The notes under the pieces: generated by a model
What the model was told of the DNA's origin: nothing
What the model saw: only the letters and a program-made list of their open reading frames with translations
Database searches by the model: none
Translations under genes and position numbers: made by a program
Part shown: positions 1 through 6,564 of the stretch, piece after piece
Position numbering within the stretch: the stretch's first letter is position 1
How the letters are laid out: each line of letters opens with the position of its first letter
Assembly (NCBI RefSeq): GCF_003334385.1
Contig: NZ_QOWN01000076.1
Strand: one strand, 5' to 3'
Origin: Escherichia coli
GTDB taxonomy: Bacteria; Pseudomonadota; Gammaproteobacteria; Enterobacterales; Enterobacteriaceae
Length of the DNA stretch: 6,564 nucleotides

Positions 1-242
1 AACGCGAGGCATCGTCTTAACGAGGCACCGAGGCGTCGCATTCTTCAGATGGTTCAACCCTTAAGTTAGCGCTTATGGGACACACAGATTCATTTTGTCT
101 TTCTTCAGCAGCAAAATACACTGCGGTTATTATTTAACCATTAAATCAACAAAAAATTTTACCTCATATTGATTTGACTGCTATTTTTGCTATTAATAGC
201 CAGAATTGCAGTGCTTTTATATCTGTGTATAGTGAGGTTACT

Positions 243-1727
243 ATGTCATTCGGTCAGCCTTGTGATGAGTTTCCCCTGAGTTCGCTGCCTCCACTCATTC
301 GTGATGCCGTTATTGAAGCTCAGCAAATTACGCAGGCTCCCCTTGGGCTTGTGGCAGCGTCTGCCCTGGGCGCTGTTTCACTTGTCTGCCAGAATCTGAT
401 TGATGTCTGCAGACTGAATACACTGCGGGGGCCGGTCTCTCTTTTTTTCCTGACGCTTGCCGAGTCCGGAGAACGAAAAACCGCAGTGGACAAATTATTA
501 ATGAAGCCCCTGTACCAGCAGGAGATGCAGTTATATTCCAGATACAAAAGTGAACTGGCTGTCTGGAAAAACAAGGAAGAGCTTTTAAAGGCTCAGAAAA
601 AAGCATTGTTGTCAAAACTGAATAAAGAACTCCGCAAAGGCGCGGATGAGTCAGAAACCCTCAGACAACTGGAAGTACTTCAGAAAAACAGTGCGGAAGA
701 ACCTGTGAGGTATAAATTCATTTTTAATGATGCCACGACTGCGGCAATTAAGAATCAGCTTTGTGGTAAATGGCGTTCAGTTGGTATTATGTCAGATGAA
801 GCCGGTATTATATTTGATGGATATACCCTGTCTGAGTTGCCTTTTATTAACAAAATGTGGGATGGCTCTGTATTGTCTGTGGACAGAAAGAATGAACCCG
901 AACAGATGATTGAAAATGCCAGAATGACGTTATCCCTCATGGTGCAACCCGGTCTTTTTGACCGATATATGGAGCGAAAAGGTTCTGTTGCCAGGGACAG
1001 TGGTTTTCTTGCCCGTTGTCTTATCAGTAAACCTGCAACCACGCAGGGGAAACGCTTTATTAACGGAGCTGTGATTCCGGGAGGATCATTAACGGCATTT
1101 CATGAACGATTAATGGAACTGGCCAGAGGCAGTATTGAAAAATCCAGTGAGGATGAACGGTATTGTCTGCATTTTTCGCCTGAAGCGCAAAAAATATTTA
1201 TTGAGCACTATAATGTTCTGGAGCAGGATTTATCCCCTTCCGGACCCTTAAGCCCGTTTCGGGGACATGTTTCAAAAAAAACAGAAAACATTGCAAGAAT
1301 TGCAGCGTTATTTCAGTATTTCAGCTATGGTGAAGGGAAAATCTCTGCCGATATCATGACGTCTGCTGTCGTAATAAGTTCGTGGTACACAGATGAATAT
1401 AAAAAATTATTTGCGTTACCTGATGAATCTGAACTGCAGCAGAAGGACGCCGAGGAGCTGTTCGACTGGCTCATTGAGGAGTGCCGCGGAGAATGCCCGC
1501 CCCGTGTCAGGAAAAATTATATTCTCCAGTGTGGCCCGGGCCGGTTCAGAAACAGGAAAAAACTGAACGCATTGCTGAACATTCTTGAATCTCAGTTCAG
1601 GCTTTCTGTCGTGCCGGAAGGAAAAACCATGTATGTTCTGCTTCCCCAGATAGCCAGTTTAAAGTTGTCTGATGTCTCTGGTATTTTTACCTCGGGTTAT
1701 CACTACAATAAGCTGAGAGCGAAGTAA
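243..1727 (+). CDS. DUF3987-domain protein, YfjI-like (family associated with replication/primase modules of integrative elements and satellites)
   Basis: Long ORF 174..1727 in the track. TTG at 174 has no Shine-Dalgarno; ATG at 243 is preceded by GAGG (234..237) with a 5-nt spacer, so 243 is the preferred start (494 aa). The N-terminus reads EFPLSSLPPLIRDAVIEAQQITQAPLGLVAASALGAVSL, which matches my recollection of the DUF3987 N-terminal signature (F-P-x-x-x-L-P-x-x-L-R-D ... Q-x-P ... small-residue helix). No overlapping ORF is comparably long. Family assignment is from memory, not a search. Confidence 0.7.
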   Translation: MSFGQPCDEFPLSSLPPLIRDAVIEAQQITQAPLGLVAASALGAVSLVCQNLIDVCRLNTLRGPVSLFFLTLAESGERKTAVDKLLMKPLYQQEMQLYSRYKSELAVWKNKEELLKAQKKALLSKLNKELRKGADESETLRQLEVLQKNSAEEPVRYKFIFNDATTAAIKNQLCGKWRSVGIMSDEAGIIFDGYTLSELPFINKMWDGSVLSVDRKNEPEQMIENARMTLSLMVQPGLFDRYMERKGSVARDSGFLARCLISKPATTQGKRFINGAVIPGGSLTAFHERLMELARGSIEKSSEDERYCLHFSPEAQKIFIEHYNVLEQDLSPSGPLSPFRGHVSKKTENIARIAALFQYFSYGEGKISADIMTSAVVISSWYTDEYKKLFALPDESELQQKDAEELFDWLIEECRGECPPRVRKNYILQCGPGRFRNRKKLNALLNILESQFRLSVVPEGKTMYVLLPQIASLKLSDVSGIFTSGYHYNKLRAK

Positions 1728-1786
1728 CCGGTGAGCAGTTTTTCTCCATTATGCTTCAGACTTAGATGATTGATTATTATGGGGAT

Positions 1787-1826
1787 TTCATCACCGATAT
1801 TCAGATGTATGAATATCGGTGATGAA
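1787..1826. repeat. Perfect 17-bp inverted repeat (TTCATCACCGATATTCA / TGAATATCGGTGATGAA) with 6-nt spacer, in the convergent intergenic region
   Basis: Read directly: arms 1787..1803 and 1810..1826 are exact reverse complements, spacer GATGTA. It sits 60 nt after the stop of the 243..1727 gene. No T-run follows on either strand, so it is not a canonical intrinsic terminator. A third copy of the half-site GGTGATGAA occurs at 1850..1858. Confidence 0.85.
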
Positions 1827-2048
1827 CTAAAGCTCAGGAGCTGCATGGTGGTGATGAATCAACAGGCATATAACTGATACCCGCCGGTCAGAAGTTCCAG
1901 CCTGCGACTTTCCTGTCTGCGTGCCCGCAGTCCGGCGTTCAGGTGCAGCGTGTGACAGAACGCACGGAGAGCGAAACGGCAGGCAGACAGGCCGTTCAGT
2001 CAGCCCTGGCACCCTGCCCGGATACCAGCTTCCCTGAAACAACTGGCA

Positions 2049-2651
2049 TCAGGTGCGCTTATCGTCAACCGTTGTGCGGTATGACAGGAGCACGTACTGA
2101 TCCATCAGATCCGTCAGTGCTGCGCTCTGCTTCTGACGGTTGATGATCCATTCCTCCAGCTCTTTTTCTGATTTCCGTTTCAGATTCTCCGTCCAGTCGT
2201 CAAGGCAGTTTCCGGTCATTAAATCAAGCCAGCAAAGCCAGACTAGTTTGAGGCGCAACTCCGTGCCACCAAACTGACGGAAGAGGCTGATCAGTTTATT
2301 TGCCAGAGAACGCTGCCTCAGACGTTCACATTCAGACAGGAGAATGCCTTCCAGCATCGGATGATGAACCAGCAGATGTTCACTGGTGCATAAATTCACT
2401 ATCAGATCATCATCCAGGGGCGGTGTGGCCCGTTTGTCAGGGCCATAAATCAGCCGGTGCAGGCTCTGGGGTACGATGGCAATCTCCGGTTTTTCACCAT
2501 TGAATGACACCCAACCGGGCGTCAGATTATGGAAGTAGTAGATATTCGGATGACACACGCCCCAGGATACGGCGTGCCGGGTGAAGCCGGTCAGCCATTT
2601 CTGGTAGCTTTCGTGGAGCCATTCGTAGCGGGTCTGATACTGTTGTTTCAT
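2049..2651 (-). CDS. Hypothetical protein (about 200 aa), unrecognised family, co-directional and downstream of alpA
   Basis: ORF 2049..2666 on the minus strand. The annotated first codon is GTG; GAGG (complement of 2661..2664) lies 9 nt upstream of the ATG at 2651 and 3 nt upstream of the ATG at 2657, so I prefer 2651 (2657 possible). It starts 94 nt downstream of the alpA stop on the same strand, suggesting an operon. The protein has mixed composition with no low-complexity runs (e.g. GWVSFNGEKPEIAIVPQSLHRLIYGPDKR, LEEWIINRQKQSAALTDLMDQ). I do not recognise the family. Confidence 0.55.
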   Translation of the reverse strand: MKQQYQTRYEWLHESYQKWLTGFTRHAVSWGVCHPNIYYFHNLTPGWVSFNGEKPEIAIVPQSLHRLIYGPDKRATPPLDDDLIVNLCTSEHLLVHHPMLEGILLSECERLRQRSLANKLISLFRQFGGTELRLKLVWLCWLDLMTGNCLDDWTENLKRKSEKELEEWIINRQKQSAALTDLMDQYVLLSYRTTVDDKRT

Positions 2652-2745
2652 TTTCATATTCCTCACGGGGATATAACAGGCAGCAGAATGCCGCCGGCAG
2701 GCCGGAGATTACGTCTGCTGCGGGTGAACGGATAACGGTCAGAAA

Positions 2746-2952
2746 TTACGGACGGGACTGTGCAATACGCGCCTGCAGCCAGGCTTCCACTTCACTTTTC
2801 AGCCAGCGGGAGCTGCGCTCCATTTTGATGGGGGCAGGAAAGCCCCCATCTTTGATGAGTTTGTAAAACCACTTATCGGTTAAGCCGGTAAGTTGAGTGA
2901 TAAACGCCATGTCGACCATCTGGTCATCCATCAGCGAAACAGGGGTAGCCAT
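2746..2952 (-). CDS. alpA: AlpA-family (phage/integrative-element) transcriptional regulator / excisionase-like HTH protein, 68 aa
   Basis: The C-terminal 68 aa of ORF 2746..3186 read MATPVSLMDDQMVDMAFITQLTGLTDKWFYKLIKDGGFPAPIKMERSSRWLKSEVEAWLQARIAQSRP. The ATG at 2950..2952 (complement) is preceded by GGAGG (complement of about 2960..2964). The small size, helix-turn-helix-like core and the motif W-x-x-S-E-V-E-A-W-L resemble the E. coli AlpA C-terminus (W-I-E-A-E-I-D-E-W-L) as I recall it. The 78-codon upstream extension is Pro/Arg/Ser-rich and not protein-like. Confidence 0.75.
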   Translation of the reverse strand: MATPVSLMDDQMVDMAFITQLTGLTDKWFYKLIKDGGFPAPIKMERSSRWLKSEVEAWLQARIAQSRP

Positions 2953-3238
2953 GAGAATGTTCCTCCGGATGTTGTTAAACCAGCCGGTGTGGTCATGAAA
3001 ACAGCGCGCCACCTTCACTGGCATAACAACCGGGGAGAAACGTAAAAAATAATCGGGAATGTGGCTGTCCGGAGATAAACGGGGGGGATTGCGATGGCAG
3101 AGCCGTAGCGGAATCCCGGGTGGTTGTTGCGAAAAGATGCTTCCGCACGCACGCGCGATAAAGGAGGGAGGACTTTCGTGAGACAAGGGGAAAACTAGCG
3201 TTCTGATAATTGCAGAGTTGTTTTCGGAGGTGGTTACA

Positions 3239-3358
3239 GTGAGTCAGCCCGTTCCTGGCGAGGAGGAGACTGATATCACCGATGGGATAAGGCTGTCTGA
3301 TTGGTATTATAAATATAAGAAGTCATCAGAGAGTAACGTAAAGGATTTGCCAGAGTAA
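3239..3358 (+). CDS. Candidate small ORF (39 aa, MSQPVPGEEETDITDGIRLSDWYYKYKKSSESNVKDLPE), divergent from alpA; speculative
   Basis: GTG at 3239 with GGAGG (3226..3230) 8 nt upstream, in-frame stop TAA at 3356..3358. It is below the ORF-track size cutoff. No homology is recognised, and a short ORF next to a good SD can arise by chance. Confidence 0.2.
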   Translation: MSQPVPGEEETDITDGIRLSDWYYKYKKSSESNVKDLPE

Positions 3359-3399
3359 GCTAAGAGAGTAAATCTCTCCGGTAACAGAGCGCTGTGAAT

Positions 3400-3431
3400 C
3401 GTTCATGTATCAGAGTGCAAATACATGAACG
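3400..3431. repeat. 11-bp inverted repeat (CGTTCATGTAT / ATACATGAACG) with 10-nt spacer; candidate operator or RNA hairpin
   Basis: Read directly: 3400..3410 and 3421..3431 are exact reverse complements. There is no adjacent T-run on either strand. The arm sequence ATACATGAAC recurs at 4156..4165. Confidence 0.8.
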
Positions 3432-4155
3432 CTGATGCGTAAAATCAGCAGTGACACGCCAGCTCCCCCTGTGCCCATTCCTGTATAAGACATGAACTGA
3501 GCGTATTAATGCTCCTGCTCTGAGACTGAGCCGGTGAGTGAGGGGCTGAGAAATCCCTCTTGACACAGCTCTAAACCAGAAATACTTCCCCGGTTGTTGC
3601 GGTGCGTCCGGATCCCCGATAACGGAACACTAAGGCTGTATTGCGGGACACCGGGTAAGTGGCAGCCTGTAATGTGTTCTGTCAACGCCAGAAAAAATGA
3701 TTTTTCACACGCGTTATAGACTCACTCCTGTGGACCTGGAAGCCCGTAACTCTGCGGTTGCCCACCGACTGACGGAACTGACCGCAAACTTTACGATCGT
3801 GTTCCTGCTTCCTTCTGGTCACCTGAACTTTTAGCCAGCGCTACGATAAGTCCGGTGTTATCTGCACCGGAGGACCGGGAACATTAAGCGGTATAGCGAC
3901 AACAAAGAATTCGAAATCAAAAGGGAATGGTGCCGGAGGCGTGGGCGGTAATAGGCTGATTTTCAGGTATTACCGGCTTACAACGTGTGGTTGATATTGA
4001 GGGGCTGTGAGTTTCGCGTATTTGTCAGAAACCCAGATGAGTTTTCCTTTATGGGACGAAATAAGGCAGCGGCAATACCTGGAAAAATTTAATATGGTAT
4101 GAAGGAGAACCTGTCGGTTACGCTTAATATACACGGTACACTGTCAGCTCAGGGG

Positions 4156-4165
4156 ATACATGAAC
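4156..4165. repeat. Additional direct copy of the 10-mer ATACATGAAC (same as 3421..3430), just downstream of the zinc-ribbon gene stop
   Basis: Exact 10-mer match read from the sequence. A related 8-mer ACATGAAC is at 3490..3497. Chance recurrence of a given 10-mer in 6.5 kb is unlikely but not negligible. Confidence 0.5.
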
Positions 4166-4172
4166 CGTTATC

Positions 4173-4373
4173 TCACCAGCTACACAGTATACACACACTG
4201 ACGCTGACAGTAGTCAGCAGGACCACAATAATCAGCGCCAGCAGTATGGTAACGATACGGTCTGTATTCCGGTAGTAGCCGAAGGGGTCGACAGAACCAC
4301 AATACGGGCAACACACTGTATTATGAGTAATCGCGTTTCCACAGTCCCTGCACTTCTTTTTGCGTATCACCAT
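4173..4373 (-). CDS. Small zinc-ribbon protein with C-terminal transmembrane helix (66 aa)
   Basis: ORF 4173..4376 on the minus strand. The preferred start is the ATG at 4371..4373 (complement), with GAGGAGGGAG immediately upstream (AGGAGG about 5 nt before the ATG). The protein has two CxxC-type pairs (CRDCG ... CCPYCG) followed by a hydrophobic stretch IVTILLALIIVVLLTTVSVSVCILC. It is divergent from the YagK-like gene across a 200-bp AT-rich intergenic region. Confidence 0.5.
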   Translation of the reverse strand: MVIRKKKCRDCGNAITHNTVCCPYCGSVDPFGYYRNTDRIVTILLALIIVVLLTTVSVSVCILCSW

Positions 4374-4545
4374 CACTCCCTCCTCACAGCCTTACCCGTA
4401 ACCGATTTTTTACATTAAAAAAACAACGCTGAAAATTCAACCGTCAGTCCGGAGACGACCGTTCGGGTTATCACAGAGTGCCTGAGACAGTGTCCTGCCG
4501 GAGGTCACCTCAGGGGCTCTGCGCATTTTTTACGACGTGGTTATT

Positions 4546-4562
4546 CCGTATGAACCATACGG
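4546..4562. promoter_or_regulatory. 17-bp perfect palindrome CCGTATGAACCATACGG overlapping the Shine-Dalgarno of the YagK/YfjJ-like gene
   Basis: Read directly: 4546..4552 (CCGTATG) and 4556..4562 (CATACGG) are reverse complements with a 3-nt centre. The right arm overlaps GGAG (4561..4564), which is the SD for the ATG at 4573. It could be a dimeric-regulator site or an RNA hairpin occluding the RBS. Confidence 0.4.
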
Positions 4563-4572
4563 AGATTTAACC

Positions 4573-5142
4573 ATGACCTACAAATACAACCCCTTCTGGC
4601 AGCAACGTATTCGTGAGACGGTGCGGCACGCACTGAATGTTCATCCCCGCCTGACGGCATTGCGGGTTGACCTGCGTCTCCCGGATGTACCGGCAGCAAC
4701 GGACGCAGCTGTGATATCCCGCTTCATCAATGCCCTGAAAGCCCGAATCGACGCTTACCAGAAACGTAAGCATCGGGAAGGTAAACGCGTGCATCCCACA
4801 ACCCTGCATTACGTCTGGGCCCGGGAGTTTGGGGAGTGCAAAGGTAAAAAACACTATCACCTGATGCTGCTGGTCAACCGGGATACCTGGTGTCGTGCCG
4901 GTGATTACCGCGCTCCGGAGTCTCTGGCCGGGATGATTAAACAGGCGTGGTGCAGTGCCCTGGGAGTGGATGTCGGGTGCCATGCCACGCTGGTGCATTT
5001 TCCGGCCTGGCCGGCGGTGTGGCTGGCGCGTAATGATGACACCGGCTTTCAGCAAGTGCTGGAACGTGCTGACTATCTGGCGAAGGAGCATACCAAAGCT
5101 CACTGCACCGGTGAGCGCAATTTTGGCTGTAGCCGGAGTTGA
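4573..5142 (+). CDS. YagK/YfjJ-family (inovirus Gp2-like) protein with HUH-like and YxxK-like motifs, 189 aa
   Basis: ORF 4537..5142 begins with GTG; the ATG at 4573 has GGAG (4561..4564) 8 nt upstream, so 4573 is preferred. The N-terminus YKYNPFWQQRIRETVRHALNVHPRLTALRVDLRLP matches my recollection of the YagK/YfjJ family. HYH followed by LMLLVN (HYH at 4852..4860) is an HUH-type motif, and YLAK lies near the C-terminus. The long antisense ORF 4567..5436 is rejected as GC-driven. Confidence 0.7.
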   Translation: MTYKYNPFWQQRIRETVRHALNVHPRLTALRVDLRLPDVPAATDAAVISRFINALKARIDAYQKRKHREGKRVHPTTLHYVWAREFGECKGKKHYHLMLLVNRDTWCRAGDYRAPESLAGMIKQAWCSALGVDVGCHATLVHFPAWPAVWLARNDDTGFQQVLERADYLAKEHTKAHCTGERNFGCSRS

Positions 5143-5219
5143 GCACGACTGGCGCGCCAATATCCGGCAAACCAAAAGTATGGGTTGTTGTCTGGCGGCA
5201 ACGATGTATCCACTCGCCC

Positions 5220-5243
5220 ACTGACTGTTTTTTACGTCAGTGT
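5220..5243 (+). other. Possible hairpin (CACTGAC / GTCAGTG, 7-bp stem, 10-nt T-rich loop) in the intergenic region after the YagK-like gene
   Basis: Read directly. The T-run is inside the loop rather than after the stem, so terminator function is uncertain. Confidence 0.25.
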
Positions 5244-5395
5244 TCCATTGTGTGACAACCACAGTGCTGTAACAGCAACCAGCCTGCTTTACCCAAACTC
5301 CAGTCCAGATTTTAACTGAACCGCCATTCACACCCTGACCACGCTGCCCGTACCGGGACGGCTGTTGCCTGCGTGTCGTCTGGCGGCTGAGGTAT

Positions 5396-5803
5396 ATGAC
5401 TATGTACGCAAAATCCTTTATCGCTCTTGATGGCAACGGACGTCTGACGGGCGCCCGTACTGCACAGGCCGCACCTTATGCTAACTACACCTGCCACTTG
5501 TGTGGCAGTGCACTCAGATACCATCCGCAATACGAAACTGAACTTCCCTGGTTTGAACACACTGACGACAGGCTGACAGAGCACGGTCAACAGTGCCCTT
5601 ATGTCAGGCCGGAGCGCAGAGAAATACAGTTGATTAAACGTCTGCAGCAATTCGTACCGGATGCCTTACCCGTGGTGCGTAAAGCCAGCTGGCACTGCAG
5701 ACAATGTCACCACGATTATTATGGGGAGCAGTACTGCACACACTGCCAGACCGGAGGATTCAGTATTCCCCGGACAACTCAGGAGGAAATATGCGAATTC
5801 TGA
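5396..5803 (+). CDS. Cys-rich putative zinc-binding protein, paralog A (135 aa), unrecognised family
   Basis: ORF 5396..5803. GAGG (5389..5392) precedes the ATG at 5396 by 3 nt and the ATG at 5402 by 9 nt, so the start is one of the two. It contains CHLCG ... PWFEH ... W-H-C-R-Q-C-H-H-D-Y-Y-G-E-Q-Y-C-T-H-C-Q-T-G, and aligns along its length with the downstream protein. Confidence 0.6.
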   Translation: MTMYAKSFIALDGNGRLTGARTAQAAPYANYTCHLCGSALRYHPQYETELPWFEHTDDRLTEHGQQCPYVRPERREIQLIKRLQQFVPDALPVVRKASWHCRQCHHDYYGEQYCTHCQTGGFSIPRTTQEEICEF

Positions 5804-6225
5804 ACTGTTATATGGCGAATGACAGCAAAGGCCATTTTGTTACGGCGAAAGAAGCTGCGAAGCACAACCGACAGGACGTTTTGTGCTGTGTGTCCTGTGG
5901 ATGCCCGTTAACACTTCAGCGGGGCAATGACGGACAACCACCGTGGTTTGAACATGACCAGATGACTGTCGCTGAAAAAATCCTGCTGCGATGTACCTGG
6001 CTTGACCCGGCAGAGAAAGAGGCCCGTCGTTTGCATCTGCAGGGCATGACGGTTCCGGATTATACGGTGAAGGTGAGAAAGTGGTTTTGTGTGATGTGTG
6101 ACGAAGATTATGAGGGGGAAAAGTGCTGCCCACGCTGCGGTACCGGGGTATACAGCAGGGCGTGGGGGCGGCAGGAGGTGCCGTCGGAAGATGCCAGGGC
6201 TGATAATCCGTTACAGAGGCTGTAA
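5791..6225 (+). CDS. Cys-rich putative zinc-binding protein, paralog B (144 aa), translationally coupled to paralog A
   Basis: The ATG at 5791 has a strong AGGAGG (5781..5786) 4 nt upstream and overlaps the last 13 nt of paralog A (stop 5801..5803). The ORF-track start at 5704 is an unsupported extension. It contains CCVSCGC ... PPWFEH ... W-F-C-V-M-C-D-E-D-Y-E-G-E-K-C-C-P-R-C-G-T-G. Confidence 0.6.
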   Translation: MRILNCYMANDSKGHFVTAKEAAKHNRQDVLCCVSCGCPLTLQRGNDGQPPWFEHDQMTVAEKILLRCTWLDPAEKEARRLHLQGMTVPDYTVKVRKWFCVMCDEDYEGEKCCPRCGTGVYSRAWGRQEVPSEDARADNPLQRL

Positions 6226-6461
6226 TGGTTGCCTCCGGAGCAGTTTGCGGTGATGCCTTTCCCGGGAATGGATTGCCGGTGCGGGGACTGTGGAGCTTAA
6301 TTCCGGTGTTGGTGGCCTTTCCGTTGATTTTATGCCAACAGCCCCCTGTGACTGACAGGCTGCCTCGTCATTCCATTCGTATCTCCAGTAACAGGGGGTT
6401 GTATTGTATTTTATTGTGCCGGTTCAGGTGTGCGTTTCCCGGCGCGTCTGCACCGGCTTAA
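6225..6461 (+). CDS. Possible small protein (78 aa) whose ATG overlaps the paralog B stop (TAATG); low confidence
   Basis: ATG at 6225..6227 overlaps TAA at 6223..6225, with GAGG (6216..6219) 5 nt upstream. The protein is Pro/Gly/Leu/Arg-rich with one hydrophobic stretch (LWSLIPVLVAFPLIL) and could equally be a GC-driven artefact. Confidence 0.2.
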   Translation: MVASGAVCGDAFPGNGLPVRGLWSLIPVLVAFPLILCQQPPVTDRLPRHSIRISSNRGLYCILLCRFRCAFPGASAPA

Positions 6462-6564
6462 CCAAATTCAACAGGGATAAAATAGTGGTAAGCGTACAGC
6501 CTGAACCGTCTGGTCAGAATCTGACGAATTAGACAAAGTGGTGTCCACCAAATAAGTAGTGGGA

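Follow-up and report, generated by a model that had tools for sequence, protein, structure and literature searches.

An AT-rich yfjI cassette beside a host-like backbone, probably of different lineages, in a common multi-copy island of Escherichia coli

The window analyzed here, a stretch of 6,564 nucleotides from Escherichia coli with a computed GC content of 50.0%, is a piece of a common, multi-copy chromosomal island of the Ag43/CP4-44 type. It would represent the regulatory and replication end of this integrative island, and it is bounded on both sides by insertion sequence ends. The features are as follows.

1..78, no strand assigned: right end of IS421 (IS4 family), bounding the island segment on the left
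77..1879, plus strand: in-window part of the yfjI cassette, ending at a change-point at 1879 (43.4% GC)
243..1727, plus strand: yfjI, a DUF3987-family putative helicase of mobile elements (Pfam DUF3987, PF13148; PHROG)
1652..2065, no strand assigned: junction zone at the right cassette edge (homology breaks, inverted repeat, GC-rich stretch)
2049..2651, minus strand: gene for a hypothetical protein of 200 aa (RefSeq annotation; 51.9% GC, GC3 0.62)
2746..2952, minus strand: AlpA-like helix-turn-helix regulator/excisionase gene (PHROG excisionase/regulator, 4.5e-9; 52.7% GC, GC3 0.62)
3685..3818, plus strand: island-borne relic of hha, Hha/YmoA family (tblastn; weak NCBIfam Hha match)
4173..4373, minus strand: gene for a small protein (66 aa) with a zinc ribbon and a membrane helix, divergent from the Gp2 gene (RefSeq; PHROG families of unknown function, 2e-5)
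4573..5142, plus strand: Gp2-family gene with the YagK/YfjJ C-terminal domain, rolling-circle-initiator-like (Pfam; GC3 0.63)
5402..5803, plus strand: zinc-ribbon gene 1, DUF7828 and Zn_ribbon_11 (Pfam, 5.2e-31 and 8.4e-9; 52.2% GC)
5791..6225, plus strand: zinc-ribbon gene 2 (RefSeq annotation; 53.6% GC)
6490..6564, plus strand: left terminal repeat of an IS66-family element, starting GTAAGCG, where the island segment ends

The YfjI protein matches Pfam PF13148 over its full length (E = 1.6e-95, model positions 1-363 of 364) and a DNA helicase family of PHROG (5.5e-82), and the motifs TLAESGERK(T/S), which is not a canonical Walker A, and MSDEAG are invariant across six aligned proteins. A longer reading frame from a TTG start at 174 was rejected, as homologs align from the ATG at 243. 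What we take to be the island backbone comprises the 200-aa gene, the AlpA-like gene, the hha relic, the small zinc-ribbon gene, Gp2 and the two DUF7828 zinc-ribbon genes, and all members of a Gp2-AlpA-DUF7828 zinc-ribbon module are thereby present in the window. The 200-aa protein has no family matches in Pfam, NCBIfam, PHROG or PADLOC and a relative at 33% identity in a Salmonella island, and the AlpA-like protein is 61-68% identical to the products of Phage_AlpA genes downstream of Gp2 in other genera. The hha relic lacks its first ~24 codons and has a frameshift near 3780; it is recovered in two frames by tblastn with the intact Hha of an island of strain ATCC 25922 (E = 7e-12), and paralogous islands carry an intact or partial hha at this position. 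The relic accounts for part of the gene-poor stretch 2953-4172, which is not explained by a known RNA since an Rfam scan of the whole window (E up to 0.1) returned no RNA families. The Gp2 protein matches Pfam YagK_YfjJ_C (PF11726; E = 4.8e-48, model 1-170 of 170) with a weak REP_ORF2-G2P match (3.3e-5), and its gene has a GC content of 57.7% over the annotated CDS and 56.8% over the ORF 4537-5142. A 289-aa ORF antisense to it (4567-5436) is unannotated in the RefSeq records inspected. Zinc-ribbon gene 1 is conserved downstream of Gp2-AlpA in other genera; gene 2, which overlaps it by 13 nt, is its tandem paralog (~31% identity, tblastn cross-matches).

Bases 1-80 occur at 8423 places in E. 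coli at an identity of at least 99%, adjoining annotated IS421 transposase genes, and island homology begins at base 77. The insertion point lies ~165 bp upstream of the yfjI start codon, such that most of the AT-rich leader of the gene is cut off, and the exact IS421/island junction (bases 1-200 searched) is absent from all 5426 complete E. coli genomes. On the other side, the IS66-like tnpA starts 16 bp past the window end in strain A12. In that strain the window sequence adjoins a GTPase-Ag43-IrmA-...-YeeU/CbtA gene series, and genes for the GTPase, Ag43, DUF932, antirestriction, RadC/JAB, DUF987 and YeeU/CbtA proteins, all outside the window, flank the window sequence in A12 and in the paralogous islands. 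There are several island copies per genome.

The sequence-only reading had proposed, from the letters by eye, that an AT-rich left module and a GC-rich right module of different evolutionary origin were joined here. The GC contrast is real and the composition is not uniform, with 45.1% GC in yfjI (243-1727) and 54.9% in 4573-6225 (Fisher test on base counts, p = 4e-8). The guess for yfjI, low-to-mid 40s, was close to the computed value, and that for the right-hand block, high 50s, was 3-4 points above a value in the mid 50s. As a host baseline we used 200 kb of the K-12 core chromosome in 1.5-kb windows (mean 50.9% GC, sd 2.9), which places yfjI at the 4th percentile and the right-hand block at the 95th. 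The contrast is moderately unusual, not extreme, because 3.3% of core window pairs at equal spacing differ by 9.8 points or more. Entropy segmentation gives a sole strong change-point at 1879, where GC rises from 43.7% on the left to 52.5% on the right, and none of 200 shuffles reached its score; a second split at 2034 is borderline only (p = 0.015). In a scan for promoter and terminator consensus sequences, matches were no commoner than in shuffled sequence, and none lay at the change-point.

Third codon positions locate the difference more closely. GC3 is heterogeneous across all seven genes (chi-square p = 2.7e-5) and homogeneous among the six other than yfjI (p = 0.65), which individually lie at 0.54-0.63 and pooled at 0.598, against 0.448 for yfjI (p = 2e-7). 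Hence yfjI is the sole compositional outlier. Its GC, GC3 and codon usage all fall outside the host range (GC1/2/3 = 0.519/0.384/0.448; z(GC) = -2.9, z(GC3) = -2.2), and codon adaptation, which the sequence-only reading had named as a check, points the same way. The CAI of yfjI (0.388) is the lowest in the window and ranks at 0.9% among 109 core ORFs, and rare codons number 36 per 1000 compared with 10 per 1000 in core genes. The right-hand genes are core-like, Gp2 and the two zinc-ribbon genes lying within the host range (GC3 z-scores of -0.46 to +1.23). Concatenated, the right-hand genes have a typical codon bias of 0.279 (an equal or stronger bias is seen in 40% of length-matched core genes); their tetranucleotide correlation with the host is low nonetheless (0.58, lowest 6%). 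Since only yfjI stands out in GC3 and right-hand codon use is host-like, the window holds one AT-rich gene in a host-like backbone rather than two opposed modules. Thus the AT-rich left part of the proposed layout is retained and the separate GC-rich block at 4573-6225 is not: an AT-rich segment extends to ~1879 and is followed by a single backbone of ~52% GC, a right-hand unit from ~2035 to 6489 that is host-like rather than markedly GC-rich. Oligonucleotide signatures neither support nor refute different origins. Both window halves are about equally atypical of the core in dinucleotide and tetranucleotide signatures, but at these lengths they are not separable from each other, with 13% of adjacent core segments differing more in GC-normalized dinucleotide signature than left from right.

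Comparison with related islands gives the AT-rich segment physical borders. In islands that lack yfjI, homology ends shortly after the GTPase gene, at window coordinate -890, and restarts at 2033-2065, by alignment, which means that the AT-rich stretch is a replaceable cassette of ~2.9 kb. The full cassette, from -890 to about 1650-2035, has a GC content of 42.9% and consists of ~1.1 kb of non-coding leader at 38% GC followed by yfjI; in strain A12 it lies, at 42.9% GC, between flanks of 56.2% and 52.2%. Neither the cassette nor its leader (1.2 kb in A12) contains detectable remnants of alpA, yfjH, yfjJ or an integrase. Depending on the paralog, homology to paralogous islands breaks at 1652, at 1955 or at 2014-2065, and this junction zone contains a perfect 17-bp inverted repeat (1787-1803/1810-1826; hairpin of -34.4 kcal/mol, z = -4.1) and a stretch of 65.8% GC (1880-2034). 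Nucleotide identity between paralogous islands is 84.6-89.6% in the cassette, 94.5-97.3% in the left flank and 92-93% in the right-hand block. The paralogous island of ATCC 25922, 88-92% identical to the window over the segments that still align, has a yfjI of 46.0% GC and a Gp2 of 57.9% at a nucleotide identity of ~92%, and because this diverged island keeps the same contrast the join must be old.

The cassette and the backbone also differ in their distribution. Among 5426 complete E. coli genomes, megablast, which misses copies below ~85% identity, locates the yfjI segment (77-1879) in 1877 genomes (2400 places), the middle segment in 3712 (7946 places) and the right segment in 3838 (8416 places). 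Two unrelated fillings, found at 2469 and 2578 places, occupy the same slot between the GTPase gene and the 200-aa gene. The slot can thus hold yfjI (a DUF3987 helicase), a RepB-RCR_reg-like protein of 305 aa or a protein of 383 aa, and together the three (2400 + 2469 + 2578 = 7447) come close to the number of backbone copies (7946-8416). Gene-by-gene inspection covered a handful of islands and loci. In Enterobacter and Serratia, Gp2 is preceded by a RepB-RCR_reg-like gene to which the 305-aa filling is homologous (E = 4e-9 to 5e-12). The slot as a defense hotspot is unsupported, as none of the window proteins and neither of the two alternative slot proteins had a match in a PADLOC scan.

In other genera the two parts are found separately. 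Across all hosts examined, yfjI homologs have a GC content of 38-47%. The gene immediately downstream of yfjI is an AT-leaning yfjJ/Gp2 gene at 14 of 16 loci in other Enterobacterales (38-49% GC, 47% or less in 13 of the 14), and the Gp2 of the window is only 36-42% identical to these yfjJ genes. The window Gp2 has its closest relatives, at an amino-acid identity of 63-68%, in Gp2-AlpA-zinc-ribbon clusters with a GC content of 49-63%, and no DUF3987 gene was found within 8 kb of these relatives. Such clusters occur without yfjI in four genera (Enterobacter, Serratia, Klebsiella and Salmonella). Their genes all run in one direction there, whereas in E. coli AlpA lies upstream of Gp2 on the opposite strand.

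On the observed composition, cassette borders, slot fillings and separate occurrence of the modules in other genera, we propose with good confidence that the window contains an AT-rich yfjI cassette in an exchangeable slot of a host-like island backbone, the parts being of different lineages and the join old. Different origins of joined modules, as first suggested from base composition, are thus supported by comparative evidence rather than by composition alone and with corrected borders. The GC step near 1.9 kb would be the right border of the ~2.9 kb cassette, whose slot would lie between the island GTPase gene and the 200-aa gene. The yfjI lineage, AT-rich in every host examined, appears normally to travel as alpA-yfjI-yfjJ, as in CP4-57, and the backbone Gp2-AlpA-zinc-ribbon set would be a different lineage that elsewhere lacks yfjI and lies next to a RepB-RCR_reg-like gene. 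Recombination between related islands, with the conserved flanks serving as homology, most likely replaced the RepB-like gene with the yfjI cassette, both direction and mechanism being inferred. The exchange would have taken place long ago since diverged paralogous islands keep the same contrast. Because no alpA or yfjJ relic was found in the cassette, the case for descent from a CP4-57-type module is carried by yfjI itself.

Three other explanations have to be weighed, all of them improbable. The contrast might reflect no difference in origin and merely gene-to-gene variation from protein needs, a YfjI rich in Lys, Asn, Ile, Phe and Glu keeping its gene AT-rich anywhere. Amino-acid composition does contribute, as shown by the low GC1 and GC2 of yfjI, and the AT-richness of its homologs across hosts, a contrast inside the 3-5% tails of core variation and the indistinct dinucleotide signatures of left and right all fit. 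However, it is GC3, largely free of protein constraint, that differs most, the non-coding leader is even AT-richer than the gene, and the AT-rich stretch corresponds to a cassette that is physically replaceable and has its own distribution; we consider this account quite unlikely. Marginally less probable still is that yfjI and Gp2 descend from one ancestral adjacent yfjI-yfjJ pair that was split by the inserted 200-aa, AlpA, hha and small zinc-ribbon genes, with only the Gp2 side drifting toward host composition. Such adjacency is the rule in other genera, and the two proteins are at a similar distance from the canonical pair (48-55% identity for YfjI over its full length, 36-42% for Gp2), but hostward drift should affect both genes alike, and their GC3 values are 0.45 and 0.63. 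Moreover, the intact Gp2-AlpA-zinc-ribbon set without a nearby yfjI in four other genera, and E. coli islands in which the same backbone holds other genes in the slot, do not fit a split pair.

The low CAI and excess of rare codons in yfjI might instead suggest a segment acquired recently from a low-GC donor and not yet shifted toward host composition. This is the least probable of the three and very unlikely indeed, as paralogous islands that have diverged by 10-15% in nucleotide sequence carry this cassette at an unchanged composition, and the presence of the cassette in 1877 genomes indicates a long-time resident of E. coli.

A further and more speculative possibility, which we regard as doubtful although less so than the three explanations above, is that alternative genes for replication control replace one another in the slot in a genuine three-way exchange, each present in about one third of the ~8000 E. 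coli island copies. If so, the filling could determine the way in which an island replicates once excised, or the partner that it uses, and might act, for example, as a determinant of incompatibility or specificity through which several copies of the island are able to coexist in one genome. Beyond annotation the result carries little weight. The GC step noticed by eye did mark the edge of a cassette in a very common E. coli island, and the three slot fillings represent a tidy case of modular exchange among paralogous islands and may guide studies of replication and excision in "cryptic" islands.

Among known systems, CP4-57 of K-12 also combines a yfjI that is AT-rich relative to the host with a gene of the Gp2/YagK-YfjJ family in the same island, and the two YfjI proteins share DUF3987 at 53% identity. 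In CP4-57 the order is alpA-yfjI-yfjJ with both yfjI (37.9% GC) and yfjJ (40.4%) AT-rich, whereas the yfjI of the window has an IS421 end upstream and no directly upstream alpA, none being found in the 1.2-kb leader of A12 either. The next gene is the convergent 200-aa gene, and Gp2 starts 2846 bp after the yfjI stop and is of another lineage than K-12 YfjJ, GC-rich and 36% identical. A biochemical parallel is provided by AgaPH, a PriCT-DUF3987 protein with demonstrated 5'-3' helicase activity (PMC11724360). YfjI shares DUF3987 over the full model length and conserves motifs that may be Walker-like, but it lacks a PriCT domain (Pfam scan) and an adjacent primase-polymerase gene, and its helicase role is putative. 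Ag43 or flu-yeeR-irmA islands with extra hha copies (CP4-44-like) have been described as regions that are duplicated in pathogenic E. coli, and for strain 042 repression of related duplicated island genes by H-NS/Hha is reported (PMC6480617). The window shares with them its common GTPase-Ag43-IrmA context (as in A12), the position of the hha relic and the multi-copy state. A term search of that paper found neither yfjI nor alpA, zinc or GC content, and the yfjI slot with its three alternative fillings was worked out in the present analysis. AT-rich island parts are usual targets of H-NS-type silencing (e.g., review PMC6606824), and by analogy H-NS/Hha silencing may have a role in the tolerance of the AT-rich cassette. 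Mosaic islands of this kind are already known; adjoining modules that differ in history, GC content and codon usage are general in islands and mobile elements (PMC6606824), and the window, with a step of 9-10 points, is a modest case.

The contrast in base composition between the left and right parts of the window is real and moderately unusual, and it falls short of extreme. The GC content of the yfjI gene is 45.1%, that of 4573-6225 is 54.9% and that of the whole window is 50.0%, and the difference between the first two is far above sampling noise (p = 4e-8). The sequence-only reading had put the left side in the low-to-mid 40s, which is right, and the right side in the high 50s, an overestimate by 3-4 points. 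By entropy segmentation there is a single strong change-point, at 1879 (43.7% vs. 52.5% GC), with a score matched in 0 of 200 shuffles, and no further split at p < 0.01 in the segment to its right. As a host baseline we used 200 kb of K-12 core chromosome, with ORFs standing in for annotated genes. Among 1.5-kb windows of this core, 45.1% is at the 4th percentile and 54.9% at the 95th, and just 3.3% of equally spaced window pairs show a contrast this large, hence our moderate assessment. A 155-bp stretch (1880-2034) at the right edge of the AT-rich yfjI segment has 65.8% GC and no RNA-family or protein match.

The features of the window are as follows, with gene coordinates converted from the RefSeq annotation of strain A12:

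1-78, end of an IS421 (IS4-family) copy
243-1727, + strand, YfjI-family gene
2049-2651, - strand, 200-aa hypothetical gene
2746-2952, - strand, helix-turn-helix regulator (AlpA-like)
3697-3834, + strand, 45-aa ORF
4173-4373, - strand, 66-aa gene
4573-5142, + strand, inovirus Gp2-family gene
5402-5803, + strand, zinc-ribbon gene 1
5791-6225, + strand, zinc-ribbon gene 2
6490-6564, terminal repeat of an IS66-family element (GTAAGCG...)

With IS421 at the left and the IS66-family repeat at the right, the window is an island segment bracketed by two different insertion sequences. Positions 77-6564 match the chromosomes of many E. coli strains at 99.7-100% identity, and 969 of the 5426 complete E. 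coli genomes contain 80% or more of the window as an unbroken stretch; the exact IS421/island junction was found in none of the 5426. The IS421 insertion lies ∼165 bp ahead of the yfjI start codon and has removed most of the 38%-GC leader that other strains have. In strain A12 the segment is located in the leuX/fec/nan region beside the array GTPase-Ag43-IrmA-DUF932-antirestriction-JAB-DUF987-YeeU-CbtA, reading away from yfjI, and the island is of the CP4-44-like type. In pathogenic E. coli such islands have been described as duplicated, with additional copies of hha (PMC6480617). An island-borne hha (Hha/YmoA) relic lies at 3685-3818 of the window, without ∼24 N-terminal codons and with a frameshift near 3780; the RefSeq entry at this site is the 45-aa hypothetical ORF, and at the same position in paralogous islands hha is intact or otherwise damaged.

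YfjI matches the full Pfam DUF3987 model (1.6e-95) and also a PHROG helicase family, and 5'-3' helicase activity has been demonstrated for a DUF3987 protein (PMC11724360). The Gp2 protein matches YagK_YfjJ_C (4.8e-48), with an additional weak rolling-circle Rep-like match. The zinc-ribbon genes (5402-6225) are tandem paralogs with ∼31% amino-acid identity and a 13-nt overlap, the first being confirmed by domain match as DUF7828 plus Zn_ribbon_11, while the 200-aa protein has no family match in the searches run. A 289-aa ORF antisense to Gp2 (4567-5436, - strand) is unannotated in all RefSeq records inspected and is probably a by-product of the opposite GC-rich coding strand.

Codon usage assigns the contrast to yfjI. 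Its GC3 is 0.448, compared with 0.54-0.63 for the remaining six genes; GC3 is heterogeneous across all seven (p = 2.7e-5) but homogeneous once yfjI is left out (p = 0.65). Relative to the K-12 core, yfjI has z-scores of -2.9 for GC and -2.2 for GC3, a codon adaptation index below which only 0.9% of 109 core ORFs fall, and 36 rare codons per 1000 (10 in core genes). The Gp2 gene and the two zinc-ribbon genes, concatenated, resemble core genes in their codon bias. Both halves of the window lie in the atypical 3-8% core tail by GC-normalised dinucleotide and tetranucleotide signatures, which fail to tell left from right. The window contains a single AT-rich gene within a host-like backbone rather than a pair of contrasting modules, one AT-rich and the other GC-rich.

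The 1.2-kb leader that precedes yfjI in strain A12 has 38% GC and the genes beyond are GC-rich (GTPase 59%, Ag43 58%), so that leader and gene together make up an AT-rich islet (42.9% GC) with flanks of 56.2% and 52.2%. Two aligned E. coli islands, in strains HS (LAM_HS) and Z1323CEC0004, lack yfjI, and in both the homology ends at window coordinate -890 and restarts where the 200-aa gene has its 3' end (2033-2065), the gap being filled by unrelated 305-aa or 383-aa genes. The slot between the GTPase gene and the 200-aa gene has three alternative fillings, namely yfjI and these two genes, the 305-aa one being RepB-RCR_reg-like. Its positions in three E. coli island loci with alternative fillings are:

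L001, 18937-21960
L025, 3505-5580
L004, 1206-3472

In complete E. coli genomes yfjI and the two alternatives occupy 2400, 2469, and 2578 places, and their sum of 7447 is near the totals for the backbone (7946 copies of 1880-4450, 8416 of 4450-6489), counts that depend on megablast sensitivity; gene-by-gene inspection covered about a dozen islands. In the three paralogous islands with yfjI the cassette has 84.6-89.6% nucleotide identity, the left flank 94.5-97.3% and the right-hand block 92-93%. The right-hand break in homology varies by paralog (1652, 1955, or 2014-2065), in agreement with the variable C-terminal tail of YfjI past ∼residue 466. The last ∼30 yfjI codons (1638-1727) are wholly different among paralogous islands, and the coincidence of this divergence with the break at 1652 suggests that recombination produced alternative C-terminal tails. 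Between the convergent yfjI and 200-aa genes, inside the zone of broken homology, lies an inverted repeat (1787-1826) whose 17-bp arms match perfectly around a 6-nt loop; its hairpin (-34.4 kcal/mol, z = -4.1) has no T-run.

The closest relatives of the window Gp2 outside E. coli, in Enterobacter, Serratia, Klebsiella, and Salmonella (63-68% identity), sit in Gp2-AlpA clusters of 49-63% GC, followed in the first three genera by one or two DUF7828 zinc-ribbon genes. Their islands share some backbone families with the E. coli island, for example YfjT, WYL, RadC, DUF932, the CbtA/CbeA pair and a GTPase, in a set that varies by locus, and no DUF3987 gene was found within 8 kb of these clusters. 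The gene upstream of Gp2 in Enterobacter and Serratia is RepB-RCR_reg-like and a homolog of the 305-aa gene found in the E. coli slot (E = 4e-9 to 5e-12), from which we infer that the yfjI-less arrangement is likely the older one and yfjI the incomer. In loci of other genera (L029-L034) Gp2, the AlpA-like gene and the zinc-ribbon genes follow one another on one strand, whereas in E. coli islands the AlpA-like gene is found, with the 200-aa gene, on the strand opposite to Gp2 and 1.6 kb upstream of it, indicating backbone rearrangement. The proposal from the sequence-only reading that modules of different origin are joined in one island is supported with corrected borders, by evidence that is comparative rather than compositional.

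Protein constraint alone accounts for some of the low GC1 and GC2 of yfjI, but it leaves unexplained the gap in GC3, the non-coding leader, which is richer still in AT, and the physical behavior of the cassette. An ancestral yfjI-yfjJ pair later split by insertions is contradicted by the Gp2 modules that other genera have without yfjI and by the difference in composition between yfjI and Gp2. Nor is the AT-rich segment a recent import, as the contrast is conserved in diverged paralogs: the yfjI-bearing island of ATCC 25922, with ∼92% identity in yfjI and Gp2, keeps GC contents of 46.0% and 57.9%, so the join of cassette and backbone predates the divergence of these island copies.

That genomic islands are mosaic in composition is textbook knowledge, and our finding is already known in kind. 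The island type has also been described, and a term search of the text of PMC6480617 found no mention of yfjI; the three-way slot worked out here is a minor, descriptive result. YfjI relatives, sought in one genome per species, occur in 16 loci (48-55% identity over the full length and, in one partial match, as much as 60%), of which 14 have a Gp2-family gene within 200-400 bp after yfjI, in 13 cases on the same strand. The window Gp2 has only 36-42% identity to these yfjI-linked yfjJ genes, and both yfjI (38-47% GC) and yfjJ (38-49%) are AT-leaning. The K-12 prophage CP4-57 is alike, its alpA, yfjI, and yfjJ having 47%, 38%, and 40% GC, respectively.

Follow-up and report, generated by a model that had tools for sequence, protein, structure and literature searches.

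A conserved, unannotated stem-loop between convergent genes of a common Escherichia coli chromosomal island

What is a long inverted repeat doing between the 3' ends of two genes that point towards each other in an Escherichia coli chromosomal island? The question was raised by a sequence-only reading of the 6,564-nucleotide stretch of E. coli DNA analysed here at its full length (contig NZ_QOWN01000076.1 of assembly GCF_003334385.1; hereafter the window), which described an exact palindrome with a third half-site nearby and offered four alternatives for it: a site for a dimeric DNA-binding protein, a bidirectional Rho-independent-like stop for convergent transcripts, a replication origin or nick site, and a recombination site. 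The window is part of a chromosomal island of the CP4-57/CP4-44 type, and the genes that frame the palindrome are the following.

GTPase gene: upstream, outside the window, minus strand.
yfjI (DUF3987): 243–1727, plus strand; matches PHROG 2373 "DNA helicase" (E 5.5e-82) and carries the hairpin in its 3' UTR.
200-aa hypothetical gene: 2049–2651, minus strand; convergent with yfjI, second gene of the AlpA-like operon.
AlpA-like HTH gene: 2746–2952, minus strand; matches excisionase/regulator PHROGs.
Inovirus-Gp2-family gene: beyond the AlpA-like gene, plus strand.
Two zinc-ribbon genes: beyond the AlpA-like gene, plus strand.

Past the GTPase gene lie Ag43, antirestriction and CbtA/YeeU genes. 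The palindrome begins 60 nt past the yfjI stop codon, inside the 321-bp gap that separates yfjI from the convergent 200-aa coding sequence; its placement between convergent genes was correct, with the addition that the relic of another gene, described below, intervenes. A small ORF running across the hairpin on the minus strand (1703–1846) was rejected as a gene, its frame being broken by indels in the related locus L115. The yfjI clade with 81–100% identity is effectively confined to E. coli, other relatives being ~50–55% identical; no YfjI relatives were found in species-representative genomes with YfjI peptide patterns, a PDB sequence search with YfjI gave nothing meaningful, and NCBIfam had no match for six island proteins. 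Elsewhere in the window, positions 1–80 belong to a multicopy element (found in 3089 genomes, at a median of 3 and up to 23 places, plasmids included), and the best island matches to the window all begin at position 77; we take these first ~80 nt to be the right end of IS186, inserted upstream of yfjI. The region ~3685–3932 matches, at 79% identity, the part of the paralogous CFT073 island around hha (hemolysin expression modulator), a gene that is intact, frameshifted or truncated in different paralogues, and at 6338–6402 a 17-nt, 88% inverted repeat followed by TGTATTGTATTTTATTG resembles an ordinary intrinsic terminator after the zinc-ribbon genes.

The repeat itself and the motif beside it consist of the following parts.

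GATTATT motif: 1772–1778, plus strand; 9–25 nt upstream of the hairpin and conserved in all variants.
Left arm, TTCATCACCGATATTCA: 1787–1803, strandless; its outer 10 nt are the conserved stem base, with homologous arms in loci L002, L003, L004 and L115.
Spacer or loop, GATGTA: 1804–1809, strandless; 6 nt, not self-complementary.
Right arm, TGAATATCGGTGATGAA: 1810–1826, strandless; complementary to the left arm at 17/17 positions.

The arms have a G+C content of 6/17 (35%). The 40-bp exact palindrome of the sequence-only reading therefore needs rewording: its 17-bp arms are real, but as the central 6 nt do not pair with themselves the element is an interrupted repeat spanning 40 nt. That such a repeat is very unlikely by chance was borne out when we searched 400 dinucleotide shuffles of the window for perfect arms with a loop of 3–12 nt, as the longest repeat in any shuffle was 12 bp, versus 17 bp in the real window, where the runner-up is 11 bp. 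We also noted an exact 14-nt direct repeat, GATTATTATGGGGA, at 1772–1785 just 5' of the palindrome and again at 5714–5727, at the start of a zinc-ribbon gene; ~0.08 direct repeats of this length are expected by chance, and the GATTATT portion is also conserved 5' of the hairpin in variants V2–V4 (defined below).

A query of 61 nt centred on the palindrome matched 1181 of 5426 complete E. coli genomes (none in 4245), all matches being chromosomal and in the island context. This query counts each palindromic locus twice, once on each strand, so that the median of two places per genome is one locus; the maximum is three loci. Three "plasmid" matches are to records of 1.4–4.9 Mb, presumably chromosomal sequence filed as plasmids. 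No further copies of the arms, with up to 3 mismatches, occur in 30 kb of island, no match to the palindrome query was found in a phage collection, and a loose scan for the core motif over 1 Mb of loci gave only chance-type matches elsewhere. A REP-like dispersed repeat, found widely in the host genome independently of the island, is the observation that the sequence-only reading had said would count against it; we could rule this out, as there are 1–3 island-bound loci per genome and no second copy in the 30 kb. Viral contigs contained one identical locus plus eight of K-12 type with a non-homologous downstream region, and a metagenome scan anchored on an invariant 23-nt block within yfjI recovered 99 loci, nearly all of variant V1 or V3, plus V1b and a few singleton variants. 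A literature search found no published reports of the palindrome sequence and nothing relevant for YfjI.

The hairpin dominates the predicted folds of both strands of the window. In a 60-nt context the RNA folds at -28.1 (plus strand) and -25.4 (minus strand) kcal/mol, with z of about -7.5, so that the RNA folding suggested earlier as a check returns, in silico, a strong hairpin on either strand; in a 173-nt context the z-scores are -4.4 and -4.2 for the two strands, and for single-stranded DNA they are -7.4 and -8.0. Beside the repeat there is no T-run on either strand of the window, and V2–V4 are likewise without a U-run; the tails past the stem read CTAAAGCTC on the plus strand and ATCCCCATAA on the minus strand. 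A consensus scan found no canonical terminator at the site or anywhere else in the 321-bp gap, in agreement with the earlier view that this is not a typical intrinsic terminator. There was also no Rfam match to the hairpin at E≤1, and no promoter-like site in 1500–2300 or for either transcription unit.

Paralogous islands share a common order of GTPase gene, yfjI, convergent 190- or 200-aa gene, AlpA-like gene and Gp2-family gene, and in all of those compared a hairpin lies 40–60 nt past the yfjI stop. The search for the same palindrome in related elements that had been proposed thus yielded hairpins at the same position, with compensatory changes and diverged loops, which we group as follows.

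V1, the window, with strains A12 and NCTC9113 as further carriers: TTCATCACCGATATTCA-GATGTA-TGAATATCGGTGATGAA.
V1b, L115: differs from V1 in the outer stem, by 3 substitutions and 1 indel.
V2, L002 and L014: TTCGTCACCA...TGGTGACGGA.
V3, L003 and CFT073, ST131 and Nissle, in 786 genomes: CCGTCACCC...GGGTGACGG.
V4, L004 and L019: TCCGTCATCCTC...GAGGGTGACGGA.

Stable RNA hairpins are predicted on both strands in every variant; the folding energies prefer the plus strand in V4, the minus strand in V3 and neither strand in V1 and V2. A comparison of V1 with V3 gives 92% identity in yfjI as far as window position 1652 and 87% in the AlpA region; BLAST no longer aligns the segment 1653–1850, whose sole conserved islands are the stem base, the GATTATT motif and the surroundings of an old stop codon. 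The arms are separated by 6 unpaired nt in V1 vs 11–15 in V2–V4, and the conserved cores, measured from start to start, lie 27 bp apart in V1 vs 21–22 bp in V2–V4, distances that differ by roughly half a turn of the helix. At the stem base the core TCACC/GGTGA does not change across the variants; in the singleton variants L021, L022 and L055 a stem pair is broken, and the hairpin of L115 has diverged about as fast as its flanks.

Several of these loci have further peculiarities. The V4 loci (L004, also L019, L080 and L085) are recombinants with a V3-like yfjI end and hairpin and window-like downstream sequence, the junction (L004 3990–4030) lying at a CCGG microhomology with the relic stop region lost; L004 also has, at 4054–4143, several copies of CCTGTCTGCC/GGCAGACAGG, among them a 9-bp hairpin followed by TGTTTTCC. 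An IS66-family element sits inside the V2 hairpin of L020 (1440–1570), between the left arm and the loop, and in another strain an IS3-family element directly follows the yfjI stop (L016, 3985–4047). K-12-type YfjI loci (protein 50% identical; L006–L013) have a conserved GATAGGTAATATATA ~90–100 nt past the yfjI stop, and in L007 (4491–4519) and L013 this motif forms a perfect 13-bp palindrome, TAGGTAATATATA-TTG-TATATATTACCTA, of a sequence unrelated to that of the window's palindrome.

To compare the arms we registered the outer 10 bp of the stem by hand with a dummy GAAA loop, MAFFT having misplaced the V1 arms. Over five sequences, 96% of the cells of this stem base hold standard pairs, four pairs never vary, and in three of the ten both partners have changed (UA/UG/CG, AU/GC and GC/AU/CG). 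Against 0.235 ± 0.06 in shuffles, 0/500 of which reached it, the covariation score is 0.47; in registers slid by 1–3 columns only 24–60% of the cells pair. The remaining one-sided changes are transitions that give G.U-type pairs, three as read on the plus strand and one on the minus strand, and one pair in V1b (L115) became A.A via changes on both sides. We read this as a modest but genuine signal, taken from a hand-registered alignment of 4–5 independent lineages, suggesting that pairing has been kept and not only sequence. The acting strand cannot be called from it, because the wobbles favour the plus strand 3:1 while the fold energies favour different strands in different variants. Symmetric changes in the two arms are also expected of a palindrome that works at the DNA level, and the invariant TCACC/GGTGA could reflect sequence-specific recognition and not pairing alone.

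The same comparison bears on how the long stem of the window came about. The inner 8 bp of V1 occupy what is loop in V2–V4; the extension of its right arm continues with the ...GTATGA common to the other loops, and that of its left arm is the exact complement, which suggests a template-switch extension of an older stem. The long perfect V1 stem thus probably arose by extension of an ancestral stem of 9–12 bp into the loop, e.g., by template-switch correction. Quasi-palindrome correction of this kind is established in E. coli (Ripley; Lovett), and it brings with it an explanation of the whole element that we consider unlikely: a neutral quasi-palindrome would have persisted, and here been perfected, through template-switching between the arms during replication, so that covariation is mimicked without a selected function. 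The perfect 17-bp stem of V1, with its complementary extensions into former loop, is what such a process would leave, the arms of L115 diverge at a rate similar to that of the flanks, and the IS insertions in or beside the hairpin (L020, L016) had no obvious consequence. On the other hand, the hairpin base is among the just three conserved islands that remain in an otherwise unalignable segment, the hairpin is kept in all lineages, including recombinants with replaced downstream sequence (L004), and G.U-type wobble intermediates persist instead of being "corrected".

Downstream of the arms lie two features that determine how the third half-site is to be read.

Third copy of GGTGATGAA: 1850–1858, plus strand; starts 24 nt past the right arm, without a conserved counterpart in the other variants.
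Relic 3' end of a displaced 190-aa-type allele: 1859–1955, minus strand; ~30 codons, with a TGA stop at 1859–1861.

The sequence-only reading was right that a third exact copy of this 9-mer lies 24 nt downstream at 1850–1858, and the chance of meeting such an exact 9-mer a third time within ±60 nt is ~1e-3. Its role as a half-site fared less well: V2–V4 read GTGTTATGAA or GCGTTATGAA at this position, with no match to their own arms; in L115 the arms are mutated and the third copy is unchanged, i.e., it does not co-vary with them; and in L081 a 22-nt deletion between short CAGGA repeats (window 1834–1855) removes it, leaving the hairpin intact. Next to it, window 1851–1955 is 73–77% identical in nucleotide sequence to the 3' end of the 190-aa gene of other islands, the translation of the relic ends in ARRQESRRLELLTGGYQLYAC versus ARKREKRELELMIDEYLLYAC in the 190-aa gene (E 1e-6), and the TGA at 1859–1861 on the minus strand, which adjoins the third 9-mer, is homologous to the stop of that gene. 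The third 9-mer is, on these alignments, best treated as sequence incidental to the relic, and we do not count it towards a three-site element. Homology between the live 200-aa gene and the 190-aa gene extends over their full length (35% identity); together with the relic end it points to an allelic replacement that left the last ~30 codons of the old gene beside the hairpin. The segment between the conserved yfjI and alpA, 1653–2680, is hypervariable, and the hairpin marks the edge of this recombination-hot segment, in which one allele of the gene downstream of alpA is exchanged for another. In a GC-rich stretch past the relic there is also a 14-bp, 93% inverted repeat (1912–1925 / 1978–1991, CCTGTCTGCGTGCC / GGCAGGCAGACAGG).

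The change of spacing among the variants counts against a single dimeric protein that reads B-form half-sites. An operator, at which a dimeric regulator (the AlpA-like HTH protein or another island protein) would bind B-form half-sites, e.g., as a transcriptional roadblock, would account for the perfect dyad symmetry and for a conserved half-site core, (C/T)C(A/G)TCACC, and an HTH protein is encoded nearby. However, the 27 bp between cores in V1 become 21–22 bp in V2–V4, the site is flanked by the 3' ends of the two genes, the surrounding 1500–2300 holding no promoter-like site, and the third "half-site" is not conserved. In addition, the AlpA protein WP_001095912 accompanies V2 in some islands and V3 in others, and window-like AlpA is found alongside V1 as well as V4; the hairpin variant therefore does not track the AlpA allele, which counts against an AlpA-like operator. 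We accordingly regard the proposed dimeric-protein site as disfavoured, and an operator of any island regulator as very improbable. The suggested recombination site is not supported, spacer length not being conserved among the variants: a tyrosine-recombinase core site (dif/cer/lox-like) was rejected on the 6-nt spacer of V1 versus the 11–15 unpaired nt of V2–V4. The footprint of an inversion was also rejected, as there is no partner repeat upstream of yfjI.

A structure formed by the DNA itself, as a cruciform or single-strand hairpin, could be an origin, a single-strand initiation site or a nick site for YfjI and/or the Gp2-family protein. Satellite and island origins often adjoin a rep gene, and here the hairpin lies directly downstream (60 nt) of yfjI, with its helicase match (PHROG 2373, E 5.5e-82), in an island that also has a Gp2-family gene; the stem-base core TCACC/GGTGA is invariant, the centre of V1 is AT-rich, and the single-stranded DNA folds are strong (z of about -7.4 to -8). 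TCACC, present in the hairpin core, is also found in the P4 alpha iteron, TGTTCACC; this match, like the usual place of satellite and island origins, we treat as a lead only. Against this, there is no iteron array, the site consisting of the two arms and one non-conserved 9-mer; the arm occurs only here in the 30 kb of island, and the 9-mer is not enriched elsewhere beyond chance matches with 1 mismatch. A marked AT-rich unwinding region is not evident (GC is 38–39% around the hairpin vs 39–45% in neighbouring 100-nt windows, and the AT-rich hairpin centre does not extend into a longer AT tract). K-12-type YfjI loci have unrelated sequence downstream (direct-repeat families are absent downstream of yfjI in the six such loci scanned, where two weak repeats of two copies each were all that appeared), phage and plasmid DNA show no homology, and no YfjI relative of solved structure was identified by sequence. 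An iteron-type origin, as one form of the origin or nick site that had been suggested, is therefore not supported for want of an array, and we consider a DNA-level site improbable. The more specific form of it, in which the TCACC/GGTGA hairpin is a structured DNA site used by YfjI and/or the Gp2-family protein to start replication of the excised island, is to our mind distinctly improbable. It would nevertheless be the sole reading that makes the finding matter much more, as these very common "cryptic" E. coli islands would then be autonomous replicons with a new kind of minimal origin.

On balance the palindrome is most likely an ordinary hairpin that marks the 3' end which two converging transcription units share, in an island common in E. 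coli. More specifically, we favour an RNA stem-loop common to both units, which would serve as a bidirectional 3'-end, pause or stabiliser element of a non-canonical type, a proposal about which our confidence is evenly balanced. The hairpin is kept at the same relative position in 4–5 lineages (V1, V1b in L115, V2 in L002, V3 in L003/CFT073 and V4 in L004), and lies close to the end of both coding regions, 60 nt past the yfjI stop and, in the ancestral layout, ~30 nt past the stop of the convergent gene (1859). Varying loop length and core spacing (27 vs 21–22 bp) fit a structure read from its stem base and not a fixed B-form site, and as there is no canonical terminator in the 321-bp gap some other 3'-end device is to be expected there. 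The bidirectional stop for convergent transcripts is thus the best-fitting of the four alternatives first offered, given the same-position hairpins with their compensatory changes. In such a scheme the stem-loop, in the gap where the plus-strand yfjI transcript meets the minus-strand transcript of the AlpA-like operon, would act on one or both RNAs: it may hold up polymerases approaching from the two sides, so that these halt or run into each other at a fixed point without a U-tract, and, remaining at the RNA 3' end, may block 3' exonucleases and so stabilise the upstream message. Transcription from both sides, pausing, termination and stabilisation are steps that we infer.

If this is correct, the hairpin is one more unannotated 3'-end hairpin without a U-tract between convergent genes, and its main use would be as clean natural material on which to test bidirectional termination by collision or pausing, with four variants whose stems range from 9 to 17 bp and whose loops differ. 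It would also aid the annotation of a module present in more than one third of complete E. coli genomes (V1 and V3 counted).

The element is an unannotated stem-loop between convergent genes, which is a known kind, and comparison with characterized systems helps to place it. With the iteron origins beside rep or helicase genes (P4 ori/crr and the ori of SaPI/PICI) it shares a helicase-like neighbour gene and the TCACC core; it differs from them in being a single inverted pair, with no array and no clear AT-rich unwinding element, and YfjI is a DUF3987 protein, unlike the P4-alpha type. Like a canonical intrinsic terminator it is a stable stem-loop shortly 3' of a stop codon; it differs in having no U-tract on either strand in any variant and an AT-rich stem. 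A closer counterpart is offered by SEnd-seq, which revealed prevalent bidirectional terminators between convergent E. coli genes that are unlike intrinsic or Rho-dependent ones, and that depend on their encoded hairpin for the positioning of polymerase collisions (Wang et al., bioRxiv 10.1101/2022.10.23.513370); the class was defined by Ju et al. 2019, as Wang et al. describe it (bioRxiv 10.1101/2022.10.23.513370). Our element likewise lies in a convergent-gene gap, is predicted to fold into a hairpin on either strand and does not have the features that define an intrinsic terminator. Its stem exceeds the usual length and AT content (17 bp, 35% G+C), and a 190-nt stretch with a gene relic separates it from the live convergent gene. 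Terminators of the SEnd-seq class are characterized by transcript 3' ends from the two strands that coincide or overlap, independently of Rho; ours would be a candidate member. The other counterpart is the REP elements, whose hairpins without a U-tract are partial terminators as well as mRNA stabilisers and also occur between convergent genes (bioRxiv 10.64898/2026.03.23.713779). The hairpin described here belongs to no dispersed family (1–3 island-bound loci per genome) and has neither a REP consensus nor an Rfam match; what it has in common with REPs is that it is extragenic and palindromic, forms a predicted hairpin with no U-tract and lies in a 3' UTR, and the dual effect that we propose for it is the same.

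Follow-up and report, generated by a model that had tools for sequence, protein, structure and literature searches.

Gene layout of the window

The window, that is the whole 6,564 nt stretch that was analysed, is chromosomal island DNA of E. coli, and its positions 77-6564 are 100% identical to several complete genomes. Window coordinates correspond to those of the locus of strain A12 (L001) minus 14924, and the RefSeq annotation and the ORF list agree. Two intact genes on the minus strand were studied: alpA (2746..2952; RefSeq CDS, Pfam, PHROG), coding for a 68-aa winged-HTH regulator of the AlpA family, of excisionase type, and, after a gap of 94 bp, a gene coding for a 200-aa protein of an orphan family (2049..2651; RefSeq WP_000813451.1, deposited as Aec62 or "hypothetical"), hereafter called X. 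We considered as the alpA-X spacer the 94 bp at 2652..2745 (minus strand), for which up to 36 spacers were aligned, and as the alpA leader the promoter-like region at 2953..3052 (minus strand), for which 34 loci were aligned. An intact gene of the YfjI family (DUF3987; 243..1727, plus strand) is convergent with X, with 321 bp between the two. Also on the plus strand, and divergent from alpA, there is a gene for a YagK/YfjJ ("inovirus Gp2") family protein (4573..5142; Pfam), in a conserved module together with two overlapping genes annotated by RefSeq as "putative zinc ribbon protein" (5402-5803 and 5791-6225). A preliminary description of this DNA had given the positions, order and strands of alpA, of the 200-aa gene and of the DUF3987 gene, and these were confirmed by RefSeq and the ORF list.

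The alpA product belongs to the AlpA family, since profiles of the expected type cover essentially the whole of this small protein: PF05930 Phage_AlpA (E = 3.9e-7, residues 12-59), PF12728 HTH_17 (E = 2e-5) and PHROG 66 "excisionase and transcriptional regulator" (E = 4.5e-9). A weak, sub-threshold similarity to MADS1 of PADLOC was also seen at the HTH level (E ~2e-3, 16 bits). The YfjI assignment is equally direct, with PF13148 (DUF3987) matched at E = 1.6e-95 over model positions 1-363 of 364, PHROG 2373 "DNA helicase" at E = 5.5e-82, and 52.7% identity to K-12 YfjI over 465 aa. The Gp2-like ORF matches YagK_YfjJ_C (E = 4.8e-48) and REP_ORF2-G2P (E = 3.3e-5) in Pfam, and the homologues of the zinc-ribbon genes match PF25165 (DUF7828) and PF11682 (Zn_ribbon_11). 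PHROG scans of seven window proteins returned only the excisionase/regulator (AlpA), the "DNA helicase" (YfjI) and families of unknown function, with no match to hallmark genes of P4 or PICIs, and an Rfam search of the window gave zero matches.

The X family

The preliminary description could place the 200-aa protein in no family, and profile and structure searches bore this out for curated families and known folds alike. X had no matches in Pfam-A, NCBIfam, PHROGs, PADLOC or the PDB sequences; the profile searches were run with X alone, with alignments of 30 and 42 sequences, and with six diverse relatives or distant members, and PADLOC matched neither X nor the six diverse relatives. The AlphaFold (AF2) model of X is confident (pLDDT 85.9), with a predicted N-terminal helix, a beta-hairpin and a seven-helix bundle, and Foldseek found structural neighbours of this model only inside the family itself. 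Searches of 1.8 billion representative proteins and of 100,044 species genomes gave homologues within Enterobacterales only. X is a real protein, soluble and for the most part alpha-helical, whose pI is close to neutral (median 6.7), and its family is an orphan one restricted to Enterobacterales. Residues Y16, Q17, P61, G102, S106, E107, C108, R110, C140, W141 and Y186 are invariant.

The names "secretoglobin family" and "malate transporter", under which members of the family are found in databases, had no support from any profile model. The E. coli protein Aec62 (UniProt Q5K5T0) is 98% identical to X and has the same predicted fold (Foldseek E = 8.6e-29, TM 0.94), but the name is no more than an ORF label. 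It presumably derives from an island of avian-pathogenic E. coli. A full-text search for "Aec62" and "aec-62" found no paper using either name, nor did literature searches on Aec62 and on this type of island module turn up any functional work on X.

It could be objected that X is no true gene, but the decayed fragment of a pseudogene or a spurious ORF created by annotation, given that it is annotated only as "hypothetical" and that databases hold many truncated copies. This reading, already raised in the preliminary description, is refuted by the conservation of the gene, and we regard it as having practically no probability. In fact, homologues are full length (174-204 aa) down to ~25% identity in dozens of genera, dN/dS is 0.09-0.37, well below 1 and indicative of purifying selection, the AF2 model is confident, and both the Shine-Dalgarno sequence and the start codon of X are conserved. 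The same description had also named a confident match to a known core element function as evidence against an accessory role: there is none by homology, whereas by synteny X behaves as a core gene, as described below.

Linkage of X to alpA and to the island backbone

We surveyed alpA neighbourhoods, as the preliminary description had proposed, in 39 loci from different species of Enterobacterales (Escherichia, Salmonella, Klebsiella, Yersinia, Serratia, Hafnia, Photorhabdus, Providencia, Brenneria, Kluyvera and others). AlpA was the immediate same-strand upstream neighbour of X in 37/39 loci, with a median gap of 103 bp. Of 5426 complete E. coli genomes, 3368 (~60%) have the alpA-X pair, at a median of 2 places per genome, against 400 with the alpA-yfjI junction of K-12 type; the convergent YfjI layout was present in 1150 genomes, plus diverged variants. 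These counts do not support the earlier view that a conserved regulator is here paired, in a non-canonical way, with novel cargo: alpA-X is the dominant arrangement, and the convergent YfjI layout is itself common and conserved in E. coli.

Adjacency to alpA is nevertheless not obligatory, since a second subfamily of X (X2-type) lies several genes away from alpA (L010, L021) and in two loci (L013, L014) alpA is on the strand opposite to X. Two X genes may also follow one alpA, and a single island can contain diverged paralogues of X.

By its backbone genes, the window belongs to an integrative island of the SRL-PAI/CP4-44 type in E. coli. One arm of the backbone consists of a YeeP-like GTPase, Ag43, DUF932, an antirestriction protein, RadC and CbeA/CbtA, and the other of AlpA, X, the Gp2-like YagK/YfjJ protein and the zinc-ribbon proteins. 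These sets co-occur in the region of strain A12, and the same sets were found in Klebsiella, Yersinia, Salmonella and other E. coli. The set of AlpA, X, Gp2-like and zinc-ribbon genes is found again in a number of different orders, and outside the E. coli clade its genes are co-directional throughout. Near X, two clusters of Gp2-like ORFs were present in 25/39 and 20/39 loci, and zinc-ribbon genes in 18/39. The cargo further downstream varies by island, and includes Dnd, BREX, type I RM, LlaJI, fimbriae, iron uptake and a helicase/AAA/S8-peptidase/methyltransferase cluster. Importantly, the similarity between E. coli islands ends at window position 2033, 16 bp past the X stop codon, so that yfjI (243..1727) falls outside the block conserved with YfjI-less islands. 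The boundary between backbone and cargo is just after X. X accompanies the conserved backbone (AlpA, Gp2-like, zinc-ribbon, GTPase), the variable cargo lying further out, and "novel cargo" does not describe it. No integrase gene was found in the window or within 15 kb of it in strain A12, where the flanks are IS-rich; at locus L047, of Providencia stuartii, X has an IntA-like gene and tRNA-SeC at a distance of 4-6 kb, and at locus L049 an IntA-like gene is 6 kb away.

In K-12, CP4-57 has the order intA, yfjH (minus strand), alpA, yfjI, yfjJ, and alpA immediately precedes yfjI in the same orientation, as the preliminary description had correctly stated. The two islands are alike in that an AlpA-family regulator heads co-directional island-maintenance genes, including YagK/YfjJ (Gp2-like), and in the backbone families that they have in common (YfjP/YeeP GTPase, DUF932, antirestriction, RadC, CbtA-type TA). 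They differ in that yfjI follows alpA in CP4-57, which is without X, whereas here X follows alpA and yfjI is convergent beyond it. Because X occupies the place of YfjI after alpA, we compared it with YfjI and YfjH, and the possibility that it is a diverged piece of either was rejected (hhalign probability <1%). A search for X among the y-genes of K-12 that covered CP4-57, CP4-6 and the initial 26 kb of KpLE2 found no homologue.

In the portion (orf38-orf47) of the Shigella flexneri SRL island given in a published table (Luck et al. 2001; table in PMC6980539), orf39 (YfjJ/Gp2-like), orf40 (Hha/YmoA) and orf41 (Vis/AlpA) precede orf42, listed with "no similarity", after which come orf46 (YeeP GTPase) and orf47 (Ag43). 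X sits where that portion has orf42, which by its position is the putative counterpart of X. The two islands also have in common fec, a phytase-like esterase and IS66, which are present in the genome region around the window, and they differ in what lies between the position of X and the GTPase gene, occupied in the SRL table by other "no similarity" ORFs and not by YfjI.

In CP4-57 and in the PICIs of Gram-negative bacteria it is an AlpA-family protein that brings about excision and induction; in PICIs its gene, located towards the end with the integrase, governs both excision and the expression of the downstream operon, and is positively autoregulated (PMC11773190). Here, by contrast, there are no primase/replicase, packaging or capsid-redirecting genes, the backbone is of CP4/SRL type, and no helper phage is known. 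X occurred in 1 of 50,697 phage records and in essentially no genuine plasmids, and its assignment as a P4, PICI or plasmid gene was rejected on this near-absence. A further parallel is given by the tmRNA-linked islands of Pseudomonas, for which IntY, AlpA, an inovirus Gp2-like protein and RadC have been proposed as core functions (PMC12595487). That proposed core set (integrase, AlpA, Gp2-like, RadC) is equal and likewise carries variable defence cargo, but in another genus, whereas X homologues were found in Enterobacterales only.

Expression and putative role of X

In the spacer, an inner hairpin can be formed by CCGG at 2705-2702 with CCGG at 2697-2694, and an outer helix by 2721-2714 with 2687-2680. 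A conserved box, GCTGCCTGT, lies at 2684-2676, with GCTGCC invariant among the aligned spacers (up to 36), and X has its own Shine-Dalgarno sequence, GAGGAA, at 2664-2659, conserved in the form AAGGAA. The loop-closing pair of the inner hairpin covaries (GC:16, CG:9, AU:1, UA:1). The nested two-helix fold recurs in 11/12 representatives (z from -1.2 to -3.3), as folded from single sequences, on which the outer helix depends; RNAalifold on the spacers recovers the inner hairpin only. The possibility that the spacer encodes a leader peptide (CTG/TTG CCT GTx ATT TAA) was rejected, as neither frame nor stop is conserved (e.g. in L006).

In the alpA leader we observed a T-run+AC box at ~3049-3042, TGT-TATGCC at 3028-3020, and an inverted repeat of CCGG at 2987-2984 with CCGG at 2968-2965, the latter overlapping the alpA Shine-Dalgarno sequence (GGAGG at 2966-2962). 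In pair counts over the 34 loci, 79% of cells were paired, with a few changes on both sides, and RNAalifold gave no consensus structure for this leader.

Since the spacer is short and conserved, and its hairpin and box are directly upstream of the ribosome-binding site of X, we infer that X would be expressed together with alpA or under AlpA control; the co-transcription of the two genes is plausible. A terminator-like hairpin can, however, be drawn in the spacer of the window, and X could therefore have its own promoter. X might form an independent transcription unit, with the conserved spacer element acting as a promoter or operator regulated by AlpA or by another factor. In such a case a palindrome (TCCGN-N5-N'CGGA) would lie over the -35 position, with a TGT(A/C)ATTT-like -10. 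The inverted repeat could equally be a DNA site bound by a dimer, its symmetric covarying position is as compatible with an operator as with an RNA hairpin, the alpA leader has a repeat of similar form (CCGG...CCGGAG), and the box is conserved even where its pairing partners differ. On the other hand, a generic sigma-70 scan finds no promoter in the spacer, and the outer helix, with its G-U pairs and clade-specific 5' strands, better suits RNA. We consider an independent unit possible, though the less probable arrangement, and it would alter only the mode of coupling of X to alpA and not the identity of X. The antitermination mechanism of the P. aeruginosa protein called AlpA was rejected for the spacer hairpin: that protein is larger, Q-like and made of eight helices, with DNA-contact residues at positions 128-142 (PMC9371919). 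Its likeness to the 68-aa Phage_AlpA-family protein goes no further than the name and the idea of a small regulator allowing read-through of a hairpin; as it is a different and larger protein, its mechanism is not transferable.

The synteny described above is best read as indicating that X is a core backbone gene of SRL/CP4-44-type islands and the fixed downstream partner of alpA. Neither the sequence nor the model of X gives pointers to DNA binding or catalysis (median pI 6.7, no fold match), and the role proposed for it is drawn from the gene neighbourhood alone. We think it rather probable that X is an AlpA-coupled core gene serving the programme of the island itself and not a defence-type accessory trait. 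Made together with alpA or under AlpA control, X would act in the switching on of the island, in its excision, or in its replication or transfer, the last possibly with the Gp2-like nickase-type protein and the zinc-ribbon proteins, and would probably be a protein-binding regulator or adaptor and not an enzyme of a known class. X is not a general cofactor, since other AlpA/Vis/Xis-type proteins, e.g. AlpA of CP4-57, work without an X-like partner.

An accessory function switched on by AlpA activation (defence, phage interference, anti-defence or helper manipulation), along the lines of the preliminary description, appears improbable to us. X is downstream of an AlpA-type regulator in islands that are vehicles for defence systems, and the opposite arm of the backbone has "establishment" genes of antirestriction and RadC type; moreover, a protein without known function leaves room for a conserved anti-defence or interference role, and diverged paralogues in one island are a pattern seen also in factors that diversify specificity. 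Yet both the position and the sequence of X are kept across islands with wholly different cargo, the conserved block ends right after it, and PADLOC recognises neither it nor the six diverse relatives. Its near-universal place next to alpA is the behaviour of a backbone gene and not of swappable cargo.

Even less probable, to the point of being a marginal option, is that alpA and X form an addiction pair similar to type II TA systems, with the HTH protein as antitoxin and repressor and X as the toxin, stabilising the island. The order of a small DNA-binding gene followed by a larger uncharacterised one would fit, X is seldom found without AlpA, and these islands already have CbtA/CbeA. The genes are, however, separated by a structured spacer of 94-142 bp instead of overlapping or being a few bases apart, X2-type paralogues are found at a distance from alpA, a single alpA may be followed by two X genes, X resembles no toxin family or fold, and roles of AlpA-family proteins in excision and regulation are documented (PMC11773190).

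A bolder reading, which we put forward only tentatively and consider unlikely, sees AlpA, X and the structured spacer between their genes as one dedicated switch, which times the activation of the commonest defence and virulence islands of Enterobacterales. In this scheme X, with a fold not seen before, would serve as a regulator or adaptor; it might sense a helper element or interact with one, or act as partner of the Gp2-like nickase-type protein. Its synthesis would be gated by the spacer hairpin, acting as a novel cis-regulatory RNA.

For annotation, these results mean that the alpA-yfjI arrangement of K-12 is a minority case and that the names "secretoglobin" and "malate transporter" are unfounded. 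Most E. coli genomes have SRL/CP4-44-type islands, and often more than one copy, while the cargo of such islands in related genera includes BREX, Dnd, restriction systems, adhesins and iron uptake. Being linked to alpA, under purifying selection and without a known family or fold, X is an overlooked candidate for part of the control of the switching on, excision and movement of these islands.

Gene content of the window

We took the gene set from the RefSeq annotation of the identical copy of this locus in E. coli strain A12 and from the ORF list. It comprises a YfjI family protein (243-1727, + strand; Pfam DUF3987, E = 1.6e-95), a hypothetical 200-aa protein, here called X (2049-2651, -), the 68-aa HTH regulator alpA (2746-2952, -; Pfam Phage_AlpA, E = 3.9e-7, and HTH_17, E = 2e-5), a small protein of 66 aa (4173-4373, -), an "inovirus Gp2 family" protein (4573-5142, +; Pfam YagK_YfjJ_C plus REP_ORF2-G2P) and two zinc-ribbon proteins (5402-5803 and 5791-6225, +). 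Since RefSeq, the ORF list and Pfam concur, the gene content, strands and coordinates of the preliminary description were right, as was its account of CP4-57, in which yfjI is directly downstream of alpA on the same strand in K-12.

The window derives from a chromosomal island of E. coli. From 77 to 6564 it was 100% identical to several complete genomes, and among the 5426 complete genomes of E. coli 969 contain 80% or more of it. The first positions (about 1-84) are the end of a multi-copy element present on chromosomes and plasmids, at a median of 3 and up to 23 places per genome, and in a K-12 genome the same sequence lies directly 3′ of an IS4-like IS421 (IS186-type) transposase gene, upstream of lon. 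Hence, some 160 bp before yfjI an IS adjoins the island in the source genome; the closest database genomes differ from the source genome at this junction. A perfect 17-bp inverted repeat (TTCATCACCGATATTCA / TGAATATCGGTGATGAA, 6-nt loop) at 1787-1826, 60 nt past the yfjI stop codon, is possibly the yfjI terminator; it was present after yfjI in one diverged island (L059) and not in L058. The 1.6-kb region from alpA to the Gp2-like gene contains two decayed genes on the + strand, precisely a 77-aa hypothetical protein matched as two out-of-frame pieces (3127-3355) and a frameshifted Hha/YmoA-family remnant (3691-3818), of which related islands carry an intact version.

Family, conservation and predicted structure of X

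The preliminary description could not place X in any family, and the profile searches agreed with it: no match was obtained in Pfam, NCBIfam, PHROGs or PADLOC, permissive thresholds included, when scanning X alone, each member of a 42-member alignment and six distant relatives, and the profile of X against all PDB chain sequences returned only noise. In NCBI members of the family bear the name "secretoglobin family protein" and in UniRef "malate transporter"; both names are unsupported by any current NCBIfam or Pfam model and look like propagated mis-annotations. Aec62 (Q5K5T0), 98% identical to X, is an ORF label, and the name was not found in use in the searched literature.

Homologues of 174-204 aa aligned end to end with X down to about 25% identity, with Y16, Q17, L43, P61, L64, G102, L104, S106, E107, C108, R110, L120, L139, C140, W141 and Y186 invariant, and pairwise dN/dS was 0.09-0.37. 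We therefore rejected the possibility, raised in the preliminary description, that the ORF is a pseudogene fragment, its homologues being full-length and its dN/dS low; that X is an artefact has a negligible probability.

The family is a small one with a narrow taxonomic range. Among 1.84 billion proteins it counts 124 representatives at 50% identity, many of which are fragments, and it was found at 38 loci when 100,044 species were scanned with one genome per species, all the taxonomically named loci being Enterobacterales. Two MAGs labelled Bacillota and Clostridiales (L030 and L031) carry the island module, typical of enterobacteria, in the same gene order; their X shares about 62% identity with that of the window. 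They are likely mis-binned enterobacterial contigs.

The AlphaFold model of X obtained from close relatives alone was mediocre (pLDDT 70.9), and the one with distant members added was confident (pLDDT 85.9, pTM 0.85). In it a long helix at the N-terminus is followed by a beta-hairpin (residues 43-61), a variable loop at 70-90, shorter in distant members, and a seven-helix bundle (91-190). The protein is soluble, with a near-neutral pI (family median 6.7), and has no obvious DNA-binding or catalytic signature.

X as part of the island backbone

The islands that encode homologues of X in Yersinia ruckeri, Klebsiella, other E. coli and Salmonella were always of one kind, with an AlpA gene, a Gp2-like gene and, in most cases, DUF7828 zinc-ribbon genes running in the direction of X. 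This module adjoins an arm of opposite orientation (GTPase, YfjS/YafY, IrmA, DUF932, antirestriction, RadC, CbeA/CbtA), and the cargo following it varies by island: Dnd in Y. ruckeri, BREX in Klebsiella, a helicase/AAA/S8-peptidase/methyltransferase cluster or fimbriae in E. coli, type I RM or LlaJI in Salmonella. The slot past the AlpA, X, Gp2-like and zinc-ribbon module is a cargo hotspot, occupied in different hosts (L002-L014) by Dnd/DndB-type systems, BREX with GmrSD, an SNF2/AAA/S8-peptidase/methyltransferase cluster, chaperone-usher fimbriae, LlaJI-type restriction or type I RM.

For an ORF census within 4 kb of X we considered 39 loci, namely 32 of the 38 loci of the species scan, six others and the window. 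AlpA was present in 38/39 loci and on the same strand as X in 37/39, with a median of 103 bp between the AlpA end and the X start. Two Gp2-like clusters occurred in 25/39 and 20/39 loci, zinc-ribbon genes in 18/39 and the GTPase in 24/39, every time on the opposite strand; the others among the 16 most widespread clusters were short antisense ORFs or opposite-strand backbone genes. In this set a YfjI homologue adjoined X only in the window and its identical copy. Of the 5426 complete E. coli genomes, 3368 carry the alpA-X segment with a coverage of 80% or more, at a median of two places per genome, and 1150 the convergent arrangement of YfjI, X and AlpA seen in the window, whereas the K-12 alpA-yfjI junction was found in 400, mostly K-12 derivatives. 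Diverged versions keep the order GTPase (-), YfjI (+), X (-), AlpA (-), Hha (+), small ORF (-), Gp2 (+), Zn (+), Zn (+). Where an E. coli island is devoid of YfjI, its nucleotide similarity to the window begins at 2033 or 2065, no more than 16 bp from the X stop codon (2049) on one side or the other, and X is therefore the edge of the conserved module.

Of the preliminary description, the basic point, an unplaced protein behind an element regulator, stands; its framing as a non-canonical pairing with novel cargo is not supported, since X is constant while cargo differs from island to island and alpA-X is far more frequent than alpA-yfjI. X is an orphan-fold protein, conserved and under selection, and its gene is fixed directly downstream of alpA, at the edge of the SRL/CP4-44-type backbone, and we consider it very probable that it is a backbone partner and not cargo. 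X was essentially absent from phages (one 3.6-kb record in 50,697) and from genuine plasmids. That X provides a conserved accessory or anti-defence function is unlikely, and that alpA and X form a TA-like addiction pair is more unlikely still.

Two X genes are present in some islands. L012 has tandem copies after alpA (7273-7848 and 8001-8525), the first with 218 bits against the family HMM; L021 has paralogues at 7001-7579 and 10073-10591, and second full or partial copies occur in L021, L034-L037 and L035. In several islands the diverged pair is placed behind alpA in tandem, or else split, with one copy behind alpA and the other behind the zinc-ribbon genes; a Salmonella subfamily, about 30% identical to X, is sited after the zinc-ribbon genes and not directly after alpA. 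These positions define an alpA-adjacent and a more distal subfamily; the paralogy suggests two functional subfamilies and fits a factor with diversifying specificity.

Cis elements and proposed role

The alpA-X spacer (2652-2745, - strand) is 94 bp long in the window and 93-142 bp elsewhere. It mostly diverges freely, with three features kept in about 30 lineages. The first is an inverted repeat, UCCGN-N5-N′CGGA, whose loop-closing pair takes all four Watson-Crick combinations across lineages (G-C 16, C-G 9, A-U 1, U-A 1) and in which 91% of cells are paired, versus 81.5% in shuffles and 28-63% with partner columns slid. The second is a box, (C/G)GCUGCCUG(U/A), represented in the window by GCTGCCTGT at 2684-2676; this GCTGCCTG box is just upstream of the X ribosome-binding site. 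The third is the Shine-Dalgarno of X itself, AAGGAAUA, 5-9 nt 5′ of the ATG. When spacers are folded singly, the box pairs through its 5′ part with a clade-specific upstream segment (GCAGCAG, UGACAGGCAG, GCCGU), giving a nested two-helix topology in 11/12 representatives (z-scores -1.2 to -3.3), the exception being Y. ruckeri; in the window the outer helix joins 2721-2714 with 2687-2680 and the inner one 2705-2702 with 2697-2694. RNAalifold recovered only the inner hairpin because the outer 5′ strand is out of register between clades, and Rfam gave no match for the element.

Our reading is that the spacer holds a conserved cis element, whether a structured RNA or a palindromic operator together with the box, which would tie X expression to alpA events; the two genes may be co-transcribed. 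Generic scans of the spacer found no sigma-70 promoter and, in the window only, a weak terminator-like hairpin. A separate promoter for X under AlpA control, compatible with the main model, is a possibility to which we give rather less than even weight.

The alpA leader (2953-3052, -) is conserved across genera in 34 related loci. An invariant T-run+AC box lies some 100 nt 5′ of the ATG, a TGn-TATGCC motif is a possible extended -10 element, and an inverted repeat, CTCCGG...CCGGAG, would sequester the alpA Shine-Dalgarno. The repeat arms vary (CTCCTG/CAGGAG in Providencia, CTCCC/GGGAG in Salmonella); with 79% of cells paired, the counts support the pairing modestly, and RNAalifold predicts no structure.

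AlpA-family proteins activate CP4-57 and Gram-negative PICIs or act as their excision factors, with positive autoregulation (PMC11773190), and the proposed core of an analogous Pseudomonas island class is integrase, AlpA, Gp2-like and RadC (PMC12595487). The P. aeruginosa "AlpA" antiterminator is a larger, different protein from the 68-aa AlpA, so its antitermination mechanism should not be borrowed. X would be made with or under AlpA and would serve the element's own programme beside the Gp2-like (rolling-circle-initiator-like) and zinc-ribbon proteins, most plausibly acting as a protein-binding regulator or adaptor. We rate a role of X in the element life cycle as evenly balanced, and the composite statement, a backbone partner with such a role, as somewhat favoured.

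The gene and its arrangement with alpA have figured in databases and publications ever since the Shigella SRL PAI was described, always as "hypothetical" or "no similarity". The ORF table of this island lists orf39 (YfjJ/Gp2-like), orf40 (Hha/YmoA), orf41 (Vis/AlpA), orf42 ("no similarity") and, further on, orf46 (YeeP-like GTPase) and orf47 (Ag43) (PMC6980539); going by position, orf42 would be X. Like SRL, the strain A12 region around the window has fec, a phytase-like esterase and IS66. What is added here is that X forms a family of its own, with no known fold and in strict linkage with alpA, that alpA-X is far commoner than the K-12 arrangement, and that conserved cis elements flank X.

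Follow-up and report, generated by a model that had tools for sequence, protein, structure and literature searches.

The window, a 6,564-nucleotide stretch of an Escherichia coli contig (NZ_QOWN01000076.1), contains a gap, 3187-4172, between two small genes. On the left is a gene for a 68-residue AlpA-like helix-turn-helix protein (2746-2952, minus strand; Pfam Phage_AlpA PF05930, E = 3.9e-7; a helix-turn-helix regulator in RefSeq), and the right edge of the gap is formed by an ORF, found in the ORF list and in RefSeq, for a protein of 66-67 residues with a zinc ribbon and a transmembrane segment (4173-4376, minus strand). The original prediction described alpA and the zinc-ribbon gene as divergent, but both are encoded on the minus strand, and the transcription of alpA runs away from the gap. 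What diverges from alpA is a plus-strand remnant of an hha gene within the gap, on which the zinc-ribbon ORF converges. In sister islands, a 118-nt insertion (locus L003), a 74-nt deletion (L004) or a frameshift (L021) interrupts the zinc-ribbon ORF.

The gap was as poor in ORFs as had been claimed. None in 3187-4172 exceeded 68 aa, and the longest that lay fully within it were 68, 59, 54, 46 and 45 aa. The 46-aa ORF at 3218-3358 was rejected as coding since 1-nt indels among sister loci break it, and so were the small ORFs in 3840-4172, all of which are broken by a 1-nt indel at about position 4084 between sister loci. The hha remnant accounts for approximately 160 nt, one sixth of the gap, and the remainder consists of a long hha leader and a 3' spacer. 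The gap is very probably the hha3-type locus of CP4/KpLE2-like E. coli genomic islands, with its coding part pseudogenized. The segment was present in 3526 of 5426 complete E. coli genomes, with a median of two copies and roughly 6,700 copies altogether; carriers of this exact allele include E. coli 2014C-4135 and O145:H28 RM13516. In an identical genome Ag43 was located 5 kb away. The alpA gene of K-12 CP4-57 has no long upstream spacer and was uninformative.

The hha remnant

The remnant (3667-3826, plus strand) was identified from the sole match in a six-frame HMM scan, from alignments and from the PGAP labels of sister copies. The scan for other pseudogenes in 2953-4172 found no family besides Hha, for which the match to NF008191 covered profile positions 22-57 of 72 (E = 0.002). 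The test for the Hha/YmoA family was based on NCBIfam NF008191 and Pfam PF05321, with a whole-protein cutoff of 90 bits. The intact sister protein Hha2 scored 100.7 bits with the same Hha HMM, and Hha3 66.1 bits. RefSeq annotates a shifted ORF, 3697-3834, as a 45-aa "hypothetical" or "HHA domain-containing" protein; it scored 18.9 bits, compared to the 90-bit curated cutoff of NF008191, and matched profile positions 29-57 of 72 only. No uninterrupted ORF of approximately 67-72 aa with all four Hha helices, a start and a ribosome-binding site was found in the window.

The alignments showed that this copy has lost its start, its ribosome-binding site and approximately 23 codons of the N terminus, and that the remaining sequence carries two frameshifting deletions, of 4 nt near 3781 and of 7 nt after 3817. 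The 4-nt deletion changes the frame after "...LTELT", so that the C-terminal residues remain in another frame only, and tblastn found the remnant spread over two frames. The ancestral stop codon is the TGA at 3824-3826. The region is colinear with loci that carry hha2 and hha3; in sister islands an intact hha2 (69 aa) or an hha3 (58 aa) gene occupies the same position, and in paralogous islands the RefSeq annotation has genes named Hha/YmoA or hha there. PGAP treats sister copies as pseudogenes of Hha/YmoA, either frameshifted or incomplete, and related copies were damaged further by a 107-nt deletion, an internal stop or an IS insertion. The suggestion that the gap holds a decayed gene was borne out for about 160 nt (approximately 3667-3826), but the gene was neither the repressor nor the integrase proposed as examples; it encoded an H-NS co-regulator of the Hha/YmoA family.

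The coding segment was 81% identical to hha3 over 3701-3826, and the remnant differed by approximately 19% from both live alleles, hha2 and hha3. None of the three published hha3 coding primer sites (4796 forward, reverse and the P2 arm) was found in the window at four or fewer mismatches. The remnant, a pseudogene set in hha3 flanks, belongs to a third allele lineage that has diverged further, and a divergence of 19% within flanks that are 99% identical needs a recombination event. A tblastn search of 32 spacer variants with K-12 TomB for a tomB-like gene or remnant 5' of hha gave nothing better than E = 3. The locus is now probably functionless in this strain, save for possible residual low transcription.

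The control region, leader and 3' spacer

The portion nearest to alpA of the control region between the divergent alpA and hha (2953-3317) ends in a conserved block, 3270-3317, that was kept in every variant and contains TGgTATTAT on the plus strand (3302-3310) and TATAAT on the minus strand (3312-3307). Positions 3293-3312 were 100% identical in 31 spacer variants; these variants and the other variant counts given here come from metagenome loci, a sample biased by its selection through an exact match to the 24-mer at 3935-3958. From 3318 onward, leaders of the hha2 and hha3 types part ways. A scan for -35 and -10 elements reported nothing at 2953-3317. Divergent promoters are probably located within the invariant, AT-rich 3270-3317 block or close to it, and 3318-3666 would therefore be an untranslated leader.

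This leader (3318-3666, plus strand) was 98.6% identical to that of L003, a locus with hha3, and 46% identical to that of L004, which has hha2, and the six-frame HMM scan found no protein remnant in it. Published primers also identify it as hha3-type: "4796 P1 UP" matched exactly at 3399-3418, which includes the left arm of the inverted repeat described below, and the "4796 P1" arm matched at 3623-3665 with 2 mismatches. The same primer set (Prieto et al. 2016, PMC4864382, supplementary table 1) links hha3, EC042_4796, to the locus type of L003 and the window, and hha2, EC042_4516, to the L004 type. It was previously found that hha3 mRNA is low but detectable, far below hha or hha2 mRNA, and that hha3 is linked to Ag43 islands (Prieto et al. 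2016, PMC4864382). The kind of locus is already known (EC042_4796 of Prieto et al. 2016, PMC4864382), and the window holds a decayed copy of it.

A hairpin (3850-3872, plus strand; -14.7 kcal/mol) lies approximately 25 nt past the ancestral hha stop and is not followed by a U-tract. In L004 its stem is retained with a loop 2 nt longer, and a common deletion of 3827-3933 takes it out. From there to the zinc-ribbon ORF lies a non-coding spacer (3873-4172), in which a long hairpin occupies about 3941-3977. The identity of the spacer between loci of the hha2 and hha3 types was 98-99.7%, similar to the 97-100% of the adjoining 4173-4572. The spacer was considered as an ultra-conserved 3' element and rejected as such: its identity equals that of the adjoining genes, most genomes lack part of it (only 1115 of 3484 retained 80% or more of 3840-4172) and a second, highly diverged allele of 3978-4256 exists.

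The repeated sequences

The repeats themselves were confirmed in every detail. Three exact copies of ATACATGAAC occur at 3401-3410 (minus strand), 3421-3430 (plus) and 4156-4165 (plus), the last of which, recovered by motif search, is 8-17 nt past the stop of the zinc-ribbon ORF. The first two belong to a perfect 11-nt inverted repeat (3400-3431), CGTTCATGTAT at 3400-3410 and ATACATGAACG at 3421-3431 with a 10-nt spacer, that would fold into a hairpin whichever strand were transcribed. A small palindrome (3431-3450), seen in the sequence and in folding, abuts it and consists of GCTGAT (3431-3436) and ATCAGC (3445-3450) separated by 8 nt. The motif search also located the related ACATGAAC at 3490, within a partial direct copy, AGACATGAAC (3488-3497, plus strand).

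The triple 10-mer together with the 8-mer is statistically unusual. The 10-mer with at most one mismatch had four matches, compared to 0.45 expected, a number reached in none of 200 shuffles. Three copies of any 10-mer on either strand of 986 nt were obtained in 4 of 2000 dinucleotide shuffles, and a perfect inverted repeat with arms of at least 11 nt and a loop of at most 20 nt in 1 of 300. All four exact ACATGAAC 8-mers in the 6.5-kb window lie within the gap. Elsewhere in the 25-kb island there was no exact 10-mer, only two one-mismatch matches in an IS66-element region downstream of the window. A viral contig, L008, has GTTCATGTAT-N10-ATACATGAAC; it is unrelated, and the match was taken as coincidence because the real repeats there are GAACC-N4-GGTTC boxes. 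No viral contig matched the conserved 24-mer.

The inverted repeat was perfect in 17 of the 31 spacer variants. It was missing from all ten hha2-type variants, and its left arm was broken in five (L036, L033, L011, L047 and the separately aligned L051), in none of which the right arm had changed to compensate. The copy at 4156 was present in 22 of the 31 variants, hha2-type ones included, and an alternative allele has a sequence beginning GATTCCTGA in its place. In hha2-type leaders the site homologous to 3488-3497 reads ACGTGAAC, the region near 3431-3450 has a different palindrome, GCTATC-CCT-GATAGC, and a related palindrome, ATACATGA-GT-TCATATAT, is found near the conserved block. The original prediction had named a frameshifted ordinary gene, with coincidental repeats and neither transcription nor conservation of the 10-mer sites, as the outcome that would speak against it; half of this was found, in that the gap does hold an ordinary gene with frameshifts and the 10-mers lack conservation.

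Discussion

Gained by horizontal transfer, hha3 is a paralogue of hha, which encodes a small protein partner of H-NS, the nucleoid silencer. It stands head-to-head with alpA across a spacer of approximately 700 nt and tail-to-tail with the small zinc-ribbon ORF. The ATACATGAAC inverted repeat would be a feature of the hha3-leader lineage, a quasi-palindromic segment that may exist in two alternative self-complementary states; two alternative palindromes, CGTTCATGTAT and GCATTCTGTAT, were observed. We infer that the repeat is more likely to be a templated strand-switch product, or no more than a hairpin local to the leader, than to belong to a set of conserved operators. The distant copy at 4156 is explained by neither decay nor templated mutation.

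The proposal of repeated operator sites makes the ATACATGAAC copies putative half-sites for a DNA-binding protein of the island, such as the AlpA-like helix-turn-helix protein, the Gp2-family protein or a 200-aa neighbour, that would govern both the divergent transcription of alpA and hha and the 3' end of the zinc-ribbon gene. The motif is enriched and palindromic and lies in a divergent control region, and ATACATGA-GT-TCATATAT of the hha2-type leaders is near the conserved -10-like block; a half-site shared for some binding protein is conceivable because those leaders hold this related palindrome. However, islands with near-identical alpA (96-97%) and Gp2 (98-99%) genes have hha2-type leaders without the inverted repeat, so the motif set is missing between the same two genes. 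The uncompensated loss of the left arm in L036, L033, L011, L047 and L051, the replacement of the 4156 site in the alternative allele, the confinement of exact copies in the 25-kb island to the gap, and a half-site spacing and orientation that are unlike between the leader types also make operators very unlikely. It would be a long shot that the ATACATGA(A/G) half-site, which forms palindromes of unlike arrangement in the two leader types and recurs past the zinc-ribbon ORF, is a candidate recognition element of an island regulator, for example the AlpA-like protein, or the core of a leader-RNA switch, and that it sets the expression of the hha paralogue and alpA.

A structured RNA is a very unlikely explanation of the repeat region, either as a hairpin pair in the hha3 5' leader acting on stability, termination or translation, or as an independent small RNA, with the 4156 copy as an alternative long-range or antisense pairing partner. 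The inverted repeat and the adjoining second hairpin fold at -21 to -22 kcal/mol on either strand (z = -2.0 to -2.6), a broken-arm variant still forms an alternative hairpin by other pairing, 3401-3411 and 4155-4165 have 11 nt of complementarity, and the reported low level of hha3 mRNA relative to hha and hha2 mRNA (PMC4864382) would fit such a structure. On the other hand, Rfam covariance models, including C4/CI and IsrK, gave no match at E <= 1 on either strand of the whole window. The RNAalifold consensus of both leader types was weak, -20.4 kcal/mol over 478 columns, and omitted the inverted-repeat hairpin; the apparent double changes in that alignment are not independent because there are only two effective lineages. 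Folding z-scores ranged from -0.5 to -2.7, no hairpin was followed by a U-tract, no terminator-like site was reported in the gap, and the window has no downstream ORF left to regulate. The claim of a non-coding RNA locus accordingly found little backing. It is still far less credible that 3401-3411 and 4155-4165 are the terminal inverted repeats of a non-autonomous insert of approximately 765 bp that brought in hha, or that 3421 and 4156, the copies in direct orientation, mark a target duplication or a site of recombination. GTTCATGTATC and GATACATGAAC are perfectly complementary, 743 nt apart and on either side of the remnant, and the nearest relatives of this hha outside the island are plasmid-borne. 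Nevertheless, loci of the hha2 type contain hha but not the left repeat, no empty-site junction was found among the E. coli matches, and no structural variant starts or stops at 3401, 3421, 4155 or 4165; the observed breakpoints were 3317/3318, approximately 3685, 3826/3934, 3977/3978 and 4256/4257. A cassette bounded by terminal inverted or direct repeats was rejected because the variant breakpoints never coincide with the repeats.

The reading of the gap as a decayed hha3-type locus is largely ordinary, because the island-borne hha3 locus is known and the 10-mer is confined to one allele lineage. It identifies an ORF-free kilobase of two thirds of complete E. coli genomes as the hha2/hha3 paralogue locus in varied states of decay. 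Its importance extends little beyond annotation hygiene. The 45-aa RefSeq protein is the frameshifted remainder of an hha gene, and where hha3 serves as a virulence marker, typing by PCR or BLAST will overlook such decayed copies or score them wrongly. The published hha3 itself is without the first approximately 23 residues of Hha, a point to consider in assigning functions to it. Were the repeats regulatory, they would offer a handle on the control of island-borne Hha paralogues and AlpA, and nothing found demands that they are; a half-site regulator or switch, if real, would couple H-NS/Hha silencing of the Ag43 island to the control of island excision.

Comparison with known systems

Among 100,044 species genomes, a search for relatives in other species by way of the Gp2-family protein turned up just two short contigs that look like contaminants. 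Nothing in the phage collection matched. Matches in the plasmid collection were limited to a few E. coli records, which seem to be misfiled or of chromosome size, and to coding-only similarity to plasmid hha. Relatives of Hha in Salmonella, considered as island homologues, proved to be genes of IncI plasmids. The likeness to the P4 immunity region (CI RNA, seqA/seqB/seqC) and to the C4 and IsrK RNAs is superficial: both settings involve an island of the P4 kind, a gene of the alpA/vis type and a long stretch without translation in which short repeats are complementary to one another, but the repeats in the window are upstream rather than downstream of alpA, are not conserved between island variants and match none of the Rfam C4, CI and IsrK models.

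The closest hha genes outside the island alleles are those of IncI-type plasmids of Salmonella and E. coli, which adjoin the exclusion gene excA and are 75-78% identical to Hha2; their similarity to the window is confined to the coding part, with none in the flanks in the plasmid collection. In the tomB-hha operon of K-12 (b0461-b0460), Hha is 60% identical to the intact sister Hha2, and the remnant aligns to residues 21-70, approximately. Unlike that operon, hha stands alone in the window behind a leader of approximately 350-400 nt, divergent from alpA and with no tomB-like remnant upstream.

The intact 69-aa hha2 gene (EC042_4516) has the homologous place in its islands, with alpA on one side and the Gp2-family gene on the other. 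It differs from the window in its full-length ORF (100.7 bits), its ribosome-binding site and its leader, which is only about 46% identical and has no 11-nt inverted repeat, but its 3' spacer is 98% identical and the block at 3270-3317 is common to both. Compared to hha3 (EC042_4796, enteroaggregative E. coli 042; PMC4864382), the window has a coding part that is 81% identical, with no usable start and without the F, R and P2 primer sites of hha3. The locus type is nevertheless the same: the leader is 98.6% identical to that of L003, and hha3 islands have in common with the window alpA, the Gp2-family gene, zinc-ribbon genes and a nearby Ag43.

Results

The gap between alpA and the zinc-ribbon gene (3187-4172, 986 nt) was as poor in open reading frames as originally predicted, the longest ORF wholly within it being 68 aa. 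The two genes were described as divergent, but alpA (2746-2952, Pfam Phage_AlpA) and the small ORF encoding a zinc ribbon plus a transmembrane segment (4173-4376, intact in the window) are both on the minus strand; it is a plus-strand remnant within the gap that diverges from alpA. Of 5426 complete E. coli genomes, 3526 carried the 986 nt; the median was two copies, and nearly all lay on the chromosome. In an identical genome (L001), the window lay inside a CP4/KpLE2-like island carrying yfjI, alpA, an inovirus-Gp2-family gene, two zinc-ribbon genes and IS66; Ag43 is 5 kb away on the left side, and the fec operon is on the right.

Six-frame translations of 2953-4172 revealed a single family, Hha, the partner protein of H-NS. 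For the ORF at 3697-3834, RefSeq gives a protein of 45 aa named 'hypothetical' or 'HHA domain-containing'. The same position in paralogous islands is occupied by a 58-aa 'Hha/YmoA family nucleoid-associated regulatory protein' (L003) or a 69-aa 'hemolysin expression modulator Hha' (L004). In alignments with the intact gene, the ribosome-binding site, start and ~23 N-terminal codons were gone from the window copy, which also had a 4-nt deletion near 3781 and one of 7 nt after 3817, so that the C-terminal KLYDRVPASFW was kept solely in another frame. Against the Hha profile HMM, which has a curated cutoff of 90 bits, Hha2 scored 100.7 bits, over the cutoff, the 58-aa hha3 form 66.1 bits (profile positions 27-71), and the window ORF 18.9 bits (positions 29-57). 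The equivalent copies in CFT073 and P393-F10 were annotated by PGAP as Hha/YmoA pseudogenes, frameshifted or incomplete. No tomB-like remnant was found upstream of hha. The suggestion of a decayed gene was right in kind, since a pseudogene remnant is present, but the family is Hha, not a repressor or integrase.

Strain 042 has two island-borne hha paralogues, hha2 (EC042_4516) and hha3 (EC042_4796), which are linked with pathogenic lineages and Ag43; hha3 mRNA is far below that of hha or hha2 (Prieto et al. 2016, PMC4864382). Both paralogues were tied to a duplicated flu-yeeR island region (Bernabeu et al. 2019, PMC6480617). The primers in supplementary table 1 of PMC4864382 were mapped onto the compared loci. 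L003 was matched by all hha3 primers and homology arms with 0-2 mismatches, and L004 matched the hha2 arms exactly. In the window, '4796 P1 UP' (TCGTTCATGTATCAGAGTGC) matched exactly at 3399-3418, the left arm of the predicted inverted repeat, and the '4796 P1' arm matched at 3623-3665 with 2 mismatches, while the hha3 forward, reverse and P2 sites were not found. The matches and the missing coding sites together indicate that the gap is an hha3-type locus whose coding part is dead.

The 32 distinct alpA-to-Gp2 spacers compared came from RefSeq loci and 39 metagenome contigs, a biased sample because the contigs were retrieved by an exact 24-mer from 3935-3958. The block at 3270-3317 was invariant among them and contains TGgTATTAT (plus strand) and a consensus TATAAT (minus strand), from which we infer candidate divergent promoters. 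From 3318, the hha2-type and hha3-type leaders, the stretches 5' of hha, part ways; the window leader was 98.6% identical to that of hha3, and either was just 46% identical to the hha2 leader. The remnant (3701-3826) had 81-82% identity to both hha2 and hha3, compared to 93% between those two, and its differences from hha2 at codon positions 1/2/3 were 4/6/12. Its flanks shared 98.6-99.7% identity with the hha3 locus, compared to ~81-85% for the wider segment 3667-3872, the remnant with its immediate surroundings. This sharply bounded mosaic, a diverged remnant inside near-identical flanks, implies an older, third hha pseudogene allele within homogenised flanks, and the mosaic would have arisen by gene conversion or recombination with that allele.

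Decay extended beyond the remnant. In the 3' spacer (3873-4172) every small ORF was broken by a 1-nt indel, 3827-3933 was lost in an abundant class that includes CFT073, at least 80% of 3840-4172 was kept in only 1115 of 3484 genomes, and a second, very different allele of 3978-4256 exists. Relatives showed an internal stop (L049) and an IS110 insertion (CFT073). Over its full length, the interval from alpA to Gp2 behaves like DNA in decay, the copies of which are kept alike by recent spread and recombination. The idea that the 3' spacer is ultra-conserved was rejected; its conservation did not exceed that of the genes that come next (97-100%). In the sister islands L003, L004 and L021 the zinc-ribbon ORF was broken by, respectively, an insertion of 118 nt, a deletion of 74 nt and a frameshift, and therefore seems dispensable too.

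Several features of the neighboring genes were also observed. Upstream of alpA, the tract at 3081-3087 is G7 in the window and G6 in the otherwise near-identical L001, which points either to a tract prone to slippage or to a difference in sequencing. The segment directly upstream of the annotated alpA start (2953-3023, minus strand) was 96-100% conserved and has an in-frame ATG (MPVKV...) that L004 shares, which might make AlpA 92 rather than 68 aa long, although compensating indels between alleles count against the longer form. The inovirus-Gp2-family gene (start 4573) has a Shine-Dalgarno sequence that is overlapped by a perfect 8-bp palindrome, TCCGTATG-AAC-CATACGGA (4545-4563); this palindrome was kept in every spacer variant examined and could serve as an operator or as a hairpin that masks translation.

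Repeats in the gap

The predicted repeats were all found: the inverted repeat of CGTTCATGTAT (3400-3410) and ATACATGAACG (3421-3431) with 10 nt between the arms, GCTGAT/ATCAGC (3431-3436 and 3445-3450), AGACATGAAC (3488-3497) and ATACATGAAC, a third exact copy (4156-4165). They are more frequent than chance, 1) the 10-mer with at most one mismatch had 4 matches against 0.45 expected, and 4 or more were reached in 0 of 200 shuffles, 2) of 2000 shuffled versions of the region, only 4 had three copies of any 10-mer, 3) perfect inverted repeats whose arms measured at least 11 nt arose in 1 of 300 shuffles, and 4) every exact ACATGAAC 8-mer in the window, four in total, was inside the gap.

One suggestion was that the repeats could be operator sites, but the motif set varied among homologous islands sharing alpA and the Gp2-family gene. 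The perfect inverted repeat occurred in 17 of 31 aligned variants. It was missing from the ten hha2-type leaders, several of which adjoin alpA and Gp2 genes 96-97% and 98-99% identical, respectively, to those of the window, and in four of the 31 and the separately aligned L051, GAAGCATTC-TGTAT replaced GAATCGTTCATGTAT in the left arm with no compensation in the right. The 4156 copy, found in 22 of the 31, was replaced in the alternative allele, and no exact copies were found elsewhere across the 25-kb island. These losses, uncompensated changes and replacement argue against the repeats being conserved operators of either AlpA or the Gp2-family protein. They account neither for the recurrence of the 10-mer at 4156 nor for a related palindrome in hha2-type leaders (L045, L029, L012), ATACATGA-GT-TCATATAT, which has ATACATGA in common with the window's repeat and comes after one or two tandem GAGATCAAAYACAT just to the right of the conserved block. 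A shared half-site retains a small probability.

The left arm itself varied. In the window (3395-3420) it pairs with the right arm, while the changed version (GCATTC-TGTAT; L051 2053-2080) folds into a hairpin of GCATTCTG and CAGAGTGC, the latter being the loop in the window. By sequence, the segment has two alternative self-complementary states, three clustered changes apart. This pattern is typical of quasi-palindrome templated mutation, and the two states look like products of such a strand switch. The same arrangement, GTTCATGTAT-N10-ATACATGAAC, also lies between genes on an unrelated viral contig from IMG/VR (L008, 8279-8308), flanked by two GAACC-N4-GGTTC boxes, probably a coincidence.

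A repeat-bounded cassette was rejected because no variant breakpoint coincided with the repeats. Phage sequences gave no match, and those of plasmids matched solely in the hha coding sequence. The proposed non-coding RNA was likewise unsupported. The Rfam covariance scan gave nothing at E<=1, which also ruled out a CI/C4/IsrK immunity RNA of the P4 type, an idea prompted by the P4-like islands. Single-sequence folding gave z-scores of -0.5 to -2.7. A local hairpin pair was stable (-21 to -22 kcal/mol) but had no U-tract, and no terminator-like site was reported in the gap. The RNAalifold consensus for both leader types was weak, at -20.4 kcal/mol over 478 columns, and left out the inverted-repeat hairpin, and its 'compensatory' counts were not independent because there were only two effective lineages.

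Relation to known hha loci

The observation of an ORF-poor gap with repeats was real, and the gap is a locus of an already known kind, hha3, in a pseudogenised state. The published hha3 is itself shortened at the N terminus (58 aa). In L003 (3962-4138) it has a GTG start, is missing roughly 23 residues from the Hha N terminus (profile positions 1-26), helix 1 among them, and scores under the NCBIfam cutoff, so that hha3 as a functional protein merits re-examination. Outside the E. coli islands, the nearest relatives of Hha2 are encoded by IncI-type plasmid hha genes beside excA. The products in L053-L059 have 75-78% identity to Hha2, and their genes adjoin the exclusion gene with hok and MqsA-like toxin-antitoxin genes nearby. 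This relationship suggests that the island hha paralogues are of plasmid origin.

Follow-up and report, generated by a model that had tools for sequence, protein, structure and literature searches.

As read from sequence comparison, the 45-codon reading frame ORF2 is a pseudogene fragment derived from a Hha/YmoA gene of the hha3 type carried on a genomic island. It lies in the window, which is here the whole 6,564-nucleotide stretch of Escherichia coli DNA that was analysed (Table 1). The other short reading frame of the same spacer, the 39-codon ORF1, most likely spans a conserved non-coding segment by chance and is not translated into a functional protein. The explanation as a whole, in which ORF2 is a decayed hha3 remnant and ORF1 a chance frame over conserved, putatively cis-regulatory DNA of the hha side, is in our judgment probable.

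Table 1. Features of the window and of the spacer between alpA and the small zinc-ribbon/membrane protein gene.
Feature	Position	Strand	Description
YfjI-family gene	174..1727	+	
Hypothetical gene	2049..2666	-	
alpA	2746..2952	-	HTH regulator of the AlpA family; neighbouring gene, divergent from ORF1
Spacer	2953..4172		About 1.2 kb, without annotated long ORFs
Upstream stretch conserved with alpA	2953..3080		At least 90% conserved
Block 1	3199..3219	n/a	Invariant, non-coding, CGTTCTGATAATTGCAGAGTT; at least 98% at nearly every position among 84 unique alleles
GGAGG	3226..3230	+	SD-like; 8 nt 5′ of the ORF1 GTG
ORF1	3239..3358	+	39 codons, GTG 3239-3241 to TAA 3356-3358; probably a fortuitous frame across conserved non-coding DNA
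Block 2 (core)	3274..3318	n/a	Invariant, ITDGIRLSDWYYKY; under ORF1 codons 13-26
Extended -10-like site	3302-3310	+	TGGTATTAT; inside block 2, just before the point where spacer types diverge
TATAAT	3310-3305	-	Inside block 2
Type-A spacer block	3319..3653	n/a	Low diversity, several hairpins, no recognisable gene or RNA family
hha remnant	3685..3830	+	From an island-borne Hha/YmoA gene, hha3 allele; homology to codons ~25-74 of intact hha
ORF2	3697..3834	+	45 codons, ATG start, no purine-rich SD upstream
Net 4-bp deletion	3782..3785	+	ACAATGAAC to ACCGC; shifts the hha frame; common to L003 and L007
7-bp deletion	3817..3818	+	GAAATAT; near the hha 3′ end
Small zinc-ribbon/membrane protein	4173..4376	-	
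Inovirus Gp2-family gene	4573..5142	+	
Two zinc-ribbon proteins			Beyond the Gp2-family gene; end of the window's gene order

Genomic context and annotation

The window belongs to an E. coli genomic island of the CP4-44/leuX type. Of 5,426 complete genomes of the species, 3,709 match its portion from 2700 to 4450, some in as many as seven copies; a tRNA/tmRNA scan gave no match. ORF1 and alpA are divergent and separated by an intergenic gap of 286 nt. The promoter and leader of alpA probably lie within the conserved stretch immediately upstream of the gene, which is the sole upstream DNA that alpA keeps in the island variant L144, where homology stops at 3080. A long conserved region upstream of an AlpA-family gene is likewise found in AlpA-controlled islands and Gram-negative PICIs, where AlpA positively autoregulates from such a region (PMC11773190). 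The window differs from these elements in that no PICI packaging or helper module is seen in it, and in that the conserved blocks under ORF1 do not travel together with alpA.

Neither ORF is statistically unusual, and shuffled sequence yields such ORFs. ORFs of 39 aa or more number 10 in the spacer (2953-4172), where 300 dinucleotide shuffles gave 8.6 ± 2.1, and a GGAGG with a start and at least 30 codons arises in 17% of dinucleotide shuffles. Searches of the other ORFs in this ORF-poor spacer against NCBIfam and PHROGs gave no match except the annotated zinc-ribbon protein.

Both ORFs had been described as unannotated in an earlier note on this DNA. This does not hold in RefSeq, where ORF2 is the hypothetical protein WP_001418354.1 in genomes with identical sequence, and where longer versions of ORF1 are present in some genomes as the hypothetical proteins WP_000840364.1 (88 aa) and WP_001224230.1; it does hold for ORF1 in window-identical copies, which PGAP leaves uncalled. 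The two longer proteins have their C-terminal 46 residues in common with ORF1 and need an upstream extension of the frame, which indels of 1 and 2 nt interrupt in the window as well as in many further copies. PGAP calls ORF1 only where this extension is open (88 or 77 aa), and in some genomes the longer calls are labelled "frameshifted". In the ORF listing for the window, the same frame is 46 aa long if begun at TTG 3218.

ORF2 is a remnant of an island-borne hha gene

At the position syntenic to ORF2, PGAP annotates a Hha/YmoA-family gene of 58 aa in the locus L001 and of 74 aa, named Hha, in the locus L004. In a local DNA alignment, window positions 3685-3830 align to positions 2666-2823 of L004, which carries the intact 74-aa hha at the same island position. 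The ancestral hha stop codon, a TGA, is retained at 3824-3826, and the ATG of ORF2 corresponds to an internal GTG codon of intact hha. The first ~24 hha codons and the native upstream DNA are missing from all type-A spacers, the type to which the window belongs, and the two deletions listed in Table 1 lie in the part that remains. Of the 45 ORF2 codons, about 29 read in the Hha frame (residues ~28-56) and the last 16 out of frame, and there is no intact frame of about 67-74 codons spanning all four Hha helices. With K-12 Hha as the tblastn query, the ORF2 frame gives residues 21-59, and residues 55-68 ("KLYDRVPASFW") fall in a different one. Since only Hha residues ~28-56 and 16 unrelated residues would be left in the ORF2 product, the locus is a pseudogene. 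The coordinates, the length of 45 aa, the quoted sequence and the ATG without a clear SD given for ORF2 in the earlier note are all confirmed, and its guess that ORF2 may be a gene fragment proved right: the fragment is a 5′-replaced, frameshifted Hha/YmoA remnant of the hha3 type.

Profile and structure comparisons agree with the DNA alignment. The Hha/YmoA family is represented by the models Pfam PF05321 and NCBIfam NF008191, the curated cut-off of the latter being 90 bits. The 58-aa relative matches the Pfam HHA model with E 1.6e-17 and the NCBIfam Hha model with E 2.5e-18 (66.1 bits); ORF2 reaches 18.9 bits (E 0.0014) against the NCBIfam model, below the cut-off. The intact island protein aligns to Hha structures (1JW2, 4ICG) over residues 14-71, and the one match of ORF2 to solved structures is a weak one to YmoA residues 25-53. 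Compared with chromosomal Hha (b0460; PDB 1JW2 and 2MW2; Salmonella Hha-H-NS complex 4ICG) and YmoA (2K5S), intact island copies are ~57% identical over Hha residues 14-71. The window's copy, unlike chromosomal Hha, is truncated and frameshifted, and the chromosomal Hha motif RLAELTMNKLYD is recognisable in the window, split over two frames.

The surroundings of the island gene also differ from those of its relatives. The DNA upstream of island hha is unrelated to that upstream of chromosomal or plasmid hha, and no tomB-like gene precedes it, as one does on the chromosome. A tblastn search with K-12 TomB against eight island spacers gave only chance-level matches (E ≥1.9), and the idea that the spacer is a decayed tomB-like gene, modelled on the chromosomal tomB-hha operon, was rejected on this result. 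A possible Hha N-terminus at window 3570-3614 (E 1.8) was likewise rejected, the DNA alignment there being an 8-nt match only. The nearest full-length relatives outside Escherichia islands are the hha genes of IncI plasmids of Salmonella and E. coli (P0069, P0083), with 68-71% identity. Their surroundings are plasmid backbone (exclusion protein, hok, DotM-like), where both alpA and the island spacer are missing entirely. An alpA-hha arrangement in Salmonella, sought through the nearest Hha relatives, was thereby rejected, these being IncI plasmid genes with unrelated flanks.

The island hha is often decayed. Among 114 copies with enough flanking sequence, about 30 are seemingly intact and full-length, 36 are full-length with stops, 22 are 5′-truncated but otherwise open, and 5 are, like the window, both truncated and frameshifted. 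Identity to the window over 3660-3860 is 99% or more in at least 69 complete genomes, and E. coli 2014C-4135, B7A and RM12761 are among the strains that carry the identical sequence.

Relationship to hha3 of strain 042

The island-borne paralogues hha2 and hha3 have been described in E. coli 042, with links to flu-yeeR islands and to regulation that depends on H-NS/Hha (Prieto et al. 2016, PMC4864382; Bernabeu et al. 2019, PMC6480617). For Hha2 and Hha3 of this strain, modulation of silencing was reported only at the level of ag43 expression, and hha3 expression is significantly below that of hha and hha2 (PMC4864382). Both published hha3 primers lie inside the 58-aa CDS WP_001344112.1 (EC042_4796) of strain 042, in the leuX-island locus, and they match L001 and L006 exactly.

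The hha3 locus of enteroaggregative E. coli 042 is 97.0% identical to window positions 2033-6460 and has the same gene order: zinc-ribbon pair, Gp2-family gene, small protein, hha, spacer with the ORF1 stretch, and alpA. The 5′ end of its hha is likewise replaced in the type-A manner, and its island runs on into a GTPase-Ag43-YeeU/CbtA module. Because the primers lie inside the 042 CDS, and the loci agree in order and at 97.0% identity, ORF2 is the allelic counterpart of hha3, further degraded. The hha allele of the window is more diverged, with 5-8 mismatches to each published primer, and its extra 4-bp and 7-bp deletions leave the 45-aa ORF2 only and no 58-aa ORF.

The decay of the gene involved three events. 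Replacement of the first ~24 hha codons and the native upstream DNA by the type-A spacer came first and gave the 58-aa form, as in strain 042; the 4-bp and 7-bp deletions in the window's allele then disrupted the hha frame. The internal GTG codon has become the ATG of ORF2. The low expression of hha3 may follow from the loss of its native 5′ region. The locus tags adjoining hha3 are not listed in the strain 042 transcriptome table.

The variable part of ORF1 carries no coding signature

The ORF1 stretch is present at 6,648 sites across 3,510 E. coli genomes and in 9 records of the plasmid collection, several of them chromosome-sized, and has no match in the phage collection. An exact 25-mer scan for its 25-nt core found it absent from 100,044 species-representative genomes, and patterns back-translated from the ORF1 peptide found no relative in the same 100,044 species genomes. 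Protein searches returned sporadic calls from Escherichia only, 39-110 aa long and with N-termini that vary by call; many of these are fused to IS ends, and IS insertions repeatedly disrupt ORF1. A profile search of 1.84 billion representative proteins recovered the same small ORFs alone. ORF1 has no family in NCBIfam, PADLOC or PHROGs (best PHROGs E 0.044, function unknown), and these collections place it in no DNA-binding domain or regulator family; a search of the full-text literature found no mention of the peptide or the core DNA.

The coding tests drew on ~130 copies, of which the ~120 added from metagenomes were picked by an exact core 24-mer, so that conservation of 3294-3317 is present in this set by construction. 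Across the core, the ORF1 frame is open in nearly all of these copies and in both spacer types. The rest of the frame is less stable. Among 128 copies with flanks, an in-frame GTG or ATG is kept in 85, and the start position reads GTA in 26 (20%), where an in-frame GTG exists one codon upstream; that codon, or an alternative TTG (3210), could replace the lost start. In a further 17 of the 128 (13%), a 1-nt deletion ends the canonical frame after 16 codons. The diverged copies obtained by BLAST, whose sampling was unbiased, also show these changes: in L140 and L143 the start position reads GTA, in L141 an in-frame stop interrupts the core, and L139 has a 4-nt insertion that gives a third C-terminal tail, so that three mutually unrelated tails occur among ORF1 copies. 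Indels in ORF1 are 1, 2 or 4 nt long and never 3, with differences of -1 and -2 nt within 3218-3293.

Substitution patterns were compared with those of alpA. Heterozygosity at codon positions 1/2/3 is 0.16/0.15/0.22 in the variable part of ORF1 and 0.09/0.08/0.18 in alpA. Pairwise pN/pS for the variable, N-terminal part of ORF1 is 0.58 in its own frame vs 0.63 in another frame, and for alpA, the control, it is 0.15 in the correct frame and >1.7 in wrong frames. Within the core, substitutions in the ORF1 frame comprise three synonymous (ACC/ACT, AGG/AGA, CTG/TTG) and one non-synonymous (GAT/GGT/GTT), too few to decide.

The sequence facts stated for ORF1 in the earlier note, namely its coordinates, its 39 aa and a GTG with GGAGG 8 nt upstream, divergent from alpA, are correct. 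The suggestion built on them, that ORF1 could be a small repressor divergent from alpA, is not supported, given the lack of a family signal and of relatives outside Escherichia, loss of the frame in part of the copies, the position of the SD and start in the least conserved part of the spacer, and the lack of a sign of purifying selection on the variable part. As to conservation of the frame in homologous islands, the 14-codon core is conserved, and the start, N-terminal part and tail are not.

Two invariant DNA blocks lie under and beside ORF1

Among 84 unique alleles, two blocks of the spacer are invariant (Table 1), and the SD and start of ORF1 sit between them in the most variable stretch of the spacer. 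The GGAGG itself is limited to the type-A lineage, with GAAGG or GGGGCGG in other alleles. Block 1 (3199-3219) was not fixed by the search pattern and is also kept in the unbiased diverged copies. Block 2 is the AT-richest part of the spacer (GC 27.5% at 3300-3339), and spacer types A and B are alignable up to exactly 3318 and not after. Since both blocks are missing from L144, where alpA has a different neighbour, they belong to the hha-side module.

These blocks may be cis-regulatory, as a candidate promoter/operator or as an AT-rich nucleation site for H-NS/Hha. In the former case they would serve as a putative promoter/operator for rightward transcription toward hha through the extended -10-like TGGTATTAT; in the latter they could nucleate H-NS/Hha through their AT-rich DNA. 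Neither the -10-like site nor the TATAAT on the minus strand is beyond chance. A two-hexamer promoter scan found no site at the core, and consensus scans for promoters and terminators, covering the window spacer and one type-B locus, gave nothing beyond chance near the ORFs.

The type-A spacer block

The block that follows the divergence point contains a hairpin with perfect 11-bp arms (3400-3410/3421-3431) and several smaller hairpins. Positions 3318-3600 fold more stably than shuffles on both strands, with z -2.74 on the plus strand and -3.43 on the minus strand. Diversity is low in the type-A block (π 0.005-0.056 vs 0.09-0.19 in alpA). Type-B spacers show ordinary diversity over this stretch and are mostly unalignable with type A. 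Selective constraint was rejected as the main explanation of the low type-A diversity, given the ordinary diversity of type B, and the pattern points to a young, recombining haplotype. A scan of the whole window with Rfam 15 covariance models gave no match even at E ≤1.

Alternative readings

An alternative to a chance frame is that ORF1 encodes a real, Escherichia-restricted micropeptide of ~37-48 aa, divergent from alpA, in which the invariant core is functional and the ends are free to vary. The near-universal open frame of the core in both spacer types and the mostly synonymous core substitutions (3 vs 1, small numbers) keep this reading alive. The GGAGG of type A would moreover be a strong SD at ideal spacing, other types having weaker purine runs, and the ORF is annotated by some callers, including PGAP in some genomes. 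Against it stand the GTA starts and frameshifts (20% and 13% of copies), the in-frame core stop of L141, indels that are not multiples of three, the three unrelated kinds of tail, an N-terminal pN/pS no better than that of another frame, repeated breakage by IS insertions, the lack of a homologue in the other species or families searched, and the expectation of such ORFs by chance. We therefore regard the micropeptide as unlikely, with a real but minor chance of being correct. A related proposal is that the 45-nt core (3274-3318) is functional in itself, either as an Escherichia-only micropeptide or as an operator/promoter where activation by AlpA and silencing by H-NS/Hha control the island Hha paralogue; to this, too, we would give a small chance. 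In place of ORF1, the functional element could be a structured non-coding RNA at ~3318-3660, an sRNA or a long regulatory 5′ leader of hha3 begun at the extended -10-like site, ORF1 being irrelevant. Folding of the plus strand beyond shuffles, the perfect hairpin with its smaller companions, the very low type-A diversity and an hha3 mRNA that is detectable, though low, in strain 042 (PMC4864382) are consistent with such an RNA. However, the minus strand folds better still, as expected from inverted repeats at the DNA level; neither an Rfam match nor, in the consensus scan, a terminator-like site was found; the unalignable type-B stretch with its ordinary diversity makes the low type-A diversity look like that of a young haplotype; and the occurrence of the element in one genus only precludes a covariation test. 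On balance such an RNA seems improbable.

For ORF2, the alternative to a pseudogene is that the truncated Hha-like peptide is functional, for instance as a dominant-negative H-NS partner. The region of the best-conserved Hha motif does stay in frame (HRLTELT vs HRLAELT), the exact allele is present in at least 69 complete genomes, and a PGAP annotation exists. However, the peptide would be without helix 1, part of helix 2 and the whole C-terminal helix; the final 16 residues come from another frame, it has no SD, and its Hha score of 18.9 bits compares with a cut-off of 90. The locus shows many different decay states, and even the 58-aa hha3 is poorly expressed (PMC4864382). A functional ORF2 is on these grounds very improbable indeed, and ORF2 is taken here as a pseudogene.

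Implications

As a pseudogene of an already described island gene, ORF2 is an ordinary finding, and its main value lies in annotation: WP_001418354.1 is better read as an hha3 pseudogene than as a "hypothetical protein", and ORF1 with its longer PGAP versions probably represents spurious calls. The published hha3 of strain 042 is itself the 58-aa form, from which ~25 residues at the N-terminus and the native upstream DNA are missing. As the hha locus is found in many decay states across E. coli, the presence of hha2 or hha3 by PCR does not prove that the gene works. The control region of the island hha gene may lie in the two invariant non-coding blocks.

Invariant blocks of the alpA–hha spacer

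Position-wise conservation across 84 unique alleles revealed two non-coding blocks without variation, at 3199-3219 and 3274-3318 (positions 3294-3317 are fixed by the search pattern in the metagenome allele sample), and the 50 nt separating them are freely variable. Both blocks are absent from L144, an island variant in which alpA has a different neighbour. The 9-mer ATCACCGAT at 3275-3283, in the conserved core under ORF1, occurs identically in both arms of an inverted repeat next to the YfjI-family gene (see the table below). As a sequence match, this could reflect a protein-binding site common to the repeat and the core, or it could be a coincidence.

Features of the window and of E. coli 042
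Feature	Position	Strand	Description
Inverted repeat	window 1787-1826		perfect; 17-bp arms, 6-nt loop; immediately 3' of YfjI-family gene
Hypothetical protein WP_001297219.1	window 4173-4376	-	67 aa; CxxC...CxxC zinc ribbon, then hydrophobic helix
Two neighbouring zinc-ribbon proteins	window 5396-5803 and 5791-6225	+	overlapping
hha3 (published), EC042_4796, WP_001344112.1	L146 13133-13309 = NC_017626.1 5138133-5138309		58 aa; E. coli 042

Spacer diversity and insertions

In the type-A spacer, to which the window belongs, diversity of the non-coding block 3214-3653 is 3-10 times below that of the neighbouring alpA coding sequence, whereas no such contrast between spacer and alpA was found in type B. 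Because of this difference, the low type-A diversity suggests a haplotype of recent spread together with mosaic recombination among island copies.

In the type-B spacer, directly after the core, a comparison of L005 (~2090-2130) with L004, the locus with an intact hha, revealed a 15-nt tandem duplication, two copies of GAGATCAAACACATG; type-B copies differ here, some having the unit twice and others once. Farther along the spacer, L004 carries an additional insert of ~190 nt.

The spacer forms an insertion hot spot for IS elements (window 3190-3360; loci of the database proteins P0001, P0004, P0018, P0023, P0171, and P0172), and fusions of ORF1 to IS ends account for many of the database “proteins.” In strain GE3 (L002), the window sequence recurs with one addition, an IS3 element that has inserted close to the hha remnant.

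Zinc-ribbon proteins

The single zinc-ribbon protein on the minus strand matches PHROG families of unknown function (best match, 2.5e-5). The overlapping pair share repeats around a “PWFEH” motif (5541-5559 and 5936-5954) and, judged from their sequences, look like paralogues.

Relatives of the island hha

Hha residues 1 through about 25 are missing from the hha3 protein of E. coli 042, whose own residues 1-16 are unrelated to Hha. Expression of hha3 in that strain is much below that of hha and hha2 (PMC4864382). Outside Escherichia, the full-length proteins most closely related to the island Hha are encoded on IncI-type plasmid backbones (Salmonella contigs L131-L138), where their genes are flanked by an exclusion gene and by hok or MqsA-like genes. 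Since the nearest such relatives reside on these backbones, there is a hint that the island hha is plasmid-derived.

Follow-up and report, generated by a model that had tools for sequence, protein, structure and literature searches.

A conserved orphan gene of Escherichia coli islands encodes a predicted tail-anchored zinc-ribbon protein

What does a very small predicted membrane protein do when its gene stands back to back with a YagK-like gene in an Escherichia coli island, and is that gene real? We addressed this question in a window of 6,564 nucleotides (GCF_003334385.1, NZ_QOWN01000076.1), by which we mean the whole stretch of DNA that was analysed and to which coordinates refer unless another locus is named. 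The ORF at 4173..4373 on the minus strand (ATG at 4371-4373, TGA at 4173-4175; taken from the sequence and the ORF list) encodes the 66-aa protein MVIRKKKCRDCGNAITHNTVCCPYCGSVDPFGYYRNTDRIVTILLALIIVVLLTTVSVSVCILCSW. In RefSeq this CDS is WP_001297219.1, 'hypothetical protein', and it is 100% identical in E. coli O145:H28 RM12761. The gene is very common in E. coli and often multicopy, yet it has neither a name, nor a family, nor a literature.

An initial annotation, made from the DNA sequence, had described a Cys4 ribbon joined to a C-terminal hydrophobic helix in a 66-aa protein, and the analysis bore this out. The cysteines are arranged as C8-x2-C11-x10-C22-x2-C25, with an additional Cys21, and the distance between the two CxxC knuckles falls within the ~9-17 residues of ribbons of the PF13248/PF13240 type. 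Across the six reading frames, the window contains just two further CxxC-x10-CxxC motifs (three in total), both in the downstream DUF7828/Zn_ribbon_11 genes. C8, C22 and C25 are invariant among intact alleles and C11 is at least 90% conserved; the Cys4 ribbon is predicted to bind zinc. The TM helix spans residues 40-58, or up to residue 63, with a 19-residue Kyte-Doolittle mean of 2.99 and a Hessa sum of -4.2 kcal/mol, and the AlphaFold2 model, built on a 14-sequence alignment, contains a helix at residues 35-65 (pLDDT ~88-92). The ribbon head was modeled at low confidence (pLDDT 57-64), with short beta bridges. Between 0 and 8 residues follow the predicted 19-residue TM core, or 3 if the helix extends to residue 63. 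The head carries 7 K+R versus 3 D+E (net charge +4), and the basic RNTDR adjoins the helix. The protein thus has a single TM segment within ~30 residues of its C terminus, a polar, basic N terminus and no signal peptide, and we consider a tail-anchored zinc-ribbon architecture very probable. An N-in/C-out topology is predicted from the positive-inside rule and from the suitability of the reducing cytoplasm for a Cys4 site.

Searches of Pfam, NCBIfam, PADLOC and PDB sequences yielded no significant match. The best of the sub-threshold Pfam ribbon families was zf-ChsH2 (E 0.014), with PF13248 at E 0.092; the sole match in PADLOC-DB 2.0 was Cas12f (E 0.25, over the ribbon), and an Rfam scan of the whole window returned nothing at E<=1. 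Matches to PHROG were weak, the best being PHROG 38187 (E 2e-5), of unknown function. Literature searches by accession, peptide string and neighbor-family names returned nothing functional, in keeping with the initial description of such proteins as poorly characterised.

We then compared eight independent alleles, namely those of the window and of loci L005, L019, L016, L017, L020, L006 and L003. Ribbon codons 2-39 of the six well-kept alleles had pairwise omega values of 0.01-0.29 (most 0.01-0.19) at dS values from 0.33 to >2, and the pooled pN/pS of these codons was 0.15 in the annotated frame versus 0.27-3.3 in the five others. Variable ribbon sites were distributed 8/6/27 over codon positions 1/2/3. 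Synonymous sites of the ribbon are near saturation: pooled pS in the six alleles was 0.47, above all 152 of the 38-codon windows of yagK (mean 0.24, maximum 0.39), which indicates that the alleles are old. The TM segment, with an omega of 0.45-1.2 in the well-kept alleles, was under a different kind of constraint. Its mean Kyte-Doolittle value was 2.6-2.9 versus 0.6-1.3 expected by random substitution (P<=0.004), and it contained 0-1 strongly polar residues where 3.8-5.3 were expected. The identity of the TM residues is therefore free but their hydrophobicity is maintained: selection keeps a membrane helix and no particular one.

We have little doubt that this is a genuine gene, on which purifying selection acts in the annotated frame alone. 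It goes beyond a chance ORF because it is annotated in RefSeq, conserved in diverged alleles and constrained solely in this frame. A non-functional, fortuitous or decaying ORF would be in line with the frameshifted and truncated variants that are common in databases, with the lack of the gene in K-12 and with the lack of detectable relatives beyond Escherichia and a few close enterics. We find this explanation scarcely credible in view of the frame-specific purifying selection at near-saturated synonymous divergence, the hydrophobicity held against drift and the presence of an annotated CDS under the match in 54 of 60 genome records sampled evenly down the ranking. We also considered and rejected a 58-aa ORF on the plus strand (4099..4275) that overlaps the gene; reverse-frame pN/pS in the ribbon block ranged from 0.27, in a frame with three stops, to 3.3, and the remainder of this ORF lies in DNA that is non-homologous between alleles.

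Of 5426 complete E. coli genomes, 3473 (~64%) contained DNA similar to the ORF, almost always on the chromosome, at a median of two places per genome and up to six (up to eight with a longer query). Many E. coli strains carry the window segment on their chromosomes with 100% identity, and the exact protein is encoded on at least 1000 contigs, where its only database names are 'hypothetical protein', 'zinc-ribbon domain-containing protein' and 'predicted nucleic acid-binding Zn ribbon protein'. Among 50,697 phage records the gene was absent, the lone exception being a partial match of 20 residues at one terminus of a 4.5-kb record, and it was essentially absent from plasmids, for which there were eight matches, several of them to megabase-sized records that are probably misfiled chromosomes. 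When 1.84 billion representatives were searched with an HMM, no more than 25 matches fell below 1e-10, all of them close variants. Among the GTDB species representatives (100,044 species, one genome each), peptide- and DNA-pattern scans found no real copy: the peptide scan gave 34 chance-level matches, none of which was confirmed, and the DNA scan gave one chance match and one contaminant contig. The latter (L015; NZ_WACP01000054.1, Paenibacillus tengchongensis) is 683 bp long with 0.59x coverage and is 89% identical to window positions 4257-4928; it is almost certainly an enterobacterial contamination of the Paenibacillus assembly. The family is confined to E. coli/Shigella, with sporadic copies in Salmonella and Klebsiella. 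In K-12 there is no copy beside yfjJ or yagK, which probably explains why the gene stayed unnamed, and since K-12 yagK and yfjJ manage without it, YagK-type proteins do not need the small gene.

Comparison of the alleles further revealed a mosaic structure. Codons 1-39 (4257..4373, minus strand), which specify the zinc-ribbon head and the juxtamembrane DPFGYYRNTDR, remain alignable to the window in diverged genomes, unlike the rest of the ORF. The C-terminal TM anchor (codons 40-63; 4185..4256, minus strand) exists as three cassettes that differ from one another at 24-36 of 72 nucleotides: type A in the window, type B in L016, L017 and L020, and type C in L005, L019, L006 and L003. The cassettes track the otherwise unalignable downstream DNA (mean p 0.49) and not the ribbon or the intergenic region. 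This, together with the alignability of codons 1-39 only, indicates that recombination joins different anchors to one head at about codon 39. The first 28 nt of the ORF are invariant in six of the eight alleles, and L006 and L003 have four scattered changes there. Divergence rises on both sides of a conserved core, from an intergenic p of 0.12 to a ribbon pS of ~0.5 on one side and, on the other, to a yagK pS of 0.14 at the 5′ end and 0.35 at the 3′ end. The constraint pattern and the cassette exchange, as read from the alleles, appear to be the behavior of an anchor and not that of a sequence-specific pore. In its outer half the helix has a partly conserved T-x3-VS pattern, which could mean that it also makes specific contacts.

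The translation signals and the integrity of the gene varied with cassette type. The Shine-Dalgarno (SD) sequence GAGGAGGGAG (4376..4385, minus strand; read as the reverse complement) has an AGGAGG core at 4379..4384, separated from the ATG by a 5-nt spacer, and is as near to consensus as had been claimed. It is kept in type A and type B alleles, while type C alleles have a weaker one (GCGAGGGAG). In type C alleles ATC replaces the ATG (L005 7151-7153, L019 2267-2269 and L004 7115-7117); the codon after the ATC is GTG in L005 and L004 and GTT in L019. Despite the ATC start and the weaker SD, the comparison of L005 with L019 shows continued constraint on the ribbon (omega 0.08). The ATC alleles either have been tuned to weak translation or begin from a non-canonical start. 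Decay is visible in some copies: L004 carries a frameshift, Cys25 is missing from L003, and L006 and L003 both have a Pro within the helix, at an omega of ~0.6. Such copies fit a product that is dispensable or dose sensitive. We note that a 140-aa E. coli protein, P0129, named 'autotransporter domain-containing protein' in the database, consists of the first ~64 residues of the small protein followed by an autotransporter beta-domain fragment; it is evidently the result of a rearrangement or deletion that joined the gene to Ag43-like DNA.

The initial annotation had put a membrane-disrupting or toxin-like activity foremost and had named a sensor tether as a further option. A small membrane toxin or abortive-infection effector would insert and oligomerise through its helix and depolarise or permeabilise the inner membrane, with the ribbon as a trigger or regulatory head. 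The small single-TM product, its near-consensus SD and an island whose cargo abounds in defence and toxin-antitoxin genes speak for such a role, and the ATC start and weaker SD of type C alleles, whose ribbon is constrained, might result from selection to keep dosage low. An antisense RNA could also arise from a promoter-like site on the plus strand within the ORF (4204-4232, 10/12), but this non-conserved site falls in the variable TM part, and the two sites of this kind compare with 1.2 expected by chance. The helix is the least conserved part of the protein and is exchanged as a cassette, while the ribbon is near-invariant; there was no PADLOC match, no Rfam antisense or toxin-mRNA family and no adjoining antitoxin-like gene of the kind typical of toxin-antitoxin pairs; and up to 6-8 copies occur in a genome. 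The toxin idea is thus weakened by a helix that is least constrained and by the lack of a visible antitoxin or antisense partner, and sustained by the ATC alleles and the strong SD, and we hold it to be unlikely. Of the three options originally listed, a tether fits the conservation pattern best.

Characterised small membrane proteins of E. coli most often act by docking on larger membrane proteins, and we also considered that this one, like MgrB, AcrZ or MgtS, might modulate a larger inner-membrane protein of the host, on which its helix would dock and whose cytoplasmic side its ribbon would adjust. Apart from matching this commonest mode, a modulator could account for L44, L47, L52, V58, S59 and the Thr/Ser-rich outer half, which are common to all three cassettes. 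A specific helix-helix interface, however, normally constrains TM identity more than an omega of 0.5-1.2, and the strict linkage to the YagK module described below points to a role internal to the island. We rate a modulator as quite unlikely.

The genetic context of the small gene was highly uniform. The gene at 4573..5142 (plus strand) encodes a 189-aa protein of the YagK/YfjJ family ('inovirus Gp2 family', Rep-like), with matches to PF11726 (E 4.8e-48) and PF23343 REP_ORF2-G2P (E 3.3e-5). It is followed on the same strand by a first DUF7828 + Zn_ribbon_11 gene at 5396..5803 (PF25165, E 5.5e-31; PF11682, E 8.6e-9) and by a second gene of this type at 5791..6225, an ORF with an inferred start at MRILNCY..., whose equivalents in related loci are DUF7828/Zn_ribbon_11 genes and are called 'putative zinc ribbon protein' in RefSeq. 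In all eight diverged alleles, Salmonella included, the small gene lies 174-203 bp from a divergent PF11726 gene that is followed by two DUF7828 genes. The island location and the divergence from a YagK-like cluster proposed at the outset therefore hold in every allele examined, and the check proposed with them, conservation beside YagK/YfjJ-like clusters, came out clearly positive in related elements. On the opposite flank are an Hha-family gene or its remnant, a gene for a 68-aa AlpA-family HTH protein and an unknown gene of 190-200 aa, and farther out a YfjI-family gene, a GTPase gene (YeeP-like) and Ag43. Such an arrangement is well known as the backbone of the tRNA-associated islands, for pathogenicity and fitness, of E. 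coli and Shigella.

Several features of the neighboring genes were noted in passing. The YagK-like protein, which the literature names only as an annotation label, contains an HUH-like motif, H94-Y95-H96 (4852..4860, plus strand), within GKKHYHLMLLVN; together with the weak REP_ORF2-G2P match, this would fit a rolling-circle Rep or a relaxase-type nuclease. The DUF7828 + Zn_ribbon_11 pair (5396..6225, plus strand) are tandem, slightly overlapping paralogues. The small protein's CCPYC knuckle is echoed, at a non-significant level of similarity, in the C-terminal ribbons of both (CRQCHHDYYGEQYCTHC and CVMCDEDYEGEKCCPRC). A 45-aa ORF at 3697..3834 on the plus strand (WP_001418354.1, hypothetical) occupies the site of the Hha/YmoA-family gene of diverged islands. 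Its residues 3-31 align weakly with positions 29-57 of the Hha profile NF008191 (E 0.0014), and a degraded member of the Hha family is its probable identity. The YfjI-family (DUF3987-type) ORF at 174..1727 (plus strand; 517 aa, TTG start) is intact in the window and is annotated as frameshifted in the otherwise identical RM12761 island.

Between the small gene and yagK lies a divergent intergenic region of 199 bp (4374..4572). The initial annotation had given it as a shared AT-rich region of about 200 bp; the length is right, but the region is not AT-rich overall, as its GC content of 0.49 compares with 0.50 for the window and only the 41-bp patch 4400..4440 is AT-rich (GC 0.24). The intergenic region is unusually conserved, with a mean pairwise difference between alleles of 0.12 versus a pS of 0.22 for yagK and 0.50 for the ribbon, and hence beyond the synonymous sites of both flanking genes. 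Promoter-like hexamers are found within the AT-rich patch. A scan identified a site directed toward yagK (plus strand; TTTACA at 4409-4414 and GAAAAT at 4431-4436), and a weak site (7/12) directed toward the small gene was found by eye on the minus strand (TTGAAT, the reverse complement of 4435-4440; 17-nt spacer; TAATGT, the reverse complement of 4412-4417). The plus-strand -10 element (4431-4436) overlaps the minus-strand -35 element (4435-4440), and there is a converse overlap at 4409-4417. Overlap of the -10 and -35 elements of opposed candidate promoters suggests that the two would be mutually exclusive.

For the putative yagK leader (4443..4590, plus strand), the predicted folding energy is -54.2 kcal/mol (z -4.5). 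Positions 4474-4521 would form a long hairpin that, with the T6 run downstream of it at 4526-4531, resembles a terminator or attenuator, and a second predicted hairpin (4536-4575) buries the yagK SD (4561-4564) and ATG. Allele indels fall in loops, and a compensatory change was seen in only 3 of 42 pairs. By analogy, AlpA-type antitermination at this leader is conceivable but weak, and we keep it as a lead; the link is weak because the local AlpA-like protein has only 68 aa. In the Pseudomonas aeruginosa AlpA, residues up to H142 were tested, so that it has >140 residues, and its fold resembles that of Q of phage 21 (PMC9371919).

Taken together, these data led us to propose the following model. 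The product would be a C-tail-anchored inner-membrane protein whose Lys/Arg-rich ribbon of ~39 residues sits in the cytoplasm at the membrane surface, held there by a single generic TM helix, with at most a few residues reaching the periplasm. The working part would be the ribbon and the juxtamembrane DPFGYYRNTDR; the ribbon would bind a partner, either protein or nucleic acid, and thereby localise or sequester it at the membrane. The process served might be the replication, mobilisation or regulatory module of the island itself, which would be the most likely source of a partner given the constant pairing of the small gene with a YagK/YfjJ Rep-like gene and two zinc-ribbon genes through a conserved control region. 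We tentatively favor a tether or adaptor that acts through the ribbon, at rather less than an even chance, and that the partner belongs to the YagK module is a conjecture that we think rather improbable. Still more speculative is a wider proposal: that the protein would be the founding, well-sampled example of a class of tail-anchored zinc-ribbon adaptors (CxxC...CxxC-x-S-x-DPFG-basic-TM) with which mobile elements hold a Rep/relaxase-type DNA-processing module or its regulator at the inner membrane, that expression of the small gene would be set by divergent promoters that overlap, exclude each other and serve the Rep-like gene as well, and that the small gene would be one arm of a switch by which most E. 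coli control the replication or mobilisation of their islands. Taken as a whole, we would put this at long odds.

Distant look-alikes speak for the tether model and also raise a further alternative. These are small proteins of the same layout, with E values of 1e-4 to 1e-6 and ~30% identity, several of which share CxxC...CxxC-x-S-x-DPFG-x2-R followed by a TM helix. When 12 of these look-alikes were aligned with the query and two of its close alleles, 4 of the 15 sequences reached PF13248 and 3 reached PF13240 at E<=0.001, and the query reached neither. Five look-alikes had an informative context: three were in conjugative or integrative elements, one was chromosomal and one was in another E. 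coli island; the contig of a sixth, P0116, is 1.2 kb and too short for context. P0099, P0117 and P0125 lie within conjugative or ICE transfer regions, whose genes include those for NikA, DotM and an exclusion protein; TraG, a topoisomerase and CcdAB; and SNF2 with AcaB. This raises an entry- or superinfection-exclusion factor, or a DNA-transfer accessory of a mobilisable island, whose target at the inner membrane would be DNA on its way in or out, or else the machinery of transfer, and the Rep/relaxase-like neighbor (PF23343) points the same way. The look-alikes are only weakly related, however, others of them occur in unrelated chromosomal contexts, and T4SS or coupling-protein genes were absent near the gene in the examined loci; we judge a role in exclusion or transfer to be very unlikely.

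The result is modest: a real, conserved orphan gene and a reasoned, proposed mechanism, ordinary in kind. It nevertheless offers a clean and testable case, a small membrane protein in which constraint falls on a tiny, predicted-cytoplasmic zinc ribbon and not on the helix. If the ribbon tethers a Rep-like module or a regulator, the gene would be a way into the island's control of replication, excision or mobilisation; if it is instead a toxin or exclusion factor, a widespread accessory function would be added to E. coli islands.

How, then, does the protein compare with known systems? C-tail-anchored inner-membrane proteins of E. coli include DjlC, Flk and ElaB/YqjD. The protein resembles them in its N-terminal domain, here predicted to be cytoplasmic, in its single TM segment at the extreme C terminus and in the absence of a signal peptide, but it is unrelated in sequence and its head is a 39-residue zinc ribbon. 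A lone C-terminal TM segment without a signal peptide would imply post-translational insertion, a route described for small E. coli membrane proteins such as YohP (PMC7549839). With the type I toxins (Hok, TisB, Ldr, DinQ, ZorO) the protein shares a small single-TM product, a strong ribosome-binding site and, often, a place in mobile DNA. Those toxins are essentially a conserved helix under the control of an antisense RNA, whereas here the ribbon is conserved (omega 0.01-0.29) and the helix variable (0.45-1.2), so that the helix is not the conserved part. No lysis genes (endolysin, spanin) that might accompany a holin or lysis protein were present in any examined locus.

The closest analogy for the proposed mode of action is with the ZAS anti-sigma factors (RsiW, ChrR), which combine a cytoplasmic zinc head, a one-TM tether and sequestration of a cytoplasmic partner. 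The protein is not a member of this group, as it lacks HxxxCxxC, an extracytoplasmic sensor domain and an adjacent ECF sigma gene; the module contains no sigma factor gene, and fecI of RM12761, ~12 kb away, is unrelated. The nearest likeness in layout is to the generic ribbon-plus-TM proteins of Zn_ribbon_3 (PF13248), Zn_Ribbon_1 (PF13240) and PHROG 38187/10292, whose functions are unknown and which have an N-terminal pair of knuckles, basic residues and one TM segment, a subset of them also having DPFG-x2-R. It differs from them in falling below every Pfam ribbon threshold, in forming a tight family of its own in E. coli and near relatives, and in ending directly after the helix, whereas the PHROG 38187/10292 profiles have 136-144 positions. 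The protein belongs to a broad, uncharacterised class of small zinc-ribbon membrane proteins, of which it is a narrowly distributed newcomer.

Follow-up and report, generated by a model that had tools for sequence, protein, structure and literature searches.

Islands of the CP4-57/CP4-6 type characteristically combine a P4-like integrase with alpA. In E. coli K-12, CP4-57 (intA-yfjH-alpA-yfjI-yfjJ) and CP4-6 (yagK) are islands of the same kind as the one analysed here, with which they have the YfjI, YagK/YfjJ and AlpA-family HTH families in common, alongside GTPase, DUF932, antirestriction, RadC and CbtA/CbeA genes. Identity to the K-12 proteins amounts to 53% for YfjI and to 36-39% for the YagK/YfjJ-family protein. 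In K-12 the convergent abpB/abpA defence genes follow yfjJ; compared with K-12, alpA and a gene for a protein of about 200 aa are inverted relative to yagK in our DNA. Unlike our island, CP4-57 and CP4-6 of K-12 are devoid of DUF7828 genes.

A second point of comparison is provided by the tmRNA-site islands I23/I44/I55 of Pseudomonas. According to the preprint describing them (bioRxiv 10.1101/2024.08.29.610337), alpA and an inovirus Gp2-like gene occupy the integrase-distal end, the stretch from there to the integrase is filled by defence cargo, and the authors proposed that alpA and the Gp2-like genes are core element functions; a search of the preprint found no mention of a zinc-ribbon pair. 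The likeness to the E. coli island is one of gene content, host and attachment site being different, and a similar terminal location is seen in IS-free E. coli alleles, in which the second gene of the pair described below (ZnB) lies roughly 0.76 kb from the island end.

Position and gene content of the module

The window (the whole stretch of 6,564 nt of E. coli DNA analysed here) matches E. coli chromosomes at 100%, within a CP4-type island, and RefSeq annotates the same three coding sequences in the 100%-matching genomes. Around the interval, the island carries genes for Ag43, CbtA/YeeU, antirestriction, DUF932, YfjI and AlpA, together with RadC-like and GTPase genes. Neither the window nor the flanking DNA retrieved with it contains an integrase. 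IS elements and pseudogenes are abundant in the surrounding island. The features considered below are as follows.

2049..2654, minus strand: gene for a protein of about 200 aa, no Pfam family
2746..2952, minus strand: AlpA-family gene (Vis/excisionase-like HTH), part of the same conserved gene set
4406..4436, plus strand: sigma-70-like promoter candidate TTTACA-16-GAAAAT, from a consensus scan
4474..4534, plus strand: imperfect 13-nt inverted repeat (4474-4486 / 4509-4521), then CGCA and TTTTTTACG at 4526-4534
4536..4575, plus strand: stem-loop of 17 pairs with an inner 8-bp hairpin (4545-4563), SD and AUG paired
4573..5142, plus strand: YagK/YfjJ-family ('inovirus Gp2 family') gene, 189 aa; PF11726, RefSeq CDS
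5219..5242, plus strand: gap hairpin, 7-bp arms and 10-nt loop, the loop containing a copy of the TTTTTTACG motif (5228-5236)
5318..5395, plus strand: ZnA leader, conserved and non-coding; core 5340-5384, invariant GGGACGG and GCCTGCGTGTCGTCTGGCGG
5402..5803, plus strand: ZnA, 133 aa; DUF7828 (CxxC...WFEH...C) and a C-terminal CxxC...CxxC zinc ribbon
5791..6225, plus strand: ZnB, 144 aa, paralog of ZnA; SD AGGAGG at 5781-5786
5791..5803, plus strand: 13-nt overlap of ZnB start and ZnA stop (ATGCGAATTCTGA), predicted translational coupling
6225..6461, plus strand: proposed fourth ORF, rejected; non-coding terminal island DNA
6488..6564, plus strand: left end of an IS66-family element, starting GTAAGCG

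In line with the original prediction, which had been made from the sequence alone, the module is richer in GC (0.51-0.585) than the left part of the window (0.435-0.48), and a plus-strand gene of the YagK type is followed on its 3' side by two Cys-rich paralogs. The three genes are real and annotated, have not been studied, and belong to the backbone of an island that is very common in E. coli. None of the YagK-like, ZnA and ZnB proteins matched an NCBIfam family, and literature searches by family name (DUF7828, Zn_ribbon_11, DUF3279, Ybl85), RefSeq product and WP accession returned no functional study. Likewise, the Rfam 15 covariance models gave no match at E <= 1 anywhere in the window, the znA leader and the yagK hairpin included.

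The prediction had further proposed a fourth small gene coupled to ZnB through a TAATG junction. The junction itself is present (6223-6227), but the ORF is not a gene: its 78 codons exist only in this allele, a 1-nt indel observed in three other E. coli alleles shifts the frame and leaves 43 codons, and additional deletions of 6 and 12 nt occur among alleles. Moreover, it is annotated in none of 30 evenly sampled RefSeq records (0/30) and lacks any family match in NCBIfam, PADLOC and PHROGs. Further downstream, homology to IS-free alleles stops at 6488, where the IS66-family element begins; its tnpA starts 16 nt beyond the window in an identical genome, and in IS-free E. coli alleles a further 0.5 kb or so separates the position of this junction from the island end, which lies roughly 0.76 kb after ZnB.

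The YagK-like gene and its start-codon stem-loop

The YagK-like protein matches PF11726 (YagK_YfjJ_C) along the complete model (E 4.8e-48, model positions 1-170 of 170) and, more weakly, REP_ORF2-G2P (PF23343, E 3.3e-5), which points to a relationship with the inovirus gpII-type proteins. In keeping with the latter, the H-hydrophobic-H motif and the downstream YxxK are conserved, as HYH within KKHYHLMLLVN and as YLAKEHTK for YLAKExxK (Y-x-x-K), respectively. Both motifs are kept in eight YagK1-type sequences of a motif alignment and both are lost in four of the YagK2 type, the second Gp2-like paralog that occurs in other taxa. The YagK-like protein is nevertheless much shorter than gpII. A PDB sequence search retrieved no solved relative, PHROGs returned only a family of unknown function, and the only match among phage records was an unannotated record of 4.5 kb. 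The gene is under purifying selection (dN/dS 0.09-0.23).

According to the original prediction, the ribosome-binding site of this gene is embedded in a perfect 17-bp palindrome that gates its expression. In place of a perfect 17-bp palindrome, we found an inverted repeat of 8-bp arms (4545-4552 / 4556-4563) around a 3-nt loop. This repeat forms the inner part of the longer stem-loop 4536-4575, which pairs both the SD sequence GGAG (4561-4564) and the AUG (4573-4575), and has a folding energy of -19.5 kcal/mol (z = -6.25), matched by 0 of 200 shuffled sequences. The hairpin proposed to gate this gene is real, and in other lineages a hairpin of different sequence is found at the same place. Since the SD sequence and the start codon are locked in this 17-pair stem, translation of the YagK-like gene is probably off by default. 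A hairpin adjoining the gene is also a feature of many HUH origins; here, its position over the SD sequence and AUG suggests translational control rather than a replication origin.

Upstream of the stem-loop, the element at 4474..4534 in the yagK leader is a candidate for a terminator-like or regulatory site. The motif TTTTTTACR occurs in four copies in the window, compared to 0.14 expected; copies precede alpA, yagK and znA at distances which match those in other genera, where the motif lies 38-45 nt before yagK-type starts. On the minus strand, the TTTTTTACG motif is located 88 nt upstream of the AlpA-family gene (3041-3049). The -35 hexamer of the promoter candidate at 4406..4436 falls inside one of the four TTTTTTACR copies (4406-4414). 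We also considered the motif as part of a sigma-70 promoter at yagK or alpA, which is unconvincing because the spacers would be only 14-15 nt long. Sigma-70-like sites number two in the whole region, with 2.9 expected, so that taken alone they are no evidence of function.

The ZnA-ZnB pair and the znA leader

ZnA and ZnB share 30% identity along 125 aa (E 3e-15) and show the same order of Pfam domains, namely DUF7828 (PF25165; E 5.5e-31 in ZnA and 9.3e-31 in ZnB) followed by Zn_ribbon_11 (PF11682; E 8.6e-9 and 1.7e-18, respectively). In an alignment of 48 sequences, the ligands C31, C34, H53 and C99 are invariant, and C65, C102, C112 and C115 are kept in at least 90% of the sequences. Each protein is predicted to possess two zinc sites (CxxC...H...C and CxxC...CxxC), and the structure prediction of ZnA reaches an AF2 pLDDT of 88.9. 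Both genes evolve under purifying selection (dN/dS 0.17-0.21 for ZnA and 0.08-0.25 for ZnB). A fused-chain AlphaFold model of ZnA-ZnB, built with a 30-aa linker and a paired alignment of 10 rows, gave a pLDDT of 53.7 and a pTM of 0.29, values too low to inform on a complex.

Regarding the start of ZnA, the ATG at 5396 given in the original prediction is specific to E. coli, whereas the ATG at 5402 (MYAKSF...) is the start conserved in all genera, which sets the gap after the YagK-like gene at 259 nt. The predicted 13-nt overlap of the paralogs (5791-5803) is present and is kept across at least eight genera or replicons, being exactly 13 nt in E. coli, Salmonella, Mixta, Hafnia, Superficieibacter, Siccibacter, Tenebrionibacter and a Klebsiella plasmid. 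Judged from this conserved overlap, ZnA and ZnB are a genuine bicistronic pair, predicted to be translationally coupled.

Small duplicated zinc proteins are familiar from P2/P4-type elements, in which P2 Ogr and P4 Delta are Cys4 zinc-finger activators of late genes and Delta consists of the Ogr module duplicated in tandem. The parallel with ZnA/ZnB is one of functional analogy only. ZnA and ZnB are larger, carry two predicted zinc sites each, and are absent from the phage records searched (tblastn of ZnA against 50,697 records gave no match), and Ogr_Delta is absent among the Pfam matches listed to E 10 for either protein. A CxxC...aromatic-x-H pattern is held in common with the CoiA N-terminal zinc domain, DUF7830 and RPB9-type double zinc ribbons, with matches below significance throughout (ZnB to DUF7830, E 0.077, and to CoiA_N, E 0.39; the family profile to RPB9, E 0.009, spanning both zinc modules); nothing in the context of ZnA/ZnB points to a nuclease or a polymerase.

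Two small overlapping genes on a mobile element could also be taken for an addiction (toxin-antitoxin-like) or stability module. The two products are, however, paralogs of the same zinc-binding architecture, which sets them apart from known toxin-antitoxin pairs, searches of NCBIfam and PADLOC matched them to no family, toxin-antitoxin or other, and single-copy versions exist, all of which makes this reading very improbable.

The 5' side of ZnA is marked by a conserved leader of roughly 45-75 nt. Across seven loci from other genera, its core is 83-91% identical, compared to 65-70% for the coding sequence and about 50% further upstream; it is found once per locus and always immediately before a ZnA-type gene. 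A coding function of this block is rejected because indels of 1 and 10 nt fall between it and the ATG, and a structured RNA is likewise rejected on the basis of RNAalifold (-0.9 kcal/mol, almost no covariation), the single-sequence fold (z = -0.74) and a candidate GCUGCCC/GGG(A)CGGC stem whose pairing several genera do not preserve. Visual inspection suggests some resemblance of the leader to a sigma-54 promoter (GG-N10-GC), which is only an idea, as the -12 TT is not conserved and no activator gene lies nearby. Of 80 metagenome loci matching a degenerate leader pattern, 43 have ZnA downstream; of the 37 loci without ZnA, 34 have unrelated flanks, two are truncated where the contig ends less than 50 nt away, and one (L057) shows partial flank similarity. 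Many of these metagenome matches are chance matches. In IMG/VR, the pattern was found in 3 of 2.9 million contigs.

These observations bear on the operon structure. The original prediction had read the interval as a co-regulated unit of three or four genes, with a possible internal promoter or attenuator in the gap; taken as an operon model, it implies a single co-transcribed unit controlled as a whole by the palindrome, with an attenuator in the gap. All genes indeed run in one direction, the gap (5143-5401) showed no terminator-like site, so that read-through from yagK into znA could occur, and YagK directly adjoins ZnA in about half of the E. coli genomes. Outside the E. coli arrangement, however, this direct adjacency is not seen: YagK and ZnA are separated by alpA or another gene, or a Gp2-like gene lies downstream, and ZnA keeps its leader whatever sits upstream, including a truncated unrelated pseudogene. 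Furthermore, the stem-loop covers the SD sequence and AUG of yagK only, and the fourth ORF is not conserved. As for the attenuator, a hairpin exists in the gap (7-bp inverted repeat, 5219-5225 / 5236-5242), but this stretch is replaced in the E. coli alleles L030/L031 and is therefore not a conserved structure; some other genera retain no more of it than the TTTTTTACGTCA part. Because ZnA possesses its own leader, which is better conserved than its coding sequence, we regard a single operon as improbable, and YagK, ZnA and ZnB are probably not one three-gene operon.

Conserved neighbourhood and possible roles

The YagK-ZnA junction is present in 2,691 of 5,426 complete E. coli genomes (at least 80% coverage), with both genes lying under the match in 21 of 25 evenly spaced hit rows, and the ZnA-ZnB pair is present in 3,787 of the 5,426. 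Between about one half and two thirds of the complete E. coli genomes are carriers, frequently with multiple copies, and the module genes are also found in Salmonella, Klebsiella, Citrobacter and other Enterobacterales. The wider comparison covered 21 non-redundant contexts from other Enterobacterales, a Klebsiella plasmid and metagenomes, with relatives down to 24-28% identity included. In 19 of these 21, the DUF7828 gene lies within about 3.7 kb of a Gp2-like and/or an alpA gene. The array YagK1-AlpA-ZnA-ZnB-YagK2 was observed at five loci, either genomic or metagenome-assembled and covering four named genera, as well as on a Klebsiella IncFIB/HI1B plasmid, and the same four families occur in other orders elsewhere, including around relatives that are only 24-28% identical. 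Outside E. coli, the upstream neighbour of ZnA in Enterobacterales is usually alpA. The protein of about 200 aa encoded at 2049..2654 also adjoins alpA, DUF7828 and Gp2-like genes in other taxa.

As anticipated in the original prediction, the genes are not independent cargo, since the junction counts and the 19 contexts show that the families travel together, which answers the comparative check that the prediction had set for itself; this co-occurrence across E. coli and other Enterobacterales argues for island backbone. As far as gene content goes, the association between YagK and DUF7828 is one-directional, and the K-12 genes yagK and yfjJ have no DUF7828 partner at either locus. A single DUF7828 gene is found in some taxa, and at one E. 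coli site the pair stands without YagK and AlpA after a deletion. Many database entries of these genes are fragments.

Such fragments, together with an island riddled with IS elements and pseudogenes, might indicate functionless remnants of a cryptic element. This reading is disfavoured, and we consider it extremely improbable, given dN/dS values of 0.08-0.25 for all three genes, the conservation of metal ligands, 13-nt overlap and leader across genera, and the presence of intact copies in most E. coli genomes.

A role of ZnA/ZnB, with or without YagK, in anti-phage defence or anti-defence is suggested by the defence cargo found next to this position in islands of this type, namely AbpAB after yfjJ in K-12, the Dpd cluster in Citrobacter, and SMEK_N/CTD10 with MC6 and DUF2326 in another locus, and by antirestriction and RadC-like genes on the same island. 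The phage-defence idea of the original prediction nevertheless gained no support. YagK, ZnA and ZnB, like the fourth ORF, gave 0 matches to 5,027 PADLOC models (PADLOC-DB 2.0, E <= 0.01), the proteins lack domains of an enzymatic or effector kind, the 50,697 phage records contain no copy of the pair, and the pair is conserved with backbone genes whereas the cargo varies between loci. We thus hold a defence cassette to be decidedly unlikely.

Taken together, these results are compatible with a model in which the interval is conserved backbone of a CP4-57/CP4-6-type integrative island, organised in at least two expression units, with ZnA-ZnB acting together with AlpA and YagK, a reading that in our view stands about an even chance of being correct. 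The first unit would comprise the YagK/YfjJ-family protein, a relative of HUH replication nucleases of the inovirus gpII type, with its translation gated by the stem-loop; the second would be the bicistronic ZnA-ZnB behind its strongly conserved, apparently unstructured leader, which may serve as the operator or promoter that switches the pair. Made in fixed proportion, ZnA and ZnB might assemble into a zinc-ribbon complex that binds nucleic acids, and this complex, together with AlpA and the HUH protein, could control or execute excision, replication or mobilisation of the island. In a more specific version, which we consider unlikely, YagK would be an active HUH nuclease that forms with ZnA/ZnB and AlpA an initiator of excision-coupled replication or mobilisation, with ZnA/ZnB providing the DNA-site specificity and the leader and hairpin acting as operator, or as origin or nick site.

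CP4-type islands, which are very common, are usually treated as immobile cryptic prophages. Ag43, the fec operon and systems of the toxin-antitoxin and defence kinds are among what islands with this backbone carry, and their replication, movement and regulation are poorly understood. The module offers concrete and testable handles on these processes in its HUH-type protein with translationally locked start, its coupled pair of zinc-ribbon proteins, and its leader, which is more strongly conserved than the coding sequence. Should the proteins be ordinary regulators, the results would still provide useful annotation for a large uncharacterised family.

Gene content and island setting

A sequence search matched the window at 100% to many E. 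coli chromosomes. In NZ_CP027310, the module interval sits within a CP4-type composite genomic island. Besides the fec operon and several IS elements, this island has genes for the Ag43 adhesin, the CbtA/YeeU toxin-antitoxin pair, YfjI, DUF932, a GTPase, an AlpA-like HTH protein, an antirestriction protein and a RadC-like JAB protein. According to RefSeq, with Pfam in agreement, the interval carries three plus-strand coding sequences:

4573-5142 (+), "inovirus Gp2 family protein" (YagK-like gene)
5402-5803 (+), ZnA, "putative zinc ribbon protein"
5791-6225 (+), ZnB, "zinc-ribbon domain-containing protein"

The YagK-like protein matched Pfam YagK_YfjJ_C (E 4.8e-48), with REP_ORF2-G2P as a weaker second match (E 3.3e-5), and ZnA and ZnB each comprise DUF7828 followed by Zn_ribbon_11 and share 30% identity over 125 residues (E 3e-15). 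ZnA had been predicted to start at 5396; we place its start at 5402, since the upstream ATG is restricted to E. coli alleles. As originally proposed, the module is richer in GC (0.51-0.585) than the left part of the window (0.435-0.48 in its first 2 kb).

Upstream of yagK, the ~1-kb stretch between alpA and a 67-aa gene (about 2953-4176) is largely ORF-free, and gene coordinates imply a 1-nt length difference there from the otherwise identical NZ_CP027310. A 45-aa ORF at 3697-3834 (+) has a marginal Hha/YmoA match (Pfam E 0.0011), and an annotated 49-aa Hha/YmoA-family gene occupies this position in related alleles. The 67-aa gene (4173-4376, -), divergent from yagK and kept beside it in E. 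coli alleles, encodes a protein with a CxxC...CxxC zinc ribbon at its N terminus and a hydrophobic helix at its C terminus.

At the 3' end, the original prediction had raised a possible small fourth gene (6225-6461) coupled to ZnB through a TAATG overlap. The TAATG junction (6223-6227) is present as described; the ORF is ruled out as a gene by a frameshifting 1-nt indel in a C-run, which shortens it to 43 codons in three IS-free alleles, by 6- and 12-nt deletions farther along it in IS-free alleles, and by the annotation of the 262 bases 3' of ZnB in 0 of 30 evenly sampled records (the stretch was found in 2,142 genomes). Homology between the window and the IS-free alleles ends at 6488, where the window reads GTAAGCG, and an IS66-family tnpA begins 16 nt beyond the window end in an identical genome, thus identifying the last stretch as an IS end:

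6488-6564, inserted IS66-family element, left end (GTAAGCG...)

The IS-free alleles run ~0.5 kb beyond this junction before chromosomal genes (an ACT-domain pseudogene, a DeoR regulator and rbsK), which start ~0.76 kb after ZnB; the module is therefore located at the edge of the island.

Association of the gene families

Among 5,426 complete E. coli genomes, the YagK allele was present in 3,526, the ZnA-ZnB pair in 3,787 (usually in two copies) and the YagK-gap-ZnA junction, at ≥80% coverage, in 2,691; both genes lay under the junction match in 21/25 evenly spaced hit rows. The alpA gene and a gene for a ~200-aa protein are found 1.6-2.5 kb upstream of yagK on the opposite strand. At the YPE12 CP4-44 site, a truncated rdcB pseudogene lies 48 nt before the start of the pair, and YagK and AlpA are both absent from the vicinity. 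The K-12 yfjJ and yagK products are 36-39% identical to the window protein and neither gene has a DUF7828 gene near it; in this strain, the defence genes abpB/abpA come after yfjJ and are convergent with it.

A one-genome-per-species scan yielded 16 loci in Enterobacterales, to which divergent family members and a Klebsiella plasmid were added, and all ORFs were classified with iterated profiles. The commonest arrangement outside E. coli was YagK1-AlpA-ZnA-ZnB-YagK2, YagK1 and YagK2 being two Gp2-like paralog types (Hafnia, Superficieibacter, Siccibacter, Tenebrionibacter, a MAG and the Klebsiella IncFIB/HI1B plasmid). Salmonella diarizonae and Mixta show the order AlpA, ~200-aa protein, ZnA, ZnB, YagK2, and a metagenome contig reads AlpA-X-Zn-YagK-X-Zn-AlpA, X being the same ~200-aa protein. 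By our own count, the DUF7828 gene lies within ~3.7 kb of alpA and/or a Gp2-like gene in 19 of 21 non-redundant contexts, the count taking in family members that share as little as 24-28% identity with ZnA.

Hence the expectation that the genes move together holds for the families, which are linked both in E. coli and across these contexts. The association is real but one-directional, in that DUF7828 needs such company whereas Gp2-like genes often occur without DUF7828, and only the E. coli arrangement places YagK directly next to ZnA. The linked families are island backbone, in line with the original view that they are not independent cargo. This reading fits an independent study of Pseudomonas genomic islands, in which alpA and an inovirus Gp2-like gene share the integrase-distal end and are regarded as core functions (bioRxiv 10.1101/2024.08.29.610337).

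The ~200-aa protein (2049-2654, -; also in loci L005, L013, L024 and L036) has no Pfam family. Across several genera, its gene recurs in the company of alpA and of genes for DUF7828 and Gp2-like proteins, and the conserved set includes it as a fourth member. In many genera, ZnB is followed by a second Gp2-like paralog (Pfam UCP030791, NCBI 'inovirus-type Gp2 protein') in which the HUH and Tyr motifs are lost; the E. coli window, with the island ending after ZnB, does not contain it. Examples, in locus coordinates, are:

L007:10836-11471, YagK2-type paralog
L033:6900-7466, YagK2-type paralog
L024:10852-11391, YagK2-type paralog

The DNA just past the module often holds defence-like cargo (a Dpd cluster; SMEK_N/CTD10 with MC6 and DUF2326; an SMC/AAA protein), as in L019 (10651-20390), L034 (6400-9320), L036 (8447-10381) and L038 (8352-12001), and AbpAB is among such cargo in K-12, which suggests a cargo hotspot adjoining the backbone.

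Elements ahead of yagK and znA

The ribosome-binding site of yagK had been described as embedded in a perfect 17-bp palindrome. The inverted repeat has 8-bp arms (4545-4552 and 4556-4563) and a 3-nt loop, and forms the inner part of a larger predicted RNA stem (4536-4575) whose 17 base pairs do take in the SD GGAG (4561-4564) and the AUG (4573-4575); this fold reaches -19.5 kcal/mol (z = -6.25), and 0/200 shuffles fold as well. YagK1-type genes are preceded at this position by hairpins whose sequence differs between lineages and whose 3' arm extends into the SD in all three groups:

E. coli, TCCGTATG/CATACGGA
Hafnia group, CCGG...GGTTAT/ATAACC...CCGG
Citrobacter, TTCCTTTG/CAAAGGAA

Different sequences at one position favour selection for structure. 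The hairpin may act as a translational lock or, because YagK retains its HUH and YxxK motifs, may be a DNA hairpin recognised by the YagK protein.

As for the YagK-ZnA gap, the 7-bp hairpin suggested as an attenuator exists (5219-5242), but its stretch is wholly replaced in other E. coli alleles. The idea of a regulatory element in the gap nevertheless finds a counterpart in a different feature:

5318-5395, core 5340-5384 (+), znA leader, non-coding block conserved across genera

This leader occupies the 45-75 nt directly 5' of the ZnA start, and GGGACGG and GCCTGCGTGTCGTCTGGCGG within it scarcely vary. Comparison of E. coli with seven loci from other genera gives 83-91% identity for the leader, as opposed to 65-70% for the ZnA coding sequence, 40-64% for third codon positions and about 50% farther upstream. 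It occurs once per locus, always just 5' of a ZnA-type gene regardless of the upstream neighbour. ZnA came next in all three IMG/VR matches and in 43 of 80 metagenome loci; among the remainder, two end <50 nt from the match, 34, whose flanks are unrelated, look fortuitous, and the flanks of one (L057) are partly similar. A coding role is excluded by 1- and 10-nt indels before the ATG, no Rfam family matched, and fold predictions gave no supported secondary structure. We read the leader as a putative operator or promoter acting at the DNA level, or as a sequence-specific RNA site. Its GG-N10-GC spacing resembles, by eye, that of a sigma-54 promoter.

The window contains four copies of the 9-mer TTTTTTACR (0.14 expected):

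3041-3049 (-), 88 nt before the alpA start
4406-4414 (+), 158 nt before the yagK start
4526-4534 (+), 38 nt before the yagK start
5228-5236 (+), 165 nt before the znA start

In other genera it is found at matching distances from alpA, yagK and znA, often right after a GC-rich hairpin. This suggests a common signal ahead of separate units, which may be a shared promoter element, a terminator tail or a binding site.

The ZnA-ZnB pair and the possible role of the module

The ZnB start overlaps the ZnA stop by 13 nt (5791-5803, ATGCGAATTCTGA), exactly as predicted, and an overlap of the same length (ATGCGnnTnCTGA) was found in E. coli, Salmonella, Mixta, Hafnia, Superficieibacter, Siccibacter, Tenebrionibacter and the Klebsiella plasmid. 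The dN/dS values were 0.17-0.21 for ZnA, 0.08-0.25 for ZnB and 0.09-0.23 for YagK. Across 48 aligned sequences, the N-terminal domain motifs CxxC, (W)FEH and C and the C-terminal domain motif CxxC...CxxC are fully or almost fully conserved. Judged from sequence, ZnA-ZnB is a functional unit. The family is small (284 clusters at E ≤ 0.001 when all 1.84 billion representative proteins were searched with an HMM), with no match among 50,697 phage records and presence in only 33 of 72,556 plasmid records. In the phage collection, the only record with a YagK homolog (93.7% identical) is OR844780.1 (Escherichia phage ECO111 5-P), which is 4,468 bp long, carries no annotation and is without ZnA.

The AlphaFold model of ZnA is confident (pLDDT 88.9) and consists of a small N-terminal domain rich in beta structure, a helix and a zinc ribbon at the C terminus. 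All 50 AFDB50 matches listed are uncharacterised Enterobacterales proteins of the zinc-ribbon/DUF3279/DUF7828 type, some named Ybl85 and some mislabelled as an RNA polymerase subunit. A family profile gave a marginal RPB9 match (E 0.009) across both zinc modules, and ZnB has sub-threshold Pfam matches to DUF7830 and CoiA_N. For a fused ZnA-ZnB chain, the alignment was too shallow for complex prediction. PADLOC returned no match for the module proteins, and we found no evidence for the phage-defence role that had been raised. The YagK, ZnA and ZnB genes are already catalogued, but uncharacterised; in the literature we found no mention of the conserved znA leader or of the recurrent pairing of two HUH-like with two zinc-ribbon paralogs.

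Taken together, the original observation is largely correct and its interpretation half right: the families are linked, and in place of one co-regulated unit of three to four genes the evidence points to a gated yagK unit and a separately led, translationally coupled znA-znB unit. Given that ZnA and ZnB lack a catalytic domain, carry two zinc modules apiece, show a fixed 1:1 coupling and are constantly accompanied by AlpA and HUH-like proteins, we infer that the two would form a heteromeric factor that binds nucleic acids and is part of the island core for excision, replication or regulation.

Follow-up and report, generated by a model that had tools for sequence, protein, structure and literature searches.

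Why should a gene in an Escherichia coli genomic island carry its ribosome-binding site within a perfect palindrome? The gene lies in a stretch of 6,564 nucleotides (contig NZ_QOWN01000076.1; hereafter the window) that was analysed at its full length. RefSeq places its start at the same ATG (4573–4575) that we use, and annotates the 189-amino-acid product as an 'inovirus Gp2 family protein'. For this product the evidence supports a HUH (Rep-like) endonuclease fold, Rep_ORF2-G2P-like, with invariant HUH and YxxK residues; a search of NCBIfam gave no match and a sequence search of the PDB gave nothing useful. The host element is a large integrase/AlpA-type island, with a small AlpA-like helix–turn–helix (HTH) gene on the minus strand of the window (2746–2955), and alpA follows the gene in orthologues. 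Two roles for the palindrome had been put forward in a sequence-only reading: an mRNA hairpin sequestering the Shine–Dalgarno sequence, or a symmetric DNA site for a dimeric repressor. Our analysis points to the first, and we consider it probable that a cis-acting stem-loop in the 5′ untranslated region, both arms of which would be present in the mRNA, hides the Shine–Dalgarno sequence and the AUG and represses translation of the yagK-like gene.

The palindrome is where the sequence-only reading had placed it, with CCGTATG (4546–4552) and CATACGG (4556–4562) on either side of AAC (4553–4555); it overlaps GGAG (4561–4564) and ends 10 nt (4563–4572) before the ATG. The repeat itself therefore stands, but its arms had been given as 7 bp and the perfect arms are 8 bp long (TCCGTATG/CATACGGA, 4545–4552/4556–4563). 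That reading had also passed over an outer helix that buries the AUG and a terminator-like hairpin upstream (Table 1).

Table 1. Coordinates of the gene and of the features in its leader (positions in the window)
Feature	Coordinates	Strand	Remarks
Sigma-70 promoter-like site, TTTACA-16-GAAAAT	4409..4436	+	Consensus scan, 9/12 match
Terminator-like stem-loop	4474..4521	+	−27.5 kcal/mol; T6 4 nt further on
U-rich single-stranded tract, UUUUUUACGA	4526..4535	+	Between the two hairpins; includes motif box 1 TTTTTTAC
Bipartite motif, TTTTTTAC-N15-TATGAAC	4526..4555	+	Overlaps loop and left arm (3′ end)
Outer helix, left arm, CGUGGUUA	4536..4543	+	Partner 4568–4575; RNAalifold consensus of 34 leaders
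Inner helix, left arm (anti-Shine–Dalgarno), UUCCGUAUG	4544..4552	+	4545–4552 Watson–Crick; U4544·G4564 wobble
Apical loop, AAC	4553..4555	+	Second common allele AACGAAAC, 8 nt
Inner helix, right arm, CAUACGGAG	4556..4564	+	Contains the entire Shine–Dalgarno GGAG (4561–4564)
Outer helix, right arm, UAACCAUG	4568..4575	+	Contains the start codon AUG (4573–4575)
Putatively regulated gene	4573..5142	+	189 aa, YagK/YfjJ family, HUH endonuclease fold (supported)

Folded as RNA, the 49 nt from 4532 to 4580 reach −19.5 kcal/mol, compared with −7.4 ± 2.2 kcal/mol for shuffled sequences (z = −5.45; 0 of 200 shuffles), and the predicted fold places both GGAG and AUG within helices, in a stem of 17 pairs in total. 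The predicted probability of being unpaired is 0.03 for the Shine–Dalgarno sequence and 0.01–0.05 for the AUG. In a putative leader of 178 nt the Shine–Dalgarno sequence is predicted to be 97% paired, and more than 95% paired throughout 25–60 °C. RNA thermometers (ROSE, fourU) likewise have a hairpin that pairs the Shine–Dalgarno sequence, but the stem in the window is perfect and stable, and we rejected a thermometer on the predicted probability that the Shine–Dalgarno sequence is unpaired (0.025, 0.032 and 0.052 at 30, 42 and 60 °C, respectively). The palindrome was also rejected as an intrinsic terminator, as the stem is followed by ACCUACAAAU on the plus strand and GUCGUAAAAAA on the minus strand and not by a U-run. 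Rfam covariance models gave no match at E ≤ 1 to the entire window on either strand.

By itself, the palindrome is not beyond chance: dinucleotide shuffles of the window predict 0.65 ± 0.93 perfect hairpins with 8-bp arms and loops of 3–8 nt, and three distinct ones are observed. Its conservation says otherwise. All 16 arm columns are invariant among 54 distinct E. coli-type leaders, whereas 76–90% of the columns at 4441–4524 vary, which argues that the palindrome is not a product of chance. G4564, which completes the right arm, is likewise constant throughout the E. coli-type leaders. Identical arms are found in about 6,500 copies in about 3,600 E. coli genomes; many of these copies are recent and nearly identical, but the proteins of E. 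coli copies diverge by up to 18% while the arms never vary. To judge from these comparisons, the arms are under purifying selection. In an E. coli paralogue (81% identity), the corresponding position holds a shorter hairpin, UCUGUG-AGU-CACGGA.

The loop is 3 or 8 nt long with the arms unchanged; in complete E. coli genomes, 5,727 places have the exact arms around AAC and 854 have them around AACGAAAC. Because this common 5-nt indel shifts the frame, we rejected an amino-terminal extension of the protein from GTG-4537 (a 201-amino-acid open reading frame, P0004 in some records). A leader peptide from ATG-4550 (MNHTEI*) was rejected as well: neither its frame nor its length is conserved (some orthologues have it in the reading frame of the gene, others have an early stop), its own AUG is paired and it has no Shine–Dalgarno sequence. 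Together, the broken GTG-4537 frame and the unconserved ATG-4550 frame indicate that the leader region is non-coding. Beyond the invariant arms, position 4544 is U in 31 of 34 leaders (U·G), C in one (C–G) and A in two (unpaired). Substitutions in the outer helix (4537 G>A, 4536 C>U and 4571 C>U) preserve pairing in the same 34 leaders; the exceptions to such pairing-preserving change are position 4541 and the two A variants at 4544. The outer helix is less certain than the inner one, as most variants have a mismatch at 4541.

Orthologues at 59–69% protein identity, from Enterobacter, Klebsiella, Salmonella, Serratia, Cedecea, Rouxiella and Pectobacterium, pair the same Shine–Dalgarno sequence with an anti-Shine–Dalgarno helix placed elsewhere (CnCCGGT/ACCGGAG), with the arms separated by 22 nt. 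Pairing of GGAG is retained in all E. coli-type leaders and in all of these orthologues, whereas the sequence of the partner and the geometry of the helix are specific to each clade. Six pairs of C-n-C-C-G-G-T/A-C-C-G-G-A-G form in 95–100% of the orthologue sequences in a MAFFT alignment that was not fitted to the structure; the A of GGAG is paired in only 10 of 19. Overall, 81% of the cells of the orthologue helix are paired, compared with at most 44% when the partners are slid. Four orthologue sequences have a double change from G–C to A–U, and U·G wobbles occur at three pairs (in 5, 2 and 1 of the 19 leaders). Some orthologues pair the full GGAG, as in CTCCGGTG/CACCGGAG and CTCCAGT/ACTGGAG, and three pairs are altered on both sides between the E. 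coli form CCG-UAUGAACCAUA-CGG and GGU-UAUGAACCAUA-ACC of leader L037.

Several qualifications apply to these comparisons. The covariation values are reached in 2–3 of 500 column shuffles, but shared descent can be enough to beat this control where no structure exists, and the covariation events are few, the G–C to A–U change having probably arisen once or twice. Watson–Crick covariation preserves the dyad symmetry of DNA equally well, and a hairpin in single-stranded DNA would give the same pattern. On the whole-hairpin energy, the plus strand is favoured in the window (−19.5 versus −15.0 kcal/mol on the minus strand) and in 11 of 14 E. coli types; the difference among orthologues is not significant (P = 0.26). 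Sequence diversity was drawn from look-ups of exact proteins, BLAST matches in E. coli and a degenerate GKKHYH..LL DNA pattern run on metagenomes; a peptide-pattern scan of one genome per species returned two contaminant contigs only, and a scan of viral contigs returned one locus.

The median predicted probability that the Shine–Dalgarno sequence is unpaired is 0.056 for E. coli-type leaders, 0.154 for orthologues and 0.35 for homologues at about 40% identity, compared with about 0.3 for shuffled leaders; sequence by sequence, however, most leaders fall only within the lowest 0–25% of shuffles. At about 40% identity the structure is mostly absent. The leaders of K-12 yfjJ and yagK (36–40% identity) are unrelated to that of the window, and K-12 yagK has its own two-tier hairpin that pairs the Shine–Dalgarno sequence. 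Sequestration by an RNA hairpin, as the sequence-only reading had proposed, is thus well supported by the pairing of GGAG across clades, by compensatory change, by wobbles that pair on the sense strand only and by predicted probabilities of 0.03–0.15, well below the value for shuffled leaders.

We therefore favour translational repression, although we infer from sequence and predicted fold that the left arm is transcribed and translation repressed, and the same holds for any mechanism of release. The anti-Shine–Dalgarno strand (UUCCG...) would pair with GGAG and the outer helix with the AUG; 30S subunits would bind rarely, and synthesis of the HUH endonuclease would be very low. The U-rich tract 5′ of the stem does not vary among E. 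coli-type leaders, recurs as a T-run with TAAC or TTAC in all orthologues and is predicted to be about 80% unpaired. It may serve as a terminator U-tract and/or as an S1 or standby site for ribosomes. From a standby site, ribosomes could exploit rare openings of the stem; alternatively, it could be the target of some activator. A search within the window for a trans-acting partner of the left arm found none. GGA motifs stand at 4451–4453, 4500–4502 and 4561–4563.

The terminator-like stem-loop upstream occurs only in the E. coli clade; group B leaders lack it, and one variant (L078) has it deleted. Its stem varies at 4479/4516 (U–A, U·G or C–G) and at 4478/4517 (G–C, G·U or A–U). Together with T6, it fits the intrinsic terminator family loosely; the consensus scan did not call it because its loop exceeds 8 nt. 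With a translational block directly behind this hairpin and the U-tract, the gene of the E. coli clade would be insulated twice, in transcription and in translation. The sole promoter-like site upstream, at 4409–4436, is a modest match to the consensus. Its −35 element is conserved as TTTACA, TTTGCA or TTGACA, and its −10 element is GAAAAT in most variants and GGGAAT in about a quarter. Use of this candidate promoter would place the transcription start near 4443, with both hairpins in the RNA. On the minus strand, the scan called no promoter-like site.

The TATGAAC that runs into the loop, overlooked in the sequence-only reading, is part of a conserved bipartite motif. The motif predates the hairpin: homologues at about 40% identity that lack the Shine–Dalgarno hairpin have TTTATTAC-N15-TATTGAAC at −49 to −55 from the ATG. 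Another copy is present at 5228–5255, upstream of the next gene, with its T-run/TTAC between the arms of a 7-bp inverted repeat (5219–5225/5236–5242), in a loop of 10 nt; a relaxed pattern of the motif has two matches in the window, compared with 0.08 expected. The conservation of TATGAAC and of the T-run exceeds what pairing needs, even in the homologues without a hairpin, which implies another constraint on part of the palindrome. The motif could be a promoter, or a site that a HUH enzyme nicks or binds.

If a promoter lies in the motif, the mRNA of the gene itself would lack the left arm, and the hairpin would give fold-back protection only: native transcripts would start in or after the right arm and be translatable, and the anti-Shine–Dalgarno sequence, situated in the promoter spacer, would be present only in read-through from outside, which it silences. 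Davis, Simons and Kleckner reportedly described such fold-back inhibition of read-through transcripts in 1985 for IS10/Tn10, where an upstream segment likewise pairs with the ribosome-binding site and transcripts from outside go untranslated. We consider this account of the window possible but unlikely. The fixed distance of the motif from the ATG in hairpin-less homologues suits a promoter with a leader of 15–25 nt, and the second copy also stands upstream of a gene. The deletion in L078 removes everything upstream of the T-run and keeps motif and hairpin, and a terminator directly upstream suits an element that shields itself from outside transcription. However, the native promoter of IS10 starts transcription inside the structure, whereas the candidate motif of the window does not match σ70: the fit was poor at each spacing tried by hand, and the consensus scan calls no promoter there. 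The −10 element would be TATGAA or TATTGA without T at −7, the A at −11 is G in L113-type leaders (TGTGAA), and TTTACG is only 14 bp from the putative −10. Furthermore, with a start about 7 nt past TATGAA, E. coli-type transcripts would begin at GGAG or within it.

Alternatively, the conserved sequence may act as DNA, with the hairpin (extruded or in single strands) and the TTTTTTAC box forming a putative binding or nicking site, ori- or oriT-like, for the HUH protein; such an element may double as an RNA regulator, as proposed for the ends of IS200/IS608. HUH enzymes act on hairpin-flanked sites, often beside their own gene, and the product here has the fold with its invariant HUH and YxxK residues. 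Box 1 of distant homologues is TATTAC, which we take to resemble the ...TATTAC end of the nonanucleotides of CRESS viruses and geminiviruses. The looped T-run/TTAC of the second copy and the surplus conservation of TATGAAC also agree with a DNA target. Against this, the right arm is the Shine–Dalgarno sequence in every clade, and its partner has been rebuilt in at least four ways that keep GGAG paired, as translational control would lead one to expect; for a nick site it would be coincidental. The boxes, but not the hairpin, persist in homologues at about 40% identity, and the wobble pairs favour the sense strand. We regard a DNA-level role as improbable, and give no greater credence to dual use, in which hairpins and boxes would be recognized and nicked as DNA and the transcribed repeat would throttle the enzyme.

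The other proposal of the sequence-only reading, a dyad operator for a dimeric repressor that blocks transcription, fares worse, and we think it very unlikely. A perfect 8 + 8 bp dyad, strictly conserved in E. coli, would suit such a site, and the AlpA-like HTH protein of the island, encoded in the window and after the gene in orthologues, would be a candidate repressor. Yet spacers of 3 and 8 bp are both frequent, across hundreds to thousands of genomes, and differ by a half-turn that a single dimer should not tolerate. The spacing of the half-sites is therefore not fixed, and symmetry is lost in relatives: the T·G positions of orthologues break the dyad while leaving the RNA pairs intact, and the arms there are far apart. 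Moreover, the site lies past the only promoter-like sequence and the terminator, and overlaps the Shine–Dalgarno sequence and not a −10 or −35 element. The AlpA of P. aeruginosa, a larger protein, binds GGGACG between −35 and −10 (PMC9371919). Antitermination of the upstream terminator by an AlpA-type protein is speculation, as nothing ties AlpA to the leader. Least likely of all is a palindrome without function, an inverted repeat that arose by chance and travels in an island that is young and has spread recently. An 8-bp hairpin in 6.5 kb is no more than chance allows, and many copies are near-identical, but the arms stay constant beside diverging proteins and a variable leader, and other genera keep the pairing with different sequences.

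Control by a leader that hides the Shine–Dalgarno sequence is of a familiar type, newly seen for this gene family. In plasmid rep leaders (R1 repA/tap, IncB and IncI-alpha repZ/repY, and pT181 with its attenuation), antisense RNAs and leader-peptide coupling are at work. As in those leaders, where an initiator is kept low by RNA structure that hides the ribosome-binding site or by a terminator just upstream, the hairpins of the window immediately precede a Rep-like gene, but we found no antisense promoter and no conserved leader open reading frame here. In the IS200 tnpA leader, a terminator acts against impinging transcription and a stem-loop in which the Shine–Dalgarno sequence is sequestered blocks 30S binding (Ellis, Trussler and Haniford 2015, PMC4513863). 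Both leaders belong to a HUH-superfamily gene of a mobile element and have a terminator-type hairpin followed by a stem-loop that buries the Shine–Dalgarno sequence, with a single-stranded tract, proposed as an S1 or standby site, beside the stem. The two are dissimilar in sequence, however, and the element here belongs to a large integrase/AlpA-type island, whereas IS200 is an insertion sequence. We rejected an IS200/IS605 element, which would have a Y1 TnpA gene and subterminal hairpins; the protein here is YagK/YfjJ and not a Y1 transposase. Additionally, no antisense RNA like art200 emerged from the promoter scan of the minus strand, and the stem is short and covers the AUG. Repression by the IS200 leader was shown experimentally, whereas that by the leader of the window is read from its sequence and predicted fold.

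YagK/YfjJ genes are core, uncharacterized parts of integrase/AlpA-type genomic islands; two-thirds of complete E. coli genomes have them, as do many other Enterobacterales and Pseudomonas. Strains that carry the gene of the window include Nissle 1917, CFT073, ATCC 25922 and O157. Should the protein be an active HUH nickase, the fact that these genes have escaped functional study would be explained by tight silencing after transcription, and mutation of the left arm would be a practical means of turning the gene on. As an RNA element, the leader is compact, strongly conserved and unannotated, and is a candidate for collections of RNA families. The bipartite motif is a testable candidate for the DNA target of the enzyme or for the promoter type of the island. 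If the reading of dual use is true, the 'YagK/YfjJ – AlpA' module would be the replication or mobilization core of CP4-type islands.

The inverted repeat upstream of the yagK-like gene lies where the sequence-only reading had placed it, as CCGTATG (4546-4552), AAC (4553-4555) and CATACGG (4556-4562), with GGAG at 4561-4564 and the ATG at 4573, which is also the RefSeq start of the 189-amino-acid 'inovirus Gp2 family protein'. In RNA, a U4544·G4564 wobble extends the inner helix, so that all of GGAG is paired. The predicted energy of RNA 4532-4580 is -19.5 kcal/mol, against a shuffle mean of -7.4 +/- 2.2 (z = -5.45; 0 of 200 shuffles); the opposite strand of the hairpin region gives -15.0 kcal/mol (z = -2.66). 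Three distinct perfect 8-bp hairpins with loops of 3-8 nt occur in the window, where dinucleotide shuffles predict 0.65 +/- 0.93; the palindrome by itself is not beyond chance, and the case for function is built on comparison. Rfam returned no family match for the leader element or elsewhere in the window.

Features of the leader and of the region 3' of the yagK-like gene
Feature	Coordinates	Strand	Detail
Sigma-70-like site	4409-4436	+	TTTACA-16-GAAAAT; predicted RNA start near 4443
Small hairpin	4443-4459	+	
Strong stem-loop	4474-4521	+	-27.5 kcal/mol; some covarying pairs; then T6 4526-4531
Bipartite motif	4526-4533 and 4549-4555	+	T-run/TTAC and TATGAAC; fixed 15-nt spacing
Outer helix	4536-4543/4568-4575		RNA fold; includes AUG
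Inverted repeat	4545-4552/4556-4563		TCCGTATG/CATACGGA; 8-bp perfect arms
Bulge	4565-4567		3 nt; between inner and outer helix
7-bp inverted repeat	5219-5242	+	CACTGAC/GTCAGTG, loop TGTTTTTTAC; just 3' of the yagK-like stop codon

Other repeats are present in the window. The longest, a perfect 17-bp repeat (TTCATCACCGATATTCA/TGAATATCGGTGATGAA, 6-nt spacer, 1787-1826), lies 60 nt past the stop of the YfjI-family gene, and a perfect 9-bp repeat (GATGGGGGC/GCCCCCATC, 2827-2850) lies within the minus-strand AlpA-like helix-turn-helix gene. Between that gene and a 67-amino-acid minus-strand ORF is about 1 kb without an annotated gene (3190-4170); an otherwise identical genome, GE3 (locus L001, 4175-5352), carries an IS3-family insertion within the matching stretch.

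The gene and its leader are present in 3,655 of 5,426 complete E. coli genomes (median, two copies). Among 54 distinct leader-plus-gene sequences from complete genomes and metagenome contigs, which encode proteins 82-100% identical to that of the window, all 16 arm columns, the Shine–Dalgarno (SD) sequence, the spacer and the T-run are invariant, whereas 64% of the third codon positions, and 76-90% of the columns of 4441-4524, are variable. Two loop alleles, AAC and AACGAAAC, occur on identical arms (5,727 and 854 places, respectively, by exact-word search). In the RNAalifold consensus of 34 leaders, pairing survives most substitutions at paired positions, namely U>C at 4544, G>A at 4537, C>U at 4536 and C>U at 4571; it is lost at 4541 in most variants, and at 4544 in two variants that have A. 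A paralogue of 81% identity, with otherwise unrelated upstream DNA, has UCUGUG-AGU-CACGGA at the equivalent position. The hairpin region is non-coding, because the 5-nt loop indel breaks an in-frame extension of the gene from GTG-4537, which is thereby ruled out. A mini-ORF (4550-4570, +; ATG AAC CAT ACG GAG ATT TAA), which begins within the stem and stops 2 nt 5' of the main ATG, was also rejected, its frame and length not being conserved; in several orthologues its ATG is in frame with the gene. Two remnant loci (L002, 3001-3045; L031, about 640-690) keep the 45-nt hairpin module, SD and ATG with most of the yagK-like ORF deleted, and the L002 module directly adjoins an IS1414 copy.

Orthologues (59-69% identity) from Enterobacter, Klebsiella, Salmonella, Serratia, Cedecea, Rouxiella, Pectobacterium and metagenomes share a conserved leader, TATTTTTTAAC-GGCnCCGGTAATGGwTATGAAC...ACCGGAGTC...ATG. 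We used a MAFFT alignment comprising 19 distinct leaders to check its structure, an SD-pairing helix (C-n-C-C-G-G-T/A-C-C-G-G-A-G) plus an inner helix. There, 81% of cells are paired, and sliding the partners by 1-3 columns lowers this to 28-44%. In the SD-pairing helix, six pairs form in 95-100% of sequences, and only 10 of the 19 leaders pair opposite the A of GGAG; a G-C to A-U double change affects one pair in four sequences, and three pairs show U·G wobbles (in five, two and one sequences). The full GGAG is paired in several orthologue leaders (CTCCGGTG/CACCGGAG, CTCCAGT/ACTGGAG and CTTCAGTAATT/AATTACTGGAG). The orthologue inner helix is the counterpart of the palindrome: three pairs are altered on both sides between GGU-UAUGAACCAUA-ACC in one of these leaders (L037) and CCG-UAUGAACCAUA-CGG in the window. 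About 6 nt (ACCCAC) that orthologues have between the inner helix and GGAG are missing from the E. coli clade, and we infer that the inner helix therefore took over SD pairing. The median predicted probability that the SD is unpaired (0.056 for the E. coli type, 0.154 for orthologues and about 0.3 after shuffling of the leader sequence 5' to the SD) agrees with this conserved pairing. The K-12 yagK leader (L023, 8950-9020, -), unrelated in sequence and preceding a protein of 39% identity, has its own two-tier hairpin, in which the SD region is paired by CCUGUA/UACAGG around an enclosed ACGGUCU/AGACCGU (-27.8 kcal/mol; P(SD unpaired) about 0).

The palindrome had been read either as an RNA hairpin that sequesters the SD or as an operator for a dimeric repressor. 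Watson–Crick covariation would equally preserve a dyad in the DNA or a hairpin in single-stranded DNA, independent compensatory events are few, and a column-shuffle control gave 2-3 of 500, a kind of control that related sequences without structure can beat. Comparison of the strands by whole-hairpin energy in the orthologues gave no significant difference (p = 0.26). Nevertheless, the wobble pairs (which on the complementary strand become A·C mismatches), the variable arm spacing and the rebuilding of GGAG pairing in at least four different ways point to sense-strand RNA acting at translation. The comparison supports the RNA hairpin, and the operator is disfavoured.

Ribosome-binding-site structures stronger than about -6 kcal/mol reportedly cut translation about tenfold per 1.4 kcal/mol (de Smit and van Duin, 1990); by this relation, strong repression would be expected from a stem of -18 to -20 kcal/mol, unless translation is helped by a standby site or a factor. 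An RNA thermometer is ruled out, because the SD is predicted to be >95% paired from 25 to 60 C. Upstream, the -35 of the sigma-70-like site is conserved among variants and its -10 only partly. The strong stem-loop, about 30 nt downstream of the predicted start, forms with its T6 a terminator-like unit found only in the E. coli clade, which may end a leader RNA or small RNA of roughly 88 nt or serve as an attenuator. In a metagenome variant (L078), this unit is deleted and the T-run and SD hairpin are retained. Between the two hairpins runs a U-rich tract that all orthologues retain and for which the predicted single-stranded share is about 80%. Three CCGGAG/ACGGAG motifs in the leader (4449-4454, 4498-4503 and 4559-4564, +), the first placing its GGA in the small hairpin's tetraloop, recall the pattern of CsrA-bound leaders. 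We propose as the most likely mechanism that the terminator-type hairpin would restrict transcription into the gene and that the SD/AUG stem-loop would stop 30S binding on transcripts that pass it. Of the analogues studied experimentally, the IS200 tnpA leader comes closest: it too precedes an HUH enzyme gene, and it combines a terminator that guards against impinging transcription with a stem-loop whose sequestration of the SD was demonstrated by mutation and toeprinting (PMC4513863).

Two conserved boxes in the leader, T-run+TTAC and T(A/G)T(T)GAA(C), separated by N15, make up a bipartite motif that is retained ahead of YagK-family genes with protein identities as low as 37%. In the palindrome, its TATGAAC covers the last part of the left arm together with the loop. 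Homologues of about 40% identity carry the motif as TTTATTAC-N15-TATTGAAC at -49 to -55 from the ATG (L046, L122, L049, L059, L138, L044, L032 and L118) and lack the SD hairpin (median P(SD unpaired), 0.35). Box 1 is TATTAC in distant homologues, and GTAATTTATTAC makes a small palindrome of its own. A relaxed pattern matches twice in the window (0.08 expected); the second copy (5228-5255, +) precedes the next, zinc-ribbon gene. The motif may act as a promoter, unusual or activator-dependent; the hairpin would then silence read-through transcripts alone, by the logic of IS10. Other candidate roles are a protein-binding site and a site that the HUH enzyme nicks or recognises: in the second copy, CACTGAC/GTCAGTG encloses TGTTTTTTAC, which puts the conserved T-run/TTAC box in a hairpin loop, a layout that resembles the stem-loops of HUH origins. 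A standard sigma-70 promoter was rejected, as the fit was poor at every spacing tried and a promoter scan made no call there.

The description of the product as nuclease-like is justified, because the protein matches YagK_YfjJ_C (4.8e-48) and REP_ORF2-G2P (3.3e-5) in Pfam, and the HUH and YxxK residues (H94-Y-H96 and Y168-x-x-K171) are invariant in 15 homologues. In orthologues, alpA and DUF7828/zinc-ribbon genes lie downstream; a Gp2-like/alpA pair has been reported as core to tmRNA-integrated Pseudomonas islands (bioRxiv 10.1101/2024.08.29.610337). The leader is a new, unannotated case of a well-known class of regulatory element, and it stands before an uncharacterised, very widespread HUH gene.

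Follow-up and report, generated by a model that had tools for sequence, protein, structure and literature searches.

A YagK/YfjJ-family protein of an Escherichia coli island is a predicted Rep-class HUH endonuclease

The gene and its island neighbourhood

We analysed a window of 6,564 nucleotides from Escherichia coli (contig NZ_QOWN01000076.1, assembly GCF_003334385.1), in which a YagK/YfjJ-family gene is accompanied by the following genes and upstream elements:

174..1727, plus strand: YfjI-family DUF3987 protein, likely helicase partner, start codon uncertain (Pfam DUF3987, 1.8e-95)
2746..2952, minus strand: AlpA-type helix-turn-helix regulator/excisionase (PHROG excisionase/regulator families, 1.1e-8; HTH regulator in RefSeq)
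4409..4436, plus strand: sigma-70-like promoter match, TTTACA, 16 nt spacer, GAAAAT (consensus scan, 9/12 matches)
4536..4575, plus strand: leader hairpin pairing the SD GGAG (4561-4564) and the ATG (4573); inner stem TCCGTATG/CATACGGA (4545-4563)
4573..5142, plus strand: YagK/YfjJ-family gene, 189 aa, predicted Rep-class single-tyrosine HUH endonuclease, 'inovirus Gp2 family'
5402..5803, plus strand: first Cys-rich protein (Pfam DUF7828, 5.2e-31; Zn_ribbon_11, 8.4e-9)
5791..6225, plus strand: second Cys-rich paralogue, overlapping the first by 13 nt and in the same similarity cluster (RefSeq annotation mapped from locus L001)

Translation of 4573-5142 on the plus strand gives 189 aa and a stop codon, and in identical E. 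coli DNA RefSeq has a gene at these coordinates, whose product is named 'inovirus Gp2 family protein'. The ATG at 4573 is the RefSeq start, with GGAG at 4561-4564; an alternative GTG start at 4537 would yield 201 aa. The protein matches Pfam PF11726 (YagK_YfjJ_C) with an E-value of 4.8e-48 across residues 21-187, spanning model positions 1-170 of 170, and matches REP_ORF2-G2P with an E-value of 3.3e-5 over a stretch that takes in the HUH region. An NCBIfam search with the 189-aa protein returned no match. The gene is a further member of a family that already carries the label 'inovirus Gp2 family', and within PF11726 it belongs to a distinct 189-aa subfamily without the N-terminal extension of 10-40 residues that many members have.

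The leader hairpin has a predicted RNA folding energy of -19.5 kcal/mol (z = -4.5) and occurs at the same place in nine orthologous loci, where the stem sequences are partly different. A covariance model (R1) found it once per locus, at this position only and in one subfamily only; it recovered the training copies alone and gave no second hairpin site of the kind expected for a transposon end or terminus. We therefore read the hairpin as a translational control element, which probably keeps translation low by covering the ribosome-binding site and start codon. The promoter evidence is weak, and such sites are no commoner in this region than in shuffled sequence. Searches for a nick site or origin gave none: the Rep_1/phiX-type CTTGATA does not occur, and the upstream k-mers common across subfamilies (21 sequence groups) are AT-rich words only. 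An Rfam scan of the whole window gave no match at E <= 1.

The neighbouring genes place the protein within a recurrent island module. The YfjI gene product also matches phrog_2373 'DNA helicase' (3.2e-82), and 5'-3' helicase activity has been demonstrated elsewhere for a DUF3987 protein (PMC11724360). The family locus search was run with a narrower alignment, the diverse alignment having no usable conserved stretch. Of the 46 loci, 39 have an AlpA-like gene and 20 have YfjI no more than 6 kb from the Gp2 gene (YfjI being directly upstream in 11), and in 13 the first Cys-rich gene is downstream of the Gp2 gene on the same strand. The recurrent order in related islands is Int, AlpA, YfjI, Gp2; in this window YfjI is 2.8 kb from the Gp2-type gene and alpA is inverted. 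The Cys-rich pair that the first-pass annotation had placed downstream of the gene is real. Catalytically dead paralogues adjoin some copies of the family gene, and we looked for one after the zinc-ribbon genes in the window and found none. The E. coli island copy examined contains IS66 and other IS remnants and lacks an integrase within 12 kb, and it may therefore have lost its mobility.

Motifs, conservation and predicted fold

Four features of the 189-aa protein bear on its assignment:

4663..4683, plus strand: strand beta1 block R31-V-D33-L34-R-L-P37, at the Rep motif I position, non-canonical (not uuTu)
4825..4827, plus strand: E85 codon, candidate third metal ligand, at the end of strand beta2 and 8 residues before H94
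4843..4878, plus strand: Rep motif II, the HUH block G91-K-K-H94-Y95-H96-L-M-L-L-V-N102, on central strand 94-102 of the model (H94-H96 codons 4852-4860)
5068..5085, plus strand: Rep motif III (YxxK), A166-D-Y168-L-A-K171, at the end of helix 156-170 (Y168-K171 codons 5074-5085)

The first-pass annotation had pointed to an HYH followed by a hydrophobic run, and to a YxxK about 70 residues further on, as signs of a Rep-like HUH nuclease or initiator. Both are present in the translation, with 72 residues between H96 and Y168, the predicted nucleophile. In 200,000 composition-preserving shuffles of the 189-aa protein, an H-U-H followed by three hydrophobic residues arose in 2.2% and a YxxK in 34%, while 0.23% contained the two in this order; given these frequencies, the motif match in a single sequence is no more than suggestive.

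The decisive support for the motifs comes from their conservation across the family. We compared the protein with 125 diverse full-length representatives (30-48% identity), giving 126 sequences with the query. Across this set H94, H96 and E85 are invariant (126/126 each) and position 95 is always Tyr or Phe (126/126). Y168 and K171 are each present in 125 of 126 sequences, N102 in 124 and K175 in 123, so that the HYH and YxxK positions are near-invariant (at least 125/126). The same pattern is seen in an alignment of 64 members (A3). E85 is a candidate metal ligand by virtue of its invariance and of the predicted model, in which strand 79-85 hairpins with the HUH strand 94-102. Where Rep motif I (uuTu, such as FLTLT) would lie, the first strand reads L-R-V-D-L-R-L-P, without the Thr motif; R31, D33, L34 and P37 are conserved in at least 90% of sequences, and the block falls in strand 26-35 of the model. 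Motif I is not universal among HUH enzymes.

Profile searches tie the family to the Pf3-type, Rep_1, RepSA and P2 gene A Rep families. REP_ORF2-G2P is matched by 54 of the 64 aligned members (best 5.4e-10), with weak matches to Rep_1, RepSA and Phage_GPA among the 64; none of them matches a primase Pfam family.

The AF2 model of the 189-aa protein (pLDDT 85.8, pTM 0.85) has strands at residues 26-35, 79-85, 94-102, 148-152 and 181-186, and helices at 47-68, 118-130 and 156-170. As modelled, the protein would have the antiparallel-sheet α/β fold common to solved HUH nucleases, and the closest solved structures to the predicted fold are HUH Rep nucleases, with SIRV1 Rep ORF119 the top one. A BFVD structure search gave 112 matches at E <= 1e-3, of which the sole named ones are microvirus replication initiators. 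Foldseek against the PDB returned nothing at E <= 1e-3, and a sequence search against solved structures (with the single protein and two profiles) returned nothing useful, giving one unrelated match with an E-value of 0.26. The protein had also been thought far smaller than a full Rep, which does not make it unusual: the solved chains of SIRV1 Rep ORF119 and the RepB origin-binding domain have 116 and 131 residues, respectively.

Because the motifs are conserved, and the fold and profiles fit HUH Reps, the reading of the protein as a predicted Rep-like HUH nuclease or initiator stands, with neither unconserved motif positions nor a model lacking the HUH fold to set against it. We consider it very probable that the protein is an HUH-fold nicking enzyme, apparently catalytically intact. 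The motif reading is right and only moderately new; the family is very common in islands.

Relatives of the protein and rival readings

The family profile finds 930 representative clusters. Of 5,426 complete E. coli genomes, 3,741 (about two thirds) have sequences at least 80% identical to the protein, usually in two or more copies (median 2 per genome, always in island context). We found no YagK/YfjJ-type gene in bona fide phages by tblastn against 50,697 phage records, the sole match being an unverified 4.5-kb E. coli contig, which makes 'inovirus' a misleading label. Phage_CRI (Ff-type gpII) is absent at E <= 10 for the query and is not listed for the 64 aligned members.

Homologues are also found on small plasmids of 2.6-5.7 kb. 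The 2,626-bp circular Psychrobacter plasmid pA41H1 has no ORF of at least 80 aa other than the homologue (hhalign probability 99.2%, E = 9e-20). In four sister Psychrobacter plasmids a theta-type repM lies directly upstream of the Gp2-type gene, and pA41H1 retains a 49-nt repM remnant, so on these plasmids the Gp2-type protein need not be the vegetative initiator.

These plasmids bear on the main rival to a replication role, namely that the protein is a relaxase-like mobilisation protein whose HUH nicking at an origin of transfer lets the excised island or small plasmid pass, in single-stranded form, through the conjugation apparatus that a co-resident plasmid or ICE provides. If so, the island would be an integrative mobilisable element. 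A Gp2-type gene following a separate repM on the four Psychrobacter plasmids, and accompanied by its own initiator on pMPC6-4K, is the usual rep-plus-mob layout. The small plasmids are without a known relaxase, 22 of 27 being typed non-mobilizable, and 41 of the 68 plasmid records that match the window protein are conjugative. In classical HUH relaxases, however, the tyrosine reportedly comes before the His motif, the opposite of the order here, where HUH (94-96) precedes Tyr (168). No relaxase Pfam family is matched by the query or the 64 members, neither the window nor the loci showed a coupling protein or an oriT-like repeat, and the partner gene encodes a helicase tied to replication modules. 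HUH Rep_1 initiators can nonetheless act as relaxases, just as relaxases can drive replication of excised elements (PMC5714925). On balance we consider the relaxase-like role rather unlikely.

The remaining rivals are less probable still. Action on invading DNA, which the first-pass annotation had entertained, would make the protein a domesticated defence or interference nuclease that nicks the single-stranded or replicating DNA of invading phages and plasmids, not that of the island. Besides adhesins and toxin-antitoxin pairs, integrase/AlpA islands with this family encode restriction systems and defence functions; several loci contain type I restriction-modification genes, related island families carry defence systems, and the K-12 homologue yfjJ adjoins the AbpAB defence genes (PMC10732053). 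Set against this, PADLOC gave no match for the protein or its neighbours, the gene sits with integrase, AlpA and helicase genes in the conserved core of the islands and not among their variable cargo (PMC12595487, a preprint, and our own locus survey), and defence cargo is unlikely on plasmids of the size that carry homologues. Nothing we found supports action on invading DNA, and we give it little credence.

Very little credence attaches to a non-nuclease palm-domain partner of the DUF3987 helicase, either an AEP-like primase or an origin-binding protein that resembles an HUH enzyme. AEP primases and HUH nucleases have related core folds, and the first-ranked Foldseek match in the PDB is AsfvPrimPol, an AEP primase-polymerase (E = 3.8e-3). 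In addition, archaeo-eukaryotic primase domains are the usual fusion partners or neighbours of DUF3987 helicases (PMC5862659; PMC11724360). Yet the DxD metal motif is absent, beta1 reading R-V-D-L-R with D33 as its single conserved Asp; the residues that do not vary correspond exactly to those of HUH enzymes (E, H-U-H, YxxK); and the family profiles match an HUH Rep family and no primase. An AEP primase identity taken from the top Foldseek match is rejected on these motif and profile grounds. A Y1-type transposase, similar to IS200/IS605 TnpA or a REP-associated tyrosine transposase and moving a short hairpin-bounded segment, is hardly credible: neither the query nor the 64 members match Pfam Y1_Tnp, the single hairpin of each locus is without a second end, and the gene holds a fixed position within an integrase-borne island module, at a median of two copies per genome and always in island context.

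Proposed mechanism and comparison with known systems

Our best overall reading, on which our confidence is evenly divided, is that the protein is a stand-alone Rep-class HUH enzyme with one catalytic tyrosine, which nicks and rejoins DNA and initiates rolling-circle-type processing of the island once it is excised. By analogy with the family, E85, H94 and H96 would coordinate a divalent metal at the face of the central β-sheet, and Y168 on the following helix, aided by K171 and K175, would attack a phosphodiester in single-stranded or melted DNA. Cleavage would leave the protein on the 5' end through a phosphotyrosine and free a 3'-OH. The role in rolling-circle replication of the island is tentative and is suggested by gene context. 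After excision driven by integrase and AlpA, the circular island would be nicked, allowing host polymerase to begin rolling-circle (strand-displacement) copying while the island DUF3987 helicase YfjI unwinds the DNA; the strand would then be rejoined by the same tyrosine or by that of a second subunit. The helicase of larger Reps may thus be supplied here by YfjI, and the two proteins would in effect be a Rep split over two genes.

If the protein is an active nickase that works with YfjI, it would give a concrete mechanism for the multiplication or movement of the island after excision and extend the range of known HUH systems by a compact Rep made of two genes. If it is merely what the database label implies, the result is a correct, ordinary annotation. 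Single-tyrosine HUH domains of similar size serve as DNA-protein coupling tags, and a new HUH specificity could have practical use in this way. A bolder extension, which we regard as doubtful, is that the HUH nickase and YfjI replicate CP4-57-, CP4-6- and CP4-44-like islands, the most common class of tRNA-associated islands in enterobacteria, by rolling circle after AlpA-triggered excision, in which case so-called cryptic prophages would be active replicative satellites or mobilisable elements, with the dead paralogues as regulators or partners of the active enzyme.

The Rep of phage Pf3, ORF278 (motifs LTLT, HLH and YVSK), matches the same Pfam family as the window protein (PF23343, REP_ORF2-G2P). 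Both have an E...H-U-H-hydrophobic block followed by a W motif and the YxxK in the same order; E85 aligns with the E of 'WVIEW' in Pf3 Rep, whose YxxK is 'QYVSKH' and comes after the HUH, as in the 189-aa protein. Their pairwise similarity is not significant, and Pf3 Rep differs in its canonical LTLT motif I, its 50-residue HUH-to-Y spacing and a C-terminal extension of about 100 residues. At the place equivalent to the beta1 block, Pf3 Rep reads ALTLTV. ORF301 of Pf3, also considered as the phage Rep, was set aside as a Zot-like assembly ATPase that shows no similarity to the family. The nuclease domains of SIRV1 ORF119, parvovirus NS1 and AAV Rep are merely 10-13% identical to the 189-aa protein, which has an extra N-terminal helix and a longer HUH-to-Tyr insert. 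Parvoviral enzymes carry an SF3 helicase as a fused domain; in the island the helicase is a separate gene and of a different kind (DUF3987).

Integrative elements, once excised, are known to start replication at a relaxase or Rep nick (PMC5714925). ICEBs1, with NicK, and pSAM2, with RepSA, are integrase-borne and multiply in circular form after their excision, starting where the element-encoded Rep or relaxase has nicked the DNA (PMC5714925); NicK belongs to the Rep_trans family and is unrelated to the 189-aa protein, and the matches of our family to RepSA are weak. PICMI, phage satellites with int, alpA and DUF3987 genes, replicate in a rolling-circle-like manner after induction and form concatemers (PMC10803314). 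The island type described here shares these three genes with PICMI: alpA and DUF3987 in the window, and the full Int-AlpA-YfjI-Gp2 set in related loci (the examined copy having no integrase nearby). PICMI has no reported HUH gene. In E. coli K-12, yagK, yfjI and yfjJ are still listed as uncharacterised genes (PMC11551758). YagK of CP4-6, about 39% identical to the window protein, and YfjJ of CP4-57 resemble it in size, single-domain architecture and island context.

Motifs of the Gp2-type protein and their conservation

The Gp2-type gene (YagK/YfjJ family; 4573–5142, plus strand) is an ORF of 189 codons and a stop, and its translation contains the motifs as the first-pass annotation had written them, G91-K-K-H94-Y95-H96-L-M-L-L-V-N102 and A166-D-Y168-L-A-K171. 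A GTG at 4537 opens a longer alternative ORF; the ATG at 4573, with GGAG 8 nt upstream, is the RefSeq choice of start in identical E. coli DNA. Many E. coli chromosomes are 100% identical to the 901 nt spanning the gene (4400–5300), and sequences at least 80% identical to this query are found in 3,741 of 5,426 complete E. coli genomes (median two sites per genome, nearly all chromosomal), with the copies named 'inovirus Gp2 family protein' in RefSeq. Near-identical E. coli copies in a Gram-positive assembly, on a Paenibacillus tengchongensis contig (L014; 683 bp, coverage 0.59), and in a set of eukaryotic proteins (P0008, source 'eukprot') most likely stem from contaminated data.

In shuffles of the protein, HUH followed by hydrophobics arose in 2.2%, YxxK in 34% and both in order in 0.23%; the match in this single sequence is therefore no more than suggestive. 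Searching 1.84 billion representative proteins with a profile returned 930 clusters at E ≤ 1e-3; in the best 150 of these no protein exceeds 285 aa, and the full-length ones are mostly about 190–240 aa. We aligned 125 full-length representatives (30–48% identity to the query; counts include the query, n = 126). H94, H96 and E85 are present in 126/126, as is Y or F at position 95, followed by Y168 and K171 (125/126 each), N102 (124/126) and K175 (123/126). The proposed HYH and YxxK motif positions are kept across the representatives and the query, and in a 64-sequence MAFFT alignment the sole invariant columns are E85, H94, H96, W126, Y168 and K171. Because these motif residues are near-invariant in the family alignments, the proposal does not fail for want of conservation.

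Predicted fold and relation to known Reps

An AlphaFold2 model of the protein, built on a 26-sequence alignment, was confident, with a mean pLDDT of 85.8 and a pTM of 0.85. It comprises a helix (7–23), a strand (26–35), a helix (47–68) and two strands (79–85 and 94–102, the latter bearing the HUH motif), and after these a helix (118–130), a strand (148–152), a helix ending at Y168 (156–170) and a strand (181–186). In the predicted model, E85 closes the strand that forms a hairpin with the HUH strand, the same arrangement as that of the glutamate ligand of AAV Rep. Comparison with solved structures gave the highest score to SIRV1 Rep ORF119 (8.6), followed by parvovirus NS1 nuclease domains (7.6, 7.4, 7.2 and 6.7), AAV5 Rep (6.9), pMV158 RepB (6.6) and the Helitron transposase (6.5), with TnpA-REP (6.1) and then CRESS-virus Reps next down. 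The protein had been described as far smaller than a full Rep; however, 189 aa is not small for an HUH fold, the solved SIRV1 Rep chain having 116 residues. Foldseek against viral models produced 112 matches at E ≤ 1e-3, of which microvirus replication initiators were the only named ones.

Pfam assigned the protein to YagK_YfjJ_C (4.8e-48), with a partial match to the Pf3-type Rep family REP_ORF2-G2P (3.3e-5). When 64 aligned family members were scanned singly, 54 matched REP_ORF2-G2P at E ≤ 1e-3 (best 5.4e-10) and one matched Rep_1, with six further weak Rep_1 matches and weak matches to RepSA and Phage_GPA. The Pf3 homologue is ORF278 (Rep motifs ALTLTV, PHLHCAAFF and QYVSKH; REP_ORF2-G2P 1.7e-7); ORF301 was rejected as the counterpart, being a Zot-like ATPase. 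Using hhalign, the family W-x-R-E...H-Y-H...A-W block pairs with Pf3 W-V-I-E...H-L-H...S-W (E 1.4e-3). Direct pairwise similarity between the window protein and the Pf3 Rep is not significant, and tblastn against 50,697 phage records returned a single match, an unverified 4.5-kb E. coli contig; the name 'inovirus' therefore points to remote homology and not to an origin in phage.

Island context and leader hairpin

The features of the window are as follows.

174–1727, plus: YfjI, DUF3987 protein (DUF3987 1.8e-95)
2049–2666, minus: 205-aa ORF, same strand as alpA and downstream of it; RefSeq hypothetical, unmatched in NCBIfam, PHROGs and PADLOC
2746–2952, minus: AlpA-type regulator
About 2953–4172: 1.2 kb with no convincing gene; lies between alpA and the gene for the 66-aa protein
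4173–4376, minus: 66-aa zinc-ribbon membrane protein, divergent from the Gp2-type gene
4573–5142, plus: Gp2-type gene
5402–5803 and 5791–6225, plus: two Cys-rich paralogues (DUF7828 + Zn_ribbon_11), overlapping by 13 nt

The stretch 2953–4172, with no convincing ORF or Rfam match, could be a site of regulatory sequences or an origin; it holds a perfect inverted repeat of 11 nt around a 10-nt loop (3400–3410/3421–3431). The 66-aa protein begins with a CxxC...CxxC zinc ribbon and ends in a hydrophobic tail; its PHROG matches are weak and of unknown function, and its NCBIfam match, to a family of rubrerythrin-like domains, is weak and below the cut-off. The Cys-rich pair directly downstream of the Gp2-type gene has no PADLOC match, and this pair also comes after the gene in 13 of 46 related loci.

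These 46 loci come from other Enterobacterales, Aeromonas and marine Gammaproteobacteria. Within 6 kb of the Gp2-type gene, an AlpA-like gene is found in 39, YfjI in 20 (directly upstream on the same strand in 11) and an integrase in 10; zinc-ribbon genes occur in 13, and the recurring order is Int, AlpA, YfjI, Gp2. DUF3987 proteins were predicted to be replicative helicases of mobile elements (PMC5862659), and one is an ATP-dependent 5'-3' helicase, partner of a mobile element's replication enzyme (PMC11724360). PICMI, which are int-alpA-DUF3987 satellites, form rolling-circle-like concatemers once induced and require the DUF3987 gene (PMC10803314), and in Pseudomonas the genes listed as probably core to transducible intY-alpA islands include a Gp2-like one (PMC12595487, preprint).

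In many islands there is a second Gp2-type paralogue, and a conserved gene of roughly 200 aa often comes after it (L006:10091-10726, L008:10147-10695, L009:10156-10704, L012:2353-2901, L013:10102-10737, L022:5039-5773, L025:11329-11892, L003:10994-11560 and L024:4851-5375; L-numbers denote loci). With E85, both histidines and the YxxK tyrosine and lysine all replaced, the sequence of this paralogue looks like that of a catalytically dead copy beside an active one; the window itself has no such copy. In strain 2014C-4135 (L001), the region is flanked by Ag43 and a GTPase to one side, and by IS66, IS remnants and the fec operon to the other. No integrase lies within 12 kb, and the window copy may be stuck in an island that has decayed. 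IS66 (L001:14181-16340) lies just beyond the window's right end, after the zinc-ribbon pair, in the position taken in related islands by the dead paralogue and its partner gene, which suggests that the module in this strain was truncated by IS66 insertion.

RNA folding revealed a leader hairpin at 4536–4575 (−19.5 kcal/mol, z −4.5) that pairs the GGAG and ATG. It is preceded by a conserved TTTTTTAC (4526–4533), and its 3' arm holds the Shine-Dalgarno GGAG and, in the window copy, also the ATG. In nine orthologous loci (L005–L013) a hairpin is found at the equivalent position, with the conserved TTTTTTAC before it and a conserved TGAAC loop; the stems partly differ, with double changes in 3 of 10 consensus pairs, and a covariance model found the hairpin nowhere but at the leader position. 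The hairpin is probably a translational control element that would repress a potentially harmful nickase; less probably, it acts at the DNA level, as a recognition or nick site.

Plasmid-borne relatives and proposed role

Small plasmids carry distant but clear Gp2-type homologues. On the circular pA41H1 (L053; 2,626 bp), the Gp2-type gene is the only ORF of at least 80 aa, scanning across the circle origin included. Its product retains E..HYH and YLAK and matches the family profile (probability 99.2%, E 9e-20; PF11726 8.6e-14). There is no annotated initiator on pA46P2, the 5.5-kb Klebsiella pRHBSTW-00636_6 or pPGSB8459; pMPC6-4K has its own, and in four Psychrobacter plasmids (L002, L058, L059 and L060) a theta-type repM lies directly upstream of the Gp2-type gene. 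In pA41H1, 49 nt from the 3' end of repM are left, so this plasmid appears to have arisen by deletion. The plasmids connect the family with modules for replication or transfer, and do not separate 'initiator' from 'relaxase-like'.

The window protein has an intact HUH catalytic set and a predicted Rep-class fold, and is part of the island integrase/AlpA/helicase core. It is very probably an HUH nicking enzyme; that it initiates rolling-circle replication of the island is a tentative proposal, somewhat short of even odds. E85, H94 and H96 would bind metal, and Y168 would attack the excised circle on one strand, leaving a 5'-phosphotyrosine and a 3'-OH to serve as primer. YfjI would unwind the island DNA and the same or a partner tyrosine would rejoin the strand, the outcome being rolling-circle multiplication of the island, like that of excised ICEs (PMC5714925). 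Searches for CTTGATA and for k-mers in upstream regions found no nick site or origin. A relaxase-like role in mobilisation is rather unlikely, and the two roles are not exclusive, since Rep_1 initiators can double as relaxases (PMC5714925). A primase-like or non-catalytic protein is improbable, and the 64 aligned members had no Pfam match to primase families; use in defence and a role as a transposase are likewise of low probability.

The genes yagK, yfjI and yfjJ were still among the uncharacterised K-12 genes listed in 2024 (PMC11551758). Databases already record the Gp2-type family under its name, along with its distant link to a phage Rep, and its HUH-likeness would not surprise a specialist. 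Less appreciated are the strict conservation of the catalytic set, the pairing of the gene with a DUF3987 helicase in an island core that is extremely common, and the existence of dead paralogues and plasmid-borne relatives. In the window protein the HUH motif comes first and a single tyrosine later, which is the arrangement of Reps and Y1 transposases, whereas classical relaxases are permuted. Unlike canonical Reps, the family lacks the Thr-containing motif I and has a conserved R-x-D-L...P strand in its place.

Follow-up and report, generated by a model that had tools for sequence, protein, structure and literature searches.

Genes A and B of the window, the whole 6,564-nucleotide stretch of Escherichia coli DNA analyzed here, encode full-length members of a catalogued protein family, DUF7828 + Zn_ribbon_11, and stem from an old duplication in which the A-then-B order is fixed. 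Zinc-ribbon genes of this family are part of the conserved core of tRNA/tmRNA-type integrative islands, where they lie at the border with variable cargo. We propose, with a probability of about 0.4, that A and B act as zinc-dependent nucleic-acid-recognition accessories of the island's excision/replication core and are not defense cargo. The features of the window that enter the argument are the following.

174..1727, + strand: YfjI-family (DUF3987, helicase-like) gene; phrog_2373 'DNA helicase', E 3e-82; RefSeq 'YfjI family protein'
2049..2666, - strand: hyp205, a conserved protein gene, here downstream of AlpA; no match in Pfam, NCBIfam, PADLOC or PHROGs
2746..2952, - strand: AlpA-type HTH gene (excisionase or regulator); PHROG excisionase/transcriptional regulator matches; RefSeq HTH regulator
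4573..5142, + strand: YagK/YfjJ ('inovirus Gp2 family') HUH Rep-like gene, directly upstream of A; YagK_YfjJ_C E 6e-48, REP_ORF2-G2P E 4e-5
5318..5395, + strand: conserved structured leader preceding gene A, and A-type genes of many genera, from alignments and a covariance-model search
5321-5326 (CCGCCA) and 5381-5386 (TGGCGG), + strand: outer helix of the leader, ending just before the Shine-Dalgarno site
5343-5363, + strand: inner hairpin of the leader, CTGCCC-loop-GGGACGG, with an almost invariant stem
5396..5803, + strand: gene A, A-type DUF7828 + Zn_ribbon_11 protein, 135 aa from 5396, probably 133 aa from the ATG at 5402
5781..5803, + strand: coupling junction read from the sequence, with AGGAGG at 5781-5786, the gene B ATG at 5791 and the gene A stop codon at 5801-5803
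5791..6225, + strand: gene B, B-type DUF7828 + Zn_ribbon_11 protein, 144 aa

The A and B proteins and their family

Both products match Pfam DUF7828 (PF25165; gene A, E 5.5e-31, model positions 1-87 of 87; gene B, E 9.3e-31, positions 2-86 of 87) as well as Zn_ribbon_11 (PF11682, formerly DUF3279; E 8.6e-9 and 1.7e-18, respectively). The first-pass annotation had found neither protein assignable to a characterized family; both belong to one that is catalogued and uncharacterized, appearing in UniProt as 'Ybl85' and in RefSeq as 'putative zinc ribbon protein' (A) and 'zinc-ribbon domain-containing protein' (B). Literature searches on these family names (DUF7828, DUF3279, PF11682, Ybl85 and the RefSeq name) found no relevant paper. 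The database names 'RNA polymerase beta subunit' and 'competence protein' carried by some relatives are unsupported here and look like annotation errors. The window is 97-100% identical to many E. coli chromosomes, among them those of strains GE3 and 042, and the strain GE3 proteins WP_000270978 and WP_001221615 (100% DNA match) are 100% identical to A and B. For gene A, RefSeq places the start at 5402, which gives the MYAKSF N-terminus of the homologs and is better spaced from the GAGG at 5389-5392 than is 5396; for gene B, the mechanically called open reading frame 5704..6225 is merely an upstream extension.

The A and B products share 30% identity over 125 residues (BLASTP, E 3e-15), and an alignment of 33 full-length family sequences retains the ligands, confirming the earlier proposal that the two are paralogs with a conserved metal-binding scaffold. 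Six residues are invariant in this alignment (C33, C36, F53, H55, W99 and C101) and four more cysteines (C67, C104, C114 and C117) are at least 90% conserved. Most of the motif strings given in the first-pass annotation hold, except that B has R-K-W, not R-K-x-x-W, and that the string T-A-x-x-A reduces to a single almost invariant alanine. The conserved ligands predict one CCHC site in the N-terminal domain and one C-terminal Cys4 ribbon, and we infer zinc at both the CCHC and the CCCC sites from the invariant ligands and the ribbon geometry of the structural model. In that model (AlphaFold2 from the 33-sequence alignment, gene A; pLDDT 87.9, pTM 0.59) a beta-rich zinc domain is followed by a helix at residues 72-86 and then by the C-terminal ribbon; the pTM value suggests that the zinc domain and the ribbon are flexibly joined. 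A fused A-(GGGGS)6-B construct, modeled by AlphaFold2 as a single chain from a shallow alignment with 14 paired rows, gave a pTM of 0.38, a mean pLDDT of 66 and no confident interface; as a weak test, it lends no support to the heteromeric complex that the first-pass annotation had suggested. Both genes are under purifying selection, with dN/dS of 0.19-0.21 for gene A and 0.18-0.33 for gene B, dS being saturated in the distant comparisons. Some A-type proteins outside the window (L019, L033, L034, L053 and L065) end in a cysteine-containing tail, EVTACAC or ACAY, that is absent from A of the window.

The N-terminal half of A and B has the fold of the CoiA N-terminal domain, and the PWFEH motif lies in this CCHC-site domain. 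Sub-threshold matches to Pfam CoiA_N (PF25164) occur in 8 of the 33 family members (best E 1.3e-3), so that the faint resemblance to CoiA noted in the first-pass annotation is borne out at the level of fold. We scored the CoiA_N domain as present in A and B; the PD-(D/E)XK nuclease domain (Pfam PF06054) was not detected in either protein (133-144 aa). Because this nuclease domain defines CoiA, A and B are not CoiA, and neither contains a catalytic domain. A profile of the N-terminal domain matched 287 proteins, the best 120 of which are all at most 133 residues long and share one architecture; among these 120, and within the range detectable by sequence, the domain was not found fused to any other. 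Neither protein matched NCBIfam, PADLOC or PHROGs, and searches of the PDB by sequence, with the single proteins and with a profile, returned only chance-level matches to zinc ribbons and Rpb9. The top 50 Foldseek hits in AFDB50 all belong to the same family and reveal no remote relatives.

A paired locus in the island core

Relatives are few, with 166 among 1.84 billion representative proteins, many of them fragments. We surveyed one genome each for 100,044 species with a degenerate DNA pattern for WFEH ... W-x-C-x2-C-x3-Y-x-G-x3-C-x2-C and recovered 49 loci, all in the Enterobacterales except one probable contaminant. They occur in relatives of Escherichia, in Salmonella, Klebsiella, Citrobacter, Yersinia and Serratia, and further in Pectobacterium, Budvicia, Hafnia, Photorhabdus, Mixta and Rosenbergiella. 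The exception is a 2.2-kb contig of a metagenome-assembled 'Collinsella sp.' (L044, JAIJJM010000559.1) that has essentially the A/B sequence of E. coli, the two genes being separated by an insertion, and it is probably a binning contaminant, not a Gram-positive occurrence. Among complete E. coli genomes, 3821 of 5426 contain a match, at a median of two places per genome, and 2983 (about 55%) contain an intact pair, taken to mean a place where at least 80% of the pair is covered. Matches are found on 32 of 72,556 plasmids. A phage origin of A and B was considered and rejected: tblastn found no match among 50,697 phage genome records, and of 2.9 million viral contigs just 3 matched the pattern. 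We inspected two of these contigs; the match adjoins Mu-like or lambdoid prophage genes in both, and the two matches are probably flanking island DNA.

Homologs do not always occur as adjacent pairs, a point that the first-pass annotation had put forward for checking: about half of the species-level loci have two adjacent copies and about half have one. In a neighbor-joining tree the first-position copies, which begin with MYAKSF, form one clade (A-type), and the second-position copies cluster with most singletons (B-type). The 13-nt overlap of A and B (5791-5803) behind a Shine-Dalgarno site, likewise noted earlier, is real, and overlaps of 4-13 nt recur in 10 tandem loci from several genera and on a Klebsiella plasmid; in 7 other loci B follows A after a gap of 27-133 nt. 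In 7 single-copy loci B instead abuts hyp205, at a gap of 8-10 nt. From this geometry of overlap and abutment it follows that B is often, not always, translationally coupled to its upstream partner. The pair on the Klebsiella IncFIB/HI1B plasmid keeps the same 13-nt overlap, with a B copy only 51% identical to that of the window. Some loci have frameshifted or broken second copies, for example L046, L061 and L066.

HMM annotation of the fetched loci revealed a recurring, co-oriented module of YagK/YfjJ, AlpA, sometimes hyp205, one or two zinc-ribbon genes and sometimes a second YfjJ, and the module of YfjJ, AlpA and zinc-ribbon genes is also found on the Klebsiella plasmid. In E. coli the core includes YfjI as well. 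YfjJ or AlpA lies within 2.5 kb on the same strand in 43 of the 49 species-level loci; in the remaining six, fewer than 460 nt of sequence are available upstream. Where at least 2.5 kb of upstream sequence is available (22 loci), YfjJ is present in all 22 and AlpA in 20, so that the link to YagK/YfjJ-like genes, which the first-pass annotation had proposed to check, proves very strong. The wider islands encode a P4-type integrase, a YeeP-like GTPase, DUF932, antirestriction, RadC and CbtA/CbeA genes. Downstream of the zinc-ribbon genes the content varies, with IS66 in this island and defense-like genes or other cargo elsewhere. It is because the module stays constant while the downstream content varies that we count the zinc-ribbon genes as core, not cargo. 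In K-12 CP4-57, alpA-yfjI-yfjJ is followed directly by the abpAB defense genes, with no zinc-ribbon gene, and Pseudomonas islands exist that have YfjJ without zinc-ribbon genes; the zinc-ribbon genes are thus not obligatory partners of the HUH protein. In K-12 CP4-44, the fetched region does not match the window at the DNA level. Neither of the two inspected K-12 island regions contains an intact pair, which may explain why these genes have escaped study.

Among the neighbors, YfjJ is plausibly an HUH nicking or replication protein, judging from its H-Y-H (within H-Y-H-L-M-L-L) and Y-L-A-K motifs, which are at least 80% conserved among 52 homologs; in papers mentioning 'inovirus Gp2' the gene is simply listed. 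A second YfjJ copy stands right after the zinc-ribbon genes at L019, L033, L053 and L068. Homologs of hyp205 (about 180-205 aa) are found 8-10 nt upstream of B-type genes in the 7 loci mentioned above, in other genera, suggesting that hyp205 is a partner of B; hyp205 homologs were recorded at L005 (7458-7991 and 9537-10067), L020, L032, L043 and L068.

A and B come from one transcription unit; a scan for promoters and terminators gave background-level results, and a promoter-like site is present at 4409-4436, upstream of YfjJ. Downstream of B lie an inverted repeat (6338-6402, + strand; 17-nt arms, 88% complementary, 31-nt spacer) and a terminator-like site called at 6381-6399, and in strains 042 and GE3 the IS66 element starts just past the position of the window end. 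Upstream of YfjJ and divergent from it, a 67-aa open reading frame (4173-4376, - strand; RefSeq hypothetical WP_001297219), kept in that position in E. coli islands, encodes a protein with a zinc ribbon (C-x2-C ... C-x2-C) at its N-terminus and a hydrophobic helix at its C-terminus. The Hha/YmoA-family gene of strain 042 has no intact counterpart of at least 40 aa at about 3660-3836 (+ strand) of the window and may be disrupted. Short repeats, among them a 14-nt direct repeat with copies at 5186 and 5374, were treated as chance.

The leader upstream of gene A

Between E. coli and Mixta, conservation is higher in the roughly 75 nt that precede gene A than in the intergenic DNA further upstream. 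A motif for the inner hairpin, TGC[CT]C-N3-9-G[GA]GA[CT]GG, was found 35 times in 1.32 Mb of fetched locus sequence, almost always at most about 40 nt upstream of an A-type start. In single-sequence folds the outer helices, which covary, differ in sequence by clade (CCGCCA/UGGCGG, CUGGAAGC/GCUAUCCAG and GCACGAC/GUCGUGC), and all enclose the hairpin. A covariance model built from nine sequences yielded 28 matches in 53 sources, every one just upstream of a zinc-ribbon gene and on its strand. Three of these precede B-type singletons (L036, 6133-6204; L050, 2164-2239; L051, 7950-8026), suggesting that in these loci the A gene was lost and the leader kept.

RNAalifold on MAFFT alignments of the leader recovered the inner hairpin only, the flanks being misaligned, and an alignment to the covariance model was needed. 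In that alignment, which is fitted to the model, 92.3% of cells are paired, as compared with 24-41% in slid controls. Compensatory changes, on both sides, are seen at 12 of the 18 pairs, and none of 500 shuffles matches the observed values. The sense strand is favored by the excess of G-U over A-C cells (50 versus 12); the folding energy of the single sequence is unremarkable (z-score -0.5) and not distinctive on either strand. No Rfam family matches the leader. On its 3' side the outer helix stops a few bases short of the Shine-Dalgarno site, suggesting control of the translation of A and, via coupling, of B, and the leader probably sets or feeds back on the translation of the two genes.

Proposed role, alternatives and known relatives

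We favor a role in which A and B recognize DNA or RNA and work in trans with machinery encoded by the island itself, most probably the HUH endonuclease, which they would help to find or handle its substrate in excision, replication or transfer; what they recognize could instead be a partner protein bound to nucleic acid. Recognition of nucleic acid is suggested by analogy, because the same N-terminal domain precedes nucleases in cis in CoiA-like proteins. The near-neutral and variable predicted pI of the family (5.1 to 9.1), unlike that of typical small DNA binders, counts against such a role, and zinc ribbons can also mediate protein-protein contacts. We also count against it the YfjJ-bearing islands that have no zinc-ribbon gene and the fused A-B model with its missing confident interface. 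The pI helps to hold our confidence near the value given at the outset. A bolder form of this proposal is that A and B, the leader, YfjJ, AlpA and hyp205 make up an undescribed module for the control of excision and replication in a very common class of Enterobacterales islands, in which the zinc proteins would direct the HUH endonuclease or recombination intermediates in trans and the leader RNA would serve as a switch or a binding target; we regard this as unlikely, though worth stating, since if it were true the study of the module would also show the role of the CoiA N-terminal domain in natural transformation.

Other functions would account for parts of the same evidence. A and B could be small zinc-finger transcription factors, similar to P2 Ogr and P4 Delta, that contact RNA polymerase or promoters and activate island or helper genes. 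Their small size, their two zinc modules, the adjacent AlpA in islands with P4-type integrases and the P4-alpha-like YfjI, and a near-neutral pI that fits protein contacts all agree with this, as does a weak profile match, short of significance, to Rpb9, an RNA polymerase subunit with two ribbons (E 0.07). That match, however, reflects cysteine spacing only, the Ogr_Delta profile (C-x2-C-x22-C-x4-C) gave no Pfam match to A or B with E up to 10 and no PHROG match, and the genes are missing from phage genomes and, in essence, from viral contigs too, leaving such factors an improbable explanation. Less probable again is a function as RNA-binding autoregulators, or as regulators of translation, that act mainly on the leader before gene A. 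The leader is specific to A-type genes, ends at the Shine-Dalgarno site and favors the sense strand in its G-U pairs, as this explanation would have it; yet it is usually missing before B-type singletons, the conserved sequence of its inner stem might just as well be bound by AlpA, YfjJ or a host factor, and its folding energy is that of an ordinary sequence.

The first-pass annotation had offered defense, anti-defense or element maintenance as possible functions, and among these element maintenance fits best. That A and B are an undescribed phage-defense or anti-defense pair, carried as cargo, is the least supported of the functional alternatives and has in our view only a slim chance of being correct. 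The pair does border the region where islands hold defense cargo (abpAB in K-12; SMEK/CTD10, McrB-like and methyltransferase genes at other loci), antirestriction genes occur in the same islands, and a CoiA-domain protein, which we counted in favor of defense, has been reported among E. coli defense systems (PMC9519451). That protein is described only as containing a CoiA domain, whereas A and B hold the N-terminal zinc domain alone and no nuclease. Moreover, PADLOC-DB 2.0 contains no family matching A and none matching B, neither has an effector domain, and the genes are always co-oriented with and beside the Rep-like/AlpA core, staying constant while the adjoining cargo changes. It is very improbable that the genes are decaying remnants without present function, even though many database entries are fragmentary or frameshifted, second copies are broken at some loci and an IS66 element follows the pair in this island. 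The low dN/dS of both genes, zinc ligands that are invariant across genera, the conserved overlap geometry and leader, and the number of complete E. coli genomes with intact pairs all run counter to decay.

The A and B sequences are already catalogued as a domain of unknown function and are not new in themselves. Four things appear undescribed: the structural relation to CoiA_N, the A/B paralogy in its fixed form, the close ties to the HUH/AlpA core, and the leader. So far there is no sign of an unprecedented mechanism. The islands whose conserved core includes the pair bring with them adhesins, toxin-antitoxin systems, antirestriction genes and defense cargo, and the binding targets of A and B, once defined, would help to explain how such islands are regulated and move. 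Jumbo phages have recently been shown to transduce related Pseudomonas islands that contain an integrase, AlpA and a Gp2-like protein (PMC12595487). Work on A and B could also supply a function for the CoiA N-terminal domain, and the leader is a separate candidate cis-regulatory RNA that can be tested directly.

Three known groups of proteins bear comparison with A and B. P2 Ogr and P4 Delta are, like A and B, small zinc proteins of mobile elements with P4-type integrases, and P4 Delta is a tandem duplication, whereas the duplication of A and B yields two genes; the cysteine patterns differ, and A and B lack a phage or satellite context. Double zinc-ribbon proteins (Zn_ribbon_6/YfgJ, with an Rpb9-like layout) have two zinc modules joined by a linker, as A and B do, and weak Zn_ribbon_6 matches occur in 12 of the 33 family members, covering the C-terminal ribbon only; the N-terminal module of A and B is of the CCHC, CoiA-N-like type and not a second Cys4 ribbon. 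CoiA itself is a competence protein and PD-(D/E)XK nuclease needed for the recombination step of natural transformation. In the one paper found on it, the CoiA N-terminal domain is termed only a putative zinc finger, a point that we weigh against the proposed role of A and B. The similarity of A and B to CoiA_N falls under the Pfam threshold by sequence (best E 1.3e-3), and where CoiA continues from its N-terminal domain into a nuclease domain, A and B continue into a Cys4 ribbon; CoiA belongs to competence regulons, A and B to the islands of the Enterobacterales.
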